A stretch of DNA of 53,150 nucleotides, taken from IMG/VR virus record IMGVR_UViG_2537562195_000010. One strand, 5' to 3'. The DNA comes from a virus (taxonomy: Duplodnaviria; Heunggongvirae; Uroviricota; Caudoviricetes). The notes beneath the pieces are model-generated. The model saw only the letters and a list, made by a program, of their open reading frames with translations, ran no database searches and was not told the origin of the DNA. Within the stretch, counting starts at the first letter, position 1, and each line of letters starts with the position of its first letter. Positions 1 through 53,150 of this stretch are shown piece after piece. The translations under genes were made by a program, and so were the position numbers.

Positions 1-1131
1 TCAAATGACCAGTTTTTTCCACTCTTTACCGCGTACATCGTTGTAAATATCGGTCATTTTTTGATTCGAATGACCCAGCAAAATTTGGGTATCAATTCCC
101 TGCTCCCTGAACAATCGCTCTGATAAAGATCTCTGCTCATGGAAAGAGGGTGGAGTGCCATTAGCGCGCCAGTTGTAATCCACAGAATCCCGGGCTTTTT
201 TAAATGCAACTGTCAACGTTGCTGGCTTAACCATCCCGCCGCGCTTAGCTGTCCCTTTAGCATGATGGTGGTGCAATAACCACGGACTAAGAACGCAATC
301 GCGACAGGATGACACTACATCATCCAGGGTGAGATTTAATTTATCGCAACGCAGAGCCAGAGGGATGGCAATCCGGGTTCCTGTTTTTTGCTGTTCGACA
401 TGAAGATAACCATCCCTGATATCCGAAAATTTCATTTTGCAAATATCTGAAAGGCGCTGGCCTGTCATCAGCGCCAGCAGCATACCACGTTGTAAAAAGT
501 AACCATCCTTTTCCGCTGCATTATAAATCATCATCCACTCATCAAAGGTCAGTCGTTGCCGTGATATCCGTACCTGTGGTTTTTTTGCCGATTCTGCAGG
601 GTTAAAGCCTGGCGAGACATCGCCCGTTTGCTGGGCCTCCCGGAAAACATCAATCAGTACTTTCCTGAAAATTTGTCCCATTCTGTTATGTCCTTTTGCC
701 TTGTAATCTTCCAGCACCGATACCACATCTTTTACGGTTATGGCATCTAATGGTCTGGTACCAAAACGTTCATCAAATACCCTGAGAGGGGATGCTTTCT
801 GTTTCAGTGTGTTGAGTTTGATCTCTCCGTTTTCATATCTTTCCTGTTGAATTTTTCGGTAACTATTCAGAAAAACAGAAACGGTTGATGAACCACCGGT
901 ATCACGAATAATTTTCTCCTGCAGAGTGAGCATTTGTTCCATTTGTTGCCTGGCAAGACGGCTGTTCGCTTCTGCTGCAATAGCTTCTGCCTGTTTCTGG
1001 TCAATACTGCCGAGCCCGTGATTTTTTCCTGTTATGGGATGCCTGTAACGCCAGTAAACTTTGTTATTTCTTTTGTCAAAATACGGAGATAATCCCGGAA
1101 CTTCAGTTTTATATTTTCGTGGGCGCGCCAT
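1..1131 (-). CDS. int: Tyrosine-type site-specific integrase (phage integrase)
   Basis: 376 aa ORF; stop codon at window positions 1-3; C-terminal catalytic-domain motifs typical of lambda-family integrases (R...HxxR...Y region, 'LLGHSNQKMTDIY'); overlaps the excisionase start by 23 nt as in lambdoid int-xis operons. Confidence 0.9.
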   Translation of the reverse strand: MARPRKYKTEVPGLSPYFDKRNNKVYWRYRHPITGKNHGLGSIDQKQAEAIAAEANSRLARQQMEQMLTLQEKIIRDTGGSSTVSVFLNSYRKIQQERYENGEIKLNTLKQKASPLRVFDERFGTRPLDAITVKDVVSVLEDYKAKGHNRMGQIFRKVLIDVFREAQQTGDVSPGFNPAESAKKPQVRISRQRLTFDEWMMIYNAAEKDGYFLQRGMLLALMTGQRLSDICKMKFSDIRDGYLHVEQQKTGTRIAIPLALRCDKLNLTLDDVVSSCRDCVLSPWLLHHHHAKGTAKRGGMVKPATLTVAFKKARDSVDYNWRANGTPPSFHEQRSLSERLFREQGIDTQILLGHSNQKMTDIYNDVRGKEWKKLVI

Positions 1132-1357
1132 CTTCCAGTATCCTCTTCAAAGCAGGGTGATCTGTGGCGATCACTTCCGGCTTGTTTACCATTCCGACAA
1201 AGCGAGCTCGAGGATCCACTCGCCAGTGTCTTCCAACTTTTTTGGGGAGAGGAAATATCATTCCGGCTTTAGCGTATTTACTTAACGTGCCCGGAGTCGG
1301 GACCGGGTCACTGAATTCCTCTTTTGCCCACTCAGTGAGAAGAATAAGTCTTGCCAT
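1109..1357 (-). CDS. xis: Excisionase (Xis-like DNA-binding protein)
   Basis: 82 aa ORF immediately upstream of and overlapping int; small basic protein 'MARLILLTEWAKEEF...' of the prophage excisionase type. Confidence 0.75.
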   Translation of the reverse strand: MARLILLTEWAKEEFSDPVPTPGTLSKYAKAGMIFPLPKKVGRHWRVDPRARFVGMVNKPEVIATDHPALKRILEDGAPTKI

Positions 1358-1421
1358 GAGAGTTGTTCGCTAATCATGGTCGCCGCCACTATAGCTTGCG
1401 GGCGACGACCGGGGTTGAACA

Positions 1422-3893
1422 TTAAAAATCAGCCTGACTCGGGAGCAGTTTTTGCCAGATGGCTGAAACGTATTTTGCCTGGTAACGCGCATCGTGCAGC
1501 GCGTTATGGCGTTCACCTTCGAATGGAATAGTCGTTCTTGCGTCGAAATCCATCACCAGTCCCAGAGCAACCATCGTTCTTACATCGCGATCATTGGTGT
1601 AACGCCACGGGCAGGGGATCTCCTGCCGTTCATATGAACGGCGTAAAATCACGTTGTCGAAAGTTGCACCGTTACCCCAGACCTGAACAAAAAATTCACC
1701 GGAGTTTTCGTCGATAAATTCCCGGAATTGCAGCAGTGCATCATCCAACGGGATTTCATCGGTCAGAATGGCGGATTGTGCTTCGCGTGACTGTTTCAGC
1801 CACCACTTAATGGTGTCCCGATCGATGACCCCGCCTGCGGTTTCCAGATCGATAGTTTTGCTGAATTCTGGCCCCATCTCTCCGGTTGCCGGATCAAAAA
1901 ACTTACCGGCTATAGCGTTTATTGGCGCATCAGGATTTTTTCCCATTGTTTCAAGGTCAATCATCAGATGGTGCCACAACCTGCTGGTGGATGTGATTTC
2001 ATGATGACCGTTCACTTTAATTAAGGGATTTGCTGTTTCGCCAGTTTTATTATCGCTGGCGTGATACTGATCGCTGACAGTGTTCTCCTTGTGCAGATGT
2101 TCAGTGCCTTCCATTTCCTCCGGATCATTTTCCTGAGCTTCAGCCTGATTCTCTTCATCGAATGTTTCCTGGTAGGTTGCGTTCCCCATCACCGCACCAC
2201 AGTCAGGACAGTTGCCGCCACCGGTCTGACCGCATGCGGTGCAAACTTTTTCCAGTTCCTGTTGCACTGCTGGTTCTGGTTGTTGTTCTTCTGGCCCGTT
2301 TTGTTGCGTATCCGGGCTGTTTTGTTCCGCTTCTGGCTCATTTTGTTTCTCGTTGGGCTGATTCTGGTCCTCAGCGTCGCGACTCTGGATCCCTTTCACC
2401 CATTTCGGATCATCCGGGTCGCTAATCCCTTCAACAAATTCACCACGTGATGCAGCAAGCAATTTATCGGCGTCAGGCTGGCTGATATTGGCTGCCTGCA
2501 TAATTTTGTTTACTTCGTCAGCGGTAACTTTTACCGGCTCTGGTTGTTCTGAATCTTCTGCGGTATCTGTATTTTGCTGTAAGCCCGTATATGTGCCATT
2601 TTTTCGGGCAAAATATTCTTCTTTTGAGATTTCGGTACCACCGGCAGCCAGCGCCTTGTCCAGGCCAGAAAGTTTGTTTGCCCTGCCGTATTTTTCCCCG
2701 TCCTTATCGGTAAAGACGAAATAAAACGGTCCTTCACGCTCTACAGATGGTTCAGCTTCCACCAGGATTTCATTTTTTTGAGAATTGGATTCCGCCGTCT
2801 CCACTGGATCAGTTTGTGCTGCTGACGACAGGATAGCATCAGCAGAGCTCTGGTCTGTTTCTTCATGTTCAAACACGCCCTTTGTCGTCAGGTATTCGCT
2901 GATGTATTTGTTCAGTGCAACGGGATCTTTGTGAATGTCGATCGGGCGCTCACGAACAAGGCCGAAAATAGTCTGACGGTCATAGCGAAGCGCATCAGGC
3001 TGTTTGCGCATTGATGCTGAGATACGCTTCCAGTCTTCGCGATCCTTGTCGATAACCTCATTTTTAGCCCAGCGATGGATGGTACCGTCAATGTTTCCTG
3101 CATCCACATCCCCGGGCCAGAGGGCGCAGGCCAGTTCTTTATCCAGTGTTTTCCATGTCTGCCTGTATTCGCGACGAATGGCTGTAGTGACAGGGTTGAT
3201 TTTTGCTGCTGAGTTTTCGGTGAGGTGCTGGTTAACTCTGGTGCGTGCGAGATCAACAACAGACGTATATTTTCCGGTTTTCTTGCGTTCACCTTCGCGA
3301 CGTTTTTTCCAGATGCGCATCTCTGCCTGAATTTCTGGCCATTTGGCACCAGGCTTACATTTATGCTTAACCCACCCGATGGCATGCAGTTTAATCTCCG
3401 GATACATGGCGTTAACTTCTGGCATTTTCATCAACGCTTCAACGATATGTCCGTTGAAGGTTGCCATGTCTTCCTGCAACAATTCCTGTGCGCTAATCAC
3501 CATATCAACGGTGATGTTTTCACATGTGTCGAACTTAACCATGACAGCGTTCTGTACTTCAGGGGACAGCTTGTCAAAAGTGACATTCATCGGATCTGAT
3601 TCAGTCTCAACCGGGACAAAGGAAGCAGACTCCTCATCCCAGCGGTTTTCCAGCATATATTCAGCATCCCAGGAGTCGAGGGCTGGGCGGGGTGTACCGG
3701 GTTTATCCTCACAGACAAGAAATTTATAAGCGCAGTCCTGAGCAGCCGGATAATGTTCAAGGAATTGCCAGTGAAATTTTGCGCGGGCGCGACGTTCATC
3801 ACCGGCTTCAATGGCTGTGGCCACAGCAACAGCGCCCTCGTTTTTTATTGCCTGTTCGTCAGGAATGGCGGCGCAAATAAATATTTTACTCAT
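1422..3893 (-). CDS. Phage exonuclease, large form, with C-terminal DnaQ-like 3'-5' exonuclease (DEDDh) domain
   Basis: 823 aa ORF; C-terminal region has 'DLETMG', 'GNGATFD' and 'HNALHDARY' motifs consistent with a DEDDh exonuclease; central Q/E/P-rich acidic low-complexity linker; position equals the exo/recE slot of lambdoid early-left operons. Confidence 0.7.
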   Translation of the reverse strand: MSKIFICAAIPDEQAIKNEGAVAVATAIEAGDERRARAKFHWQFLEHYPAAQDCAYKFLVCEDKPGTPRPALDSWDAEYMLENRWDEESASFVPVETESDPMNVTFDKLSPEVQNAVMVKFDTCENITVDMVISAQELLQEDMATFNGHIVEALMKMPEVNAMYPEIKLHAIGWVKHKCKPGAKWPEIQAEMRIWKKRREGERKKTGKYTSVVDLARTRVNQHLTENSAAKINPVTTAIRREYRQTWKTLDKELACALWPGDVDAGNIDGTIHRWAKNEVIDKDREDWKRISASMRKQPDALRYDRQTIFGLVRERPIDIHKDPVALNKYISEYLTTKGVFEHEETDQSSADAILSSAAQTDPVETAESNSQKNEILVEAEPSVEREGPFYFVFTDKDGEKYGRANKLSGLDKALAAGGTEISKEEYFARKNGTYTGLQQNTDTAEDSEQPEPVKVTADEVNKIMQAANISQPDADKLLAASRGEFVEGISDPDDPKWVKGIQSRDAEDQNQPNEKQNEPEAEQNSPDTQQNGPEEQQPEPAVQQELEKVCTACGQTGGGNCPDCGAVMGNATYQETFDEENQAEAQENDPEEMEGTEHLHKENTVSDQYHASDNKTGETANPLIKVNGHHEITSTSRLWHHLMIDLETMGKNPDAPINAIAGKFFDPATGEMGPEFSKTIDLETAGGVIDRDTIKWWLKQSREAQSAILTDEIPLDDALLQFREFIDENSGEFFVQVWGNGATFDNVILRRSYERQEIPCPWRYTNDRDVRTMVALGLVMDFDARTTIPFEGERHNALHDARYQAKYVSAIWQKLLPSQADF

Positions 3894-3988
3894 TGTGTTT
3901 AAACCTCATTACAGATTTCAGGGTGAACGAATCCCTGCCATTGCTGGCATTTTTAATCCGTTGGTATGGCGTTAATATGGCTGGCGGG

Positions 3989-4177
3989 TTATCCTGCCGG
4001 TGTTTCGTTATTCAGGTACAGCGATACTTTGTTTAACGGGAGACATTCACCGGAAATTTTTTGCTCGTCTCTTGCCTGATGGCAGGATTCTTTACTGGCA
4101 TAAATTCCGGTAATCACATTCTGTGGCTCACCTGTTATAAGAAAAACCGTCATCATCAGTGCAAACGCTGAACTCAC
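3989..4177 (-). CDS. Small hypothetical protein with hydrophobic N-terminus
   Basis: 62 aa; GTG start preceded by GGAGG at 6 nt spacing on the minus strand; GTGA start/stop overlap with the upstream 62-aa ORF suggests translational coupling. Confidence 0.4.
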   Translation of the reverse strand: MSSAFALMMTVFLITGEPQNVITGIYASKESCHQARDEQKISGECLPLNKVSLYLNNETPAG

Positions 4178-4362
4178 TGCTGCCCTCCGAAAATGCCAAG
4201 TTCAAGAAGGGCAATTCTGGAGAGTATGGAATTATCATTGAGAAGATAAGGCTCATATTTTCTCATCCTGATGGCGTCCTCAGTAAACTCCCGGTTACTG
4301 AGCAGAATACCAATATTAAAACACCCTTCAGACGTATTAACGTTTGGTAGTGACGTTTCCAT
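4174..4362 (-). CDS. Small hypothetical protein
   Basis: 62 aa; ATG preceded by GAGGA at ~7 nt on the minus strand; coupled to the downstream small ORF. Confidence 0.35.
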   Translation of the reverse strand: METSLPNVNTSEGCFNIGILLSNREFTEDAIRMRKYEPYLLNDNSILSRIALLELGIFGGQQ

Positions 4363-4899
4363 TATCGCGTCCTCAACAATGAATTTTGTGATGTGGTGCC
4401 TGGTGCCTCCAGGTGACGTTAACCAGTTAACAATTAACGCCGGATTGTTAGTTGATGTCTGTTACGCCAGTAAAAGACCGCTTGTTTTAACTGTTCCGCG
4501 TGCGCTTAGCCGCATTCACCGCATCACAAAATACACTTTAAAAATGGCGGATATCCATTTCCGCCGAATCACCAGAAAAGTGATAACAGAGGTTGTTGTG
4601 GCGGTGTTGTCACTCAGGCGCATGGTCAACCTGACAACCCGGTACATTTTCTGGAGCAATGGAGGAAGCCCCAGCCATACTTACCGCCGCGCCATTTCGC
4701 GGATTGCCACAACCGGAAGCGCACGATCGAATTAAATTTAACGACAAGCCTTATATTCTCGCCGTGCGCTTTCGTGTTATGCCCTGACTTTTCAGGGATA
4801 TGTTCTTTCAGCAAACTGTCAGTGCCGGATTCTTATCCGTGTCCGGCGCACGACCACACGTGACAGCGTGTTGGTCTCCATCATTAACCCGGAACCTCT

Positions 4900-5085
4900 A
4901 TGGAGGATAATATGCAAGTTGATATTATTAGCCCTGTAACTGATCCATATGCTTGCGCACATCAGGCTCTTCTGGCACTAATCAACGCCGGAAAAATTGA
5001 AAATTCCGCTATGTGCTTTGAAGAGTTGAAACAACTTGTGCGCTTGTATGAATATATTAAAAAACAATCACAAGATACGGCGTAA
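4900..5085 (+). CDS. Small hypothetical protein
   Basis: 61 aa ORF with strong RBS (GGAGG, 6 nt spacing) on the plus strand, embedded in an otherwise leftward operon. Confidence 0.4.
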   Translation: MEDNMQVDIISPVTDPYACAHQALLALINAGKIENSAMCFEELKQLVRLYEYIKKQSQDTA

Positions 5086-5165
5086 TATTTAAAATACTTT
5101 CTGTTATATGTGCCTGCTATAATGCTGGCCCATATTTCTAACCCCTCTATAAGAAAAACATATTA

Positions 5166-5579
5166 TTATGGCAATTTCTTCGGTAGCTCTTCAGAAAGCT
5201 GAGTTGTTTTAATTATGGTTTTTAAATAATCATCGCTTTCACATTTGAGTGATTCTATGGCAATCCAGATGCGGGCTTCGGTGCCTGCATTTGGTTCCAG
5301 TTGTTGTAGACGTTTTGCATCTTCCAGTAGTAAGGCGATAACGTGTTTCAGCTTCTCATCATTCGCTTGATTCTTATTTTCAGGCGAATGTTGTCCGCCG
5401 AATGGCCACTTTTCTTCGTACAGCCCGATAAAGGTTCGACGCACGTTACCGGATATATTATCGACGGTTTCTTTTTCTACGGTACTCAGGTCAAGAGTCG
5501 CCAGTTGAGAGCGAACTATATTCGCTGCCATTTCCTGGAATGGTACTGGTAAATCTTTAAATTCCATCGTCAACCTCAT
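5166..5579 (-). CDS. Hypothetical early-left protein (first gene downstream of the putative PL)
   Basis: 137 aa ORF on the repressor strand, ~320 nt downstream of the putative OL/PL; not Arg-rich, so not an obvious N-type antiterminator; no family recognised. Confidence 0.5.
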   Translation of the reverse strand: MRLTMEFKDLPVPFQEMAANIVRSQLATLDLSTVEKETVDNISGNVRRTFIGLYEEKWPFGGQHSPENKNQANDEKLKHVIALLLEDAKRLQQLEPNAGTEARIWIAIESLKCESDDYLKTIIKTTQLSEELPKKLP

Positions 5580-5913
5580 CAGTCAGTGTTTCTGGCTAAC
5601 CAGCGACGCGCGCCAGCTTCAGTTTTAAACGTTTTGCTTCTGGTATACGTCATCGCGGTAAACGTGCCGTCCAGGTTGGGGAATACTCCGCATACCAGAG
5701 ATTCGTTGTTGCCAAGATTGAGCGTATCCATGTTGACCTCATTTCCCCTTAACGCCGGGTCGCGGAACTAAAAACCTGCTGCGCTGTTATACAAAGTGTT
5801 CCCGCCGTCATGTTCATACGCCTCGGGCTGGCTACTTAACCCCTGACCACTGCCGGGTAACTCTAAGTATTGCCCTGCGTTCTGTGGGGCGGGGTGGGTT
5901 GGTATGAAATGAA

Positions 5914-5954
5914 GAATACCTGCGGGTATTCAAAAAGTAAATACCCACGGGTAA
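5914..5954. promoter_or_regulatory. Putative OL operator pair (two 16-bp palindromes AATACC-N4-GGTATT / AATACC-N4-GGTAAG)
   Basis: Seen directly: 5914-5929 'AATACCTGCGGGTATT' and 5939-5954 'AATACCCACGGGTAAG', just downstream of the repressor gene end, where a leftward promoter would sit. Confidence 0.45.
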
Positions 5955-5996
5955 GTTTTTTGGTGTATCTTGACTGGTGCTAGGTTGTTTGGTGGG

Positions 5997-6416
5997 CTAT
6001 GATGTGTTTCGTGCTTTCTTTTTGCTGATTTCTTCGTAGATCATATTGTAATATTGTTTTTTCTCTTCAAGAGTTTTTAATAAGTTATCCGCTTCGCTTT
6101 CTGGCAGTTCGTCCAAGAGATCTAAAAAAATACGTTGTCGTGGTGTTAGAACCCTTGTTTCATAATTGGAGGTTGTGTTCGTTGATGATGAAACGATACC
6201 ATCCATCCATCCCCGGGGTAACCCAAAGGATTCTTCGATAATCTCCACCATATCATCAGCGATCCGTTTTTTCCCTTTTTTCCCCTCTGGGTACAACATT
6301 CTTGATACATAAGAAGGCTCGCGGCCGATTTTTCTGGCCACGTTAACCGCTTTACCATCGCATTTCTCATCACGAATTTTGATGAGTTGCTGTCGTCTAA
6401 ATTCATATTTGTCCAT
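5997..6416 (-). CDS. Prophage repressor (CI-like HTH protein lacking an S24 peptidase domain)
   Basis: 139 aa; HTH-like segment 'VARKIGREPSYVSRML'; divergent from a Cro-like gene and flanked on both sides by related palindromic operators; no Ala-Gly/Ser-Lys autocleavage module recognisable. Confidence 0.7.
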   Translation of the reverse strand: MDKYEFRRQQLIKIRDEKCDGKAVNVARKIGREPSYVSRMLYPEGKKGKKRIADDMVEIIEESFGLPRGWMDGIVSSSTNTTSNYETRVLTPRQRIFLDLLDELPESEADNLLKTLEEKKQYYNMIYEEISKKKARNTS

Positions 6417-6434
6417 AGGTAAATAATAGAGGCG

Positions 6435-6491
6435 ATTACCGCAAGGTAAACAACCCAGGGGTATTGACTTTTGTTTACCTGTGGGTATTCT
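6435..6491. promoter_or_regulatory. Putative OR operators and PR promoter for the Cro-like gene
   Basis: Operator-like palindromes 6435-6450 'ATTACCGCAAGGTAAA' and 6475-6490 'TTTACCTGTGGGTATT' with the same half-site family as OL; -35 'TTGACT' at 6465-6470 overlapping the operators; Cro-like start at 6518. Confidence 0.45.
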
Positions 6492-6517
6492 TTTGTTGTG
6501 TTTACTAAGGAGTAGTT

Positions 6518-6799
6518 ATGGAAGAATTAAGAATATTTCTCAATTCTCTTTCGTCAGATGAACAGCGTATGTTTGCATGTGAGTGTGGTACTAGCATCGG
6601 TTATCTAAGAAAAGCATTGAGTAAAGGTCAAGTGTTAGGGGCATCGTTATGTGTCCTTATTGAGCGAGCCAGTAATGGTGAAGTTACACGTCAGCAACTA
6701 CGGCCTTTTGATTGGATGAACATTTGGCCCGAGCTGGAAGATACCCAAACGTTAACACAACCACTTTCCTGGAGCTTGATTCATGAAAATCAAGCATGA
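6518..6799 (+). CDS. Cro-like transcriptional regulator (YdaS-family HTH)
   Basis: 93 aa; '...GTSIGYLRKALSKG...LCVLIERASNGEVTRQQLRPFDW' matches the YdaS/Cro-like pattern (C..IERAT.G.V....LRPD.W); divergent from the repressor. Confidence 0.7.
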   Translation: MEELRIFLNSLSSDEQRMFACECGTSIGYLRKALSKGQVLGASLCVLIERASNGEVTRQQLRPFDWMNIWPELEDTQTLTQPLSWSLIHENQA

Positions 6800-7220
6800 A
6801 CACATCCGCATGGCAATGAATGCGTGGCTGCTTTATCCGAAGGTAGGGCGCAAAAAAATCGCTGATGATATAGCGACAGCATATTTTGAGCTTGAAATGA
6901 CTTATCCACCAATGCATGACACCTCTACGACAGAGGGTATTGGATTGAACATACAAAATATTTTTCGCTGGCTTGAAAAGGATACGCCTGATGCTGTTGA
7001 AAAAATTCAGGCACTAATTCCGGCTATCCTGACTGTTCTTCCGCGTGAACTGCGTTATCACCTCAGTATTTTTGACACTGTTGAGCGCCGTGCATTACTG
7101 GCGGCGCAGGAAGCGTTGAGCACGGCAATTGATGCACATGATGATGCAGTCCAGGCCGTTTACCGGAAAGCGTATTTCAGCGACAGCGGGTCATCCGGCG
7201 AGTCTGTTGTGGTGCATTGA
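6783..7220 (+). CDS. YdaT-like protein (possible CII-type regulator analogue)
   Basis: 145 aa ORF directly after the YdaS-like gene, the racR-ydaS-ydaT arrangement of Rac-type immunity regions; assignment by synteny and general resemblance only. Confidence 0.5.
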   Translation: MKIKHEHIRMAMNAWLLYPKVGRKKIADDIATAYFELEMTYPPMHDTSTTEGIGLNIQNIFRWLEKDTPDAVEKIQALIPAILTVLPRELRYHLSIFDTVERRALLAAQEALSTAIDAHDDAVQAVYRKAYFSDSGSSGESVVVH

Positions 7221-7306
7221 TATTTATGCCAGACCCCTGCTGATTCTGTTGATTGGGGAATCACAGAATATCACCAGAGGATGGTTCGTCACAAGATGAG
7301 GCAATT

Positions 7307-8317
7307 ATGGCCGCATTACCATACATGCAACTGTACATAGCTGATTACCTGGCTGACACCATGCATTTGTCCGCAGAGGAGCACGGCGCGTATTTGTTGT
7401 TGATGTTCAATTACTGGCAAACAGGGAAACCAATACCTAAAAACAGGCTGGCAAAAATTTCCCGTCTGACTAACGAGCGATGGGCTGATGTGGAACCATC
7501 CTTGCGGGAGTTTTTTTGCGATAACGGCGATGAATGGGTGCATCTTCGGATTGAGGAAGATCTGGCATCAGTCAGGGAAAAATTAACCAAAAAATCAGCC
7601 GCCGGAAAAGCATCTGTTCAGGCCAGAAGAAGCAGAAAGGAAGCATATGTTCAAACAAAACAAGAGAGAGATTTAACAGGCGTTCAAACAAATGTTGGTG
7701 TTGTGTTTGAACATGACGCAAACACAAAAGCAACTAATAAAGATACAGATCTAAAAGAATTAAACCCCACACATAACGTGCATGAACGCGAGAGTATTCC
7801 GACCGGTGAGTCGCATGGTGCGCCGTTGCAGACAGCCGAACCTGAATACCTGGACGGCCTGAGCGAACCGATCGGGAAATTTTCGATGACTACTGTCTGG
7901 CAGCCGTCGCCGGATTTTCGACAACGGGCAGCAGTGTGGGGTATGGCTCTGCCTGAGCCGGAATTTACACCTGCTGAGCTTGCCGCATTCCGGGATTACT
8001 GGATGGCGGAGGGGAAGGTTTTCACGCAGGTTCAGTGGGAGCAGAAATTTGCCCGCCACGTGCAGCACGTCAGGGCACAGGTAAAACCAGTCAGCAAGGG
8101 GGTAAGCCATGCAGCATCAGGTGGCACGGCATCACGGGCAGTTCAGGAAATCCGGGCAGCACGCGAACAGTGGGAACGTGACAACGGATTTATCAGCAAC
8201 GGAAACGGCCTGGAAGCTGTGGGAGCTTATGGGGGAGGTGTATTCGAACCGCTGGACTCAGAAGAACGGGGCCGCACCTTCGAAGCTCTGGATTGCCCAG
8301 ATTGGTGCGATGACTGA
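7307..8317 (+). CDS. Replication initiation protein (DUF1376 N-terminal domain plus DnaT-like C-terminal domain)
   Basis: ORF 7253..8317; likely start is the ATG at 7307 ('MAALPYMQLYIADYLADT...', RBS GAGG upstream). N-terminal 'YLLLMFNYWQTG' region is DUF1376-like; C-terminal half is DnaT/primosome-like; stop overlaps the next gene's start (ATGACTGA). Confidence 0.65.
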   Translation: MAALPYMQLYIADYLADTMHLSAEEHGAYLLLMFNYWQTGKPIPKNRLAKISRLTNERWADVEPSLREFFCDNGDEWVHLRIEEDLASVREKLTKKSAAGKASVQARRSRKEAYVQTKQERDLTGVQTNVGVVFEHDANTKATNKDTDLKELNPTHNVHERESIPTGESHGAPLQTAEPEYLDGLSEPIGKFSMTTVWQPSPDFRQRAAVWGMALPEPEFTPAELAAFRDYWMAEGKVFTQVQWEQKFARHVQHVRAQVKPVSKGVSHAASGGTASRAVQEIRAAREQWERDNGFISNGNGLEAVGAYGGGVFEPLDSEERGRTFEALDCPDWCDD

Positions 8318-8771
8318 ACAGCAAATCCGTCTGGTCTGCCGTCAGTGCATGGACCGCTGCCGGGCGGGTGAAACGTGGCCCCCGGACCTGGCTGAGTTTG
8401 TTGCGCTGATTTCGGAGAGTGGGGCAAATCCATTTGGTCTTACGGTGGATGCAGTGATGGAAGAGTACCGGCGCTGGCGCAATGAATCCTGGCGATACGA
8501 CGGGAGTGATAAATACCCGTGGCCACAGCCTGTGCTGTACCACATCTGCCTCGAAATGCGTACCAGAGGGATTGAGCGCCAGATGACGCAGGGTGAGTTA
8601 AAACGACTTGCGGAACGGCAACTGACGAAATGGGCAAAGCATGTTGGTAACGGGATGAGTGTTCCGCCAGTGCGACGACAACTGGAAGGGGCGAAACACC
8701 CGCAAGGGCCAACGCCAATTGAACGGCTGAAACAGGAATACGAACGCCGGAAGGCAGCTGGTTTTATTTGA
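8310..8771 (+). CDS. Lambda P-like replication protein (DnaB helicase loader)
   Basis: C-terminal region aligns by eye to lambda P ('WPPDLAEFVALI', 'YPWPQPVLYHICLEM', 'GELKRLAERQLTKWAKHV'). Start uncertain: 8310 (ATG overlapping the upstream stop), 8229 or 8109 are all in frame. Confidence 0.6.
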   Translation: MTEQQIRLVCRQCMDRCRAGETWPPDLAEFVALISESGANPFGLTVDAVMEEYRRWRNESWRYDGSDKYPWPQPVLYHICLEMRTRGIERQMTQGELKRLAERQLTKWAKHVGNGMSVPPVRRQLEGAKHPQGPTPIERLKQEYERRKAAGFI

Positions 8772-8786
8772 ATCTGGGAAACGATT

Positions 8787-9521
8787 TTGTCGGAGGAAAT
8801 TTTAATGGAAACCGTATTTGACGCACTGAAAGCACTGAAAAGAGCCTCTTCACAGGTAGTGGCGGCCCGCCTTGGAATCAGCCGTGAAGATGCGGTCAAC
8901 GAACTGTGGAAACTGAAGCGCCGTGGTGAAGCGGATAACAAGGGGTCGATGTGGTGGCTGACTCAGGCAGGTGAAAGTGAACCAGTGTCACCGGTACCGA
9001 AAGTGACAGCGCAAATGCTGACTGAGGCGATTGAACAACATGGCCCACAAACGGCAGATGAGCTGGCACTGATGTTCGGGATTACCTCCCGCCGGGCGAA
9101 TTCATCACTGGCCATGGCAATCAGCAAAGGGCGTCTGATTCGCGTGAATCAGGGCGGTAAATTTCGTTACTGCATACCGGGCGCTGATTTACCGGCAGAG
9201 CCGGAAGCTGCATCCGTAGCGGAAACAGATGGTAAAGCCTTTCCTCAGCCAGCAGGTGTTGCGTTACCAGTCCGGGAAACGACGACACAGGAAGAAATGA
9301 AAACAGAAATCGTGGAAGACATTGTGAAGTTACAGCCATCGGTCACCGAAACGAAAGCAGATGACCTGATTCTACCATCGCTGCATGTGGCTAACCGCGA
9401 GCTGCGCCGGGCAAAAGGTCAGGTTCAGAAGTGGGAGCGTGTCTGCGCCGCGCTGCGGGAGCTGAACAAGTGCCGGGATATTCTCCGGGATATTACCGCC
9501 ACCAGAGAACAGCAGCGGTGA
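8787..9521 (+). CDS. Hypothetical protein
   Basis: 244 aa ORF with good coding character; GTGA overlap with the next gene; no family recognised. Confidence 0.5.
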
Positions 9522-9835
9522 GTGGGTGGACGACGTGGTGCCGGGCTGAAATTCTGATACTCCGGCAGTGCGCGGGAACAATGAAGGTAAAAAGCATTGG
9601 CGCACTTATCGGACGAACTGAAGCGGCAGTGAGAACGAAGGCACGGGAGCTGGGCATCAGTATGATGTTACGTGGTGATTTTCACCCGTCGGCAAAATAT
9701 TCTCAGCGTGATATTGAGCTGGCGCGGCAACTGCATCAGAGAGGCATGCAAAGAAGGGAAATTGCCAGAAAATTAGGCATGCCGCTGCACATAGTGAATA
9801 ACTACGTTTATTTCGACAGGAGGGTTCAGGCGTGA
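9518..9835 (+). CDS. GcrA-like HTH DNA-binding protein
   Basis: GTG at 9518 overlaps the upstream stop (GTGA); '[16 protein letters not shown]...[22 protein letters not shown]' resembles the GcrA-type N-terminal HTH (W..E.L.L...G.S...IA..LG.T.NAV..K..RLG). Confidence 0.5.
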
Positions 9836-10137
9836 GGGTGAGAATTTATATCGCCGGTCCAATGACGGGATATGAAAATTTCAACCGCGAGGCATTTCAC
9901 AGAGCGGAAGAAGCACTTAAACGGGAAGGGCATACCGTTTTAAACCCGGCAGTACTTCCGGACGGGCTGACTCAGCCGCAGTACATGGATATTTGCATGG
10001 CAATGATTCGTTGTGTGGATGCGGTTTATATGCTGAATGGCTGGCAGCGGTCAGCGGGCGCTAAGGCAGAACTGGCACTGGCGGAGAAACTGGGACATGC
10101 GGTTATTTTCCAGGAGGCAACAAGTGAGCGAAATTAA
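9832..10137 (+). CDS. DUF4406 family protein (nucleoside 2-deoxyribosyltransferase-like fold)
   Basis: 101 aa; 'RIYIAGPMTGYENFNREAFHRAEEAL' N-terminus is characteristic of DUF4406; GTG start overlaps the upstream stop. Confidence 0.55.
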   Translation: MRVRIYIAGPMTGYENFNREAFHRAEEALKREGHTVLNPAVLPDGLTQPQYMDICMAMIRCVDAVYMLNGWQRSAGAKAELALAEKLGHAVIFQEATSERN

Positions 10138-10435
10138 AGAAATGCAGGTAGAACGTGATGAATATGGCTGCTGGACACATCCGGAGTATGAAAAGTTTTG
10201 CGCAGGTCGTGAATATATTTCCACCGAGGAATTTGACGCCTGGATGAAGGTAAATAATCTTCAGTGGACTATTTGCAGTATGGATGAAGATGATTTTAAT
10301 TCAGATGCAGATGACTCCGGTATTTCCGCCTGGGAACCGGAACGACCAGAGGGAGAAGGCTGGTTTATTGGCTCCATTCATGATACTGAAGATGGCCCGG
10401 TTTGTGTCTGGTTGCGAAACAAGGTAATGGCGTAG
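10124..10435 (+). CDS. Hypothetical acidic protein
   Basis: In-frame GTG at 10124 preceded by AGGAGG (6 nt spacing); the ORF-track start at 10037 lies inside the upstream gene and is probably an artefact. Confidence 0.45.
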   Translation: MSEIKEMQVERDEYGCWTHPEYEKFCAGREYISTEEFDAWMKVNNLQWTICSMDEDDFNSDADDSGISAWEPERPEGEGWFIGSIHDTEDGPVCVWLRNKVMA

Positions 10436-10762
10436 ATGAAAATAGAAAAAGCGAAAGTACAGCTCAGGATAATGCTTGCTGGTCCGGCTGCGAGTTATAT
10501 GACACATTCGCCAGCCATAAAAAAGGTCCTTGATGAACTGGAGGCCAAAGACAAGCGCATTGCAGAACTGGAGGCAAGGGAAGTCCAGTTACCGGTTGGT
10601 TATGAACTTCGCTATGGACACCCGATAAATGCTGATGAGCGCCATATTATGATACCTAAGGAAAATGGCAGCTGGCTTTATCTGGCTGACTTAGAACATG
10701 CACTACGTGTTGCTGGCATTCGCATCAAAGGAGAGCGATGTGGAAATAAAACCAGAAGATGA
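10436..10762 (+). CDS. Hypothetical protein
   Basis: 108 aa; ATG immediately follows the upstream stop (TAGATG). Confidence 0.5.
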   Translation: MKIEKAKVQLRIMLAGPAASYMTHSPAIKKVLDELEAKDKRIAELEAREVQLPVGYELRYGHPINADERHIMIPKENGSWLYLADLEHALRVAGIRIKGERCGNKTRR

Positions 10763-11096
10763 GTTAAGTAATATTGTTTTATTTCCGGTAAAAGAGGATG
10801 ACCCACGTAATCAGGTTAATTTTCTTTATGAGCCATCGGAAAGACCATACTGCCATCACGCCTCTGTCCGGGTTGACGAAAAAGAGCGTCAGGTCCGCTG
10901 TAAAATCTGCGGTTCAGTTGTGGAGCCGTTTGACTGGATGCTCTCTGTGGCGAAAAGAGAAACCAGACTGGCAGATGATGTAAAGCTATTGCGCCAGGAG
11001 GAACAGGAAAGGCGAAAAAATATAGAAAAGTTAATTCAGATTGAGCGTAACGCGAAAGCGCGGATACGCAGGGCGTCAAAATCCAGAACTGAATAA
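10740..11096 (+). CDS. Hypothetical protein with possible Cys4 zinc-ribbon
   Basis: GTG at 10740 with AGGAGA RBS; 'CHHASVRVDEKERQVRCKICGSVVEPFDW' has C..H...C..C spacing. Confidence 0.45.
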   Translation: MEIKPEDELSNIVLFPVKEDDPRNQVNFLYEPSERPYCHHASVRVDEKERQVRCKICGSVVEPFDWMLSVAKRETRLADDVKLLRQEEQERRKNIEKLIQIERNAKARIRRASKSRTE

Positions 11097-11191
11097 TTAA
11101 ATTCAGCACTGTTAAAAATTTAATCCTTAACCGGAGGGATTCCTGCACCCTCAGAACATAAGGAGACCGCCTGAAAGGGTGGTAATGAAAA

Positions 11192-11563
11192 ATGACTGAA
11201 TTAACCAAAGAGCAATTAATCAAGGAAGCCAAATTAAAAATAGCGGTTGCGAACTGTTACCCTAATTCAGAGATGGCCAGGGTAGAGGGAGAGCTATTCA
11301 AAATTGCACTGGCATCGCTGGAAGCAGAACCGATAGCGTGGGAATGCGGTGAAAACATAATCCTGTTTAACCCTGACACAGTTGAAGCATACGCAAAACG
11401 TGCGGAAATATCACCTAAACCACTATTCTCCGCGCCGCCAGCGCTGGTAGTGCCTGATAAGTTGCCGCGTGAATACAGAAACGGTTGGCCTCTTGCGTAT
11501 AGTGATTATGCTGAAGGCTGGAACGACTGCCGCGAAGCCATGCTTCAGGGAGATAAATCATGA
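11192..11563 (+). CDS. Hypothetical protein
   Basis: 123 aa ORF; ATGA overlap with the next gene. Confidence 0.5.
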   Translation: MTELTKEQLIKEAKLKIAVANCYPNSEMARVEGELFKIALASLEAEPIAWECGENIILFNPDTVEAYAKRAEISPKPLFSAPPALVVPDKLPREYRNGWPLAYSDYAEGWNDCREAMLQGDKS

Positions 11564-11913
11564 TTAATCGTATCAAGCTGGAGCACATCCTCGAATATGC
11601 CAGGCAGCAGAGGCATATTGGTCAGCATTGTAAAATTCCACCAGGAGATATGGTTGAAATCATGGAGATTGCCATGCGCAAGGCTGGCAATTCTCCGGTA
11701 ACTCCGGATGGTTGGATAAGCTGTAGTGAGCGAATGCCGCCAGTTGGTGTTGATGTACAACTGTTTGTGTCCTGCACGGGTGAACAGTTTACAGGTTTTA
11801 ACCTGGATAATACGGGTGACTTCCAGTATGCGCAGTGTTTCGGTGCGCCCATCGTGTGTGAAGCCACACACTGGATGCCGCTACCAGAACCGCCGAAGGA
11901 GGTGCGCCAATGA
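11560..11913 (+). CDS. DUF551 family phage protein
   Basis: C-terminal 'GWISCSERMPP...HWMPLPEPPKE' matches the DUF551 signature (W...E.LP ... WMPLPEPP). Confidence 0.6.
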   Translation: MINRIKLEHILEYARQQRHIGQHCKIPPGDMVEIMEIAMRKAGNSPVTPDGWISCSERMPPVGVDVQLFVSCTGEQFTGFNLDNTGDFQYAQCFGAPIVCEATHWMPLPEPPKEVRQ

Positions 11914-11993
11914 GCTGGCCTGAAGCCTTCTCAAATGTTGGTATTGCAATGGCGGTGGCGCTGGTTGTGTATTCGATTTGCCGCTGGGGATAA
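11910..11993 (+). CDS. Small hydrophobic peptide (27 aa), translationally coupled
   Basis: 'MSWPEAFSNVGIAMAVALVVYSICRWG'; ATG overlaps the DUF551 stop (ATGA); AAGGAGG 7 nt upstream; followed by a terminator. Below the 60-aa ORF-track threshold. Confidence 0.3.
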   Translation: MSWPEAFSNVGIAMAVALVVYSICRWG

Positions 11994-12006
11994 ATTGCTG
12001 AAAAAA

Positions 12007-12042
12007 GATCCCGACACACACATGAGTCGGGATCTTTGATTT
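12007..12042 (+). terminator. Rho-independent terminator
   Basis: Hairpin 'GATCCCGAC-(loop)-GTCGGGATC' followed by 'TTTGATTT'. Confidence 0.6.
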
Positions 12043-12117
12043 ATATATCCTACGAATCCGCCAGTAAGAGAGGGGGCGGACGGTTTATTCTAATACTGGA
12101 ATTATGTGGGGAAAAGT

Positions 12118-12417
12118 TTATAAGAAATCGGTTTCATAACTTTGTCCGCCATGATAAATACCTGCGATAAAGACTTTATTGCCATCAACGGCAAAAGCAA
12201 TAATCGTTCTGTGGCGGAAGTGAGTTACCCGCATTCCCTGTCGAATATCATCGCGTTTATTGCCCCGATGCGGGAATGTGGAAAACCCATCAAGATAATC
12301 AAGAAGTGCATTGGCATAATTGTCAGCAATGACGCTCCCTGCTTTCTCCGTTATATATCTGTGCAGGTTGATTATCTGCTGTTCGGCCTCAGGAGTAATG
12401 ATGACTTCATATGTCAT
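12118..12417 (-). CDS. ParE/RelE-superfamily toxin (type II TA toxin)
   Basis: 99 aa from 'MTYEVIITPEAEQQI...'; size, sequence character and position directly after a ParD-like gene fit ParE-family toxins. Confidence 0.7.
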   Translation of the reverse strand: MTYEVIITPEAEQQIINLHRYITEKAGSVIADNYANALLDYLDGFSTFPHRGNKRDDIRQGMRVTHFRHRTIIAFAVDGNKVFIAGIYHGGQSYETDFL

Positions 12418-12422
12418 GCAGA

Positions 12423-12680
12423 TTACTTCCCGGCTCGAATCGCGGCGCGAACCTGTGCAATGGAGCGTCCGTTGTTTGGGTTTTCGCGGATAGAATCGAG
12501 AGATGGGGCGGCTGAATGCGTTAACCACGCTTCGATTGCTTTATCGCGCTCATTCAGTGCGCGAAGCCCTTCACGAATGACCTCACTTTCTGAAGCATAG
12601 GCACCGGAAGCCACACGGGCGCGCACCATGTCAGCCATCTCGTTAGTTAATGTAACGCTGAATTGTTGGGTTGTACGCAT
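12423..12680 (-). CDS. ParD-like RHH antitoxin
   Basis: 85 aa from 'MRTTQQFSVTLTNEMADMVRARVASGAYASESEVIREGLRAL'; ribbon-helix-helix antitoxin pattern; 5-nt gap to the toxin gene. Confidence 0.7.
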   Translation of the reverse strand: MRTTQQFSVTLTNEMADMVRARVASGAYASESEVIREGLRALNERDKAIEAWLTHSAAPSLDSIRENPNNGRSIAQVRAAIRAGK

Positions 12681-12761
12681 GGTAAACCTCACGGAGTAGG
12701 ATAGAACACTATTCGATGATAGCACGCTTCCTGTTGACGACAACAGAAATCAGAGACAATA

Positions 12762-13094
12762 TTGCCGCACGCCAGCCTGAACAACTGGCACCTGCTGCGC
12801 CAGCAGAGACAACCGATGGCGCACGATACCAAATTACACAATTCGGATAACTCCGCCGCCCCTGCCAGCAGGCACGGGCGGCGTTCTCATGCATTCAAAT
12901 CTGACTGGTTCCAGCATGACCCATGCACTGAAGAACAGGCCGAATGGCTGATCCAGTGCTACCGCAGACGTGGTTACGAGTTTCAGAAAGATCTCAGCTT
13001 CGATCGTCGTCACTGGATAATCTCCGTCAGGCTCCCTTATTCCGAACGCCCACCGCGTCCGTCCCGCACATTCCAGCAGCGCATCTGGAGGTAA
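12762..13094 (+). CDS. Hypothetical protein (weak call)
   Basis: 110 aa ORF between the TA pair and the DUF968 gene; start codon uncertain (TTG at 12762 or ATG at 12816). Confidence 0.3.
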   Translation: MPHASLNNWHLLRQQRQPMAHDTKLHNSDNSAAPASRHGRRSHAFKSDWFQHDPCTEEQAEWLIQCYRRRGYEFQKDLSFDRRHWIISVRLPYSERPPRPSRTFQQRIWR

Positions 13095-13095
13095 C

Positions 13096-14145
13096 GTGCG
13101 GGTATTACTTCGACCTGTTCTGGTACCGGAACTCGGGATGGTGCTCCTTAAGCCGGGCCATGAATCAATGTCAGCATTCCATAACGGCAGAATATTGGTG
13201 GAGCCGGAACCGAAAAACATGCGTGGTCTGCCGTCCGGAGTCGTTCCTGCCGTTCGCCAGCCGCTGGCAGAGGATAAAACATTACTGCCATTTTTCAGCG
13301 ATGAGCGGGTTATTCGTGCTGCAGGTGGTGCAGGTGCACTGTCTGACTGGTTATTACGTCACGTGAAATCCTGTCAGTGGCCACACGGCGATTATCATCA
13401 CAGCGAAACCGTCATTCACCGTTACGGTACCGGCGCGATGGTGTTGTGCTGGCACTGTGACAACCAGCTGCGCGACCAGACATCAGAATCACTCGATCAA
13501 CTTGCTCAGCAGAATCTGGTTGCCTGGATGATTGACGTCATCCGTCACGCAATAAGCGGTACGCAGGAGAGGGAGTTATCGCTGGCCGAATTATCCTGGT
13601 GGGCGGCCTGCAATCAGGTGGTGGATGCACTACCTGAGGCAGTAGCGCGTTGTTCGCTGGGATTACCAGCGGAAAAAATCCGCTCCGTATACCGTGAGAG
13701 TGACATCGTACCGGGAGAACAGACAGCCATCAGCATACTGAAGCAGCGCACAAAAAATATTGCGCTGCCACTTCACGTCCACCAGCAACAAAATCCACCA
13801 CAGAAAAAAACGGTTGTCAGTATCGCCGTTGATCCGGAGTCTCCTGAATCGTTCATGAGGCGGCCTAAACGTCGCCGTTGGGTTAATGAGAAATACACGC
13901 GCTGGGTAAAGACACAGCCGTGTGCGTGTTGTGGTAAGCCAGCTGACGATCCGCATCACCTGATTGGTCATGGTCAGGGGGGAGTGGGAACAAAGGCCCA
14001 CGATATTTTCACGCTACCGTTGTGCCGGGAGCACCACAACGAACTTCATGCAGACCCGCTGAAGTTTGAGAAAAAGTACGGCTCTCAGATTGAGTTAATT
14101 TTTCGTTTTCTTGATCACGCCTTTGCGACTGGCGTGCTCGGGTAA
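13096..14145 (+). CDS. DUF968 domain protein (YdfU-like)
   Basis: 349 aa; GTG start with GGAGG at 5 nt; C-terminal 'CACCGKPADDPHHLIGHGQGGVGTKAHDIFTLPLCREHHNELH' zinc/His-rich motif typical of DUF968 proteins. Confidence 0.7.
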   Translation: MRVLLRPVLVPELGMVLLKPGHESMSAFHNGRILVEPEPKNMRGLPSGVVPAVRQPLAEDKTLLPFFSDERVIRAAGGAGALSDWLLRHVKSCQWPHGDYHHSETVIHRYGTGAMVLCWHCDNQLRDQTSESLDQLAQQNLVAWMIDVIRHAISGTQERELSLAELSWWAACNQVVDALPEAVARCSLGLPAEKIRSVYRESDIVPGEQTAISILKQRTKNIALPLHVHQQQNPPQKKTVVSIAVDPESPESFMRRPKRRRWVNEKYTRWVKTQPCACCGKPADDPHHLIGHGQGGVGTKAHDIFTLPLCREHHNELHADPLKFEKKYGSQIELIFRFLDHAFATGVLG

Positions 14146-14157
14146 AAGAGGTGACTG

Positions 14158-14520
14158 ATGCTCATAGAGTTGGTTTTACCTTACCCGCCGACGGTGAACA
14201 CTTACTGGCGACGCCGTGGCAGCACATATTTTGTATCAAAAGCCGGGGAGCGTTATCGCCGGGCAGTGGCGCTTATTGTTCGCCAGCAGCGACTGAAATT
14301 AAGCCTGTCCGGACGGCTGGCAATAAAAATTATTGCAGAGCCACCGGATAAGCGCCGCCGTGACCTGGACAATATTCTGAAAGCACCGCTGGATGCGCTG
14401 ACGCACGCGGGGTTGTTAATGGACGATGAGCAGTTTGATGAAATCAATATTGTACGTGGCAAGCCAGTATCTGGTGGACGGCTGGAGATAAGAATTACAG
14501 AGGTGGGTGTGCATGAATAA
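14158..14520 (+). CDS. rusA: Crossover junction endodeoxyribonuclease RusA (Holliday junction resolvase)
   Basis: 120 aa; 'PDKRRRDLDNILKAPLDALTHAGLLMDDEQ...GGRLEIRITE' matches the RusA catalytic region. Confidence 0.9.
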   Translation: MLIELVLPYPPTVNTYWRRRGSTYFVSKAGERYRRAVALIVRQQRLKLSLSGRLAIKIIAEPPDKRRRDLDNILKAPLDALTHAGLLMDDEQFDEINIVRGKPVSGGRLEIRITEVGVHE

Positions 14521-15178
14521 CCAGTATTTACAGTTTGTTCGTGAGCAACTCATGATTGCCACTGCGGATCTTAGTGGGTCGACAAAAGGCCAGCTGGAAG
14601 TCTGGCAGGAAAATGCCCTGTTCGATACAGGGCGTTGCAGACGCAAAAAAATTCGTTACCGCGATGAGGTAACCGGAAAAATGATCACGCGGGATAATCC
14701 CCCGATCCCGGGTAAACAATCACTGGCGAAAGGCTCATCAATTGCCCTGGTCAGTCCGGTTGAGTTTTCGACATCATCATGGCGACGCGCCGTTCTGTCT
14801 CTTGAAGAACATCATAAAGCCTGGCTGCTGTGGTGTTACAGCGGTAGCATTTGCTGGGAGCATCAGATCGCGATAACGCAGTGGGCGTGGACTGAATTTA
14901 ATGCTCAATCCGGTACCAGAAAAATTGCAGGAAAAACTCTGGTGCGCCTGAAGACGTTGATCTGGTTGGCGGCGCAGGCGGTAAAAGCTGAGCTTTTTGG
15001 TGGGGAAGGTTACGAATACCAGGAACTGGCGTTACTGGTGGGAGTAACAACCAAAAACTGGTCCAAGACATTTACTGGTCACTGGGTTGCAATGAAACAC
15101 ATTTTTCATCGGCTGGATAGTGAAGCTTTATTGTTGGTGGAGGGAACACGTTCAAAACAAAAGGCGGCATTTTCATAG
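14513..15178 (+). CDS. Late-gene antitermination protein Q
   Basis: 221 aa; phage antiterminator Q family by sequence character and position (after rusA, before the late promoter/terminator); ATG 14513 with GAGGTG RBS, overlapping the rusA stop. Confidence 0.8.
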   Translation: MNNQYLQFVREQLMIATADLSGSTKGQLEVWQENALFDTGRCRRKKIRYRDEVTGKMITRDNPPIPGKQSLAKGSSIALVSPVEFSTSSWRRAVLSLEEHHKAWLLWCYSGSICWEHQIAITQWAWTEFNAQSGTRKIAGKTLVRLKTLIWLAAQAVKAELFGGEGYEYQELALLVGVTTKNWSKTFTGHWVAMKHIFHRLDSEALLLVEGTRSKQKAAFS

Positions 15179-15185
15179 CAAAGTA

Positions 15186-15214
15186 TTGCAAAAGTAGATA
15201 AAAAGGCATATATT
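15186..15214 (+). promoter_or_regulatory. Putative late promoter PR' (TTGCAA-17-TATATT)
   Basis: Seen directly: -35 TTGCAA (15186-15191), 17-bp spacer, -10 TATATT (15209-15214), directly downstream of Q. Confidence 0.5.
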
Positions 15215-15264
15215 TCGTGTAAATCTGATATTTTGCCGTTATTATACGTGATGGCAAAGCCACT

Positions 15265-15290
15265 AAAACCCGTGACCGAGCGGGTTTTTT
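15265..15290 (+). terminator. tR'-like rho-independent terminator
   Basis: Hairpin 'AAAACCCG-TGACCGAG-CGGGTTTT' followed by T-run, ~50 nt downstream of the putative PR'. Confidence 0.6.
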
Positions 15291-15431
15291 ACCCCCCAAA
15301 AAATGGCATAGACATTAAACGTGATGACGATTGTGCCAATACTTTCTCCATCAATGACGCCCCTTGACTGCATGGAATCCAATTTGTTATGTAATGTGTG
15401 TTGATATTTTTGAGTTGTTAATGGTGTTACT

Positions 15432-16145
15432 ATGGATGACAGTGCTCTGCTCAGAAACTCTTCACTTTTTGTTGCTTATATGGGCTGTCTCGGATGGGGG
15501 AGCGCTTATTTCTATGGATGGGGTACTTCATTTTACTATGGCTTTCCATGGTGGGTTGTCGGGGCTGGTGTCGATGATGTAGCACGAAGTTTGTTTTATG
15601 CTGTGACAGTTATTGTTATATTCCTTATTGGATGGGGAGTTGGTATTGTTTTCTTTTTGGGCATAAAACAAAAGCGCAATATACAAAATTTGAGTTTTAT
15701 CCGGCTTTTTCTCGCGATATTGCTGCTTTTTATTCCACCTGTTCTGGAGTTTTCTGTAATTCATCAGCATGTTGAGCCAGATGTACTGATTTTCTGTGTT
15801 CTTGCTGCCTTTGCAATCACGCTTTTTGTCAGGTCTGGAAGAAGACTTGTTTCAGTCAAATGTTTTTCGGAAATGTCTGTTATTCGCCATCACCGAATTG
15901 AGTTCATGATGGCTGGGTTTATGATTTATTTCTGGGCATTCTCTCTTATTGCCGGTTGGTACAAACCACAGTTTAAGAGGGAATATCAGACGGTCCACTA
16001 TGAGAATGTATGGTATTACATTATTGCGCGCTATGATGATCGTCTGGTGTTATCGAAATCATACAGGAGTGGGGGTAAGAAATTCGTTATATTTAATAGC
16101 GGAAATATTAATGATTTTGAAATTAATACTGTCAGAGTACGTTAA
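15432..16145 (+). CDS. Hypothetical multi-pass membrane protein (AT-rich moron)
   Basis: 237 aa; at least four hydrophobic helices (e.g. 'LFYAVTVIVIFLIGWGVGIVFFLGI') plus a C-terminal soluble ~70 aa; markedly AT-rich relative to flanking phage genes; no clear RBS. Confidence 0.5.
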   Translation: MDDSALLRNSSLFVAYMGCLGWGSAYFYGWGTSFYYGFPWWVVGAGVDDVARSLFYAVTVIVIFLIGWGVGIVFFLGIKQKRNIQNLSFIRLFLAILLLFIPPVLEFSVIHQHVEPDVLIFCVLAAFAITLFVRSGRRLVSVKCFSEMSVIRHHRIEFMMAGFMIYFWAFSLIAGWYKPQFKREYQTVHYENVWYYIIARYDDRLVLSKSYRSGGKKFVIFNSGNINDFEINTVRVR

Positions 16146-16318
16146 AATTTCCTGAGTAATAAAGATTTTACTGCCCGGCATTGAGCGGCTTTTTTATGCC
16201 AGAAAAATGGTGCAGTACATAAAATGTGCAGGTGGTTATTAATACCGGTCTTTCAGCTTGCTGGCTTTTTTGACAAGAGTTATTGGTGTGTCACGTTAAC
16301 CGGAAAAGGGAAAAAGAC

Positions 16319-16516
16319 ATGCTGAAACAGCAGGATATGACAGAAACCGCCAGAGCAGTTTTTAATGAATTAAGTGCCACCGAACCGGCGACAGTCGGGG
16401 AGATTGCACAGAATACGTACCTTTCACGCGAACGCTGCCAGCTAATACTGACCCAGCTTGTTATGGCGGGTCTGGCAGACTATCAGTTTGGTTGTTACAG
16501 ACGCCTTCAGTCCTGA
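16319..16516 (+). CDS. Small putative DNA-binding protein (HTH-like)
   Basis: 66 aa from 'MLKQQDMTETARAVFNELSATEPATVGEIAQNTYLSRERCQLILTQL'; ends inside a terminator hairpin. Confidence 0.45.
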   Translation: MLKQQDMTETARAVFNELSATEPATVGEIAQNTYLSRERCQLILTQLVMAGLADYQFGCYRRLQS

Positions 16517-16528
16517 AGGCTTTTTTAT
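16503..16528 (+). terminator. Rho-independent terminator
   Basis: 'GCCTTCAG-TC-CTGAAGGC' stem followed by TTTTTTATTT. Confidence 0.5.
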
Positions 16529-16667
16529 TTGTGGTAAATGGGCGGCTGGTGGGTGTTAGGGGCACTCACCAGCCATCTGCTCATGCGTTGGGGTCACAAG
16601 CAAACCTCAGGCCCATCTGCTTTGCGCAAAAGCGGTATGAGCCTATCAGAGACAGGCTTAATGATCC

Positions 16668-17726
16668 ATGTTTAATACTGTAAAAATATCCAGTTGTGAG
16701 TTAATCAACGCCGACTGCCTGGAATTTATCCGGTCGTTACCCGAAAATTCTGTTGACCTGATAGTCACGGACCCGCCGTACTTTAAAGTGAAGCCTGAGG
16801 GCTGGGATAACCAGTGGACGGGTGATGAGGATTACCTGAAATGGCTGGACCAGTGTCTGGCGCAGTTCTGGCGGGTGCTGAAACCTGCCGGAAGTCTTTA
16901 CCTGTTCCGTGGCCATCGCCTGGCGTCTGACATTGAAATCATGATGCGTGAACGCTTCAGTGTGCTGAACCATATTATCTGGGCGAAGCCGTCCGGACGC
17001 TGGAACGGGTGCAACAAGGAAAGCCTGAGGGCGTATTTCCCCGCCACAGAGCGCATTCTGTTCGCGGAACACTATCAGGGGCCGTATCGCCCGAAAGATG
17101 ATGGCTATGAGGCGAAGGGCAGGGCACTGAAACAGCATGTGATGGCTCCGCTGATTGCTTACTTTCGTGATGCGCGTGCTGCCCTGGGGATAACGGCAAA
17201 ACAGATAGTGGATGCCACAGGAAAGAAAAACATGGTGTCGCACTGGTTCAGTGCCAGTCAGTGGCAGCTACCGAACGAAAGCGATTATCTGAAATTACAG
17301 GCGCTGTTTGCCCGGGTGGCAGAAGAGAAGCATCAGCGGGGTGAACTGGAAAAGCCCCACCACCAGCTGCTGGAGACGTATACTTCACTGAACCGGCAGT
17401 ATGCGGAACTGCAGAGTGAATATAAGCATCTGCGGCGGTATTTTGGCGTGACGGCGCAGGTGCCGTACACGGATGTGTGGACGCATAAACCGGTGCAGTA
17501 CTATCCCGGGAAACATCCGTGCGAAAAACCGGCAGAAATGCTGCAGCAGATAATCAGTGCGAGCAGTCGTCCGGGTGACCTGGTTGCAGATTTCTTCATG
17601 GGGTCGGGTTCGACAGTCAAAGCCGCGATGGCGCTGGGGCGTCGTGCAACTGGCGTTGAGCTGGAGACTGAACGTTTTGAGCAGACGGTCAGGGAAGTAC
17701 AGGATTTAGTCAGTCAGAATGGATGA
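16668..17726 (+). CDS. DNA methyltransferase (beta-class N6-adenine/N4-cytosine, DPPY motif)
   Basis: 352 aa; motif IV 'DLIVTDPPY' near the N-terminus and motif I 'DFFMGSGST' near the C-terminus (beta-class order); no adjacent restriction endonuclease, so likely an orphan phage methylase. Confidence 0.85.
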   Translation: MFNTVKISSCELINADCLEFIRSLPENSVDLIVTDPPYFKVKPEGWDNQWTGDEDYLKWLDQCLAQFWRVLKPAGSLYLFRGHRLASDIEIMMRERFSVLNHIIWAKPSGRWNGCNKESLRAYFPATERILFAEHYQGPYRPKDDGYEAKGRALKQHVMAPLIAYFRDARAALGITAKQIVDATGKKNMVSHWFSASQWQLPNESDYLKLQALFARVAEEKHQRGELEKPHHQLLETYTSLNRQYAELQSEYKHLRRYFGVTAQVPYTDVWTHKPVQYYPGKHPCEKPAEMLQQIISASSRPGDLVADFFMGSGSTVKAAMALGRRATGVELETERFEQTVREVQDLVSQNG

Positions 17727-17766
17727 TATTGCAGGATTAGTTACGTACCGTTATTATCATGCGCCC

Positions 17767-17842
17767 GGCCCTTTAGCTCAGTGGTGAGAGCGAGCGACTC
17801 ATAATCGCCAGGTCGCTGGTTCAAATCCAGCAAGGGCCACCA
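17767..17842 (+). tRNA. tRNA with CAU anticodon (Met or lysidine-modified Ile2)
   Basis: Hand-folded cloverleaf: acceptor GGCCCTT/AAGGGCC, D-arm GCTC...GAGC, anticodon loop CTCATAA, T-arm GCTGG-TTCAAAT-CCAGC, encoded CCA. Confidence 0.85.
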
Positions 17843-17850
17843 TATCCATA

Positions 17851-17927
17851 CCGCCATTAGCTCATCGGGATAGAGCGCCAGCCTTCGAAGCTGGCTGCGC
17901 GGGGTTCGAGTCCTCGATGGCGGTCCA
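17851..17927 (+). tRNA. tRNA-Arg (anticodon UCG)
   Basis: Hand-folded cloverleaf: acceptor CCGCCAT/ATGGCGG, anticodon stem CCAGC/GCTGG with loop CTTCGAA, T-loop TTCGAGT, encoded CCA. Confidence 0.85.
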
Positions 17928-18205
17928 TTATCAGCATTATGCGTTGTTGGTTCTGATGAGTGAATCATTGTCTTTTGAGCAACAGGCTATCATATAAGAT
18001 AGCCTCAGACTTCCTTGTTTATTCTCGCCGGATGCTTCGTAGATATTTGCAGGCATCTGTATGCAGGGGTATTATTGCGGCATATATCATCCGGAAAAAT
18101 AAAAACTACATGCTGATCCGGAGATGATAGTTACAAGTCCTCCCGGATCCCGCATATTTACTATATTTTATAGATAATTGTTCTTGTTAATATGGAGATG
18201 GATAA

Positions 18206-18634
18206 ATGTATTGCCGTGCTGTACCGGTTCTTGTTTTGATATTAGCCAGTCTGACAACTGGCTGCACAAAAGATGTATCGACAAATAATTATGATGCTTC
18301 TCTGTATCACTCAGATAAATTAATAAAGTCACAAAATTTGAGCTCATCGGAACGTAGCCCTGATGCCAGTGAAGAAATCCGGCAGTATGCCATTCAGGTC
18401 AGGAAAGCCATAGAAGAACAGTTAAAGGATGCGAGTAAGTATTCAGGAAAAGAGTGTTCACTGAGAATGTATATGGCCCCGAATGGTCTTCTGCTACAGG
18501 TTAAAAGAGAAAGCGGTGATCCCGATTTATGTCGTGAAGCGATGAATGCAGTAAAGAATGCTGATATACCATCACCACCGTCTTCAGGAGTATATAAAGC
18601 ATTTAGAAATGGCGTGCTGGATTTTAAACTCTGA
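18206..18634 (+). CDS. Lipoprotein with TolA C-terminal (domain III)-like domain
   Basis: 142 aa; signal peptide with lipobox-like 'LTTGC'; C-terminal 'YAIQVRKAIEEQLKDASKYSGKECSLRMYMAPNGLLLQVKRESGDPDLCREAMNAVKNADIPSPPSSGVYKAFRNGVLDFKL' closely parallels the E. coli TolA C-terminus as I recall it (...GDPALC...KIPKPPSQAVYEVFKNAPLDFKP); AT-rich moron. Confidence 0.7.
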   Translation: MYCRAVPVLVLILASLTTGCTKDVSTNNYDASLYHSDKLIKSQNLSSSERSPDASEEIRQYAIQVRKAIEEQLKDASKYSGKECSLRMYMAPNGLLLQVKRESGDPDLCREAMNAVKNADIPSPPSSGVYKAFRNGVLDFKL

Positions 18635-18700
18635 CAGGGGGGAGAAGATTTTCTCCTGTCCTGATGATTTTGGGGCGCTGGAAAGATATTGTGCTGTGAA

Positions 18701-18950
18701 GTGTTAAATCCCTCACAATTCAGTAAGTTGACAGTTGCCTGTCAGACTGAGCATTTGTTAAAAAAATTTCGCATGGTGAATCCCCCTGTGCGGAGGGGCG
18801 ACTGGTGAACGGTATGATCTCTTTGATGATCGTAAGCGAGAATACGCGGGTTTGGTGTCACCGGGCTGAACTCACCGGGAGGCACCCGGCACCATGCTCA
18901 TGGTGATACAGAAATGCGGCTTCAGCCCCTCTCCGGAGGGGCTTTCTTAT
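18701..18950 (+). repeat. Structured repeat unit A (family of five; possible sRNA gene or promoter-terminator cassette)
   Basis: Contains the conserved blocks 'GTTAAATCCCTCACA', 'TTGTTAAAAAAA', hairpin 'GGTGAATCCCCCTGTGCGGAGGGGC', hairpin 'CACCGGGAGGCACCCGGCACC' and terminator 'GCCCCTC-TCCG-GAGGGGC-TTTCTT' (18925-18948). Confidence 0.7.
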
Positions 18951-19110
18951 GGACAAAAAAAGCCCGCGCTGGGAGACGCGGGCGGCAAGGAATAAACAAT
19001 AAAACGTGAAGTAATACTTCAACTGGCGAATAATACCCGACAGTAATCACTCTGCGCAATAGCGTGGCCTTTTTCGAATTGCGGGCTGTAGTCTCCCTTC
19101 TGCTGGGTGT

Positions 19111-19266
19111 CCTGGTTGCAGATTTCTTCATGGGGTAGGGTTCGGCAGTTAAAGCAGCGATGGCGCTGGGGCGTCGTGCAACTGGCGTTGAGCTGGATAC
19201 CGGGCGTTTTGAACAGACTGCGCAGGAAATCAGGGATGTATTTAGCGGGAGCGGTTTGCAGAAGTA
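19111..19266 (+). pseudogene. Remnant of a DNA methyltransferase 3' end (duplicate of the C-terminus of the 16668..17726 gene)
   Basis: Near-identical to 17578-17726 ('CCTGGTTGCAGATTTCTTCATGGGG...GGCGTCGTGCAACTGGCGTTGAGCTGGA...') but with an in-frame TAG ('FFMG*') and no upstream gene body. Confidence 0.6.
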
Positions 19267-19330
19267 ATCTCCCAAAATGCCATTTTTGGAATATACTGGT
19301 ATTAAGTCTTTTTGCTAAGGTTAATTCAAA

Positions 19331-20056
19331 ATGGATGTTGCCTGCTCTGTGGTCCTGATTCGCTATCCGATAGATATTTTTCTTGAAAAAGAAAAAGTTT
19401 CACTCGATGCCGGAAGTGTTATGCTTGTTGCCAGAAATATAAGAGGGCTTTTCTGTGCTTATGCCGACAGAGTGAAAATGGCAGATATAAGTAACAGCGT
19501 CGTCAATCAGTATCTGGAAAGGGAGTGTGAACTGACGGAGTATACACCGACAAAAATTCCTCTTTATTTGATGTCTGATATTTACAATACGGAACTGGCG
19601 GAGGCTTTAATAACCCAGCATAGTGAATCCAGTGATACTTTGAAGGATTTCTCTGTTATAACCGCATTTTCATGTATCTCCTTATTTGCAACAGACAGAC
19701 GTCTGCCATTATTTTTGTCCGGTGCTGTAAATAATATCAGCTGTAAAGTAAGGGCTATAATTCAGACCGACATATCGGCAGGCTGGATGCTTGGTGTGAT
19801 TGCATTACAATTGCATATGAGCGAAAGCTTGTTGAAGCGAAAACTTAAGGATGAAGGTTATAGCTTTAGTCGGTTGTTGCTGGAGGAGCGAATGCGTGTT
19901 GCTGTTAATCTTGTATGTTTCCAGCGAGAGTGTGGACAAGCGATAGCGGAAAAATGTGGTTACTCAAGTAAGTCCTACTTCATTTCTGTATTTCACCAGT
20001 ATTATGGTGCACCACCTGAGAGCTATGCATATTTGCAGAAAGCAGACGTTATCTGA
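19331..20056 (+). CDS. AraC/XylS-family transcriptional regulator (prophage-encoded)
   Basis: 241 aa; C-terminal double-HTH region '...LHMSESLLKRKLKDEGYSFSRLLLEERMRVAVNLV...IAEKCGYSSKSYFISVFHQYYGAPP' typical of AraC-type regulators; AT-rich island. Confidence 0.75.
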   Translation: MDVACSVVLIRYPIDIFLEKEKVSLDAGSVMLVARNIRGLFCAYADRVKMADISNSVVNQYLERECELTEYTPTKIPLYLMSDIYNTELAEALITQHSESSDTLKDFSVITAFSCISLFATDRRLPLFLSGAVNNISCKVRAIIQTDISAGWMLGVIALQLHMSESLLKRKLKDEGYSFSRLLLEERMRVAVNLVCFQRECGQAIAEKCGYSSKSYFISVFHQYYGAPPESYAYLQKADVI

Positions 20057-20144
20057 TGTTTTTCATCAGGCATATATTGATTGACTGTATTAGATATAGT
20101 CTGAATGTGTTCAGCATAAAAAGTTATAATCATTTGGTGTTTGC

Positions 20145-20423
20145 GTGAATATTGATGAGAAAATCAGATGTAGCCAACTGTTACAGCGTATTGAAGCCGT
20201 CAATGTGGAACGAACAAAGGTCTTCAGTCGTCTGACAGTTTTATTTTGTACCCCTGATCGACGTTCAGGTCAGGAGATGGTTCTTCTGGATGTAGATGCA
20301 CTTCGGAACGTCTGTGAGGAGTTCACCGCGGCTAATTCGGAGTTACTGAGTCTTGTTCAGGAGTACAACAGAATTGCAGGTAGTAACGGTTTTGATGAAA
20401 TCAAAATTATATCCCGTGGATAA
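20145..20423 (+). CDS. Hypothetical protein downstream of the AraC-family regulator
   Basis: 92 aa ORF with GTG start; AT-rich; no family recognised. Confidence 0.4.
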   Translation: MNIDEKIRCSQLLQRIEAVNVERTKVFSRLTVLFCTPDRRSGQEMVLLDVDALRNVCEEFTAANSELLSLVQEYNRIAGSNGFDEIKIISRG

Positions 20424-20671
20424 AACATATCCTGTATATTTATGTTGTTACATACAGGCGCTTTTAGTATCTGCCGCACGGCAGTTGTACTTCAGAATAA
20501 GATGCTTTTGTGACTGGTGGTGTTGTATCTGGGGTTAGCCAGGAGGCAGGTTCAGAGAGTCCGGTGGTAATTATGTGTATGCAGTGGTTGTTGCTGTACC
20601 GTGGGCAAGTTCTGGAACTGGCTTCGTCCATTGTAGATGATTGTTAGCTGGATATCAGTTACCTCATGGAA

Positions 20672-20907
20672 ATGTTAAATGACTCACAATTCGGTTGATG
20701 GGCTATTGTCTGATCGATGGAAGTCTTGTAAAAACGAGCCAGCATAGTGAATCCCCCTGTGCGGAGGGGCGTCTGACATGGTCTCCATAGCGATGGTCAC
20801 AATACGCAGATTCAGTAGTCAGGCTGAATCTACCGGGAGGCACCCGGCACTATGCTGCTTATGGTGTATACATAGCGATCGGCCCCTCTCCGGAGGGGCT
20901 TTTTTTG
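20672..20907 (+). repeat. Structured repeat unit B
   Basis: Same conserved blocks as unit A ('GTTAAATGACTCACA', 'AGTGAATCCCCCTGTGCGGAGGGGC', 'TACCGGGAGGCACCCGGCAC', terminator 'GGCCCCTCTCCGGAGGGGCTTTTTTT'). Confidence 0.7.
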
Positions 20908-20929
20908 TGCGGGAAAAGGCTGTGTTGTT

Positions 20930-21175
20930 AAGTGTTAAATTCCTCACAGTTCAGATGGTTGATGCTTGCCTGTCTGAGGGGGAGTTGTTAAAAAAGTTCT
21001 GCATGGTGAATCCCCCTGTGCGGAGGGGCGACTGGTATGATTTGCATCTTTTCTGTTGTAGGCAATGCAAACGCGGGTTCAGGGACACCAGACTGGACTC
21101 ACCGGGAGGCACCCGGCACCATGTTCATGATGATACAGATACGCAGTGTCAGCCCCTCTCCTGAGGGGCTTTTTT
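20930..21175 (+). repeat. Structured repeat unit C
   Basis: Same conserved blocks; terminator 'AGCCCCTCTCCTGAGGGGCTTTTTT' at 21151-21175; variable central segment. Confidence 0.7.
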
Positions 21176-21202
21176 ATGCAGGAAAAACGCTGTGTTGTGA
21201 AA

Positions 21203-21436
21203 TGTTAAATTCCTCACAGTTCAGATGGTTGATGCTTGCCTGTCTTACGGGGAGTTGTTAAAAAAGTTCTGCATGGTGAATCCCCCTGAGCGGAGGGGCA
21301 TATCAGCGCAGGTGTTTCTACTCTATCCTTTCTGTGCGGGTTCAGGTGCTGATACTGAACTCACCGGGAGGCACCCGGCATCATGCATATGGTTAACAGA
21401 CAAGTAGCGAAGCCCCTCTCCGGAGGGGCTTTTTTA
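21203..21436 (+). repeat. Structured repeat unit D
   Basis: Same conserved blocks; terminator at 21411-21436. Confidence 0.7.
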
Positions 21437-21462
21437 TGCAGGGAAAAGGCTGTGTTGTGAAA

Positions 21463-21690
21463 TGTTAAATTCCTCACAATTCATGAGGTTGATGATTGTC
21501 TGATTGATGAGGAGTTTGTTAAAAAAAACGGGCATGGTGAATCCCCCTGTGCGGAGGGGTGATATCGTATCATTTCCTGTGTGGCCGACTGATATCACGG
21601 ACATTTGTTCACCGGGAGGCACCCGGCACCATGCAGTATACAGAGATTAGGCATACATCCAGGCTCCTCATCGCAGGAGCCTTTTTACAT
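21463..21690 (+). repeat. Structured repeat unit E
   Basis: Same conserved 5' blocks; central segment forms its own inverted repeat ('GTGATATCG...CGACTGATATCAC'); different terminator hairpin 'GGCTCCT-CATCGC-AGGAGCC-TTTTTA'. Confidence 0.65.
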
Positions 21691-21918
21691 GTAAAAAAAA
21701 CCGCTCCTGGGAAGAGCGGTTGGCAAGGAAGCAAGGAATAAATAACAAAACGTGAAGTAATTTATTCAGCACCCTAATAATACCTTAGAGTAATCACCTT
21801 GCGCAACTGTAAGGGCGTATTTCTTTTTTGCGGGCTGTTTTTCTGTGTGACTTTTGTGTTTCCGGAGGTCAGCCCGTGCCTTCTCTGACTCAGAACATTA
21901 TCCCGGCCGGGAGGATTC

Positions 21919-23883
21919 ATGGCATTTAAACACTACGATGTGGTCAGGGCGGCATCGCCGTCAGACCTTGCTGAACGACTGACACAAAAACTGAAGGAGG
22001 GCTGGCAGCCATTTGGCAGTCCGGTGGCCATCACGCCTTATACCCTGATGCAGGCCATTGCGGCGGAAGGTGATGTCACCACACCAGTGGCGGTGACCGG
22101 TAATGAGGGTAAGGCGGTGGCTGTCAGTGCCACCAGCGACCCGGAGTATTACTTTGTTGTGGTTCTGGCAGGGCAGTCAAATGGCATGTCGTATGGTGAA
22201 GGTCTTCCGCTGCCGGAGACATATGACCGTCCGGAGCCGCGCATTAAGCAGCTGGCGCGCCGCAGTACGGTGACACCGGGCGGTGCAGCATGCAAATATA
22301 ACGACATCATTCCGGCGGACCATTGTCTGCATGATGTGCAGGACATGAGCCGCCTTAACCATCCGAAAGCGGACCTGTCAAAGGGGCAGTACGGAACCGT
22401 GGGGCAGGGGCTGCATATTGCCAAAAAATTGCTGCCGTTTATACCGGCGAATGCGGGCATTCTGCTGGTTCCGTGCTGTCGTGGTGGTTCAGCGTTCACC
22501 ACCGGAGCTGATGGCACATACAGTGACGCGAGTGGTGCCTCGGAGAATTCAACCCGCTGGGGTGTTGACAAGCCGCTGTACAAGGACCTTATCGGTCGAA
22601 CAAAAGCAGCACTGAAGAAGAACCCGAAAAATGTGCTGTTTGCCGTGGTGTGGATGCAGGGGGAATTTGATTTTGGCGGTACGCCGGTAAATCACGCAGC
22701 ACAGTTTGGTGCGCTGGTTGATAAATTCCGTGCAGACCTGACGGATATGGCCGGTCAGTGCGTTGGTGGCTCTGCTGGCGGTGTTCCCTGGATATGTGGA
22801 GATACGACGTATTTCTGGAAGCAGAAGAACGAATCCACGTACCAGACGGTGTACGGCAGCTATAAAAACAAAACGGAAAAGAATATCCATTTCGTACCGT
22901 TCATGACGGATGAGAACGGGGTGAATGTGCCGACGAACAAACCGGAAGAAGACCCGGACATTCCGGGTATCGGGTATTACGGTTCGAAATGGCGTGACAG
23001 CTCAGCCACCTGGACGTCACAGGACAGGGCGAGCCATTTCAGCACCTGGGCACGCCGGGGGATTATTTCCGACCGTCTGGCAACGGCGATTCTGGTGCAC
23101 GCCGGGAGAACCGCTGAATTCATTACCGGAAAACAGCCTGATATGGTGAGGCCCACCGTACCTTCCGGTGAAGGTCCGGAGAGAGAGGCGGAAGCCCCGG
23201 CCAGTAAGCGTACCCTGATGAGTCTGCTGGCATCCGGCGAAGACCTGGCATCACAGGGCTGGCGCTATTATCACAAACCGGCGGGCGGAGACAGTGTTAA
23301 CAAAAACATTGCTGAAGCGGTGGTCAGTGATGCGGGGGCTACGGGAGGTAAGGCTCTGCAACTGAACAAACCGGAAAACCACATCTGGTTTCTGGAGCAT
23401 GATGCAGCCGGACAGGGGGCGGAGTTACTGAAGAAGGGCGGACGTGTGAGCGTACGGTTTAAGTTGCCGGGTTCACTGGTGCCGAATCAGTTTGCCCTGG
23501 GCATTTACTGGCAGTTGTCGTCCCTGCCGGAGGGGGTGACGCTGTCAGGAGAAGGTAACGATATGCTGATGTCCTTCTTTCTGCAGACGGATACGACGAA
23601 CCTGAACGCGATGCATCACAGGAAGCCGAATGCGAAGCTGGATACATTCGGGGTCTTTGATAACGGATGGCACACGCTGGCTTTTGAGTTTGCCGGAAAC
23701 AACAGCATTCAGGTGACACCAGTACTGGATGAGAAACGGGGAGCGGCGTTCACACTGGTGAAGTCACCGGCATCGGGGGTGGCGGACAAACTGCAACTGA
23801 CCGATATATCAAAATCGGCGACGTATACGCTGCTGATTGACAGCATTGCGGTGGAAGTGAACAGCACAGACACTGCGGCATGA
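21919..23883 (+). CDS. nanS: NanS-p-like sialate O-acetylesterase (DUF1737 N-terminus plus SASA/DUF303 esterase domain)
   Basis: 654 aa; N-terminal 'MAFKHYDVVRAASPSDLAERLTQKLKEGW' and esterase region 'VVVLAGQSNGMSYGEG...AVVWMQGEFD' match the NanS-p family encoded downstream of stx in Shiga-toxin phages. Confidence 0.8.
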   Translation: MAFKHYDVVRAASPSDLAERLTQKLKEGWQPFGSPVAITPYTLMQAIAAEGDVTTPVAVTGNEGKAVAVSATSDPEYYFVVVLAGQSNGMSYGEGLPLPETYDRPEPRIKQLARRSTVTPGGAACKYNDIIPADHCLHDVQDMSRLNHPKADLSKGQYGTVGQGLHIAKKLLPFIPANAGILLVPCCRGGSAFTTGADGTYSDASGASENSTRWGVDKPLYKDLIGRTKAALKKNPKNVLFAVVWMQGEFDFGGTPVNHAAQFGALVDKFRADLTDMAGQCVGGSAGGVPWICGDTTYFWKQKNESTYQTVYGSYKNKTEKNIHFVPFMTDENGVNVPTNKPEEDPDIPGIGYYGSKWRDSSATWTSQDRASHFSTWARRGIISDRLATAILVHAGRTAEFITGKQPDMVRPTVPSGEGPEREAEAPASKRTLMSLLASGEDLASQGWRYYHKPAGGDSVNKNIAEAVVSDAGATGGKALQLNKPENHIWFLEHDAAGQGAELLKKGGRVSVRFKLPGSLVPNQFALGIYWQLSSLPEGVTLSGEGNDMLMSFFLQTDTTNLNAMHHRKPNAKLDTFGVFDNGWHTLAFEFAGNNSIQVTPVLDEKRGAAFTLVKSPASGVADKLQLTDISKSATYTLLIDSIAVEVNSTDTAA

Positions 23884-24017
23884 TAAAAAAAGCCGCCAGC
23901 TACCGGAATGGACTGGCGGTGGTAATACCCATGGAGAAATATAAAGGAACGATACTTTCGTGCTCTGTTTTTTTAAATGAAAACAGTTCTTATTGTCAAC
24001 AATAACGGAAAGAAATT

Positions 24018-24197
24018 ATGACATTTCTGAACCAGTTAATGCTGTACTTCTGTACGGTGGTCTGTGTGCTGTATCTCCTTTCGGGTGGATACCGGGCCAT
24101 GCGTGACTTCTGGCGCAGACAGATTGACAAAAGGGCCGCTGAGAAAATCAGCGCCAGTCAGTCAGCCGGAAGCAAACCCGAAGAGCCGCTCGTTTAG
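24018..24197 (+). CDS. Small putative membrane protein (59 aa)
   Basis: 'MTFLNQLMLYFCTVVCVLYLLSGGYRAMRDFWRRQ...'; one TM helix then a basic tail; weak RBS; below the ORF-track size threshold. Confidence 0.3.
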   Translation: MTFLNQLMLYFCTVVCVLYLLSGGYRAMRDFWRRQIDKRAAEKISASQSAGSKPEEPLV

Positions 24198-24237
24198 CGG
24201 CAACTTTCTTAATCACACCTTTCGACGAGAAAATCCC

Positions 24238-24483
24238 ATGTCAGAAATTACATCCCTGGTCACTGCTGAAGCAGTGAAGGACGTCCTGCGCTCTGAAGAA
24301 GTCCTGAGCGCACTGAAACAGAAACTTCGCCATAACCTGGAAGCGCGTCTTGATGCAGAAGTGGATGCCATTCTGGATGAACTGCTGGGCGCACCGGCAG
24401 CTCCGGAGCCGGAAGGCATCGCGGGAGAGGGGAGTGCTTCAGATAGCGGTGACCCCACACCTGACAGCGACATGATGATGTAA
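24238..24483 (+). CDS. Hypothetical acidic protein
   Basis: 81 aa from '[16 protein letters not shown]...'; the ORF-track start at 24064 is probably too far upstream. Confidence 0.4.
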
Positions 24484-24560
24484 GCATGCGTCAGGGACCA
24501 TCGGTGTGTGCCGGTGGTCTTTTTTATTGTTGTGAGCTTCCGGATTGCGGGAGGCGGGGT

Positions 24561-24776
24561 ATGTACCAGATGGAAAAAATCACAACAGGTGTGTCATACA
24601 CCACGTCAGCGGTGGGAACGGGCTACTGGTTCCTGCAGTTGCTGGACAAAGTCTCCCCGTCTCAGTGGGCGGCAATAGGCGTGCTGGGGAGTCTGCTGTT
24701 TGGGCTGCTGACATATCTGACGAACCTGTATTTCAAAATTAAAGAAGACCGGCGTAAGGCGGCGCGGGGAGAGTAG
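24561..24776 (+). CDS. Pinholin (phage 21 S-type class II holin, dual start)
   Basis: 71 aa '[71 protein letters not shown]'; two TM helices and a Met1/Met4 dual-start motif characteristic of S21. Confidence 0.85.
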
Positions 24777-24779
24777 ACG

Positions 24780-25571
24780 ATGAATAAACAATACGAACTG
24801 GTTGTTAAAGGGATAAATATTTACCCGGATAAGATTACTGTTACTGTGGCGCTGGAAACTGGTGGGTATACGTCACTGTTGTTGCCAAATGTGGTGATTG
24901 ATCTTGATCGTGTTGAAGGTGCCCCGCTGGAGTTTTACGAAGCTGAGGCGAAAAAGAAGGCGAAGCAGTTTTTCATGGATATTGCTGCCGGGTTATGTGA
25001 AGGGAACGAACCGTTGCCGGAAAAGCGCCTCTGTTCAGAAGAGCGGTATACCATACAAATTAACAATGCATATAACACGATACAGTCAGAAAAAGATGAT
25101 ATCGAATCACGCATTGAAAAACTGGAGAACAGCGTCGTTGAACTGAATAAAAAACTGTCGGTGCAGATCCCTTCCGAAGGTGAAAAAAAACGCCGTGATG
25201 AGCAGTTCGCGGCGTTTTACGATTATTGCCGGAAAGTGATGAGCAGAAATCTCGCAGAGTGTTTCCGTATTCAAAAAAACAGAGAGCGCTCTGCAAATAG
25301 TGAGATTCTGGATAATTTTTTAAAGGGGACGCATCTCGCCAGTGATTGTTTCATTGCTCATTCTTTTGGTGGCTTTCATGAGGCCATCAAACATGATGTT
25401 GAGAGAAGTCCAGGTATCCTCTGTTCCATTCCCGTAAGCATCGAAATAGACACAAATACGATAACCGGTGAACTCGTTACCGCCGGAGTCGGTATATTCC
25501 GTCATGAGGGGAACGATGCCAAAGGTTCCTTTACAAAAATCGGGCCGTTCTTTCTGAAGGTAGAGCGATAG
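24780..25571 (+). CDS. Hypothetical protein inserted between holin and endolysin (coiled-coil centre)
   Basis: 263 aa ORF starting 3 nt after the pinholin stop with a GGGGAGAG RBS; central predicted coiled coil; last ~250 nt overlap a convergent minus-strand ORF in the complementary register, so the true 3' end is uncertain. Confidence 0.45.
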   Translation: MNKQYELVVKGINIYPDKITVTVALETGGYTSLLLPNVVIDLDRVEGAPLEFYEAEAKKKAKQFFMDIAAGLCEGNEPLPEKRLCSEERYTIQINNAYNTIQSEKDDIESRIEKLENSVVELNKKLSVQIPSEGEKKRRDEQFAAFYDYCRKVMSRNLAECFRIQKNRERSANSEILDNFLKGTHLASDCFIAHSFGGFHEAIKHDVERSPGILCSIPVSIEIDTNTITGELVTAGVGIFRHEGNDAKGSFTKIGPFFLKVER

Positions 25572-25952
25572 TTTGTTAAGTACCCATCCGACAGCTCGCT
25601 CATTTTGGTTTATTTTCGTATCGCGAAACAAAAATTCGAAGCGGCCAGATGACGCATGGGTGCAACCAAATACCGGGGCGTATTCATCAACCTTTGGTGT
25701 TCCTGAAAACATGCAGTCCGTGCTCTCGAATGCAGATGAATTGCTGTTGATCCACTTAACAAAAGAAAAAAAGGTCTGAATCGCTTGTCTGTCTGAATAT
25801 TCAACAAAATCCTCAAGGTGTGTCTCGATCAGTTCCGGGTGTTTACGAAAGTCATAATATTGACCGGGACGATATTTATGAGTGGTTGTTTTATCCCATG
25901 GTTGTGCTCTGCGTCCCTGTAAACGGAGGTCTGCCGCTGGATAGATAAGCAT
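25320..25952 (-). CDS. Hypothetical protein, antisense to late transcription
   Basis: 211 aa from 'MLIYPAADLRL...'; AGGAGA RBS 6 nt upstream of the ATG on the minus strand; E. coli-like codon choice; no family recognised. Confidence 0.5.
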   Translation of the reverse strand: MLIYPAADLRLQGRRAQPWDKTTTHKYRPGQYYDFRKHPELIETHLEDFVEYSDRQAIQTFFSFVKWINSNSSAFESTDCMFSGTPKVDEYAPVFGCTHASSGRFEFLFRDTKINQNERAVGWVLNKLSLYLQKERPDFCKGTFGIVPLMTEYTDSGGNEFTGYRICVYFDAYGNGTEDTWTSLNIMFDGLMKATKRMSNETITGEMRPL

Positions 25953-26082
25953 AAGTAATCTCCTGGTGGAATGTAATCCACGATCATCCGGGGAAATTAA
26001 GAACCCGCCAGTGCCCACCACTGGTGGGGTGAAGGCTTAACATATCCAGGGATTCGGAACCGATAAATCCTGATAAATATCC

Positions 26083-26616
26083 ATGAACACCAAAATCAAA
26101 TACGGCCTGTCGGCTGCCGTTCTGGCGCTGATTGCCGCAGGGGCGCCTGCGCCTGATATTCTCGACCAGTTTCTGGATGAAAAAGAAGGTAACCACACCA
26201 CGGCATACCGTGATGGTGCGGGTATCTGGACCATTTGTCGTGGTGCCACCAGGGTGGATGGCAAACCTGTCGTCCCGGGCATGAAGTTGTCGAAGAAAAA
26301 ATGCGACCAGGTTAACGCCATTGAGCGTGATAAGGCGCTGGCATGGGTGGAGAAAAACATCAAAGTGCCACTGACTGAACCCCAGAAAGCGGGTATTGCG
26401 TCATTCTGTCCTTACAACATTGGCCCCGGTAAGTGTTTCAGCTCAACGTTTTACCGGAAACTGAACGCCGGAGACCGTAAAGGCGCATGTGCTGAAATTC
26501 GTCGCTGGATATATGACGGTGGTCAGGACTGCCGTATTCGTTCAAACAACTGTTACGGTCAGGTATCCCGTCGTGACCAGGAGAGCGCGCTGGCGTGCTG
26601 GGGAATCGACAGATAA
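26083..26616 (+). CDS. SAR endolysin (phage lysozyme, R21-like)
   Basis: 177 aa; G/A-rich weakly hydrophobic N-terminal SAR segment 'GLSAAVLALIAAGAPAP'; lysozyme catalytic region 'DEKEGNHTTAYRDGAGIWTICRGAT'; pairs with the pinholin. Confidence 0.85.
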   Translation: MNTKIKYGLSAAVLALIAAGAPAPDILDQFLDEKEGNHTTAYRDGAGIWTICRGATRVDGKPVVPGMKLSKKKCDQVNAIERDKALAWVEKNIKVPLTEPQKAGIASFCPYNIGPGKCFSSTFYRKLNAGDRKGACAEIRRWIYDGGQDCRIRSNNCYGQVSRRDQESALACWGIDR

Positions 26617-26889
26617 GCAGAATATTTTGCTGAAAAATGATGTTGGCCAACGCGGGCGGATAACACGAAATCCTGCGAACTGGCAAAACCTAAGTGAATA
26701 AAGTCAGGAACATTGTTTCACGCAGAGGCACCGTAATGGTGCCTTTGTCATTTCTGCGCTTCGCACAAGCGTAAATAAACCAAAGAACCTTTCAGGATGA
26801 GCCCTGGTGGATAACCGGCAGTGGTCTGGTTAACCCTCTTTGGGCTGGTTATTCCTGTGCGCAGGGTTCATTACTAAAAGGAATCAACC

Positions 26890-27585
26890 ATGAAAGAGAT
26901 GATTTCTGTCGATCATGAAATATCCATGAGTAGTCTGGATTTTCTGAATAACATTATTAATCCAGCCCGGGCAGAAGCCGGAGAAGTCCCTCATGAACCG
27001 CGTAAGTTTCTTGCAAAAATTGAGGATGAACTTGAGCTTGATGGAACCGGAAAAAAATTCCGGTTAAACAATAACCAGACAAGAACGGCATACTATGATC
27101 TGGATTTTGACCAGATGATGCTCGTTGGCATGAGGGAGTCAAAGGCCGTTCGTCGTTCTGTGCTGGCAAGACTCAAAGCGATGCATGGTATTCAGATCCC
27201 CCGGACTTTACCTGAGGCGTTGCGATTTGCGGCAAAACTGGCAGAACAGAAAGCAGTGCTGGAAAATCAACTGGCAATAGCAGCGCCGAAGGCTGAATTT
27301 GTTGATAACTATGTTGAAGCATCTGGTCTGATGGGATTCCGGGAAGTTGCTAAGTTACTCGGTATCAAAGAAACCGATTTCCGGCTGTTTTTGTTGGAGA
27401 ACGGAATAATGTATCGCCTCGCTGGAAAAATGACGCCTTACTCGCATCACCTGGATGCGGGGCGGTTTAGCGTGAAAACGGGCGAGGCGGGCAATGGTCA
27501 TGCTTTTACGCAGGTTAAATTCACCCCAAAAGGTGTTCAGTGGATTGCTGGTCTGCTTGCTGCATGGAGAGCTACCGCAGCATGA
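26890..27585 (+). CDS. Antirepressor (KilA-C domain protein)
   Basis: 231 aa; C-terminal region '...FVDNYVEASGLMGFREVAKLLGIKETDFRLFLLENGIMYR...' is the KilA-C/Ant pattern; located in the lysis cassette as in Shiga-toxin phages. Confidence 0.7.
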   Translation: MKEMISVDHEISMSSLDFLNNIINPARAEAGEVPHEPRKFLAKIEDELELDGTGKKFRLNNNQTRTAYYDLDFDQMMLVGMRESKAVRRSVLARLKAMHGIQIPRTLPEALRFAAKLAEQKAVLENQLAIAAPKAEFVDNYVEASGLMGFREVAKLLGIKETDFRLFLLENGIMYRLAGKMTPYSHHLDAGRFSVKTGEAGNGHAFTQVKFTPKGVQWIAGLLAAWRATAA

Positions 27586-27679
27586 AGATGATAAAAATGG
27601 ACTGGAAATTTTTGCTGGTCTGGCTGATTCCGTTTTTATGGGTGGTTGCCCGGTTAATTACTGCTATTAAGGGGTAAAG

Positions 27680-27811
27680 ATGTCAGACAAACTCATAACG
27701 CTGGCGAAGGGCCTTTGTGTAATCGTCGGTATTTCATTTTCACTAATGCTGGTTGTTCTTTTTCTTTCCATAACCTGGATGGCGTTGACTTCGGCAGGGC
27801 TGGTGGGGTGA
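27680..27811 (+). CDS. Small hydrophobic peptide (43 aa)
   Basis: '[43 protein letters not shown]'; AAGGGG RBS; stop overlaps the candidate GTG start of Rz. Confidence 0.3.
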
Positions 27812-27822
27812 GCATAAACCGA

Positions 27823-28281
27823 ATGCTTTCCGCGTTTACCGTTATTCTGCTGGTGGTCTGTGGTGCGCTTAGTCTGGGGCTGAATCATTACCGCGATAAC
27901 GCCATCACCTACAAAGCGCAGCGCGATAAAAAAGCCAGAGAGCTGGAGCTGGCAAACGCAACCATTACTGATATGCAGGTGCGCCAGCGCGATGTTGCTG
28001 CGCTCGATGCAAAATACTCGAGGGAATTAGCCGATGCGAGAGCTGAAAATGAAACTCTGCGTGCTGATGTTGCCGCTGGTCGTAAGCGCCTGCGGATCAA
28101 CGCCACCTGCTCCGGTACCGTGCGTGAAGCCACCGGCACCTCCGGCGTGGGCAATGATGCCGCCGTCGAGCTCTCTCCGGTTGCTGGACGAAACGTTCTC
28201 GGTATCAGAGACGGAATCATCAGCGACCAGGCTGCATTGAGAATGCTTCAGGAATATATCCGCACTCAGTGTATTAACTAG
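27823..28281 (+). CDS. Rz i-spanin
   Basis: 152 aa from '[36 protein letters not shown]...'; N-terminal TM anchor plus coiled-coil periplasmic domain; alternative GTG start at 27808. Confidence 0.8.
28034..28240 (+). CDS. Rz1 o-spanin (lipoprotein embedded in the +1 frame of Rz)
   Basis: '[39 protein letters not shown]...': lipobox VSAC and Pro-rich mature part; fully nested in Rz. Confidence 0.7.
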
Positions 28282-28304
28282 TATTTTTGTTATCCGGAGA
28301 ATGC

Positions 28305-28529
28305 ATGAAGAAATTACTGGTAACCGTAAAGCCTTTTCAGGGAACAATTCCGTTCCGTATTTTGCAGCGTGGTCGTGTTCTTGTTGAAGGTTCGTTCAGT
28401 GGTAAATGTACGCAATTACACTCCCGGACCTTTCAGGTGAATGCCACGAATGAAGAGCTAACCGTTGAGTGTACGATGAATGCCGCTAAATGCCGTATGG
28501 TATCGGCTGCATTACAGCCAGTGTGTTGA
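28305..28529 (+). CDS. Hypothetical protein
   Basis: 74 aa from 'MKKLLVTVKPFQG...'; GGAGA RBS at 6 nt. Confidence 0.4.
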   Translation: MKKLLVTVKPFQGTIPFRILQRGRVLVEGSFSGKCTQLHSRTFQVNATNEELTVECTMNAAKCRMVSAALQPVC

Positions 28530-28867
28530 GCGACCTTATTATCCATGCGCGGTATTGTCGCCGTATTCCCGTATTAACAGAGACCGCAGCCCGACAGGGA
28601 GACTCCTCTGCGCGAGTGTGCGGGGATAATCAAAAACGATACACACCGGGGTTTACCGCGTTAACGGAGCGCGGCGTTGTCCCCTCATGGTCGCTGGTCC
28701 GGTGCGATGGTGGAAGAAACCGGACGATGTGTTACCTCGCAAGACCTGTTATGTCATGTGTCTGATTTGTGATTTAAGTCGGATAATTGTCGTTGCCATT
28801 AAGCAGAGGATTGATGGCCGACAGGGTGGCATTGTTAGAATAAGACTTATTCTTATCTGTGCCGGGA

Positions 28868-29200
28868 ATGAAAATGAAAAGAAATCTTCCGTTAATTATT
28901 TTGTTGTCTTCTCTGGTTATGGGCTGTACGCAACATAAAACAGATATGCCCCGACAGTTGGTTAAGGCATTACCACAATATCCGGCCTATGCAGCGGCAA
29001 ATTATATAAAGGGACGGGTTGATGTGAAGTTTGATATTGGTGCTGATGGTACTGTCACCCGAATTGAGTTTATCCGTTCAGAGCCGCACCATCTGTTTGA
29101 TGAGCAGGTTGTAAAGGCGATGGCAAAATGGCGATTTGAGAAGGACAGGCCGCGTAAAGGCGTGAAGAAAACGTTTATCTTTAGTCCTTCTGCACCCTGA
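28868..29200 (+). CDS. Lipoprotein with TonB C-terminal domain
   Basis: 'MKMKRNLPLIILLSSLVMGC' lipoprotein signal (lipobox LVMGC) followed by 'LPQYPAYAAANYIKGRVDVKFDIGADGTVTRIEFIRSEPHHLFDEQVVKAMAKWRFE', the TonB_C signature (YP..A......G.V.V.F.I..DG.V....I..S.....FD..A..A...WRF); start could also be GTG 28859 or ATG 28874. Confidence 0.7.
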   Translation: MKMKRNLPLIILLSSLVMGCTQHKTDMPRQLVKALPQYPAYAAANYIKGRVDVKFDIGADGTVTRIEFIRSEPHHLFDEQVVKAMAKWRFEKDRPRKGVKKTFIFSPSAP

Positions 29201-29331
29201 TTATTTCATCAGAAATTAATTATCACTCTGTTGTTATTCTGTACATCCCGGCTGGGTAAGTCTTGTTCCGCCGGGTATGAAGATGAAATATTGTTGGAGG
29301 ACAGTGGGTACCTGCTCCTGTAACCGAACGT

Positions 29332-29532
29332 TCATTTCTCGTTATTTGTCATGCTGGCCGGACGCAGATGCGTTGCATCTGTTGCCAGCCTTCTCCTGCA
29401 GGCTTCAATAACCCACGCTGAAAAGTTACCGGACCCTTTATGCTCAAGGGCGATGTTGATCTGTTCAATCATGTGATTGGGGAAACGGATATTGCGGGTT
29501 GTGGTTCTGCGGGTCCGGTTTTTCGATGACAT
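29332..29532 (-). CDS. Ribbon-helix-helix-like small DNA-binding protein
   Basis: 66 aa from 'MSSKNRTRRTTTRNIRFPNHMIEQINIALEHKGSGNFSAWVIEACRRRL'; beta-strand plus two helices pattern; AAGGAAA RBS on the minus strand. Confidence 0.45.
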   Translation of the reverse strand: MSSKNRTRRTTTRNIRFPNHMIEQINIALEHKGSGNFSAWVIEACRRRLATDATHLRPASMTNNEK

Positions 29533-29573
29533 ATTTATTTCCTTTACTGATTGCCATATGACGGGGATTTTAC

Positions 29574-29939
29574 ATGGCTCAGCTTCGTACACTCCAGAGC
29601 AGAATCAAAACACTGAATACCCGACGGGTGAATATTCTGAAGGGTGAACAGCGTCGTGTCAGTGGCAGTGCACGTGTTTCCCTCAAGCGTCATATCTGGC
29701 TCAGGGACGCCGGGCAGTGCTGTCTCTGTGGTCGTGTGGTTGACCTCTGTGACAGTGAACTCGATCACCGAATTGCACTTCAGTTCGGTGGTGGTAATGA
29801 GGAGACGAATCTCTGGACGCTCTGTACCGAATGCCATCGACAAAAGTCTGCTCGTGAAGCGGCGGGTGGTATGCCGGACCCGACGCTGCCGGAGGTGTCC
29901 GGAGGTAGTGACAGAGCGGACGACATCATCGGACTGTAA
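29574..29939 (+). CDS. HNH endonuclease (terminase-associated)
   Basis: 121 aa; 'CCLCGRVVDLCDSELDHRIALQFGGGNEETNLWTLCTECHRQK' HNH/zinc-finger motif; directly upstream of the terminase genes. Confidence 0.8.
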   Translation: MAQLRTLQSRIKTLNTRRVNILKGEQRRVSGSARVSLKRHIWLRDAGQCCLCGRVVDLCDSELDHRIALQFGGGNEETNLWTLCTECHRQKSAREAAGGMPDPTLPEVSGGSDRADDIIGL

Positions 29940-30030
29940 CCCGACCCGGGGGGGTATCATCCGGCGTAAAAAACGATCGCTTTGGACACCGCGCCCCCTC
30001 TCACGCAGAGAAAAAATTCCCGTTTCAGGG

Positions 30031-30155
30031 CAGTTAACATGTTAACTGGCTGTCCGGGCATTTTTGCGGTTTTTATCTTTATTATTCAGTTTGTTGCGTG
30101 GAAAAAATGTTAACAGGCTTTTTCAGCAAATGTTAACCAGGCAGCAGTTAACATT
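30031..30155. promoter_or_regulatory. Cluster of GTTAAC-centred inverted repeats (candidate terminase recognition sites or operator)
   Basis: Seen directly: 18-bp perfect palindrome 'CAGTTAACATGTTAACTG' (30031-30048), 'AATGTTAACAGG' (~30106-30117) and 'CAAATGTTAACC...GTTAACATTTG' inverted pair (30128-30156), ending 6 nt before the terS ORF. Confidence 0.4.
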
Positions 30156-30161
30156 TGCGGC

Positions 30162-30791
30162 ATGAGACGCCGGGAAAAATGGCTGAACCATACCCGGCTG
30201 AGTGCGTTCTGGACCCGGGAGGAGGCTGTGCTGACAACGCAAAAACGAAAATTTGCGCTGGCGCTCATGTCCGGGAAAAACAAAACAGCGTCAGCCATTG
30301 CCGCCGGTTATTCGGCGAAGACAGCCAGGGTTAAAGGCTCGCAGCTGGCAAAAGATCCGGAGGTGCTTGCGTTTATAGCCCGTAAACAGTGCGAGACGGT
30401 GGAGGTGGATGAGGTTCCTGTTTACCGGCAGAAAAAATCAGAGCAGGAGGATAAACCCCGTCGCCGTGAGGCGGCTGCAATACCACAGCCGGACGAAACA
30501 AATCCGGAGATGCCACCGCCCGTGGTGATATCTCCTGGTATTGAGTATATGGAGGACGGTCTTCCCGATCCGGTGAAAGCGATGGGGCGTCTTCTGGTGG
30601 AGAACATTAATACCGACCCCAGGCTGGCGCTGGATGCGGCTTATAAGCTGGCGCAGTTCACGCACCACAAAAAAGGGGATGCCGGTAAAAAATCGGCAAA
30701 AGGTGACGCGGCGAAAAAAGCGGCTAACCGTTTTGCGGTGCCACCACCACCCCGACTGGTGGTGAATAATGATAATGAGGGCAACGGATGA
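30162..30791 (+). CDS. Terminase small subunit
   Basis: 209 aa; N-terminal HTH-like 'LTTQKRKFALALMSGKNKTASAIAAGYSAKTARVKGSQLAKDPEV'; directly upstream of and overlapping terL; alternative GTG start at 30228 with GGGAGGAGG RBS. Confidence 0.75.
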   Translation: MRRREKWLNHTRLSAFWTREEAVLTTQKRKFALALMSGKNKTASAIAAGYSAKTARVKGSQLAKDPEVLAFIARKQCETVEVDEVPVYRQKKSEQEDKPRRREAAAIPQPDETNPEMPPPVVISPGIEYMEDGLPDPVKAMGRLLVENINTDPRLALDAAYKLAQFTHHKKGDAGKKSAKGDAAKKAANRFAVPPPPRLVVNNDNEGNG

Positions 30792-32449
30792 TACCAGTGT
30801 GGAGCACGGCCTGCCCGGACTGGGCAGAGCGCCTGAAAAAGGGGCTGTCGATTATTCCGGCCCCGATTTATTCGGATCAGGCTGCACATGCACTGGCGAT
30901 TTTTAAACAACTGCGGATTGTGGATGCACCGGGCAGCCCGACGTTCGGGGAGTCCTGCGCACAGTGGGTGTTTGACCTGGTGGCGGCCCTGTTTGGCTCC
31001 TACGATGCGCAGACCGGTGTACGCCATATCAAGGAAGTTTTTATCCTTATCCCCAAGAAAAACAGCAAGTCCACGCTGGCTGCCGGGATCATGATGACGG
31101 CGCTGTTACTGAACTGGCGGCAGGCGGCGGGCTACACCATTCTGGCCCCGACCGTGGAGGTGGCGGCTAACGCCTTTAATCCTGCGCGGGATATGGTACG
31201 ACGGGACGATGATCTGGATGACCTCTGCCAGGTGCAGACACATATCCGGACCATCACCCACAGGGTGACGGACACCACCCTTAAGGTGGTGGCTGCCGAT
31301 CCGAATACGGTATCCGGTATCAAGTCCGTGGGGACGCTGATTGATGAACTGTGGTTATTTGGCAAGCAGTACAAAGCGGAGGACATGTTACGTGAAGCCA
31401 TAGGCGGCCTTGCCTCCCGCCCGGAAGGGTTTGTGGTGTATACGACCACCCAGTCGAATGAGCCGCCAGCCGGGGTGTTCAGACAGAAACTGCAGTACGC
31501 CCGGGATGTCCGTGACGGCAAAATTCATGATCCGCACTTTCTGCCGGTGATATTTGAGCATCCGCCGGAGATGGTGGAGCGCGGTGAGCACCTGCTGATG
31601 GAAAACCTCGCCATGGTCAATCCGAATCTCGGTTATTCGGTGGATGAGGCTTTTCTGTACCGGGAGTACCGTAAAGCCCGGGAGGCTGGTGAGGAAGCAT
31701 TTCGTGGCTTCATGTCAAAACATGCCAATGTGGAAATTGGTCTTGCCCTGCGTTCTGACCGCTGGACGGGTGCGGATTTCTGGGAGCAGCAGGGCAGGCG
31801 CGTCAGCCTGGACGATATCCTGCAGCGCGCTGATGTGGTGACGGTGGGGATTGACGGCGGGGGCCTGGATGATCTGCTGGGAATGTACGTGATTGGCCGT
31901 GACAGGGAAACCCGCGAATGGCTGGGCTGGGGCCATGCCTGGGCGCATGAAACCGCGGTGGTCAGACGGAAGAGTGAGGCATCCCGGTTTCAGGATTTTG
32001 TGGCCTGTGGAGATATGACGATTGTCCGTCGGGTCGGGGATGACACGGCGGAAGTGGCGGAGTATGTGCGTCGTATTCATGAGGCTGAGTTACTGGAGCA
32101 TATCGGTATTGACCCGTCAGGTGTGGGGCAGATTCTGGATTCACTGGCGGAAGCCGGGATCCCCGACGGAATTGTTGTGGGGATAAGCCAGGGCTGGAAG
32201 CTGGGCGGGGCCATAAAAACCACCGAGCGCAAACTGGCTGAGGGAGTGCTGGTGCATGGTGGTCAGCCACTGATGGCCTGGTGCGTTGGCAATGCCCGGG
32301 TGGAGCCGAAAGGTAACGCCATCCTTATTACCAAACAGGCCAGCGGACGGGGGAAAATTGACCCGCTGATGGCGCTCTTCAATGCGGTATCCCTGATGTC
32401 CCTGAATCCGGAGCCGAAAAAGAAAGAATATGCGGTTTTTTTCATATAA
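30788..32449 (+). CDS. Terminase large subunit
   Basis: 553 aa; ATPase region and C-terminal nuclease-like region (e.g. 'VTVGIDGGGLDDLLGMYVIGRD') typical of HK97-type large terminases. Confidence 0.9.
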   Translation: MIPVWSTACPDWAERLKKGLSIIPAPIYSDQAAHALAIFKQLRIVDAPGSPTFGESCAQWVFDLVAALFGSYDAQTGVRHIKEVFILIPKKNSKSTLAAGIMMTALLLNWRQAAGYTILAPTVEVAANAFNPARDMVRRDDDLDDLCQVQTHIRTITHRVTDTTLKVVAADPNTVSGIKSVGTLIDELWLFGKQYKAEDMLREAIGGLASRPEGFVVYTTTQSNEPPAGVFRQKLQYARDVRDGKIHDPHFLPVIFEHPPEMVERGEHLLMENLAMVNPNLGYSVDEAFLYREYRKAREAGEEAFRGFMSKHANVEIGLALRSDRWTGADFWEQQGRRVSLDDILQRADVVTVGIDGGGLDDLLGMYVIGRDRETREWLGWGHAWAHETAVVRRKSEASRFQDFVACGDMTIVRRVGDDTAEVAEYVRRIHEAELLEHIGIDPSGVGQILDSLAEAGIPDGIVVGISQGWKLGGAIKTTERKLAEGVLVHGGQPLMAWCVGNARVEPKGNAILITKQASGRGKIDPLMALFNAVSLMSLNPEPKKKEYAVFFI

Positions 32450-32512
32450 CCCTGTTCACCCTGTAACCATCATGGACCGCTGCGGCGGTTTTTTTATTTT
32501 CAGGAGGCTGAT

Positions 32513-34450
32513 GTGACTCTTAAACGGGCCTGCTCCCTGCTGACGGTGAAATCCTTCAGTGAGGATGAGCGGGTGATCACCGGGATTGCGTCAACGCCTT
32601 CTCCGGATCGGGATGGTGACATCCTGGAGCCGGAGGGCGCGGAGTTTGGCAGTGCGATCCCGTTTCTCTGGCAGCATGACCATTCCCGCCCGGTGGGGCA
32701 GTGTACGGTGCGCCGCGTCAGCGAAGGGCTGGAAATCACGGCAACACTGGCGAAGCCCGTGCCGGATATGCCATCGCAACTGGCTGCCAGGCTGGATGAG
32801 GCCTGGGCGGCCATTAAGACCGGGCTGGTCAGGGGGCTGTCCGTGGGCTTCCGTCCTCATGAATACACCTTTCTGGACGGAGGCGGACTGCATTTTCTGC
32901 GCTGGGAGCTGATGGAGGTGTCTGCCGTCACCGTGCCCGCGAATGCGGAATGCACCATCCGGACCATTAAATCTTACGACCGCCAGTTTTCTGCCGCGTC
33001 CGGCAACCGGAAACCGGTGGTGAAAATCGCATCTTCTGCCGGCGCTGCGGCACAGTCAACAACCGTTTTTCATAAGGAAAAGACCATAATGAATATTGGC
33101 GAACAGATTAAAAGTTTTGAAAACAAGCGTGCAGCACTGGCAGCCTCCCTTGAGGAGGTCATGACCAAAGCCGCAGAGGAAGGGCGAACGCTGGATGTGG
33201 AGGAGGAAGAGCATTACGACAACACCGCAGCGGAAATACGTCAGGTGGATGCGCACCTGAAGCGCCTGCGTGAACTGGAAGCCGGTAAGGCCGCCACGGC
33301 GCAGCCGGTGAAACAGGCCGGTAACGGGAATGTGGCCGCGGTGGCTTCTGCGCCGGTGATCCGTGTGGAGCAGAAACTGGATAAGGGGATTGGTTTCGCA
33401 CGTTTTGCCAAATCGCTGGCTGCGGCTAAAGGTGTCCGCTCTGAAGCCCTGGAAGTGGCCCGTCGTCAGTATCCGGATGACAGTCGTCTGCATCATGTCC
33501 TGAAATCGGCAGTGGGCGCGGGGACCACCACGGATCCGCAGTGGGCAGGCAGCCTGTCTGAATATCAGGAATACGCACAGGACTTTATTGATTACCTGCG
33601 TCCTCAGACCATTATCGGGCGATTTGGTCAGGGCGGGATCCCTGCACTTCGTCAGGTGCCGTTCAATATCCGTGTGCACGCCCAGGTGTCGGGCGGTGCT
33701 GCCGGCTGGGTGGGGGAGGGTAAGGCAAAACCCCTGACGAAGTTTGATTTTGAATCCATCACCTTCAGTCATGCGAAGGTGTCGGCCATTGCGGTACTGA
33801 CGGAAGAATTGATCCGTTTTTCCAGTCCGGCTGCTGATGCACTGGTCCGTAATGCGCTGGCGGAAGCGGTGGTGGCGCGTCTGGATACAGACTTTGTGGA
33901 CCCGAAAAAAGCGGCGGTGGCAGATGTCTCCCCGGCGTCCATCACCCATGATGTGAAGGGCACGGCCTCAAGCGGTAACCCGGATGCGGATGCAGAGGCG
34001 GCGTTTGGACAGTTTGTTGCAGCAAACCTGCAGCCCACCGGTGCGGTCTGGCTGATGTCCAGCACCAATGCTCTGGCGCTGTCCATGCGTAAAAATGCGC
34101 TGGGTCAGAAAGAATACCCGGACATGACCCTGCTGGGTGGCTCCTTCCAGGGGCTGCCGGTGATTGTCTCCCAGTACGTGGGTGACCAACTGGTGCTGGT
34201 GAATGCCCCGGATATTTATCTGGCGGATGACGGCGGCGTGGCAGTGGATATGTCCCGCGAGGCATCACTGGAAATGCAGTCTGAGCCGACCGGCGACAGT
34301 ACCACGCCGTCGCCGGTGGAGCTGGTTTCCATGTTCCAGACAGGCAGCGTGGCCATCCGTGCGGAGCGCTGGATCAACTGGCGTCGTCGCCGTACCGCGG
34401 CGGTGGCGGTGATCACCGGAGTGAACTATGGCAGTGCGTCCGGCGGCTGA
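32513..34450 (+). CDS. Prohead protease fused to HK97-fold major capsid protein
   Basis: 645 aa; GTG start with AGGAGG RBS; N-terminal ~170 aa HK97 prohead-protease-like, central coiled-coil delta/scaffold-like segment, C-terminal HK97-type capsid region. Confidence 0.85.
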   Translation: MTLKRACSLLTVKSFSEDERVITGIASTPSPDRDGDILEPEGAEFGSAIPFLWQHDHSRPVGQCTVRRVSEGLEITATLAKPVPDMPSQLAARLDEAWAAIKTGLVRGLSVGFRPHEYTFLDGGGLHFLRWELMEVSAVTVPANAECTIRTIKSYDRQFSAASGNRKPVVKIASSAGAAAQSTTVFHKEKTIMNIGEQIKSFENKRAALAASLEEVMTKAAEEGRTLDVEEEEHYDNTAAEIRQVDAHLKRLRELEAGKAATAQPVKQAGNGNVAAVASAPVIRVEQKLDKGIGFARFAKSLAAAKGVRSEALEVARRQYPDDSRLHHVLKSAVGAGTTTDPQWAGSLSEYQEYAQDFIDYLRPQTIIGRFGQGGIPALRQVPFNIRVHAQVSGGAAGWVGEGKAKPLTKFDFESITFSHAKVSAIAVLTEELIRFSSPAADALVRNALAEAVVARLDTDFVDPKKAAVADVSPASITHDVKGTASSGNPDADAEAAFGQFVAANLQPTGAVWLMSSTNALALSMRKNALGQKEYPDMTLLGGSFQGLPVIVSQYVGDQLVLVNAPDIYLADDGGVAVDMSREASLEMQSEPTGDSTTPSPVELVSMFQTGSVAIRAERWINWRRRRTAAVAVITGVNYGSASGG

Positions 34451-34494
34451 GTCTGATAAGGAGGACGGGAGGCGTGTGCCTCCCGTAACAGGTT

Positions 34495-34716
34495 ATGGCA
34501 AAGATCCGATATCTGCAGGGCACGCATGATGCCCGGGCCGGGGATATCCGTGATGTGGCACAGCCGTGTGCGGAGGTGCTGGTTCGCCTGGGAAAGGCGG
34601 AGTACATCACGGTGCGACGTCCGGCAGGTCAGAAAAAGAAACGTGATGCGGAGCATGGCGAATGTGGAACCTTTTACGGCGAACCCGAAAAAACCAGAAA
34701 TCAGGACGTGACGTAA
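34495..34716 (+). CDS. Small hypothetical protein (weak call)
   Basis: 73 aa ORF 'MAKIRYLQGTHDARAGDIRDVAQPCAEVLVRLGKAEYITVRR...' between capsid and portal; weak RBS. Confidence 0.3.
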   Translation: MAKIRYLQGTHDARAGDIRDVAQPCAEVLVRLGKAEYITVRRPAGQKKKRDAEHGECGTFYGEPEKTRNQDVT

Positions 34717-45191: not shown

Positions 45192-45215
45192 GGGGCGCGG
45201 TTGCGCCCCTTTTTT
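45192..45215 (+). terminator. Rho-independent terminator after the porin moron
   Basis: 'GGGGCGC-GGTT-GCGCCCC' followed by TTTTTT, 12 nt upstream of the L start. Confidence 0.6.
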
Positions 45216-45227
45216 ATGGGCGGATAT

Positions 45228-45926
45228 ATGCAGGATATTCACGAAGAAAGCCTGAACGAGTCGGTTAAGTCAGAGCAGTCACCGCGGGTGGTGCTCTGGG
45301 AAATCGACCTGACGGTGCAGGGCGGTGAGCGGTATTTTTTCTGCAATGAGCTGAATGAAAAAGGGGGGCCGGTGACCTGGCAGGGGCGTGAATATCAGGC
45401 GTACCCGATTGAGGGCAGCGGCTTTGAGATGAACGGAAAGGGCAGCAGTGCCCGCCCGTCGCTGACGGTGTCCAATCTGTTTGGCCTTGTCACCGGGATG
45501 GCGGAGGATTTGCAGAGCCTGGTGGGTGCCACGGTGGTCCGCCGCCGGGTGTATGCGCGTTTTCTGGATGCGGTGAACTTTGTGGCAGGCAATCCTGAGG
45601 CAGACCCGGAGCAGGAGCTGACGGACCGCTGGGTGGTGGAGCAGATGTCAGCGCTGACGACCATGACGGCCTCGTTTGTGCTGGCGACACCGACGGAGAC
45701 GGACGGTGCGCTGTTTCCCGGTCGCATCATGCTGGCGAACACCTGTATGTGGGATTACCGGGGCGATGAATGCGGGTATAACGGTCCGGCAGTGGCGGAT
45801 GAGTTCGACAACCCCACCACGGATATCCGGAAGGACAGATGCAGTAAATGCATGCGCGGGTGTGAGATGCGCGGCATGGTGGCTAATTTCGGCGGTTTCC
45901 TTTCCATTAATAAACTTTCGCAGTAA
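45228..45926 (+). CDS. Minor tail protein L
   Basis: 232 aa from 'MQDIHEESLNESVKSEQSPRVVLWEIDLT...GGFLSINKLSQ', matching lambda gpL by eye; the ORF-track start at 45186 lies inside the terminator. Confidence 0.9.
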   Translation: MQDIHEESLNESVKSEQSPRVVLWEIDLTVQGGERYFFCNELNEKGGPVTWQGREYQAYPIEGSGFEMNGKGSSARPSLTVSNLFGLVTGMAEDLQSLVGATVVRRRVYARFLDAVNFVAGNPEADPEQELTDRWVVEQMSALTTMTASFVLATPTETDGALFPGRIMLANTCMWDYRGDECGYNGPAVADEFDNPTTDIRKDRCSKCMRGCEMRGMVANFGGFLSINKLSQ

Positions 45927-45936
45927 ATCCCGTTTT

Positions 45937-46682
45937 ATGACACAGACTGAATCAGCGATTCTGGCGCATGCCCGGCGGTGTGCGCCAGCGGAGTCGTGCG
46001 GCTTCGTGATAAGCACCCCGGAGGGCGAACGGTACCAGCCCTGCGTGAATATCTCTGCAGAGCCGGAGGCGTATTTTCGTATTGCACCGGAAGACTGGCT
46101 GCAGGCACAGATGCAGGGGGAGGAGTTGTGGCGCTGGTCCACAGTCATCCCGGTGGTCTGCCCTGGCTGAGCGAGGCGGACCGGCGGCTGCAGATAAAGA
46201 GTGCCCTGCCCTGGTGGCTGGTCTGTCGGGGTGAAATTCACCGGTTCCGCTGTGTGCCGCACCTGACCGGACGGCGCTTTGAACACGGTGTGACGGACTG
46301 TTACACCCTGTTCCGGGATGCATACCATCTGGCGGGGATAACGCTGCCGGATTTTCATCGCGAGGATGACTGGTGGCGCAACGGCCAGAACCTGTACCTG
46401 GACAATATGGAGGCCACTGGCTTTTGCCGGGTGTCCCTGTCCTCTGCACAGGCAGGCGATATCCTGCTGTGCTGCTTTGGTTCATCGGTGCCGAATCATG
46501 CCGCCATTTACTGTGGCAACGGTGAGCTGCTTCACCATATACCTGAACAACTGAGTAAACGGGAGAGGTATTCTGAAAAATGGCAACGACGAACGCATTC
46601 TGTCTGGCGTCACCGCCACTGGTCCGCATCTGCCTTCACGGGGATTTACAACGATTTGGTCGCCGCATCAGTCTGTATGTGA
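45937..46682 (+). pseudogene. Tail assembly protein K (JAB/MPN plus NlpC/P60), apparently frameshifted
   Basis: N-terminal part 'MTQTESAILAHARRCAPAESCGFVISTPEGERY...' is in one frame and stops at 46170; the JAMM motif 'VALVHSHPGGLPWLSEAD' and NlpC/P60 part continue in another frame to 46682; the switch maps to a G5 run at 46116-46120. Confidence 0.65.
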
Positions 46683-47224
46683 ACACGGCAGCGGAGGCCA
46701 TCCGTGCCCTGTCGCAGCAGGTGCCGGGATTCCGCTGTCAGATGAACGAAGGCTGGTACCAGATACGTATTGCCGGTGAGGATACCGCGCCGGACCAGAT
46801 ATCGCCCCGACTGCATGAGCCACTGAACCCGGGGGATGTCATTCATCTGGTTCCCCGGGCAGAAGGTGCCAAAAGTGGCGGAGTGTTTCAGGCCGTGCTT
46901 GGCGTTGCGCTGGTTGCGGCAGCTATCTGGATGCCGGGTATCGGTATTGCAGCCAGCAACATCATGTTTTCCATGGGCTCTGCAATGGCACTGGGTGGTG
47001 TGGCCCAGATGCTGGCCCCGAAGGCAAAGACGCCGGAGTACAAAAGCACGGATAACGGCAGACAGAACACGTATTTTTCGTCACTGGACAACATGATTGC
47101 TCAGGGGAATCCGGTGCCGGTGCCTTACGGTGAAATGCTGGTTGGTTCACGACGGATATCCCAGGACATCAGCACCCGTGATGAGGGCGGTGACGGGAAA
47201 GTGGTGGTTATCGGGCGGGGATGA
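46580..47224 (+). CDS. Tail assembly protein I
   Basis: 214 aa; 'ARICLHGDLQRFGRRISLYVNTAAEAIRALSQQVPGFR...KNTYFSSLDNMIAQGNPVPVPYGEM' matches lambda gpI by eye; overlaps the K 3' end as in lambda. Confidence 0.85.
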   Translation: MATTNAFCLASPPLVRICLHGDLQRFGRRISLYVNTAAEAIRALSQQVPGFRCQMNEGWYQIRIAGEDTAPDQISPRLHEPLNPGDVIHLVPRAEGAKSGGVFQAVLGVALVAAAIWMPGIGIAASNIMFSMGSAMALGGVAQMLAPKAKTPEYKSTDNGRQNTYFSSLDNMIAQGNPVPVPYGEMLVGSRRISQDISTRDEGGDGKVVVIGRG

Positions 47225-48060
47225 AAAAAAATCCCGCAGTGTTCGGCGCCTGCGGGAAGAGATACGAAGATTAACTTTAAGGAATTTTTCATTATTCTGG
47301 CAGATGAACTGTAACGCAGCGTGATTATGAGCACTACAGTCAGTGTGCGGAAATGTGAATAAACTCAGAATTTTTATTCACCGGAAGAGGATTGCCGGAT
47401 ATCGGTGGCAGAGGACAGAAGGCATCATGCCGGGTTCAGGGGATAAAAAAATCCCGCAGAACTCCGTGCTGCGGGAAGAGAACGATGTTGACTAACCTGT
47501 TGGCGTTTTATTTTTATTGACCCGCAGAAACTGTAACCTGCCGGAATGCACTCTGCCACGGAGAATGACGGAAAATGTGAAGAAAATCAGAGTTTTTATT
47601 TATCCCGTGCATTCGTCTCTGGCGACAGAGTGGCGTCAGTAATGTCCGTGATACTGAGGGGGGAATTAAAAAATCTCCCGTAATACACCTGGATATTGAC
47701 GGGAGAAACGAATAGTCACCTTAAGGAGTAGTTTTGATTATTGCCTGTAATCAGCGGGCGAATTGTAACGTATGGTGATTATGAGTGCCACAGGTAATTT
47801 GCAGAAATGTGAATAAATTCAGAATTTTTATTCACAGGAAGGGGCTGCGGGATATTGGTGGCAGAGGACAGAAAATATCAGGCCGGGTTTAAGGGATAAA
47901 AAAATCCCGCAGAGTTAGCGGAGCTGCGGGAAATAAACGATGAAGATTAACGTTATGGAGTTATTTTTCAGGCATCAAAAAAGTAACGCAGCGTCATTAT
48001 TGCGGCTACAGGCAATTTGCAGAAATGTGAAGAATTTCAGAAATTTTATTCCGTCATGAC
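47224..48060. repeat. Four tandem ~225-bp repeat units in the I-J intergenic region
   Basis: Each unit has an A-run plus GC hairpin ('AAAAAAATCCCGCAG-N8-10-CTGCGGGAA', a minus-strand terminator-like structure; 47224-47256, 47444-47477, 47664-47705, 47898-47932), a conserved 'GTAACGCAGCGT(G/C)ATTAT' block and an AT-rich inverted repeat 'GTGAATAAA-N9-TTTATTCAC'. Confidence 0.75.
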
Positions 48061-48061
48061 A

Positions 48062-48091
48062 CAGGCACCCTCCGGGGTGCCTGTTGTTTTT
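48062..48091 (+). terminator. Rho-independent terminator just upstream of J
   Basis: 'CAGGCACCC-TCCG-GGGTGCCTG' followed by TTGTTTTT. Confidence 0.5.
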
Positions 48092-48134
48092 GGGCATAAA
48101 CAGATTCAGACATCAGACAGGAGAGGGGGACAGA

Positions 48135-51100
48135 GTGGGTAAAGGGGGCGGCAAGGGGCACACACCGCGTGAGGCGAAGGACAATCTCAAATCCACGCAG
48201 ATGATGAGCGTGATTGATGCCATCGGTGAGGGACCGGTGGAAGGCCCGGTGAAGGGACTGCAGAGTATTCTGGTGAACAAAACCCCGCTGACGGACACGG
48301 ACGGTAATCCCGTGATACACGGTGTGACCGCCGTCTGGCGTGCCGGGGAGCAGGAGCAGACACCGCCGGAAGGCTTTGAGTCCTCCGGGGCGGAAACCGC
48401 ACTGGGTGTGGAGGTGACGAAGGCAAAGCCGGTGACGCGCACCATCACGTCAGCGAACATTGACCGTCTGCGGGTCACCTTCGGGGTGCAGTCACTGGTG
48501 GAGACCAGCTCAAAGGGTGACCGTAATCCCTCTTCTGTCCGGCTGCTGATTCAGCTTGAGCGTAACGGTAACTGGGGGACGGAGAAGGATGTCACCATTA
48601 ACGGCAAGACCACCTCGCAGTACCTGACGTCGGTGATTCTGAATAATCTCCCTGAGCGCCCCTTTAACATCCGGATGGTCAGGGTGACGGCGGACAGTAC
48701 CACGGACCAGCTGCAGAACAGAACGCTGTGGTCGTCATACACCGAAATCATCGATGTGAAACAGTGCTACCCGAACACGGCCATTGTGGGGCTGCAGGTG
48801 GATGCGGAGCAGTTCGGTGGCCAGCAGATGGTGGTGAACTACCATATCCGCGGCCGCATCATTTAGGTGCCGTCAAACTATGACCCGGAAAAACGCACCT
48901 ACAGCGGTATCTGGGACGGGAGTCTGAAACCGGCATACAGCAATAACCCGGCCTGGTGCCTGTGGGACATGCTGACCCACCCGCGCTACGGCATGGGAAA
49001 ACGCCTGGGGGCGGCGGATGTGGACAAGTGGGCACTGTATGCCATCGGGCAGTACTGTGACCAGACGGTCCCGGATGGTTTCGGGGGCACAGAGCCGCGG
49101 ATGACTTTCAATGCGTACCTGTCACAGCAGCGTAAGGTCTGGGATGTCCTGGGGGATTTCTGCTCGGCGATGCGCTGTATGCCGGTATGGAACGGCCAGA
49201 CGCTGACGTTCGTTCAGGACCGTCCGTCGGATGTGGTGTGGCCGTACACCAACAGCGATGTGGTGGTGGATGATAACGGCGTGGGGTTCCGCTACAGCTT
49301 CAGTGCCCTGAAGGACCGGCACACGGCGGTGGAGGTGAATTACACCGACCCGCAGAACGGCTGGCAGACTTCCACGGAACTGGTGGAAGACCCGGACGCC
49401 ATCCTGCGCTACGGGCGCAACCTGCTGAAGATGGACGCGTTCGGCTGTACCAGCCGCGGTCAGGCTCACCGTGCCGGACTGTGGGTGATAAAGACCGAAC
49501 TGCTGGAAACGCAGACGGTGGATTTCACGCTCGGGTCTCAGGGGCTGCGGCACACGCCCGGTGACATCATTGAAATCTGTGATAACGACTATGCCGGGAC
49601 CCTGACCGGCGGACGCATCCTGTCCATCGATGCCGCCAGCCGCACACTGACGCTGGACCGTGAGGTGACACTGCCGGAGACAGGTACATCGACGGTGAAC
49701 CTGATTAACGGCAGCGGTAAGCCGGTGCGCGTGGACATCACTGCACACCCCGCCCCTGACCGGATACAGGTCAGCATTCTGCCTGATGGCGTGGCGACAT
49801 ACGGTGTGTGGGGACTCTCCCTGCCGTCACTGCGTCGTCGCCTGTTCCGCTGTGTTTCCATCCGGGAAAACACGGACGGCACCTTTGCCATCACGGCGGT
49901 GCAGCATGTGCCGGAAAAAGAAGCCATTGTGGATAACGGGGCCCGCTTTGAGCCGATGTCCGGCTCACTGAACAGCGTCATCCCGCCGGCAGTGCAGCAC
50001 CTCACGGTGGAGGTGAGTGCCTCAGACGGCCAGTATCTGGCGCTGGCGAAATGGGACACGCCGCGGGTGGTGAAGGGCGTGCGCTTCAGTCTGCGCCTGA
50101 CCAGTGGCAGTGGTGAGAACAGTCGCCTGGTGACCAGCGCCATCACGGCGGACACGGAGTACCGTTTCAGTGGCCTGCCGCTCGGGGAATACACCCTGAC
50201 GGTCAGGGCGATAAACAGCTACGGCCAGCGGGGCGAACCTGCCACCACCACATTCCGGATTAATGCACCGGCGGCACCGGCCAGCATTGAACTGACGCCG
50301 GGCTATTTTCAGATAACGGCAGTACCGGTGCTGGCAGTGTATGACCCGACGGTACAGTATGAATTCTGGTTCTCAGAAAAACGCATCACGGACACGGCAC
50401 AGGTGGAAACCTCTGCCCGTTATCTGGGTACCGGCAGCCAGTGGAGCGTCTCCGGCCCGCACATTAAGCCGGGGAAGGATTTCTGGTTTTATGTGCGCAG
50501 CGTCAACCTGGTGGGGAAATCTGCGTTTGTGGAGGCCAGCGGGCAGGCCAGCAATGATGGTGAAGGGTATCTGGAAATTTTCCGTGGGCTGATAGATGAG
50601 GCGCTGCTGGGGAAGGCACTGAAAGAGCGTATTGATGCGTCAGCCCTGCGTACTGAGGTCACGCAACTGGAAGAAGACATCCGCCAGCGACTGGAGACGG
50701 ATGTTGCGGAAGTGACCCGAAAAATCGGGGAGGCGGAAAACAGCCTCACGCAGCTGGTTGCGAAAAAGAATGAGGACCAGACGCTGGCCATCGCGCAGGT
50801 GAGTCAGCAGGTGGACCGGGTGAGCAGTGAAATCACACAGACCGTCAGCCAGAGCACGGAGGAAAACGCCAGGCAGATAGCGCAGGTCCGCCAGTACGTG
50901 GATGACAAAGGGAGTGAAATCACCTCGACCACGGATAAAAAGCTGGAAGACCAGAGCGCCACCATACAGCAGATACAGCGGGTGCAGACAGACACAAATA
51001 ACGACCTGGCTGCACTGTACATGCTGAAGGTGCAGAAAACAAAAAACGGCATTCCGTATGTTGCCGGTATTGGTGCGGGGATTGAGGATGCTGATGGCCA

Positions 51101-51821
51101 GCCCCTGAGCAATATACTGCTGCAGGCGGACCGTATCGCGATGATTAACCCGGAGAACGGCAACACCACGCCGCTGTTTGTGGCGCAGGGGAATCAGCTG
51201 TTTATGAACGACGTGTTCCTGAAGCGACTGTTTGCAGTGAGCATCACCTCGTCCGGCAATCCCCCGACGTTCTCCCTGACGCCGGAGGGCAGGCTGACGG
51301 CCCGCAATGCGGACATCAGCGGACATATCAGTGCGAACTCGGGCACGCTGAATAATGTCGTGATAGCGGAGAACTGCACGATAAATGGCACGCTGAAAGC
51401 GGAGAACATTATTGGTGATCTTGTGAAATGTGCCGGGGTGGCTTTTCCGGTGGATGGTAGTTACCTTGCGAACGGTACACGAACGCTGACGGTGTATGAC
51501 GATCACAGCTTTGACCGGCAGATTATAATCCCGCCGATAATCTATGTCGGGTCAAAACAGGAATCCCGCACCAGTAATGACATCTGGACAGAGTGCTTCC
51601 TGCATGTTGATCAGAATGGACGCCGGATTTATTCAGGCAGGTCAGTGGAAGAGCCGGGAATTTTCAGCGGGATCATCGATATGCCAGCTGGCGGTGGTCA
51701 TATCACCCTGAGTTTTACCGTGAGCTCACGGCGTCAGAATAACAGTTGGGGCAGTTCACGAATCAGTAACCTTCAGGCGATAGTGGTGAAGAAAAACAGC
51801 GCGGGGATCAGCATCCGCTGA
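48135..51821 (+). pseudogene. Tail tip / host-specificity protein J with an in-frame amber (TAG) codon
   Basis: GTG start at 48135 ('VGKGGGKGHTPREAKDNLKSTQ...'); single reading frame from 48135 to 51821 interrupted only by TAG at 48864-48866 ('RGRII*VPSNYDP'; lambda J has Gln at the equivalent position as I recall); C-terminal receptor-binding region intact. Confidence 0.8.
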
Positions 51822-52019
51822 ACATCGCGCCCCGGGATTGCCGGAAGGAGACAAAAACCGTACAGTATGCGCGGGTGCCTTTGGCTGATGGCCGGAGGGA
51901 ACACCTGAAGGCCGGATGTGAAAAGGCCCCGGACAAAACATTCATGTTTAACCCGAGGCCTGACCATTCATCCTAAGCAAGTGAAAGGTTAGCGCCTCTC
52001 CGTAAAAGGAGCAAGCGTT

Positions 52020-52160
52020 ATGTCGCAAAAACCGTTAAAAACCACCGTGATTTGTATCACGGTAGTGCTCATTATCTGGATCACCCACAGTTCACTGTGC
52101 GAGTTCCGGTTCCGGATAGCGGGCGCGGAGATTGCGGCGTTCTTACAGTGTAAGCGGTAA
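52020..52160 (+). CDS. hok: Hok/Gef-family type I toxin
   Basis: 46 aa 'MSQKPLKTTVICITVVLIIWITHSSLCEFRFRIAGAEIAAFLQCKR'; TM helix plus 'SLCE(I/F)R.R....E(I/V)AAF' Hok signature; AAGGAG RBS; structured GC-rich 5' and 3' flanks as in hok/sok loci. Not in the ORF track (<60 aa). Confidence 0.7.
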   Translation: MSQKPLKTTVICITVVLIIWITHSSLCEFRFRIAGAEIAAFLQCKR

Positions 52161-52260
52161 GAAACCGTGGCGGGGGAGTGTACCTTCCCCGCCGACCGGT
52201 TGCTGAGGGTGATCAGCCGGATGGCACCTTTTTAACATCAATAAATCACAAATTTTACCG

Positions 52261-52290
52261 CAGGCCGGGAAACCGGTCCTGCGGTTTTTT
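52261..52290 (+). terminator. Rho-independent terminator after the hok-like gene
   Basis: 'CCGCAGGCCGGG-AAA-CCGGTCCTGCGG' followed by TTTTTTT. Confidence 0.5.
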
Positions 52291-52304
52291 TATGGAGGAA
52301 ATCC

Positions 52305-53150
52305 ATGGCAGTCAGAATATCGGGTGTGCTGAAGGACGGGGCCGGTAAGCCGGTACCGGGATGCACGATAGAGCTGAAAGCGCGCCGCACAACGGAGACG
52401 GTGATTGTCACCACGGTGGCGTATGGTCAGCCGGGGGAAACCGGCAGTTACAGTATGGATGTTGAGCCGGGGTTGTACCGGGTGACGCTGAACACGGAAG
52501 GGTACGCGCCGTCATATGTGGGTGACATTCTGGTGAAGGCTGACTCAGCACCGGGAACGCTGAATAAATTTCTGATGGACCTGGAGGACGCACAGTATTA
52601 CCCGAAAGCCCTTGCAGAGCTGGAAGCGGTGGCCGCGGAAATCCTGAAACGTGCGGAAGCGTCAGCGGCGAGTGCAGAGGAAGCGAAGAAACGGGCAGAG
52701 AATGCGCGGGGACCGAAGGGGGATAAGGGAGACACGGGGCCACAGGGTATTCCCGGGCCAAAAGGCGATACCGGCGAGCGGGGGCCAAAGGGTGAGCGTG
52801 GTGAGGCAGGCCCACAGGGGGTACAGGGGCCGCGGGGTGAAAACGGCCCCGTGGGACCGCAAGGAGTGCCGGGTATTCAGGGGCCTGCTGGTCCTGCGGG
52901 CCCGCGAGGTGAAACCGGAGCCAGAGGCGAAAAAGGAGAGCCGGGAGATCCCGGAGGACCTCCGGGACCAAAAGGTGACACTGGCCCCAGAGGGGAGCCG
53001 GGGCCTCAGGGCCCGGCAGGTCCGAGGGGACCTGCCGGAGAGAGAGGGCCGCAAGGATTGCAGGGTGTGGCAGGGGAGAGAGGCGATACAGGTCCGGCTG
53101 GTCCACAGGGTATACCTGGACCTCCGGGACCAACAGGTAGCGTCGGTCCT
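52305..53150 (+). CDS. Side tail fibre protein (Stf-like) with collagen-like Gly-X-Y repeats; 3' end outside window
   Basis: ATG at 52305 with GGAGG RBS; '[28 protein letters not shown]...' parallels the lambda Stf N-terminus; from ~52720 a long (G-X-Y)n run '[37 protein letters not shown]...'; open to the window end, which is why it is absent from the ORF track. Confidence 0.8.

Follow-up and report, generated by a model that had tools for sequence, protein, structure and literature searches.

A tandem array of four predicted PasB/EcOnc22-family sRNA genes between the tail genes I and J of a lambdoid prophage

What fills the wide gap, ~860 bp long, between the tail genes I and J of a lambdoid prophage that adjoins ompW? 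The gap was studied within a window of 53,150 nucleotides, which is the whole stretch of DNA that was analysed. An earlier note, made from the letters of the window, had pointed to four tandem repeats in the gap, each with a terminator-like hairpin on the minus strand, and had proposed that they give rise to small antisense RNAs (sRNAs), form an insulator or attenuator array, or serve as recombination targets.

Anatomy of the I–J spacer

The spacer (window 47217-48100) is made up of four head-to-tail units of ~220 bp each, all in the same orientation, with bounds at 47217-47438, 47439-47660, 47661-47891 and 47892-48100 and start-to-start spacings of 222, 222 and 231 bp. Tandem Repeats Finder missed the array because the copies, only ~55-85% alike, are too diverged. 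A profile HMM for which 31 single-copy I–J units of other phages were the sole input matched exactly these four units and nothing else in the window, with E-values of 3.5e-49 for unit 4, 6.4e-35 for unit 1, 2.1e-27 for unit 2 and 4.9e-24 for unit 3. There are four copies of the box T[CG]TGA-N6-TCACA in the window, one in each unit and all on the minus strand, where chance alone predicts 0.18. The repeats seen earlier are therefore borne out by unit bounds, HMM and box count alike. Read on the minus strand, all units share one layout: a TCTGA-N6-TCACA box, a TAnnnT -10 hexamer, an A-rich body, and a GC hairpin followed by six to eight U residues. The features of the locus are as follows.

46580-47224, plus strand: tail assembly gene I, an ORF annotated as 'tail assembly protein' in a 100%-identical genome stretch
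47224-47302, minus strand: unit 1 predicted sRNA, ~79 nt, from the fold and the 5′-end rule; terminator hairpin and U8 at 47224-47257
47308-47313, minus strand: unit 1 -10 hexamer TACAGT, a TAnnnT at the fixed distance from the box
47354-47369, minus strand: unit 1 CRP-like box TCTGAGTTTATTCACA, centred 59.5 nt upstream of the predicted 5′ end
47445-47524, minus strand: unit 2 predicted sRNA, 80 nt; terminator and U7 at 47445-47476
47530-47535, minus strand: unit 2 -10 hexamer TACAGT, with a -35-like GTGGCA 18 nt upstream
47576-47591, minus strand: unit 2 box TCTGATTTTCTTCACA, from pattern and spacing
47604-47669, no strand: linker between units 2 and 3, in which short leftovers of the J start region (GGCGACAGAGTGG) and the I 3′ end are seen
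47668-47756, minus strand: unit 3 predicted sRNA, 89 nt; a different, longer terminator (13 pairs) and U6 at 47668-47706
47762-47767, minus strand: unit 3 -10 hexamer TACAAT, with GTGGCA 18 nt upstream
47808-47823, minus strand: unit 3 box TCTGAATTTATTCACA, from pattern and spacing
47898-47974, minus strand: unit 4 predicted sRNA, 77 nt; terminator and U7 at 47898-47931
47980-47985, minus strand: unit 4 -10 hexamer TACTTT, a TAnnnT at the fixed distance from the box
48026-48041, minus strand: unit 4 box TCTGAAATTCTTCACA, from pattern and spacing
48061-48094, plus strand: intrinsic-terminator-like hairpin of 10 pairs, then TGTTTTTGGG, just upstream of the J ribosome-binding site
48135-51821, plus strand: tail tip gene J, with a GTG start; an in-frame TAG at 48864-48866 interrupts J here

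The promoter elements are the most constant part of the unit. Among 70 unique units of the family, TAnnnT and TCACA are present in all 70 and the complete box in 68, and the distance from box to hexamer is 45 nt in 67 of the 70; it is exactly 45 nt in all four window units. Weak sigma70-like elements had been suspected upstream of each hairpin; the putative promoter element common to the family is TAnnnT at a fixed distance from a CRP-like box. A consensus promoter scan called the promoter of unit 3 only. The 9-bp inverted repeat GTGAATAAA...TTTATTCAC, once regarded as part of every unit, is perfect in units 1 and 3 but degenerate in units 2 and 4, and it does not qualify as a family feature because the 70 unique units of related phages show no conservation of its left arm. 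What is conserved is the TCTGA-N6-TCACATTT box, which overlaps the right arm of that repeat. Another hexamer, resembling TATAAT and lying 16 nt upstream of TAnnnT, was considered as the promoter and set aside, being lost in several variants (GTGCAT, AACCTT) and implying RNAs of ~96 nt as against the reported 83–85 nt; in the many, though not all, variants that have it, it could be the true promoter if the transcript were processed later.

The 5′ end of each RNA was placed at the sixth nucleotide after the TAnnnT hexamer, a rule that returns the published 83-nt sequence of PasB (see below) exactly, the published 5′ end being itself an estimate from read coverage and blot size. With starts predicted in this way the window RNAs measure 77–89 nt, shorter than the ~110 nt first estimated and in the range of the homologues (83 nt and ~85 nt). 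In the predicted folds a terminator stem of 8–13 bp followed by U6 to U8 ends the RNA in all four units, as had been proposed; a simple terminator scan flagged unit 4 only, the terminators of units 1–3 having escaped it because their loops are long. The U-tract of the unit 1 RNA abuts the TGA stop of I (47222-47224). Apart from the terminator hairpin the RNAs are predicted to be unstructured in their 5′ part, and a consensus-structure search of the family recovered conservation of the terminator hairpin and of nothing beyond it. The body, ~45 nt, unstructured and A-rich, contains AAN repeats and the motif (A)ACUCCUUAA..GUUAAUCUUC; judged by their sequence, the RNAs thus carry the usual Hfq module of terminator, U-tract and AAN-rich 5′ part. 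The body of unit 2 (CGCCAACAGGUUAGUCAAC) is unlike those of the other units, and unit 3 is the most diverged, with 55–62% identity to the others.

Relationship to PasB and EcOnc22–24

Two sets of experimentally detected RNAs turned out to come from the same position. PasB, the pathogenicity-associated sRNA B of EPEC E2348/69 (Pearl Mizrahi et al. 2021, PMC8550237), which is also treated in a preprint by Zhu, Shabalina and Storz (2026, 10.64898/2026.05.13.724894), is an 83-nt RNA from the minus strand of NC_011601 (1466343 to 1466261), detected by northern blot with a probe antisense to the terminator hairpin. In an hfq deletion its level drops by log2 -6.8 and -2.4; 37 RIL-seq interactions have been recorded for it, and the source study gives no common target motif for PasB, which has no entry in its Table S7. 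We found that PasB lies in the I–J spacer of E2348/69, antisense to the late operon, and that its 3′ end maps to the last U of the U-tract. On northern blots EcOnc22 of EHEC Sakai appears as a band of ~85 nt, and deletion of hfq makes it less stable (Tree et al. 2014, PMC4104026), and EcOnc22–24 are listed without targets in PMC7873438. EcOnc22, EcOnc23 and EcOnc24 proved to lie in the I–J spacers of the Sakai prophages Sp15, Sp14 and Sp11, respectively, all antisense and at an equal relative offset, and the EHEC Hfq crosslinking peak sits on the predicted RNA once the genome-version shift (+137 to +146, measured on AgvB) is corrected. The idea that each unit is a minus-strand sRNA gene running from promoter to terminator thus holds up well, homologues at the same I–J position and on the same strand having been seen by northern blot and Hfq crosslinking.

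The degree of relationship differs from unit to unit. Unit 4 has 96% identity to EcOnc22, the copy of Sp15; unit 1 shows 74–76% identity to PasB/EcOnc22 (units 1 and 2 together, 65–76%) and unit 3 only 57–59%. Relative to the known members overall, units 1–3 span 55–76%. A search with PasB alone matched unit 4 (E = 3e-8), unit 1 (E = 1.6e-5) and unit 2 (E = 2.5e-4), and left unit 3 unmatched. With PasB the window units share the I–J spacer, the antisense strand, the promoter of box, 45 nt and TAnnnT, the body motif AACUCCUU...AUCUUCAU, and the terminator CCCGCAG...CUGCGGGA-U7. They differ from it in that identity is only 59–75% and no exact shared word exceeds 17 nt; the BLAST survey of the preprint, with its word size of 28, would have missed them. 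PasB is described as usually present in one variant per genome, and in the passages of the preprint that were consulted no tandem copies are reported, whereas the window has four diverged copies head to tail. EcOnc22–24 likewise agree with the window units in position and strand, but occur in Sakai as one copy per prophage, and units 1–3 of the window have different bodies.

The Rfam search suggested in the earlier note yielded no family for the units: with Rfam 15, positions 47100-48200 gave no match at gathering thresholds and no relevant family at E <= 10, the best sub-threshold matches (anti-hemB, GcvB and Trp leader; 15–19 bits against cut-offs of 41–99) involving the terminator only. Judged by synteny and by homology to experimentally detected RNAs, the spacer units are members of the PasB/EcOnc22 family. 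In the literature that we searched, no link between EcOnc22–24 and PasB was found; these RNAs of EHEC and EPEC, named independently, are here brought together as a single family that keeps a constant place in the tail operon. The RNA family itself is already known, and what seems to lack an earlier description is confined to the array of four genes and three of its variants. The novelty is modest: a known family gains new members and a new tandem layout.

Distribution, copy number and the origin of the array

Had the repeats been a random local amplification, one would expect them to be silent and confined to this genome. Their homologues are transcribed, and matches to the unit are present in 1,755 of 5,426 complete E. 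coli genomes (about a third), in up to 12 places per genome. The full array was found in 79 of the 5,426; the 50,697 deposited phage genomes contained no instance of it. A scan for the exact pattern in one genome per species gave 22 matches where an estimated ~23 are expected by chance, none of them fitting the unit HMM, and this exact-match scan consequently gave no evidence of the family outside E. coli-type prophages. The comparison of I–J junctions that the earlier note had advised did reveal copy-number variation: at 80 I–J loci, picked via protein I and not via the unit motif, one unit was present at 54, two at 8, three at 3 and four at 10. Related prophages thus carry one to four units in the spacer, or else sodC, an unrelated minus-strand cargo gene. 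In both size and variety the family goes well beyond what a strict BLAST survey had suggested.

Variation of this kind raises the possibility that the repeats are mainly substrates or by-products of recombination at a mosaic tail-module boundary, with the EcOnc22-like, J-proximal unit as the only one that matters and the other three decaying. The range of copy number fits such a reading, as do hybrid units such as L125, in which a unit 3-type promoter stands on a unit 2-type body, the pieces of J start and I 3′ end left in the linkers, and the linkage of one and the same array type to I alleles of 100% and of 77–78% protein identity. Unequal crossing-over between units clearly occurs. The linker between units 2 and 3 looks like a tandem-duplication junction, its short matches being suggestive only, and blastn of the flanks for recombination breakpoints at the spacer gave no decisive placement. 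Against decay stands the fact that the box, the 45-nt spacing, TAnnnT, the terminator and the U-tract are kept in all four units even though the bodies are only 55–75% identical; intact promoter and terminator parts next to diverged bodies argue for selection on each gene. The array is, moreover, 98.6–100% identical in the best 40 of the 79 carrier genomes, which include several STEC serotypes. We therefore regard recombination as something that happens to these units and consider it unlikely to be their primary function. As an instance of copy-number growth of a prophage sRNA by tandem duplication the array is a clear case, and a recent survey found none for the other Pas sRNAs. The array also accounts for the long, seemingly 'empty' stretch within the tail operon in many prophages of non-O157 Shiga-toxin-producing E. 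coli (STEC).

Function of the array

The explanation that we favour, and hold to be likely, is that the array consists of four sibling genes of the PasB/EcOnc22 family, arranged in tandem and each transcribed on its own, whose RNAs are Hfq-dependent, act in trans and are made from the prophage, possibly under the control of CRP-cAMP. Homology, synteny, anatomy and copy-number polymorphism are established by this analysis; expression of all four copies is extrapolated from the homologues. Each unit would be transcribed on the minus strand, against the late operon, from its own promoter (the box, a weak -35, the TAnnnT -10, and a start ~6–7 nt later) to its own terminator, and the RNAs would be expressed by the resident prophage in the manner of other 'moron' cargo. 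By analogy with the homologues, the siblings may bind Hfq and base-pair in trans with host and island mRNAs. Since the four bodies are only 55–75% alike, the array would probably raise the dose and broaden the choice of seeds beyond those of the single copy that is usual, from which we infer a widened target range. When the four RNA bodies were scanned for duplexes with 210 translation-initiation regions in the window, no outlier emerged (best z ~ -3). The array probably originated by unequal recombination between I–J spacers, with duplication of a two-unit block, and promoter and body modules may still be exchanged between units.

The involvement of CRP-cAMP is suggested by the box. TCTGA-N6-TCACA matches TGTGA-N6-TCACA at 9 of 10 core positions, the left half-site having C where CRP prefers G, and by a hand count the unit 1 box agrees at 15 of 22 positions with AAATGTGATCTAGATCACATTT, the textbook 22-bp consensus of CRP sites. 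The box centre lies at -59.5 to -61.5 depending on the true start, so that the canonical -61.5 is only approximated. PasB is higher in a growth condition where the CRP-repressed Spf is ~5-fold lower. Taken with this single, indirect correlation in expression, the consensus match gives the box the look of an activator site for CRP-cAMP of class I, and the array is possibly under CRP-cAMP control; as the invariant box resembles such a site, expression would probably be highest without glucose.

It could also be that the units act in cis, either because convergent transcription or pairing with the late mRNA attenuates or uncouples J, or because the terminators insulate the tail operon. By construction the RNAs are perfectly complementary to the I–J spacer of the late transcript, the plus-strand terminator-like hairpin directly before J is conserved in single-unit phages, and four strong minus-strand terminators would stop antisense transcription arriving from the J side. 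The antisense relationship proposed earlier holds in topology only. The one coding nucleotide that the RNAs overlap is the final one of the I stop codon, and the RNA 5′ end closest to J (47974) lies ~160 nt from the J start (48135), which leaves the J ribosome-binding site free and makes its occlusion impossible. Every unit terminates before I, which is the design of insulated cargo and not of an interfering element, and other phages have the minus-strand sodC in the same spacer. Homologues are abundant in lysogens while the late operon is silent, and they act in trans on many partners. A primary role as insulator or attenuator is not supported by these observations, and we think it improbable that the array works chiefly in cis. 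The suggestion that the units instead encode plus-strand small proteins starting at ATGAAGATTAAC (MKIN...) draws on ATG ORFs of 39 and 31 codons in unit 4 and the BP-4795-type unit, which begin with MKIN, and can be dismissed almost entirely, given that ACG replaces ATG in units 1 and 3, that the frame across the conserved GTAACG varies between variants with indels that are not multiples of three, that the ATG has no Shine-Dalgarno sequence and that no ORF is common to the four units.

Within the trans-acting sibling reading, one may speculate further, and we offer this as a tentative and rather doubtful extension, that the spacer of this phage lineage is a regulatory cassette still in evolution, in which up to four Hfq-dependent siblings form a battery switched by CRP-cAMP and whose promoter, seed and terminator modules are reshuffled between phages by unequal crossing-over. 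The array size and seed set would then tune host genes, and on induction the late transcript, to which every sibling is perfectly complementary, would serve as a built-in sponge and turn off the whole battery.

Clusters of sibling sRNAs are known elsewhere, LhrC1–4 of Listeria being one. Like the window array, OmrA/OmrB, PrrF1/PrrF2 and Qrr1–5 are adjacent homologous sRNA genes with their own promoters and terminators, in which shared conserved segments and divergent stretches provide dosage and partly non-redundant targets; they are cited as comparators in the preprint (10.64898/2026.05.13.724894). The window array differs from such clusters in being borne by a prophage, in lying within a tail operon and opposite to it, and in varying from one to four copies by strain. 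AgvB and AsxR with their STnc100-like partners, downstream of PR′ (Tree et al. 2014), are likewise self-contained cargo of promoter, gene and terminator, from which the window units are distinguished by the I–J insertion site, unrelated sequence and the lack of an Rfam family. Five STnc100 copies are present in the same 53-kb window. Prophage 'moron' cargo is a parallel in design: as predicted for the window units, it lies among essential genes of the phage and is expressed in the lysogenic state.

Four units between tail genes I and J

In the window, tail gene I stops 910 bp short of the GTG start of J, and an ORF check of this spacer found no ORF common to its parts. It holds four units spaced at 222, 222 and 231 bp:

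46580-47224, plus strand, tail gene I
47217-47438, unit 1, in the same orientation as the other three
47439-47660, unit 2, co-oriented
47661-47891, unit 3, co-oriented
47892-48100, unit 4, co-oriented
48135, plus strand, GTG start of tail gene J

The presence of four related units, as claimed in the earlier note, was confirmed by a profile trained only on 31 single-copy units from other phages, which matched exactly these four (E = 3.5e-49 to 4.9e-24) and nothing elsewhere in the 53 kb, and by the pattern T[CG]TGA-N6-TCACA, seen four times against 0.18 expected, once per unit and on the minus strand. Chance does not account for the repeat. The array escaped Tandem Repeats Finder because its copies are too diverged; over their transcribed parts they are 55-75% identical to one another. 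The A-run and GC hairpin ascribed to each unit are found in all four; the 9-bp inverted repeat also ascribed to them is perfect in units 1 and 3 only, and its left arm is not kept in relatives.

Units 1 and 3 with their linkers are the most alike within the array (82-88%), and since repeats of three families (D1, D3 and D7) reappear at a distance of 453-455 bp, the period of the array is two units. In the middle linker (47604-47669), GGCGACAGAGTGG nearly matches GGGGACAGAGTGG of the J start region, and behind it lies a remnant of the 3′ end of I. Tandem duplication of a two-unit block running from the end of I to the start of J would leave such a linker, the matches being short and suggestive only. 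Hybrid units occur in two- and three-unit arrays, for example in the related phage contig L125 (unit 3-type promoter, unit 2-type body), and thus the units recombine with one another.

Unit anatomy and predicted RNAs

Units were gathered in two ways, by an exact-pattern scan of IMG/VR and, to avoid circularity, with protein I as the query, the latter yielding 70 unique units. On the RNA strand the conserved box reads AATAAAAnTTCTGA-N6-TCACATTT; all 70 unique units have TCACA, and 68 of the 70 have TCTGA. After a variable stretch that includes a weak -35-like GTGGCA or GTAGCC comes the motif GCGTTAC..T, containing a TAnnnT hexamer that is kept in all 70 (TACAGT, TACTTT, TAGTGT, TACAAT and others) and starts 45 nt past the T of TCACA in 67 units and 46 nt past it in the remaining three. 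Downstream come an A-rich variable segment, the motif (A)ACUCCUUAA..GUUAAUCUUC(A/G)U, and a hairpin with a U-tract. Setting the 5′ end at the sixth nucleotide past the hexamer reproduces exactly the published 83-nt sequence of PasB, an sRNA of EPEC E2348/69 (PMC8550237), and in the window predicts:

47224-47302, minus strand, unit 1 RNA, 79 nt
47445-47524, minus strand, unit 2 RNA, 80 nt
47668-47756, minus strand, unit 3 RNA, 89 nt
47898-47974, minus strand, unit 4 RNA, 77 nt

The fold of each has an unstructured 5′ part (about 45 nt) ahead of an 8-13-bp stem and U6-U8. In a consensus-structure search the terminator was the only conserved structure, and the stem of unit 3 differs in sequence with pairing retained. 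AAN triplets abound in the 5′ parts (e.g. AAUAAUGAAAAAU; AACAAAAACAAC in PasB). AAN-rich sequence suits binding to the distal face of Hfq, and the 5′ parts of these RNAs would fit such binding. That box, spacing, hexamer, terminator and U-tract are intact in all four window copies argues that each is a working gene rather than a decaying duplicate.

A TATAAT-like hexamer lies 16 nt further upstream in many variants and is a perfect TATAAT in E2348/69. It was set aside as the family promoter because it is lost in other variants.

Distribution and prophage setting

Deposited phage genomes, among them long-tailed Stx1a, Stx2a and Stx2c phages and BP-4795, have a single I-J unit of some 240-280 bp; the array was found in 0 of 50,697. 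Of the 80 IMG/VR loci with the most similar protein I, 54 have a single unit (spacer about 240-345 bp), eight have two (421-489 bp), three have three (715 bp) and ten have four (907-929 bp), while six carry a minus-strand sodC (Cu,Zn superoxide dismutase) and a truncated unit in an 854-bp spacer. With either sodC or sRNA units on the minus strand, the I-J spacer therefore serves as a cargo site, its cargo being oriented opposite to the late operon. The sodC-like gene, of periplasmic type, lies at 3372-3900 (minus strand) in contig L144 and likewise in L140, L160, L170, L175 and L177; the truncated unit after it keeps the -10 region, body and terminator and has lost the box. Query matches were found in 1,755 of 5,426 complete E. 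coli genomes, at up to 12 places per genome, and 79 of these genomes have 80% or more of the query (1,101 bp). The best 40 of these 79 are 98.6-100% identical and mostly non-O157 STEC (e.g. O113:H21, O91:H21, O104:H21 and O22:H8). A scan of one genome per species gave chance matches only.

A near-identical genome stretch adjoins ompW; it is a lambdoid prophage whose head genes are of HK97 type, and no stx gene is annotated in it. In the window, J is interrupted after 243 codons by an in-frame TAG:

48864-48866, in-frame TAG (amber) in J

The otherwise identical stretch of E. coli 2012C-4502 has CAG at this position and J as a single 1,228-aa ORF. The window prophage is therefore probably tail-defective unless the stop is suppressed; its two phage tRNAs are not suppressors. 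These (17767-17927, plus strand) are tRNA-Met (CAT) and tRNA-Arg (TCG) according to ARAGORN; RefSeq gives tRNA-Ile and tRNA-Arg at the equivalent place of the matching genome, about 160 bp earlier under the assumed alignment. Directly before the J ribosome-binding site lies a strong terminator-like hairpin (48061-48094, plus strand; 10 pairs, 7 of them GC, then TGTTTTTGGG), also kept in BP-4795, Sakai Sp15 and E2348/69, through which late transcription would need to read, presumably via Q antitermination. The Rfam sRNA family STnc100 has five matches (18742-18954 and 20713-21692, plus strand; 119-172 bits, cut-off 47). Four of these follow one another head to tail every 260-270 bp or so, downstream of the Q/tRNA region, and form a second tandem array of sRNAs in this prophage. 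STnc100 copies stand back to back with AgvB in Sakai; the Rfam search of the window gave no match to AgvB or AsxR. A 387-aa ORF (43854-45017, plus strand), which in the matching genome bears the annotation porin OmpC, is cargo in the tail operon, with a gene labelled 'phage tail protein' upstream and the gene for minor tail protein L downstream. Just past J, a 46-aa ORF (52020-52160, plus strand) is annotated in that genome as a Hok/Gef family toxin, with a second Hok/Gef gene in the early region of the same prophage.

Relation to PasB and EcOnc22-24

PasB and the EHEC Sakai sRNAs EcOnc22, EcOnc23 and EcOnc24 have been detected experimentally, and all map to the I-J spacer on the same strand as the window units. 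PasB is listed at NC_011601 1466343 to 1466261 (minus strand, 83 nt), between the plus-strand genes I, which ends at 1466255, and J, which starts at 1466496; the northern probe used for it, AATCCCGCAGTGATCGCGGAGCT, is antisense to the terminator hairpin. EcOnc22, EcOnc23 and EcOnc24 lie in the I-J spacers of Sp15, Sp14 and Sp11, respectively (Table S2, PMC4104026), opposite to the late operon and at an equal offset from the J start in all three. Table S2 of Tree et al. (2014) refers to an older version of the Sakai genome: for AgvB1 the table gives 1941783-1941835 and NC_002695.2 gives 1941920-1941981, hence a shift by +137 to +146. After this shift the EcOnc22 Hfq peak falls at about 2902851-2902920, the RNA predicted from sequence being 2902851-2902926; uncorrected, the coordinates of EcOnc22-24 wrongly fall on the plus-strand hairpin beside J. 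Unit 4 is 96% identical to EcOnc22, while identity to PasB/EcOnc22 is 74-76% for unit 1, 65-72% for unit 2 and 57-59% for unit 3.

In uninduced cultures the known homologues are abundant, and they have many mRNA partners. On northern blots EcOnc22 runs at about 85 nt, and it loses stability when Hfq is missing (Tree et al. 2014, PMC4104026), and PasB is down by log2 6.8 and 2.4 in an hfq deletion and has 37 RIL-seq interactions. The best-supported reading is that the array would be a battery of four sibling sRNAs, trans-acting and Hfq-dependent, expressed from the lysogen. Action in cis is unlikely because the RNAs touch coding sequence only at the final base of the I stop codon, about 160 nt lie between the J start and the closest RNA 5′ end, and every unit terminates ahead of I. 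All four RNAs necessarily have their complement in the late transcript, which, as a speculation, could sponge them after induction.

The invariant box and its fixed spacing point to a protein site. For CRP the consensus is TGTGA-N6-TCACA, and class I sites follow a position rule; the box matches nine of the ten core positions, and its centre, 59.5 nt upstream of the PasB-type 5′ end, would be near the class I position. In 'non-activating' culture PasB is higher and Spf, which CRP represses, is about 5-fold lower. Box, position and PasB level are consistent with a possible control by CRP.

No exact 28-nt word is common to PasB and any window unit. The accessible text of a 2026 survey (10.64898/2026.05.13.724894), run with word size 28 and query coverage >75%, gives PasB as usually one variant per genome, a count explained by the lack of a shared word, and holds no report of tandem copies. 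A connection between PasB and EcOnc22-24 was not found in the searchable literature, and Rfam 15 has a model for neither. The small RNAs envisaged in the earlier note were thus essentially right, with the RNA family itself already known experimentally (PasB, EcOnc22); what appears to be new is the three diverged siblings and the tandem four-gene arrangement with its copy-number polymorphism, the link between PasB and EcOnc22, and the conserved CRP-like box.

Follow-up and report, generated by a model that had tools for sequence, protein, structure and literature searches.

In phage lambda, gene J is the start point of tail assembly and encodes the receptor binder, and gene K is essential for tail assembly. 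Suppressor-sensitive (sus, or amber) J mutants of lambda are known from Campbell-type collections; they were selected in the laboratory and grown on suppressor hosts. The lambda gpJ protein (PDB 8iyk and related entries) is an uninterrupted chain of 1,132 residues and forms trimers, with 15 chains across 5 PDB entries. Among natural prophages, Asadulghani et al. (2009; PMC2669165) described defective lambdoid prophages of E. coli O157 Sakai that carry morphogenesis lesions and are complemented in trans, and the same work indicates that lambdoid prophages of E. coli often have defects in morphogenesis.

We analysed a stretch of 53,150 nucleotides (the window), which is an ompW-type lambdoid prophage of E. 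coli 96.154 (AEZW02000002.1, draft assembly GCA_000215245.2). The prophage is integrated, as the window lies on a 1.85-Mb (1,848,047 bp) chromosomal contig and ends within one base of the contig end. Its integrase gene, at positions 1-1131, is 100% identical to that of a counterpart prophage in E. coli 05-3629 which adjoins ompW; the window and that prophage are related in a mosaic fashion. The genes run in the order integrase, early region, Q, two tRNAs, lysis, terminase, head and tail genes, and the tail end continues with M, an OmpC-like porin gene, L, K, I, J, hok and a tail fibre gene. In the literature searched, no paper dealt with the accession, and strain 96.154 appears only as a natural isolate that served as the source of a CDI toxin.

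It had been claimed that the J frame of this prophage is continuous for 1,228 codons except for one TAG, that the frame is for this reason reported as two ORFs, and that the protein is cut after about 243 residues. Our translation and the ORF table agree with this description. J comprises the following parts.

48135-48863, + strand: N-terminal fragment of J, 243 codons, annotated as EIH98506.1 'hypothetical protein EC96154_1477', with FNIII-A_GpJ as its sole domain.
48864-48866, + strand: in-frame amber codon TAG in J, CAG (Gln244) changed to TAG by a C-to-T transition at 48864.
48867-51821, + strand: remainder of J, 984 codons, annotated as EIH97960.1 'fibronectin type III protein' and treated as an ORF of its own that begins at the GTG right after the TAG.

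The letters of the window around the stop are CGC GGC CGC ATC ATT TAG GTG CCG TCA AAC TAT GAC CCG, which read R G R I I * V P S N Y D P. When 48084-51821 was translated the TAG was the sole internal stop, and the ORF table shows J as two abutting ORFs, 48084-48866 and 48867-51821. The gene itself occupies 48135-51821, starting at a lambda-like GTG at 48135 (VGKGGGKGHTPREAKDNLK...) and ending at its natural stop at 51819-51821, so that 243 codons, the TAG and 984 codons make up the 1,228. Since there is a single stop in so long a frame, and the two pieces together align end to end with intact homologues, chance is not at issue; judged from its sequence, J is one disrupted gene and not two independent ORFs. 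As written in the assembly, J is a pseudogene.

To place the break within the protein we used Pfam matches on an intact relative allele that is 99% identical to the window. FNIII-A_GpJ covers residues 86-207 and Phage-tail_3 residues 330-495; these are followed by two Ig-like domains (609-816), a tail-tip fibre domain (944-1071) and a receptor-binding domain (1111-1227). The full gpJ family architecture (FNIII-A, Phage-tail_3, Ig_J, Ig_J_second, Phage_Tail_Tip, Ig_GpJ_C) is present, and the same Pfam families are recorded across the two fragments in the window. The synteny is also that of gpJ, with J downstream of the tape measure gene, M, L, K and I and upstream of tail-fibre genes. A phmmer comparison with lambda J (PDB 8iyk) returned E = 0, the alignment extends over residues 1-836 and 938-1227, and the order of Pfam domains is identical. 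The gene in the window differs from lambda gpJ in its length of 1,228 codons (about 100 additional residues separate the aligned blocks) and in that the uninterrupted frame typical of the gpJ family is broken by the TAG at codon 244. Truncation there leaves FNIII-A as the sole surviving domain; Phage-tail_3, the two Ig-like domains, the tail-tip fibre domain and the C-terminal receptor-binding domain all lie in the 984-codon piece. Since J nucleates tail assembly and binds the receptor, the 243-residue product should be non-functional.

We then asked which codon is ancestral. The closest complete genomes, E. coli 05-3629 and 2012C-4502, both have an intact gpJ of 1,228 amino acids, and over the first approximately 1.5 kb of J the sole difference between the window and either genome is the T for C at 48864. 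Position 48864 is C in 6 of the 6 intact alleles compared in full, and codon 244 is CAG in all eight intact J alleles compared. Codon 244 of phage lambda J is also CAG. It occupies lambda coordinates 16234-16236, which bears out the original prediction of a glutamine codon here, and Q244 of the lambda J chain in PDB 8iyk is aligned within NYHLRGRILQVPSNYNP. The residue sits in the conserved motif RGRI(L/I)QVPSNY. We also scanned IMG/VR for J homologues with a degenerate pattern over codon 244 that had N at its first base. At least 120 contigs matched, and among the matches listed 120/120 had CAG, within RGRI[L/I/F]QVPSNY. The intact alleles, lambda and these 120 listed homologues support the proposed direction of change, a nonsense mutation from CAG to TAG.

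Amber hotspots are said to have been traced, by Coulondre and co-workers in 1978, to deamination of 5-methylcytosine at Dcm sites, such as CCAGG in lacI. The J change resembles them in being a C-to-T transition that turns CAG into TAG. However, its ancestral context, ATTCAGGTG, holds TCAGG and not CCWGG, and a Dcm-hotspot origin was rejected on this ground.

The TAG allele was not found outside this assembly. A query of 61 bases with the codon in the middle gave 0 exact matches among 1,746 matching records in 5,426 complete E. coli genomes, the best matches all being one mismatch off. An exact 41-mer with the TAG was absent from IMG/VR and from JGI metagenome contigs, and a degenerate codon-level TAG pattern was absent from IMG/VR and from 185,579 species-representative (GTDB) genomes. 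Among about 15 billion proteins, each J fragment is recorded from a single contig. The TAG allele is private to one assembly in the databases searched.

Over 45135-53150 there are eight positions at which the window differs from all six relatives (five of which are aligned at 53129): two inserted bases in K, 48864, 49776, 49778, 50123, 50230 and 53129. The changes at 49776 and 49778 (A548I in J) are common to strain 00-3076, and that at 50230 (Q699R in J) is common to RM10466, so these are not private. J does hold one further private change.

50123, + strand: second private C-to-T transition in J, synonymous at Ser663 (AGC to AGT).

A 61-bp query for the 50123 allele gave 0 exact matches in the 5,426 genomes, and a private silent change of this sort is what is expected from ordinary lineage divergence. 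At 53129 the window has G-to-A relative to the five relatives aligned there. The substitutions that are private or possibly private (48864, 50123 and 53129) are G:C-to-A:T transitions in 3 of 3 cases.

The two inserted bases lie in a second tail gene, 2.7 kb upstream of the J amber.

45937-46682, + strand: tail gene K, JAB/MPN plus NlpC/P60, 'C40 family peptidase', frameshifted (tblastn, ORF table, Pfam).
46123-46125, + strand: private 2-bp insertion in K, where the window has GAGGAGTTG and relatives have GAG-A-TTG.

The insertion was seen by aligning the window to 05-3629, and it leaves the length of the homopolymer run unchanged. By tblastn, K is split into residues 1-62 (45937-46122) and 61-247 (46119-46679), which lie in different frames. 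The native frame now meets a stop at 46168-46170 after 77 codons, 62 of them native, and the annotation of the source assembly has ORFs of 41 and 142 amino acids in place of K. A 71-bp query spanning the insertion had 0 exact matches among 600 matching E. coli records. K is a pseudogene as well.

To learn the state of the remaining genes, about 57 annotated proteins of a relative were mapped onto the window. Except for J and K, each mapped gene that has a counterpart in the window is present at full length and without an internal stop, and this set includes every head, lysis, terminase, Q, integrase and excisionase gene tested and every tail gene tested other than J and K. The few proteins of the relative that lack a full match fall in the mosaic early region. 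No TAG interruption was found in any other mapped gene of the window. Thus the prophage has inactivating lesions in two virion-essential genes, a nonsense codon in J and a frameshift in K, as defective prophages do. That the other mapped genes are intact speaks for recent inactivation and against an assembly that is error-prone in general.

We also looked at tRNA genes, and the only ones in the window according to ARAGORN and Rfam are the following.

17767-17842, + strand: tRNA gene with anticodon CAT.
17851-17927, + strand: tRNA-Arg gene with anticodon TCG.

Neither anticodon can read UAG, and no amber-suppressor tRNA was found in the window with either tool. ARAGORN calls the first gene Met (CAT) and RefSeq labels the relative's copy tRNA-Ile; presumably it encodes a lysidine-modified AUA reader like ileZ of Stx phages.

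Three origins had been offered for the amber codon: natural decay, a suppressor-dependent allele and a sequencing error. Natural decay fits best. We consider it probable that the codon is a real, recent loss-of-function mutation, private to its lineage, in a decaying prophage, and we infer the reality of the base call from the assembled sequence. Two observations count against this reading: both inactivating lesions are confined to one draft assembly, as errors would look, and both fall in tail-tip genes, which make up about 10% of the coding sequence (chance roughly 0.01, judged post hoc), which is mildly unexpected. The main rival, an error of sequencing or assembly, is unlikely though it has to be taken seriously. 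It holds that the strain really has CAG and an intact J, perhaps also an intact K, and that the T is a consensus error. That the TAG allele occurs in one draft assembly only, and that the K lesion is equally unique, would fit an error. So would the position of the lesions near a contig end (4.3 kb away for J, 7 kb for K), in a repeat-rich region with several J-like copies per genome (J-like genes occupy a median of 2-3 places per E. coli genome). However, reads mixed from intact paralogues cannot account for the T: every known allele has C at 48864, so a consensus of paralogous J copies cannot yield it. Elsewhere in the 53-kb prophage no mapped gene is broken, substitution errors in a consensus are rare at normal coverage, the K insertion is not a homopolymer-length error, and neither lesion is typical of platform error. 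The suppressor-dependent allele is the weakest of the three origins. Here a glutamine-inserting amber suppressor in the host or a helper would give full-length J and a functional phage, which we regard as highly improbable. The locus does have one nonsense codon, in an essential gene, which a suppressor could read as the native glutamine, and CAG to TAG is exactly the change that a supE/glnV-type suppressor reverts at the protein level. Purines 3' of UAG favour suppression and the base after the TAG is G, and amber suppressors were reportedly seen in some natural coliforms by Marshall and Levy in 1980. Against this, the phage encodes no suppressor tRNA in the window, no other mapped gene of the window is broken by TAG, and the allele is found in no relative, so there is no hint of its maintenance. 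The phage is also not otherwise functional. Since K is frameshifted, no nonsense suppressor could restore the phage; the idea of a glutamine-inserting suppressor thus holds for the J sequence, which it would return to wild type in principle, but not for a working phage, given the +2 frameshift in K.

Very improbable, in our judgement, is a leaky or split J that still functions, in which readthrough of UAG by tRNA-Gln or reinitiation at the adjacent GTG would allow some tail assembly. An in-frame GTG does stand immediately after the TAG, the break falls between FNIII-A and the next Pfam domain, and J acts as a trimer, so that three chains per virion suffice. Yet the GTG has no Shine-Dalgarno sequence (-1.7 kcal/mol vs -6 to -11 kcal/mol for most genuine starts in the window), no natural homologue is split at this place in all the databases searched (0 TAG, and CAG in 120/120 of the listed IMG/VR matches), and K is broken too. 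Reinitiation at the GTG was rejected, since it lacks the Shine-Dalgarno sequence and the better-supported in-frame starts are at codons 296, 323 and 346; these would remove still more of the protein. It is scarcely credible that a real amber is combined with low-level J, made through near-cognate reading of UAG-G as Gln or in two pieces by way of the GTG, so that the prophage is a throttled rather than a dead producer of tails; the K frameshift would then have to be an assembly error or be bypassed. The chance that a programmed readthrough or recoding event is conserved in this J lineage is next to nil. Nothing beyond the presence of the stop codon speaks for it, and a programmed signal should be conserved, yet CAG is present in every homologue examined. 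Since TAG occurs only in the 96.154 assembly, a conserved programmed stop is excluded.

If the mutation is real, as we favour, the C-to-T change turns Gln244 of J into an amber codon in this ompW-type prophage and translation would stop after 243 residues. The product would keep FNIII-A and lose the hub, Ig-like, fibre and receptor-binding domains. Together, the J amber and the +2 frameshift in K should block assembly of the tail tip. Upon induction the prophage would be expected to replicate, package its DNA, make heads and lyse the cell, and to yield no infectious tailed particles of its own. A co-resident lambdoid prophage that supplies tail parts would be the exception, and by analogy with other lambdoid prophages such elements could provide tail proteins to the 96.154 prophage. 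This would correspond to an early stage of prophage decay.

The comparison with the described systems can now be drawn. Like the lambda sus J mutants, the prophage has a single-base change to TAG in the essential gene J; here the affected codon is one for glutamine, and a glutamine-inserting suppressor could restore the native residue. The J amber is nothing new in kind, being the same molecular event as in a classical lambda J sus mutant. In contrast, the sus mutants are otherwise intact phages, whereas this is a prophage of a natural isolate with a frameshifted K and no evidence of a suppressor. With the O157 Sakai prophages it shares point or small lesions in morphogenesis genes and an otherwise largely intact genome. 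In O157 Sakai, related co-resident prophages can supply virion proteins in trans, as they may for the 96.154 prophage. It differs further in that it is of the ompW type, no stx was seen in the window, and there are just two lesions, both private, which places it at an earlier stage of decay.

Beyond annotation the significance of the amber codon is small. The 'hypothetical protein' and the 'fibronectin type III protein' together make up a single J pseudogene, and the 96.154 prophage should count as tail-defective in prophage surveys. With two private lesions and its other mapped genes intact, it offers a clean example of the earliest prophage decay. If the strain had an amber suppressor it would be a rare natural parallel to the laboratory sus mutants, although the frameshift in K makes it unlikely that this matters.

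Several other features of the prophage were observed. The OmpC-like porin gene (43854-45017, 387 amino acids) lies between M and L and is 100% identical to WP_000738904.1; it resembles a moron gene at an uncommon location. Directly downstream of J is a gene for a Hok/Gef family toxin (52020-52160), and no Sok was found in Rfam at the gathering threshold. The tail-fibre gene at 52305-53150 is incomplete: the assembly broke inside it, and 282 of its 422 codons precede the end of the window and contig. RefSeq labels the portal gene of the closest relative 'frameshifted' (window region 34495-37085). In the window an 807-aa ORF at 34662-37085 is overlapped there by a 73-aa ORF at 34495-34713, which may be an annotation quirk or a programmed frameshift common to this phage group. 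A DNA-methyltransferase remnant with an internal stop lies at 19118-19255; it has 74% identity to the C-terminus of an intact copy at 16668-17726, and the relative annotates a pseudogene there too. Between the tRNAs and a SASA/NanS-like esterase gene there are five copies of the STnc100 sRNA family (RF02076) at 18742-21692 on the + strand (119-172 bits), four of them in tandem at 20713-21692.

The region between I and J (47225-48134) is 911 bp long, vs 60 bp in lambda, and has no ORF of more than 75 amino acids. It consists of about four direct repeats of a unit of approximately 220 nt with the core GCAGAAATGTGAATAAATTCAGAATTTTTATT. The insert is 100% identical in 05-3629, and RefSeq relatives carry no annotation for it; 67 complete E. 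coli genomes have the array in full, and about 800 have just its last unit. No Rfam family matched the insert, and the hits were sub-threshold only, including an antisense GcvB match at 47896-48002. We could not identify the repeats with the AgvB/AsxR or Pas sRNAs, which are located in the Q-lysis region. Where the repeats end, about 40 nt before the J start codon, the + strand has a strong terminator-like hairpin of 10 pairs (7 G-C) at 48061-48094, followed by TGTTTTTGGG. The insert may hold a regulatory array or the gene for an as yet undescribed prophage sRNA, and it may be of more interest than the amber codon.

Follow-up and report, generated by a model that had tools for sequence, protein, structure and literature searches.

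A small toxin gene lying between the tail tip gene J and the side tail fibre gene (stf) most probably belongs to a hok/sok-type type I toxin-antitoxin cassette of ~380 bp (positions 51852-52228), which sits as a moron in a lambdoid prophage of Escherichia coli, in the J-stf (lom) slot. We put the probability of this reading at roughly 85%. The features assigned are collected in Table 1, with positions given in the window, i.e., the whole stretch of 53,150 nucleotides that was analysed (IMG/VR record IMGVR_UViG_2537562195_000010). The locus is already known; it is a type I toxin-antitoxin cassette of the Hok family, annotated in RefSeq and catalogued, that occupies a moron slot. Considered as a gene, it contributes no novelty, and it is ordinary apart from the missing mok in its branch.

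Table 1. Positions of the features assigned in and around the hok/sok-type locus and elsewhere in the window
Feature	Position	Strand	Remarks
Two tRNA genes	17767-17839, 17851-17924		upstream of the STnc100 copies
STnc100 copies	18742-18954, 20713-20908, 20972-21181, 21243-21439, 21503-21692	+	RF02076
Tail tip gene J	48135-51821	+	left flank; stop ends at 51821
hok promoter (predicted)	51838-51866	+	-35 TTGCCG (51838-43), 17-nt spacer, -10 TACAGT (51861-66)
Full-length hok mRNA	51873-52291	+	predicted ends; +1 at ~51873, terminator 52257-52291
tac (5' translational activator element)	51873-51889	+	GGGUGCC...GGCUGAU; pairs with fbi in the MFE fold
Sok-like antisense RNA (candidate), ~58-63 nt	51978-51916	-	free 5' part, terminator hairpin 51960-51925, U-run
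ucb-like box	51921-51930	+	AAAAGGCCCC; alternative tac partner after 3' trimming
SDmok-like box	51955-58	+	GAGG; within the sokT hairpin
Sok-target (sokT) hairpin of the truncated mRNA	51955-51998	+	loop CCUAAGCAA with YUNR motif; includes the dcb arm
Position homologous to the mok start	51970-51972	+	reads ATC; stop after 4 codons
Sok promoter (predicted)	52014-51986	-	-35 TTGCTC (52014-52009), 17-nt spacer, -10 TAACCT (51991-51986)
dcb / anti-SD	51992-52001	+	GCGCCUCUCC; partner of the hok SD in the fold of the full-length RNA
hok Shine-Dalgarno (SD) sequence	52006-52011	+	AAGGAG; 8 nt ahead of the ATG; read from the sequence
hok CDS	52020-52160	+	46 aa, Hok/Gef family toxin; peptide MSQKPLKTTVICITVVLIIWITHSSLCEFRFRIAGAEIAAFLQCKR
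fbi (fold-back inhibitory element)	52212-52229	+	AUCAGCC GGAU GGCACCU; partner of tac
Intrinsic terminator	52257-52291	+	also the terminator at the lom slot's right boundary
Side tail fibre gene (stf), N-terminal part	52305-53150	+	right flank; ATG at 52305, runs off the window

The 46-aa product matched the Pfam HOK_GEF profile (PF01848) with 43.5 bits against a cut-off of 22 (E = 2.4e-11), the alignment covering profile positions 8 to 42 of 42, and also matched PHROG 251, a family of the "moron" category (E = 3.4e-21). It is identical to WP_000078853.1, a "Hok/Gef family protein." All seven of the widely conserved Hok residues are present (M1, C12, T14, L26, C27, E28, and E37); as listed in a preprint on Hok homologs, the residues kept in >80% of the peptides are M1, C16, T18, L30, C31, E32, and E41 in the numbering of its logo (bioRxiv 10.1101/2025.08.07.668861). 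A single hydrophobic helix near the N terminus is placed at residues 8 to 22 or, more widely, 5 to 24 (Kyte-Doolittle 15-residue mean of 2.2 to 2.5 for the latter). Among relatives, the length of 46 codons is retained, and dN/dS ranges from 0.17 to 0.7 at dS values up to ~1. The notion of a chance small ORF in a structured spacer or terminator region between J and stf, in favor of which the small size of the ORF and nothing more can be cited, is refuted by the Pfam and PHROG matches and by a match of the leader to Rfam (E = 6e-10). Thus, the 46-aa Hok/Gef ORF and the good ribosome-binding site claimed in the preliminary description both stand (AAGGAG, 8 nt from the ATG), and the alignment it had proposed as a check upholds homology to hok/sok loci at the protein and RNA levels.

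Scores against the NCBIfam models of the HokA equivalog and of a Hok subfamily (NF007290 and NF007279) did not reach the cut-offs (38.2 versus 89 bits and 37.0 versus 73 bits). Because they fall so far below, the protein is a Hok of a separate branch rather than HokA or a member of that subfamily. A search across the window for a second hok locus found none. Running nhmmer with the family alignment gave one match in the window (E = 1.4e-113), a figure that is partly circular, as the window sequence is itself a row of that alignment.

The toxicity test suggested for the ORF has, as far as the preprint text goes, effectively been reported already for the exact peptide. Both coding sequence and peptide are identical to entry 79_1563 (plasmid LRP163) in Table S2 of the preprint, where this coding sequence is among the homologs chosen for toxicity testing. 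According to its text, 42 of the 45 homologs tested were toxic, and those named as nontoxic are 19_179, 60_1482, and 69_1540 (bioRxiv 10.1101/2025.08.07.668861); toxicity of the 79_1563 peptide is thereby implied. As described there, the assay used a heterologous SD sequence and a heterologous promoter. Prophages are reported to be enriched in Hok genes, with 6290 homologs in IMG/VR, and the authors of the Hok catalogue state that identification of mok or Sok was not attempted.

The placement of hok between J and the side tail fibre gene, as first described, is confirmed by RefSeq, which gives the order gpJ, Hok/Gef family protein (WP_000078853.1), and prophage tail fibre at the identical E. 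coli locus. The J-hok-stf order recurs in 34/34 close IMG/VR relatives, even with a J C terminus that is only 48 to 71% identical. Lambda has the order J-lom-orf401 at the same place, and the junction of terminator and stf ribosome-binding site 3' of hok aligns with the lambda junction between lom and orf-401; thus, the cassette sits exactly in the lom slot, in agreement with the original proposal. Lambda lom itself lies directly past the J stop and before the terminator and the stf ribosome-binding site, and it is likewise an independent transcription unit with a GC content lower than that of its neighbors. The cargo of lom, in contrast, is an outer-membrane protein instead of a toxin with its antitoxin. 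Phages of the 933W type have lom and the 46-aa hok next to each other.

The surroundings of the ORF had also been called GC-rich, which is wrong: the GC content of the cassette is 52.7%, compared with a window mean of 51.8% and values of 58.6% for J and 63.9% for stf. A GC content below that of the flanking genes fits an inserted cassette. As expected of a moron in the J-stf slot, the cassette lies between the J stop and the stf start, has a predicted promoter and a terminator of its own, and deviates in composition from the flanks. The interval initially outlined (51900 to 52300) does fall on the locus but leaves out its promoter along with the initial 27 nt of the mRNA, such that the start has to be placed ~60 nt earlier. 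A search of the literature turned up no account of a hok gene in the J/lom slot.

Two further observations concern the flanking genes. J contains an in-frame amber stop (TAG) at 48864-48866, where gpJ of E. coli RM10466 (97.7% identical) has CAG (Gln244); this copy of the prophage therefore has a truncated tail tip gene, reflecting either a defective prophage or a sequencing error. In stf, a long run of collagen-like Gly-X-Y repeats begins ~130 codons in (window positions 52700 to 53150).

At the nucleotide level, homology with hok/sok of plasmid R1 and with hokC/sokC and hokB/sokB of E. coli K-12 extends from the promoter through fbi. The R1 sequence used in this comparison was verified as 100% identical against plasmids. 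Homology between the J-slot, post-lom, and post-ogr contexts stops just past the fold-back element, which delimits a mobile unit of ~380 bp (51852-52228). Rfam model RF01794 (hok leader/Sok) matches positions 51873 to 52031 over its full length, from model position 1, with 51.1 bits (E = 5.9e-10); the E value is still significant, but the score misses the gathering score of 59 bits, and the match was not in the gathering run. Despite its name "sok," the model in fact covers the sense leader, from the +1 position to the hok ATG. The 5' end of the mRNA, GGGTGCC, is invariant in the 20 nonredundant relatives of our comparative alignment. The 420-nt transcript (51873-52292) has a minimum free energy of -189 kcal/mol versus -137 ± 5.7 kcal/mol for shuffled sequences (z = -9.06), which bears out the early impression of a highly structured locus.

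A consensus promoter scan of both strands found no promoter. The predicted hok promoter matches 8 of the 12 consensus positions and was therefore missed by a scan set at 9/12. In the alignment, its -10 element, TACAGT, falls on TATAAT, the -10 box of K-12 hokC, and every relative reads TAnnnT there. Both the hok and the Sok promoter calls are predictions drawn purely from homology and conservation.

A search for sok, likewise suggested at the outset, places a putative Sok-like unit at the very position that SokB and SokC occupy in the annotation of E. coli K-12. Transferred to the window, the annotated 5' ends of SokC and SokB fall on 51978 and their 3' ends on 51916, and the candidate RNA between them is predicted to fold at -22 kcal/mol (z = -2.7) into a free 5' tail and a terminator hairpin, the latter being the complement of 51925-51960 and followed by a U-run. 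By consensus, the predicted promoter is weak (6/12 positions). Across 20 diverged loci, each of the six positions of its -10 hexamer is either invariant or conserved to at least 90%, and the -35 box is conserved as well. The predicted promoter is positionally homologous to the R1 Sok promoter, TTGCGC-17-TATCCT.

The fold-back elements were located by alignment, as had been envisaged, and the predicted closure of the mRNA by tac and fbi is supported by covariation. Among the 20 relatives, 96.8% of the tac/fbi cells are paired, versus 29 to 45% with the partner slid along the alignment. The second (inner) helix shows compensatory changes in 4/4 pairs, and cells with double changes number 29, compared with 9.0 ± 2.3 in shuffles; the observed value was reached in 0/500 shuffles. 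In the fold of the 3'-truncated RNA, positions 51873-82 pair with 51922-30 (tac/ucb), a helix that is 89.5% paired among relatives and includes one compensatory pair (U-A to C-G). The truncated-state structure as a whole (tac/ucb plus target hairpin) has 84.5% of cells paired, versus 28 to 55% when slid, and 5 pairs with double changes, in a test that leans in its favor, the structure having been derived from the window sequence itself. The sokT hairpin is seen in the truncated fold and shows compensatory changes in 4 pairs.

In the MFE and consensus folds, dcb pairs with the hok SD, while the truncated fold moves dcb to 51955-65. The predicted unpaired probability of the SD is 0.00 in the full-length RNA, 0.06 in the truncated RNA, and 0.00 in the truncated RNA with the Sok site blocked. 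In this equilibrium calculation, SD accessibility changes as the model expects for the window and most of its relatives; the change is small and not decisive.

The expectation that mok could also be located by alignment was disappointed. The mok ATG codons of R1, hokC, and hokB all align to window positions 51968 to 51972, where ATC stands in place of the start codon and the frame is closed; no canonical mok ORF is present there or in 19 relatives. No ORF starting with ATG, GTG, or TTG enters hok from upstream in the window, nor in most of 19 relatives, and the few exceptions are unconserved. A search for mok in three frames, extended to leader ORFs that are short or have a near-cognate start and that stop at the conserved UAG, yielded nothing conserved. 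Within the part of the literature covered, no description of a mok-less hok branch was found. In R1, hok translation depends on mok (PMC9841398). Because a canonical mok ORF is missing here, hok translation must start directly at its own SD, under control that would be purely RNA structural.

Loss of the mok start might, however, leave hok untranslatable, with the RNA elements and the ORF inherited as a neutral passenger or as an sRNA-only locus. A silent relic of this kind would be in keeping with the ATC codon followed by a stop after 4 codons, with the lack of a conserved upstream ORF entering hok among relatives, and with a hok SD that is mostly paired in all predicted states; one relative (L050) even has a frameshifted hok. 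Yet mok is absent branch-wide, and the 46 codons, the conserved residues, and a dN/dS of <1 have been kept at dS values up to ~1. The hok ORF is almost invariant in 27 close copies, the regulatory helices are kept by compensatory changes, and the preprint account implies a toxic peptide. We consequently regard a silent relic as improbable.

A short ORF with a weak start could instead replace mok, in that a ribosome ending at UAG 51990-92 would melt the hairpin between anti-SD and SD. Two starts are conceivable in the window, AUU 51966, which lies 7 nt past the GAGG box, and GUG 51981; both are in frame with this UAG, which is part of a near-invariant GGUUAG directly abutting the anti-SD. Moreover, translation of mok past the hok start is not needed in R1 (PMC9841398). 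These starts are nevertheless unconserved, since in relatives of the 933W type a start-like codon is lacking or an in-frame stop is present, and CUG is all that stands next to GAGG in several window-type variants. The segment varies in a hairpin-compensatory and not in a codon-wise manner, and GGUUAG doubles as the Sok -10 box, such that its conservation is explained without a stop codon. A cryptic leader ORF is hence very improbable.

For the preferred reading as a hok/sok-type cassette, we propose a scheme in which the processing steps, the dependence on RNase III, and the RNA stabilities would follow the R1 literature (PMC9841398). A weak constitutive promoter would give rise to a stable, closed, and untranslatable full-length hok mRNA. 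Slow 3' trimming would remove fbi and free tac, whereupon tac would capture ucb and the Sok-target hairpin would form. The freed GAGGCC arm could then pair with dcb, such that the anti-SD is drawn off and the hok SD loosened; because the accessibility effect is small, this step is only weakly suggested. As long as the prophage is present, abundant and unstable Sok would pair with 51916-51978, leading to RNase III decay and returning dcb to the SD. Once the supply of Sok stops, Hok would be made and the inner membrane depolarised. The supply could stop by prophage loss or, after induction, by late transcription that comes from J and runs convergently over the Sok promoter. The latter is a speculation prompted by the loss of sokW RNA (PMC8621323): as the locus is sense oriented in the late tail operon and the Sok promoter is opposed, late transcription could silence Sok. 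The points against the cassette reading are the lack of mok, the weak promoters (8/12 and 6/12), the small gain in SD accessibility, the Rfam and NCBIfam scores below their cut-offs, and the heterologous SD and promoter of the reported toxicity assay.

The layout is shared to a large extent with hok/sok (parB) of plasmid R1, including a Hok/Gef toxin, homology from the +1 position to fbi, closure by tac/fbi, the tac/ucb switch, and dcb. As in R1, the Sok promoter predicted here overlaps the hok SD region, and the terminator hairpin of the candidate Sok is complementary to the ucb/SDmok hairpin. In contrast, R1 Hok is 52 aa long and ~36% identical to the 46-aa Hok over its annotated part, and R1 has a 70-codon mok that is required for hok, where the locus described here has ATC and a closed frame. 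The R1 locus is plasmid-borne and acts in postsegregational killing, whereas the present one is phage-borne. For hokB/sokB and hokC/sokC of E. coli K-12, the leader alignment is close enough to transfer the Sok ends and the mok starts, and hokB likewise has the GGGUGCC...GGCACCC end pairing. Unlike the locus in the window, hokB and hokC have annotated mok ORFs, encode proteins of 49 to 50 aa that are 35 to 39% identical, and are chromosomal rather than part of a phage tail operon.

The 46-aa Hok loci of 933W/Sp5-type Stx phages and P2-like prophages (cluster 72 in the preprint) have the same ORF length, with 59 to 63% amino-acid identity, and are also phage morons. They share the layout of tac, fbi, ucb, predicted Sok promoter, and terminator and are likewise without mok. 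They differ in their slots, after lom or ogr as opposed to in place of lom, and in their downstream terminators; furthermore, they fall into a different 60% cluster from that of the present locus in the Escalera-Maurer preprint, 72 versus 79 (10.1101/2025.08.07.668861).

Another hok/sok locus on a lambdoid prophage is hokW-sokW of Sakai prophage 5, a toxin-antitoxin pair of type I that relies in part on RNase III and Hfq (Takada et al. 2021, PMC8621323). It speeds lysis and doubles phage release after mitomycin C, a treatment upon which sokW RNA vanishes (PMC8621323). By analogy, hokW-sokW is a plausible model for the role of the present locus. HokW differs, however, in its length (51 aa), its sequence (MKQQKAM...), and its membership in the HokD cluster, and ~13 kb separate it from the 46-aa locus that this phage also has. 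Because hokW is a different locus, the experimental results do not transfer directly. Equating the 933W/Sp5-type relative with hokW was considered and rejected, as the primers of Takada et al. encode MKQQKAM...DYESEK and map ~13 kb away. Two different hok loci are present in Stx phages of the Sp5/933W type: one, of 46 aa, follows lom, and the other is hokW, of 51 aa; in AP000363.1 (VT2-Sakai/Sp5), loci are found at 44531-44905 and ~57778-57827. The ORF of the 46-aa Hok bears the PHROG label "MokW-like host killing"; it is neither Mok nor HokW.

The locus recurs, as an identical stretch of 511 bp, in complete genomes of E. coli, most of them from STEC and bovine isolates; RM10466 (NZ_CP028381, 1357.1-1357.8 kb) is one example. 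Identity is 100% in at least 15 E. coli genomes and 99% or more in 46, and the match extends over at least 80% of the query in 121; in RefSeq, the locus is labelled "Hok/Gef family protein" in >100 E. coli genomes. Phage 1720a-02 carries it at 96.9% identity, labelled as hypothetical. Related loci were gathered by a search with a four-sequence Hok alignment. More distant relatives show 59 to 74% amino-acid identity and ~77% nucleotide identity from the promoter spacer to fbi. Their slots lie after lom in 933W/Sp5-type Stx phages and after ogr in P2-like prophages. P2-type copies of hok were also found on contigs labelled as a Planococcaceae MAG (L009), Vagococcus sp. (L010), and Xanthomonas pisi (L012), labels that most likely reflect contamination or misbinning rather than true hosts. 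In relative L050 (1117-1251), hok is frameshifted (MSQKPL...IAGRGDCGVLTV, followed by a stop), which indicates that some copies of the cassette are decaying.

Variation among 27 near-identical J-slot copies is concentrated in the Sok region, with 26 variable columns in the 80 nt from 51910 to 51989 versus ~10 in the 141-nt hok ORF. The ORF and the promoter/SD block (51990-52049) are almost invariant, and the sokT hairpin is the most variable segment. Several distinct target-hairpin alleles occur, each internally compensated. Such a pattern would be consistent with selection acting on the specificity of the antisense RNA, or with recombination shuffling the alleles; no description of it was found in the part of the literature covered. 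A broader proposal, tentative and to our minds rather unlikely, is that the phage-borne 46-aa Hok branch (this locus and the 933W and P2 types) is mok-less, with Sok acting only by way of RNA refolding, in which dcb would alternate between the SDmok-like box and the hok SD, and RNase III decay and with Sok and its target perhaps under diversifying selection.

Other regions of the window also contain features resembling small RNA genes. The I-J intergenic region (47225-48134) is 910 nt long, compared with ~60 nt in lambda, and has a repeat unit of ~220 nt in four copies, together with a terminator-like motif on the minus strand (CTGCGGGATTTTTTT) in three. These repeats look like an array of small RNA genes. 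Rfam gave only a weak GcvB-like match in this region (E = 0.69). A 2026 preprint describes the prophage sRNAs PasA/PasC and AgvB adjoining tail genes, near Sok matches, and the I-J array may be related to them. Five plus-strand copies of the prophage sRNA STnc100 (RF02076; 119 to 172 bits), four of them in tandem, are located downstream of two tRNA genes.

Taken together, these data show the lom slot to be a site of cassette exchange that is able to carry a toxin-antitoxin module. The natural mok-less hok leader asks whether mok is dispensable when an RNA switch alone gates the SD, a matter that the Hok catalogue's authors explicitly left open. Cassettes that are otherwise identical but differ in their Sok/target hairpins form an allelic series, which constitutes a test set for antisense specificity and for prophage cross-talk in STEC. 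If diversifying selection on Sok and its target is real, hok/sok cassettes on coresident prophages would not cross-neutralise one another.
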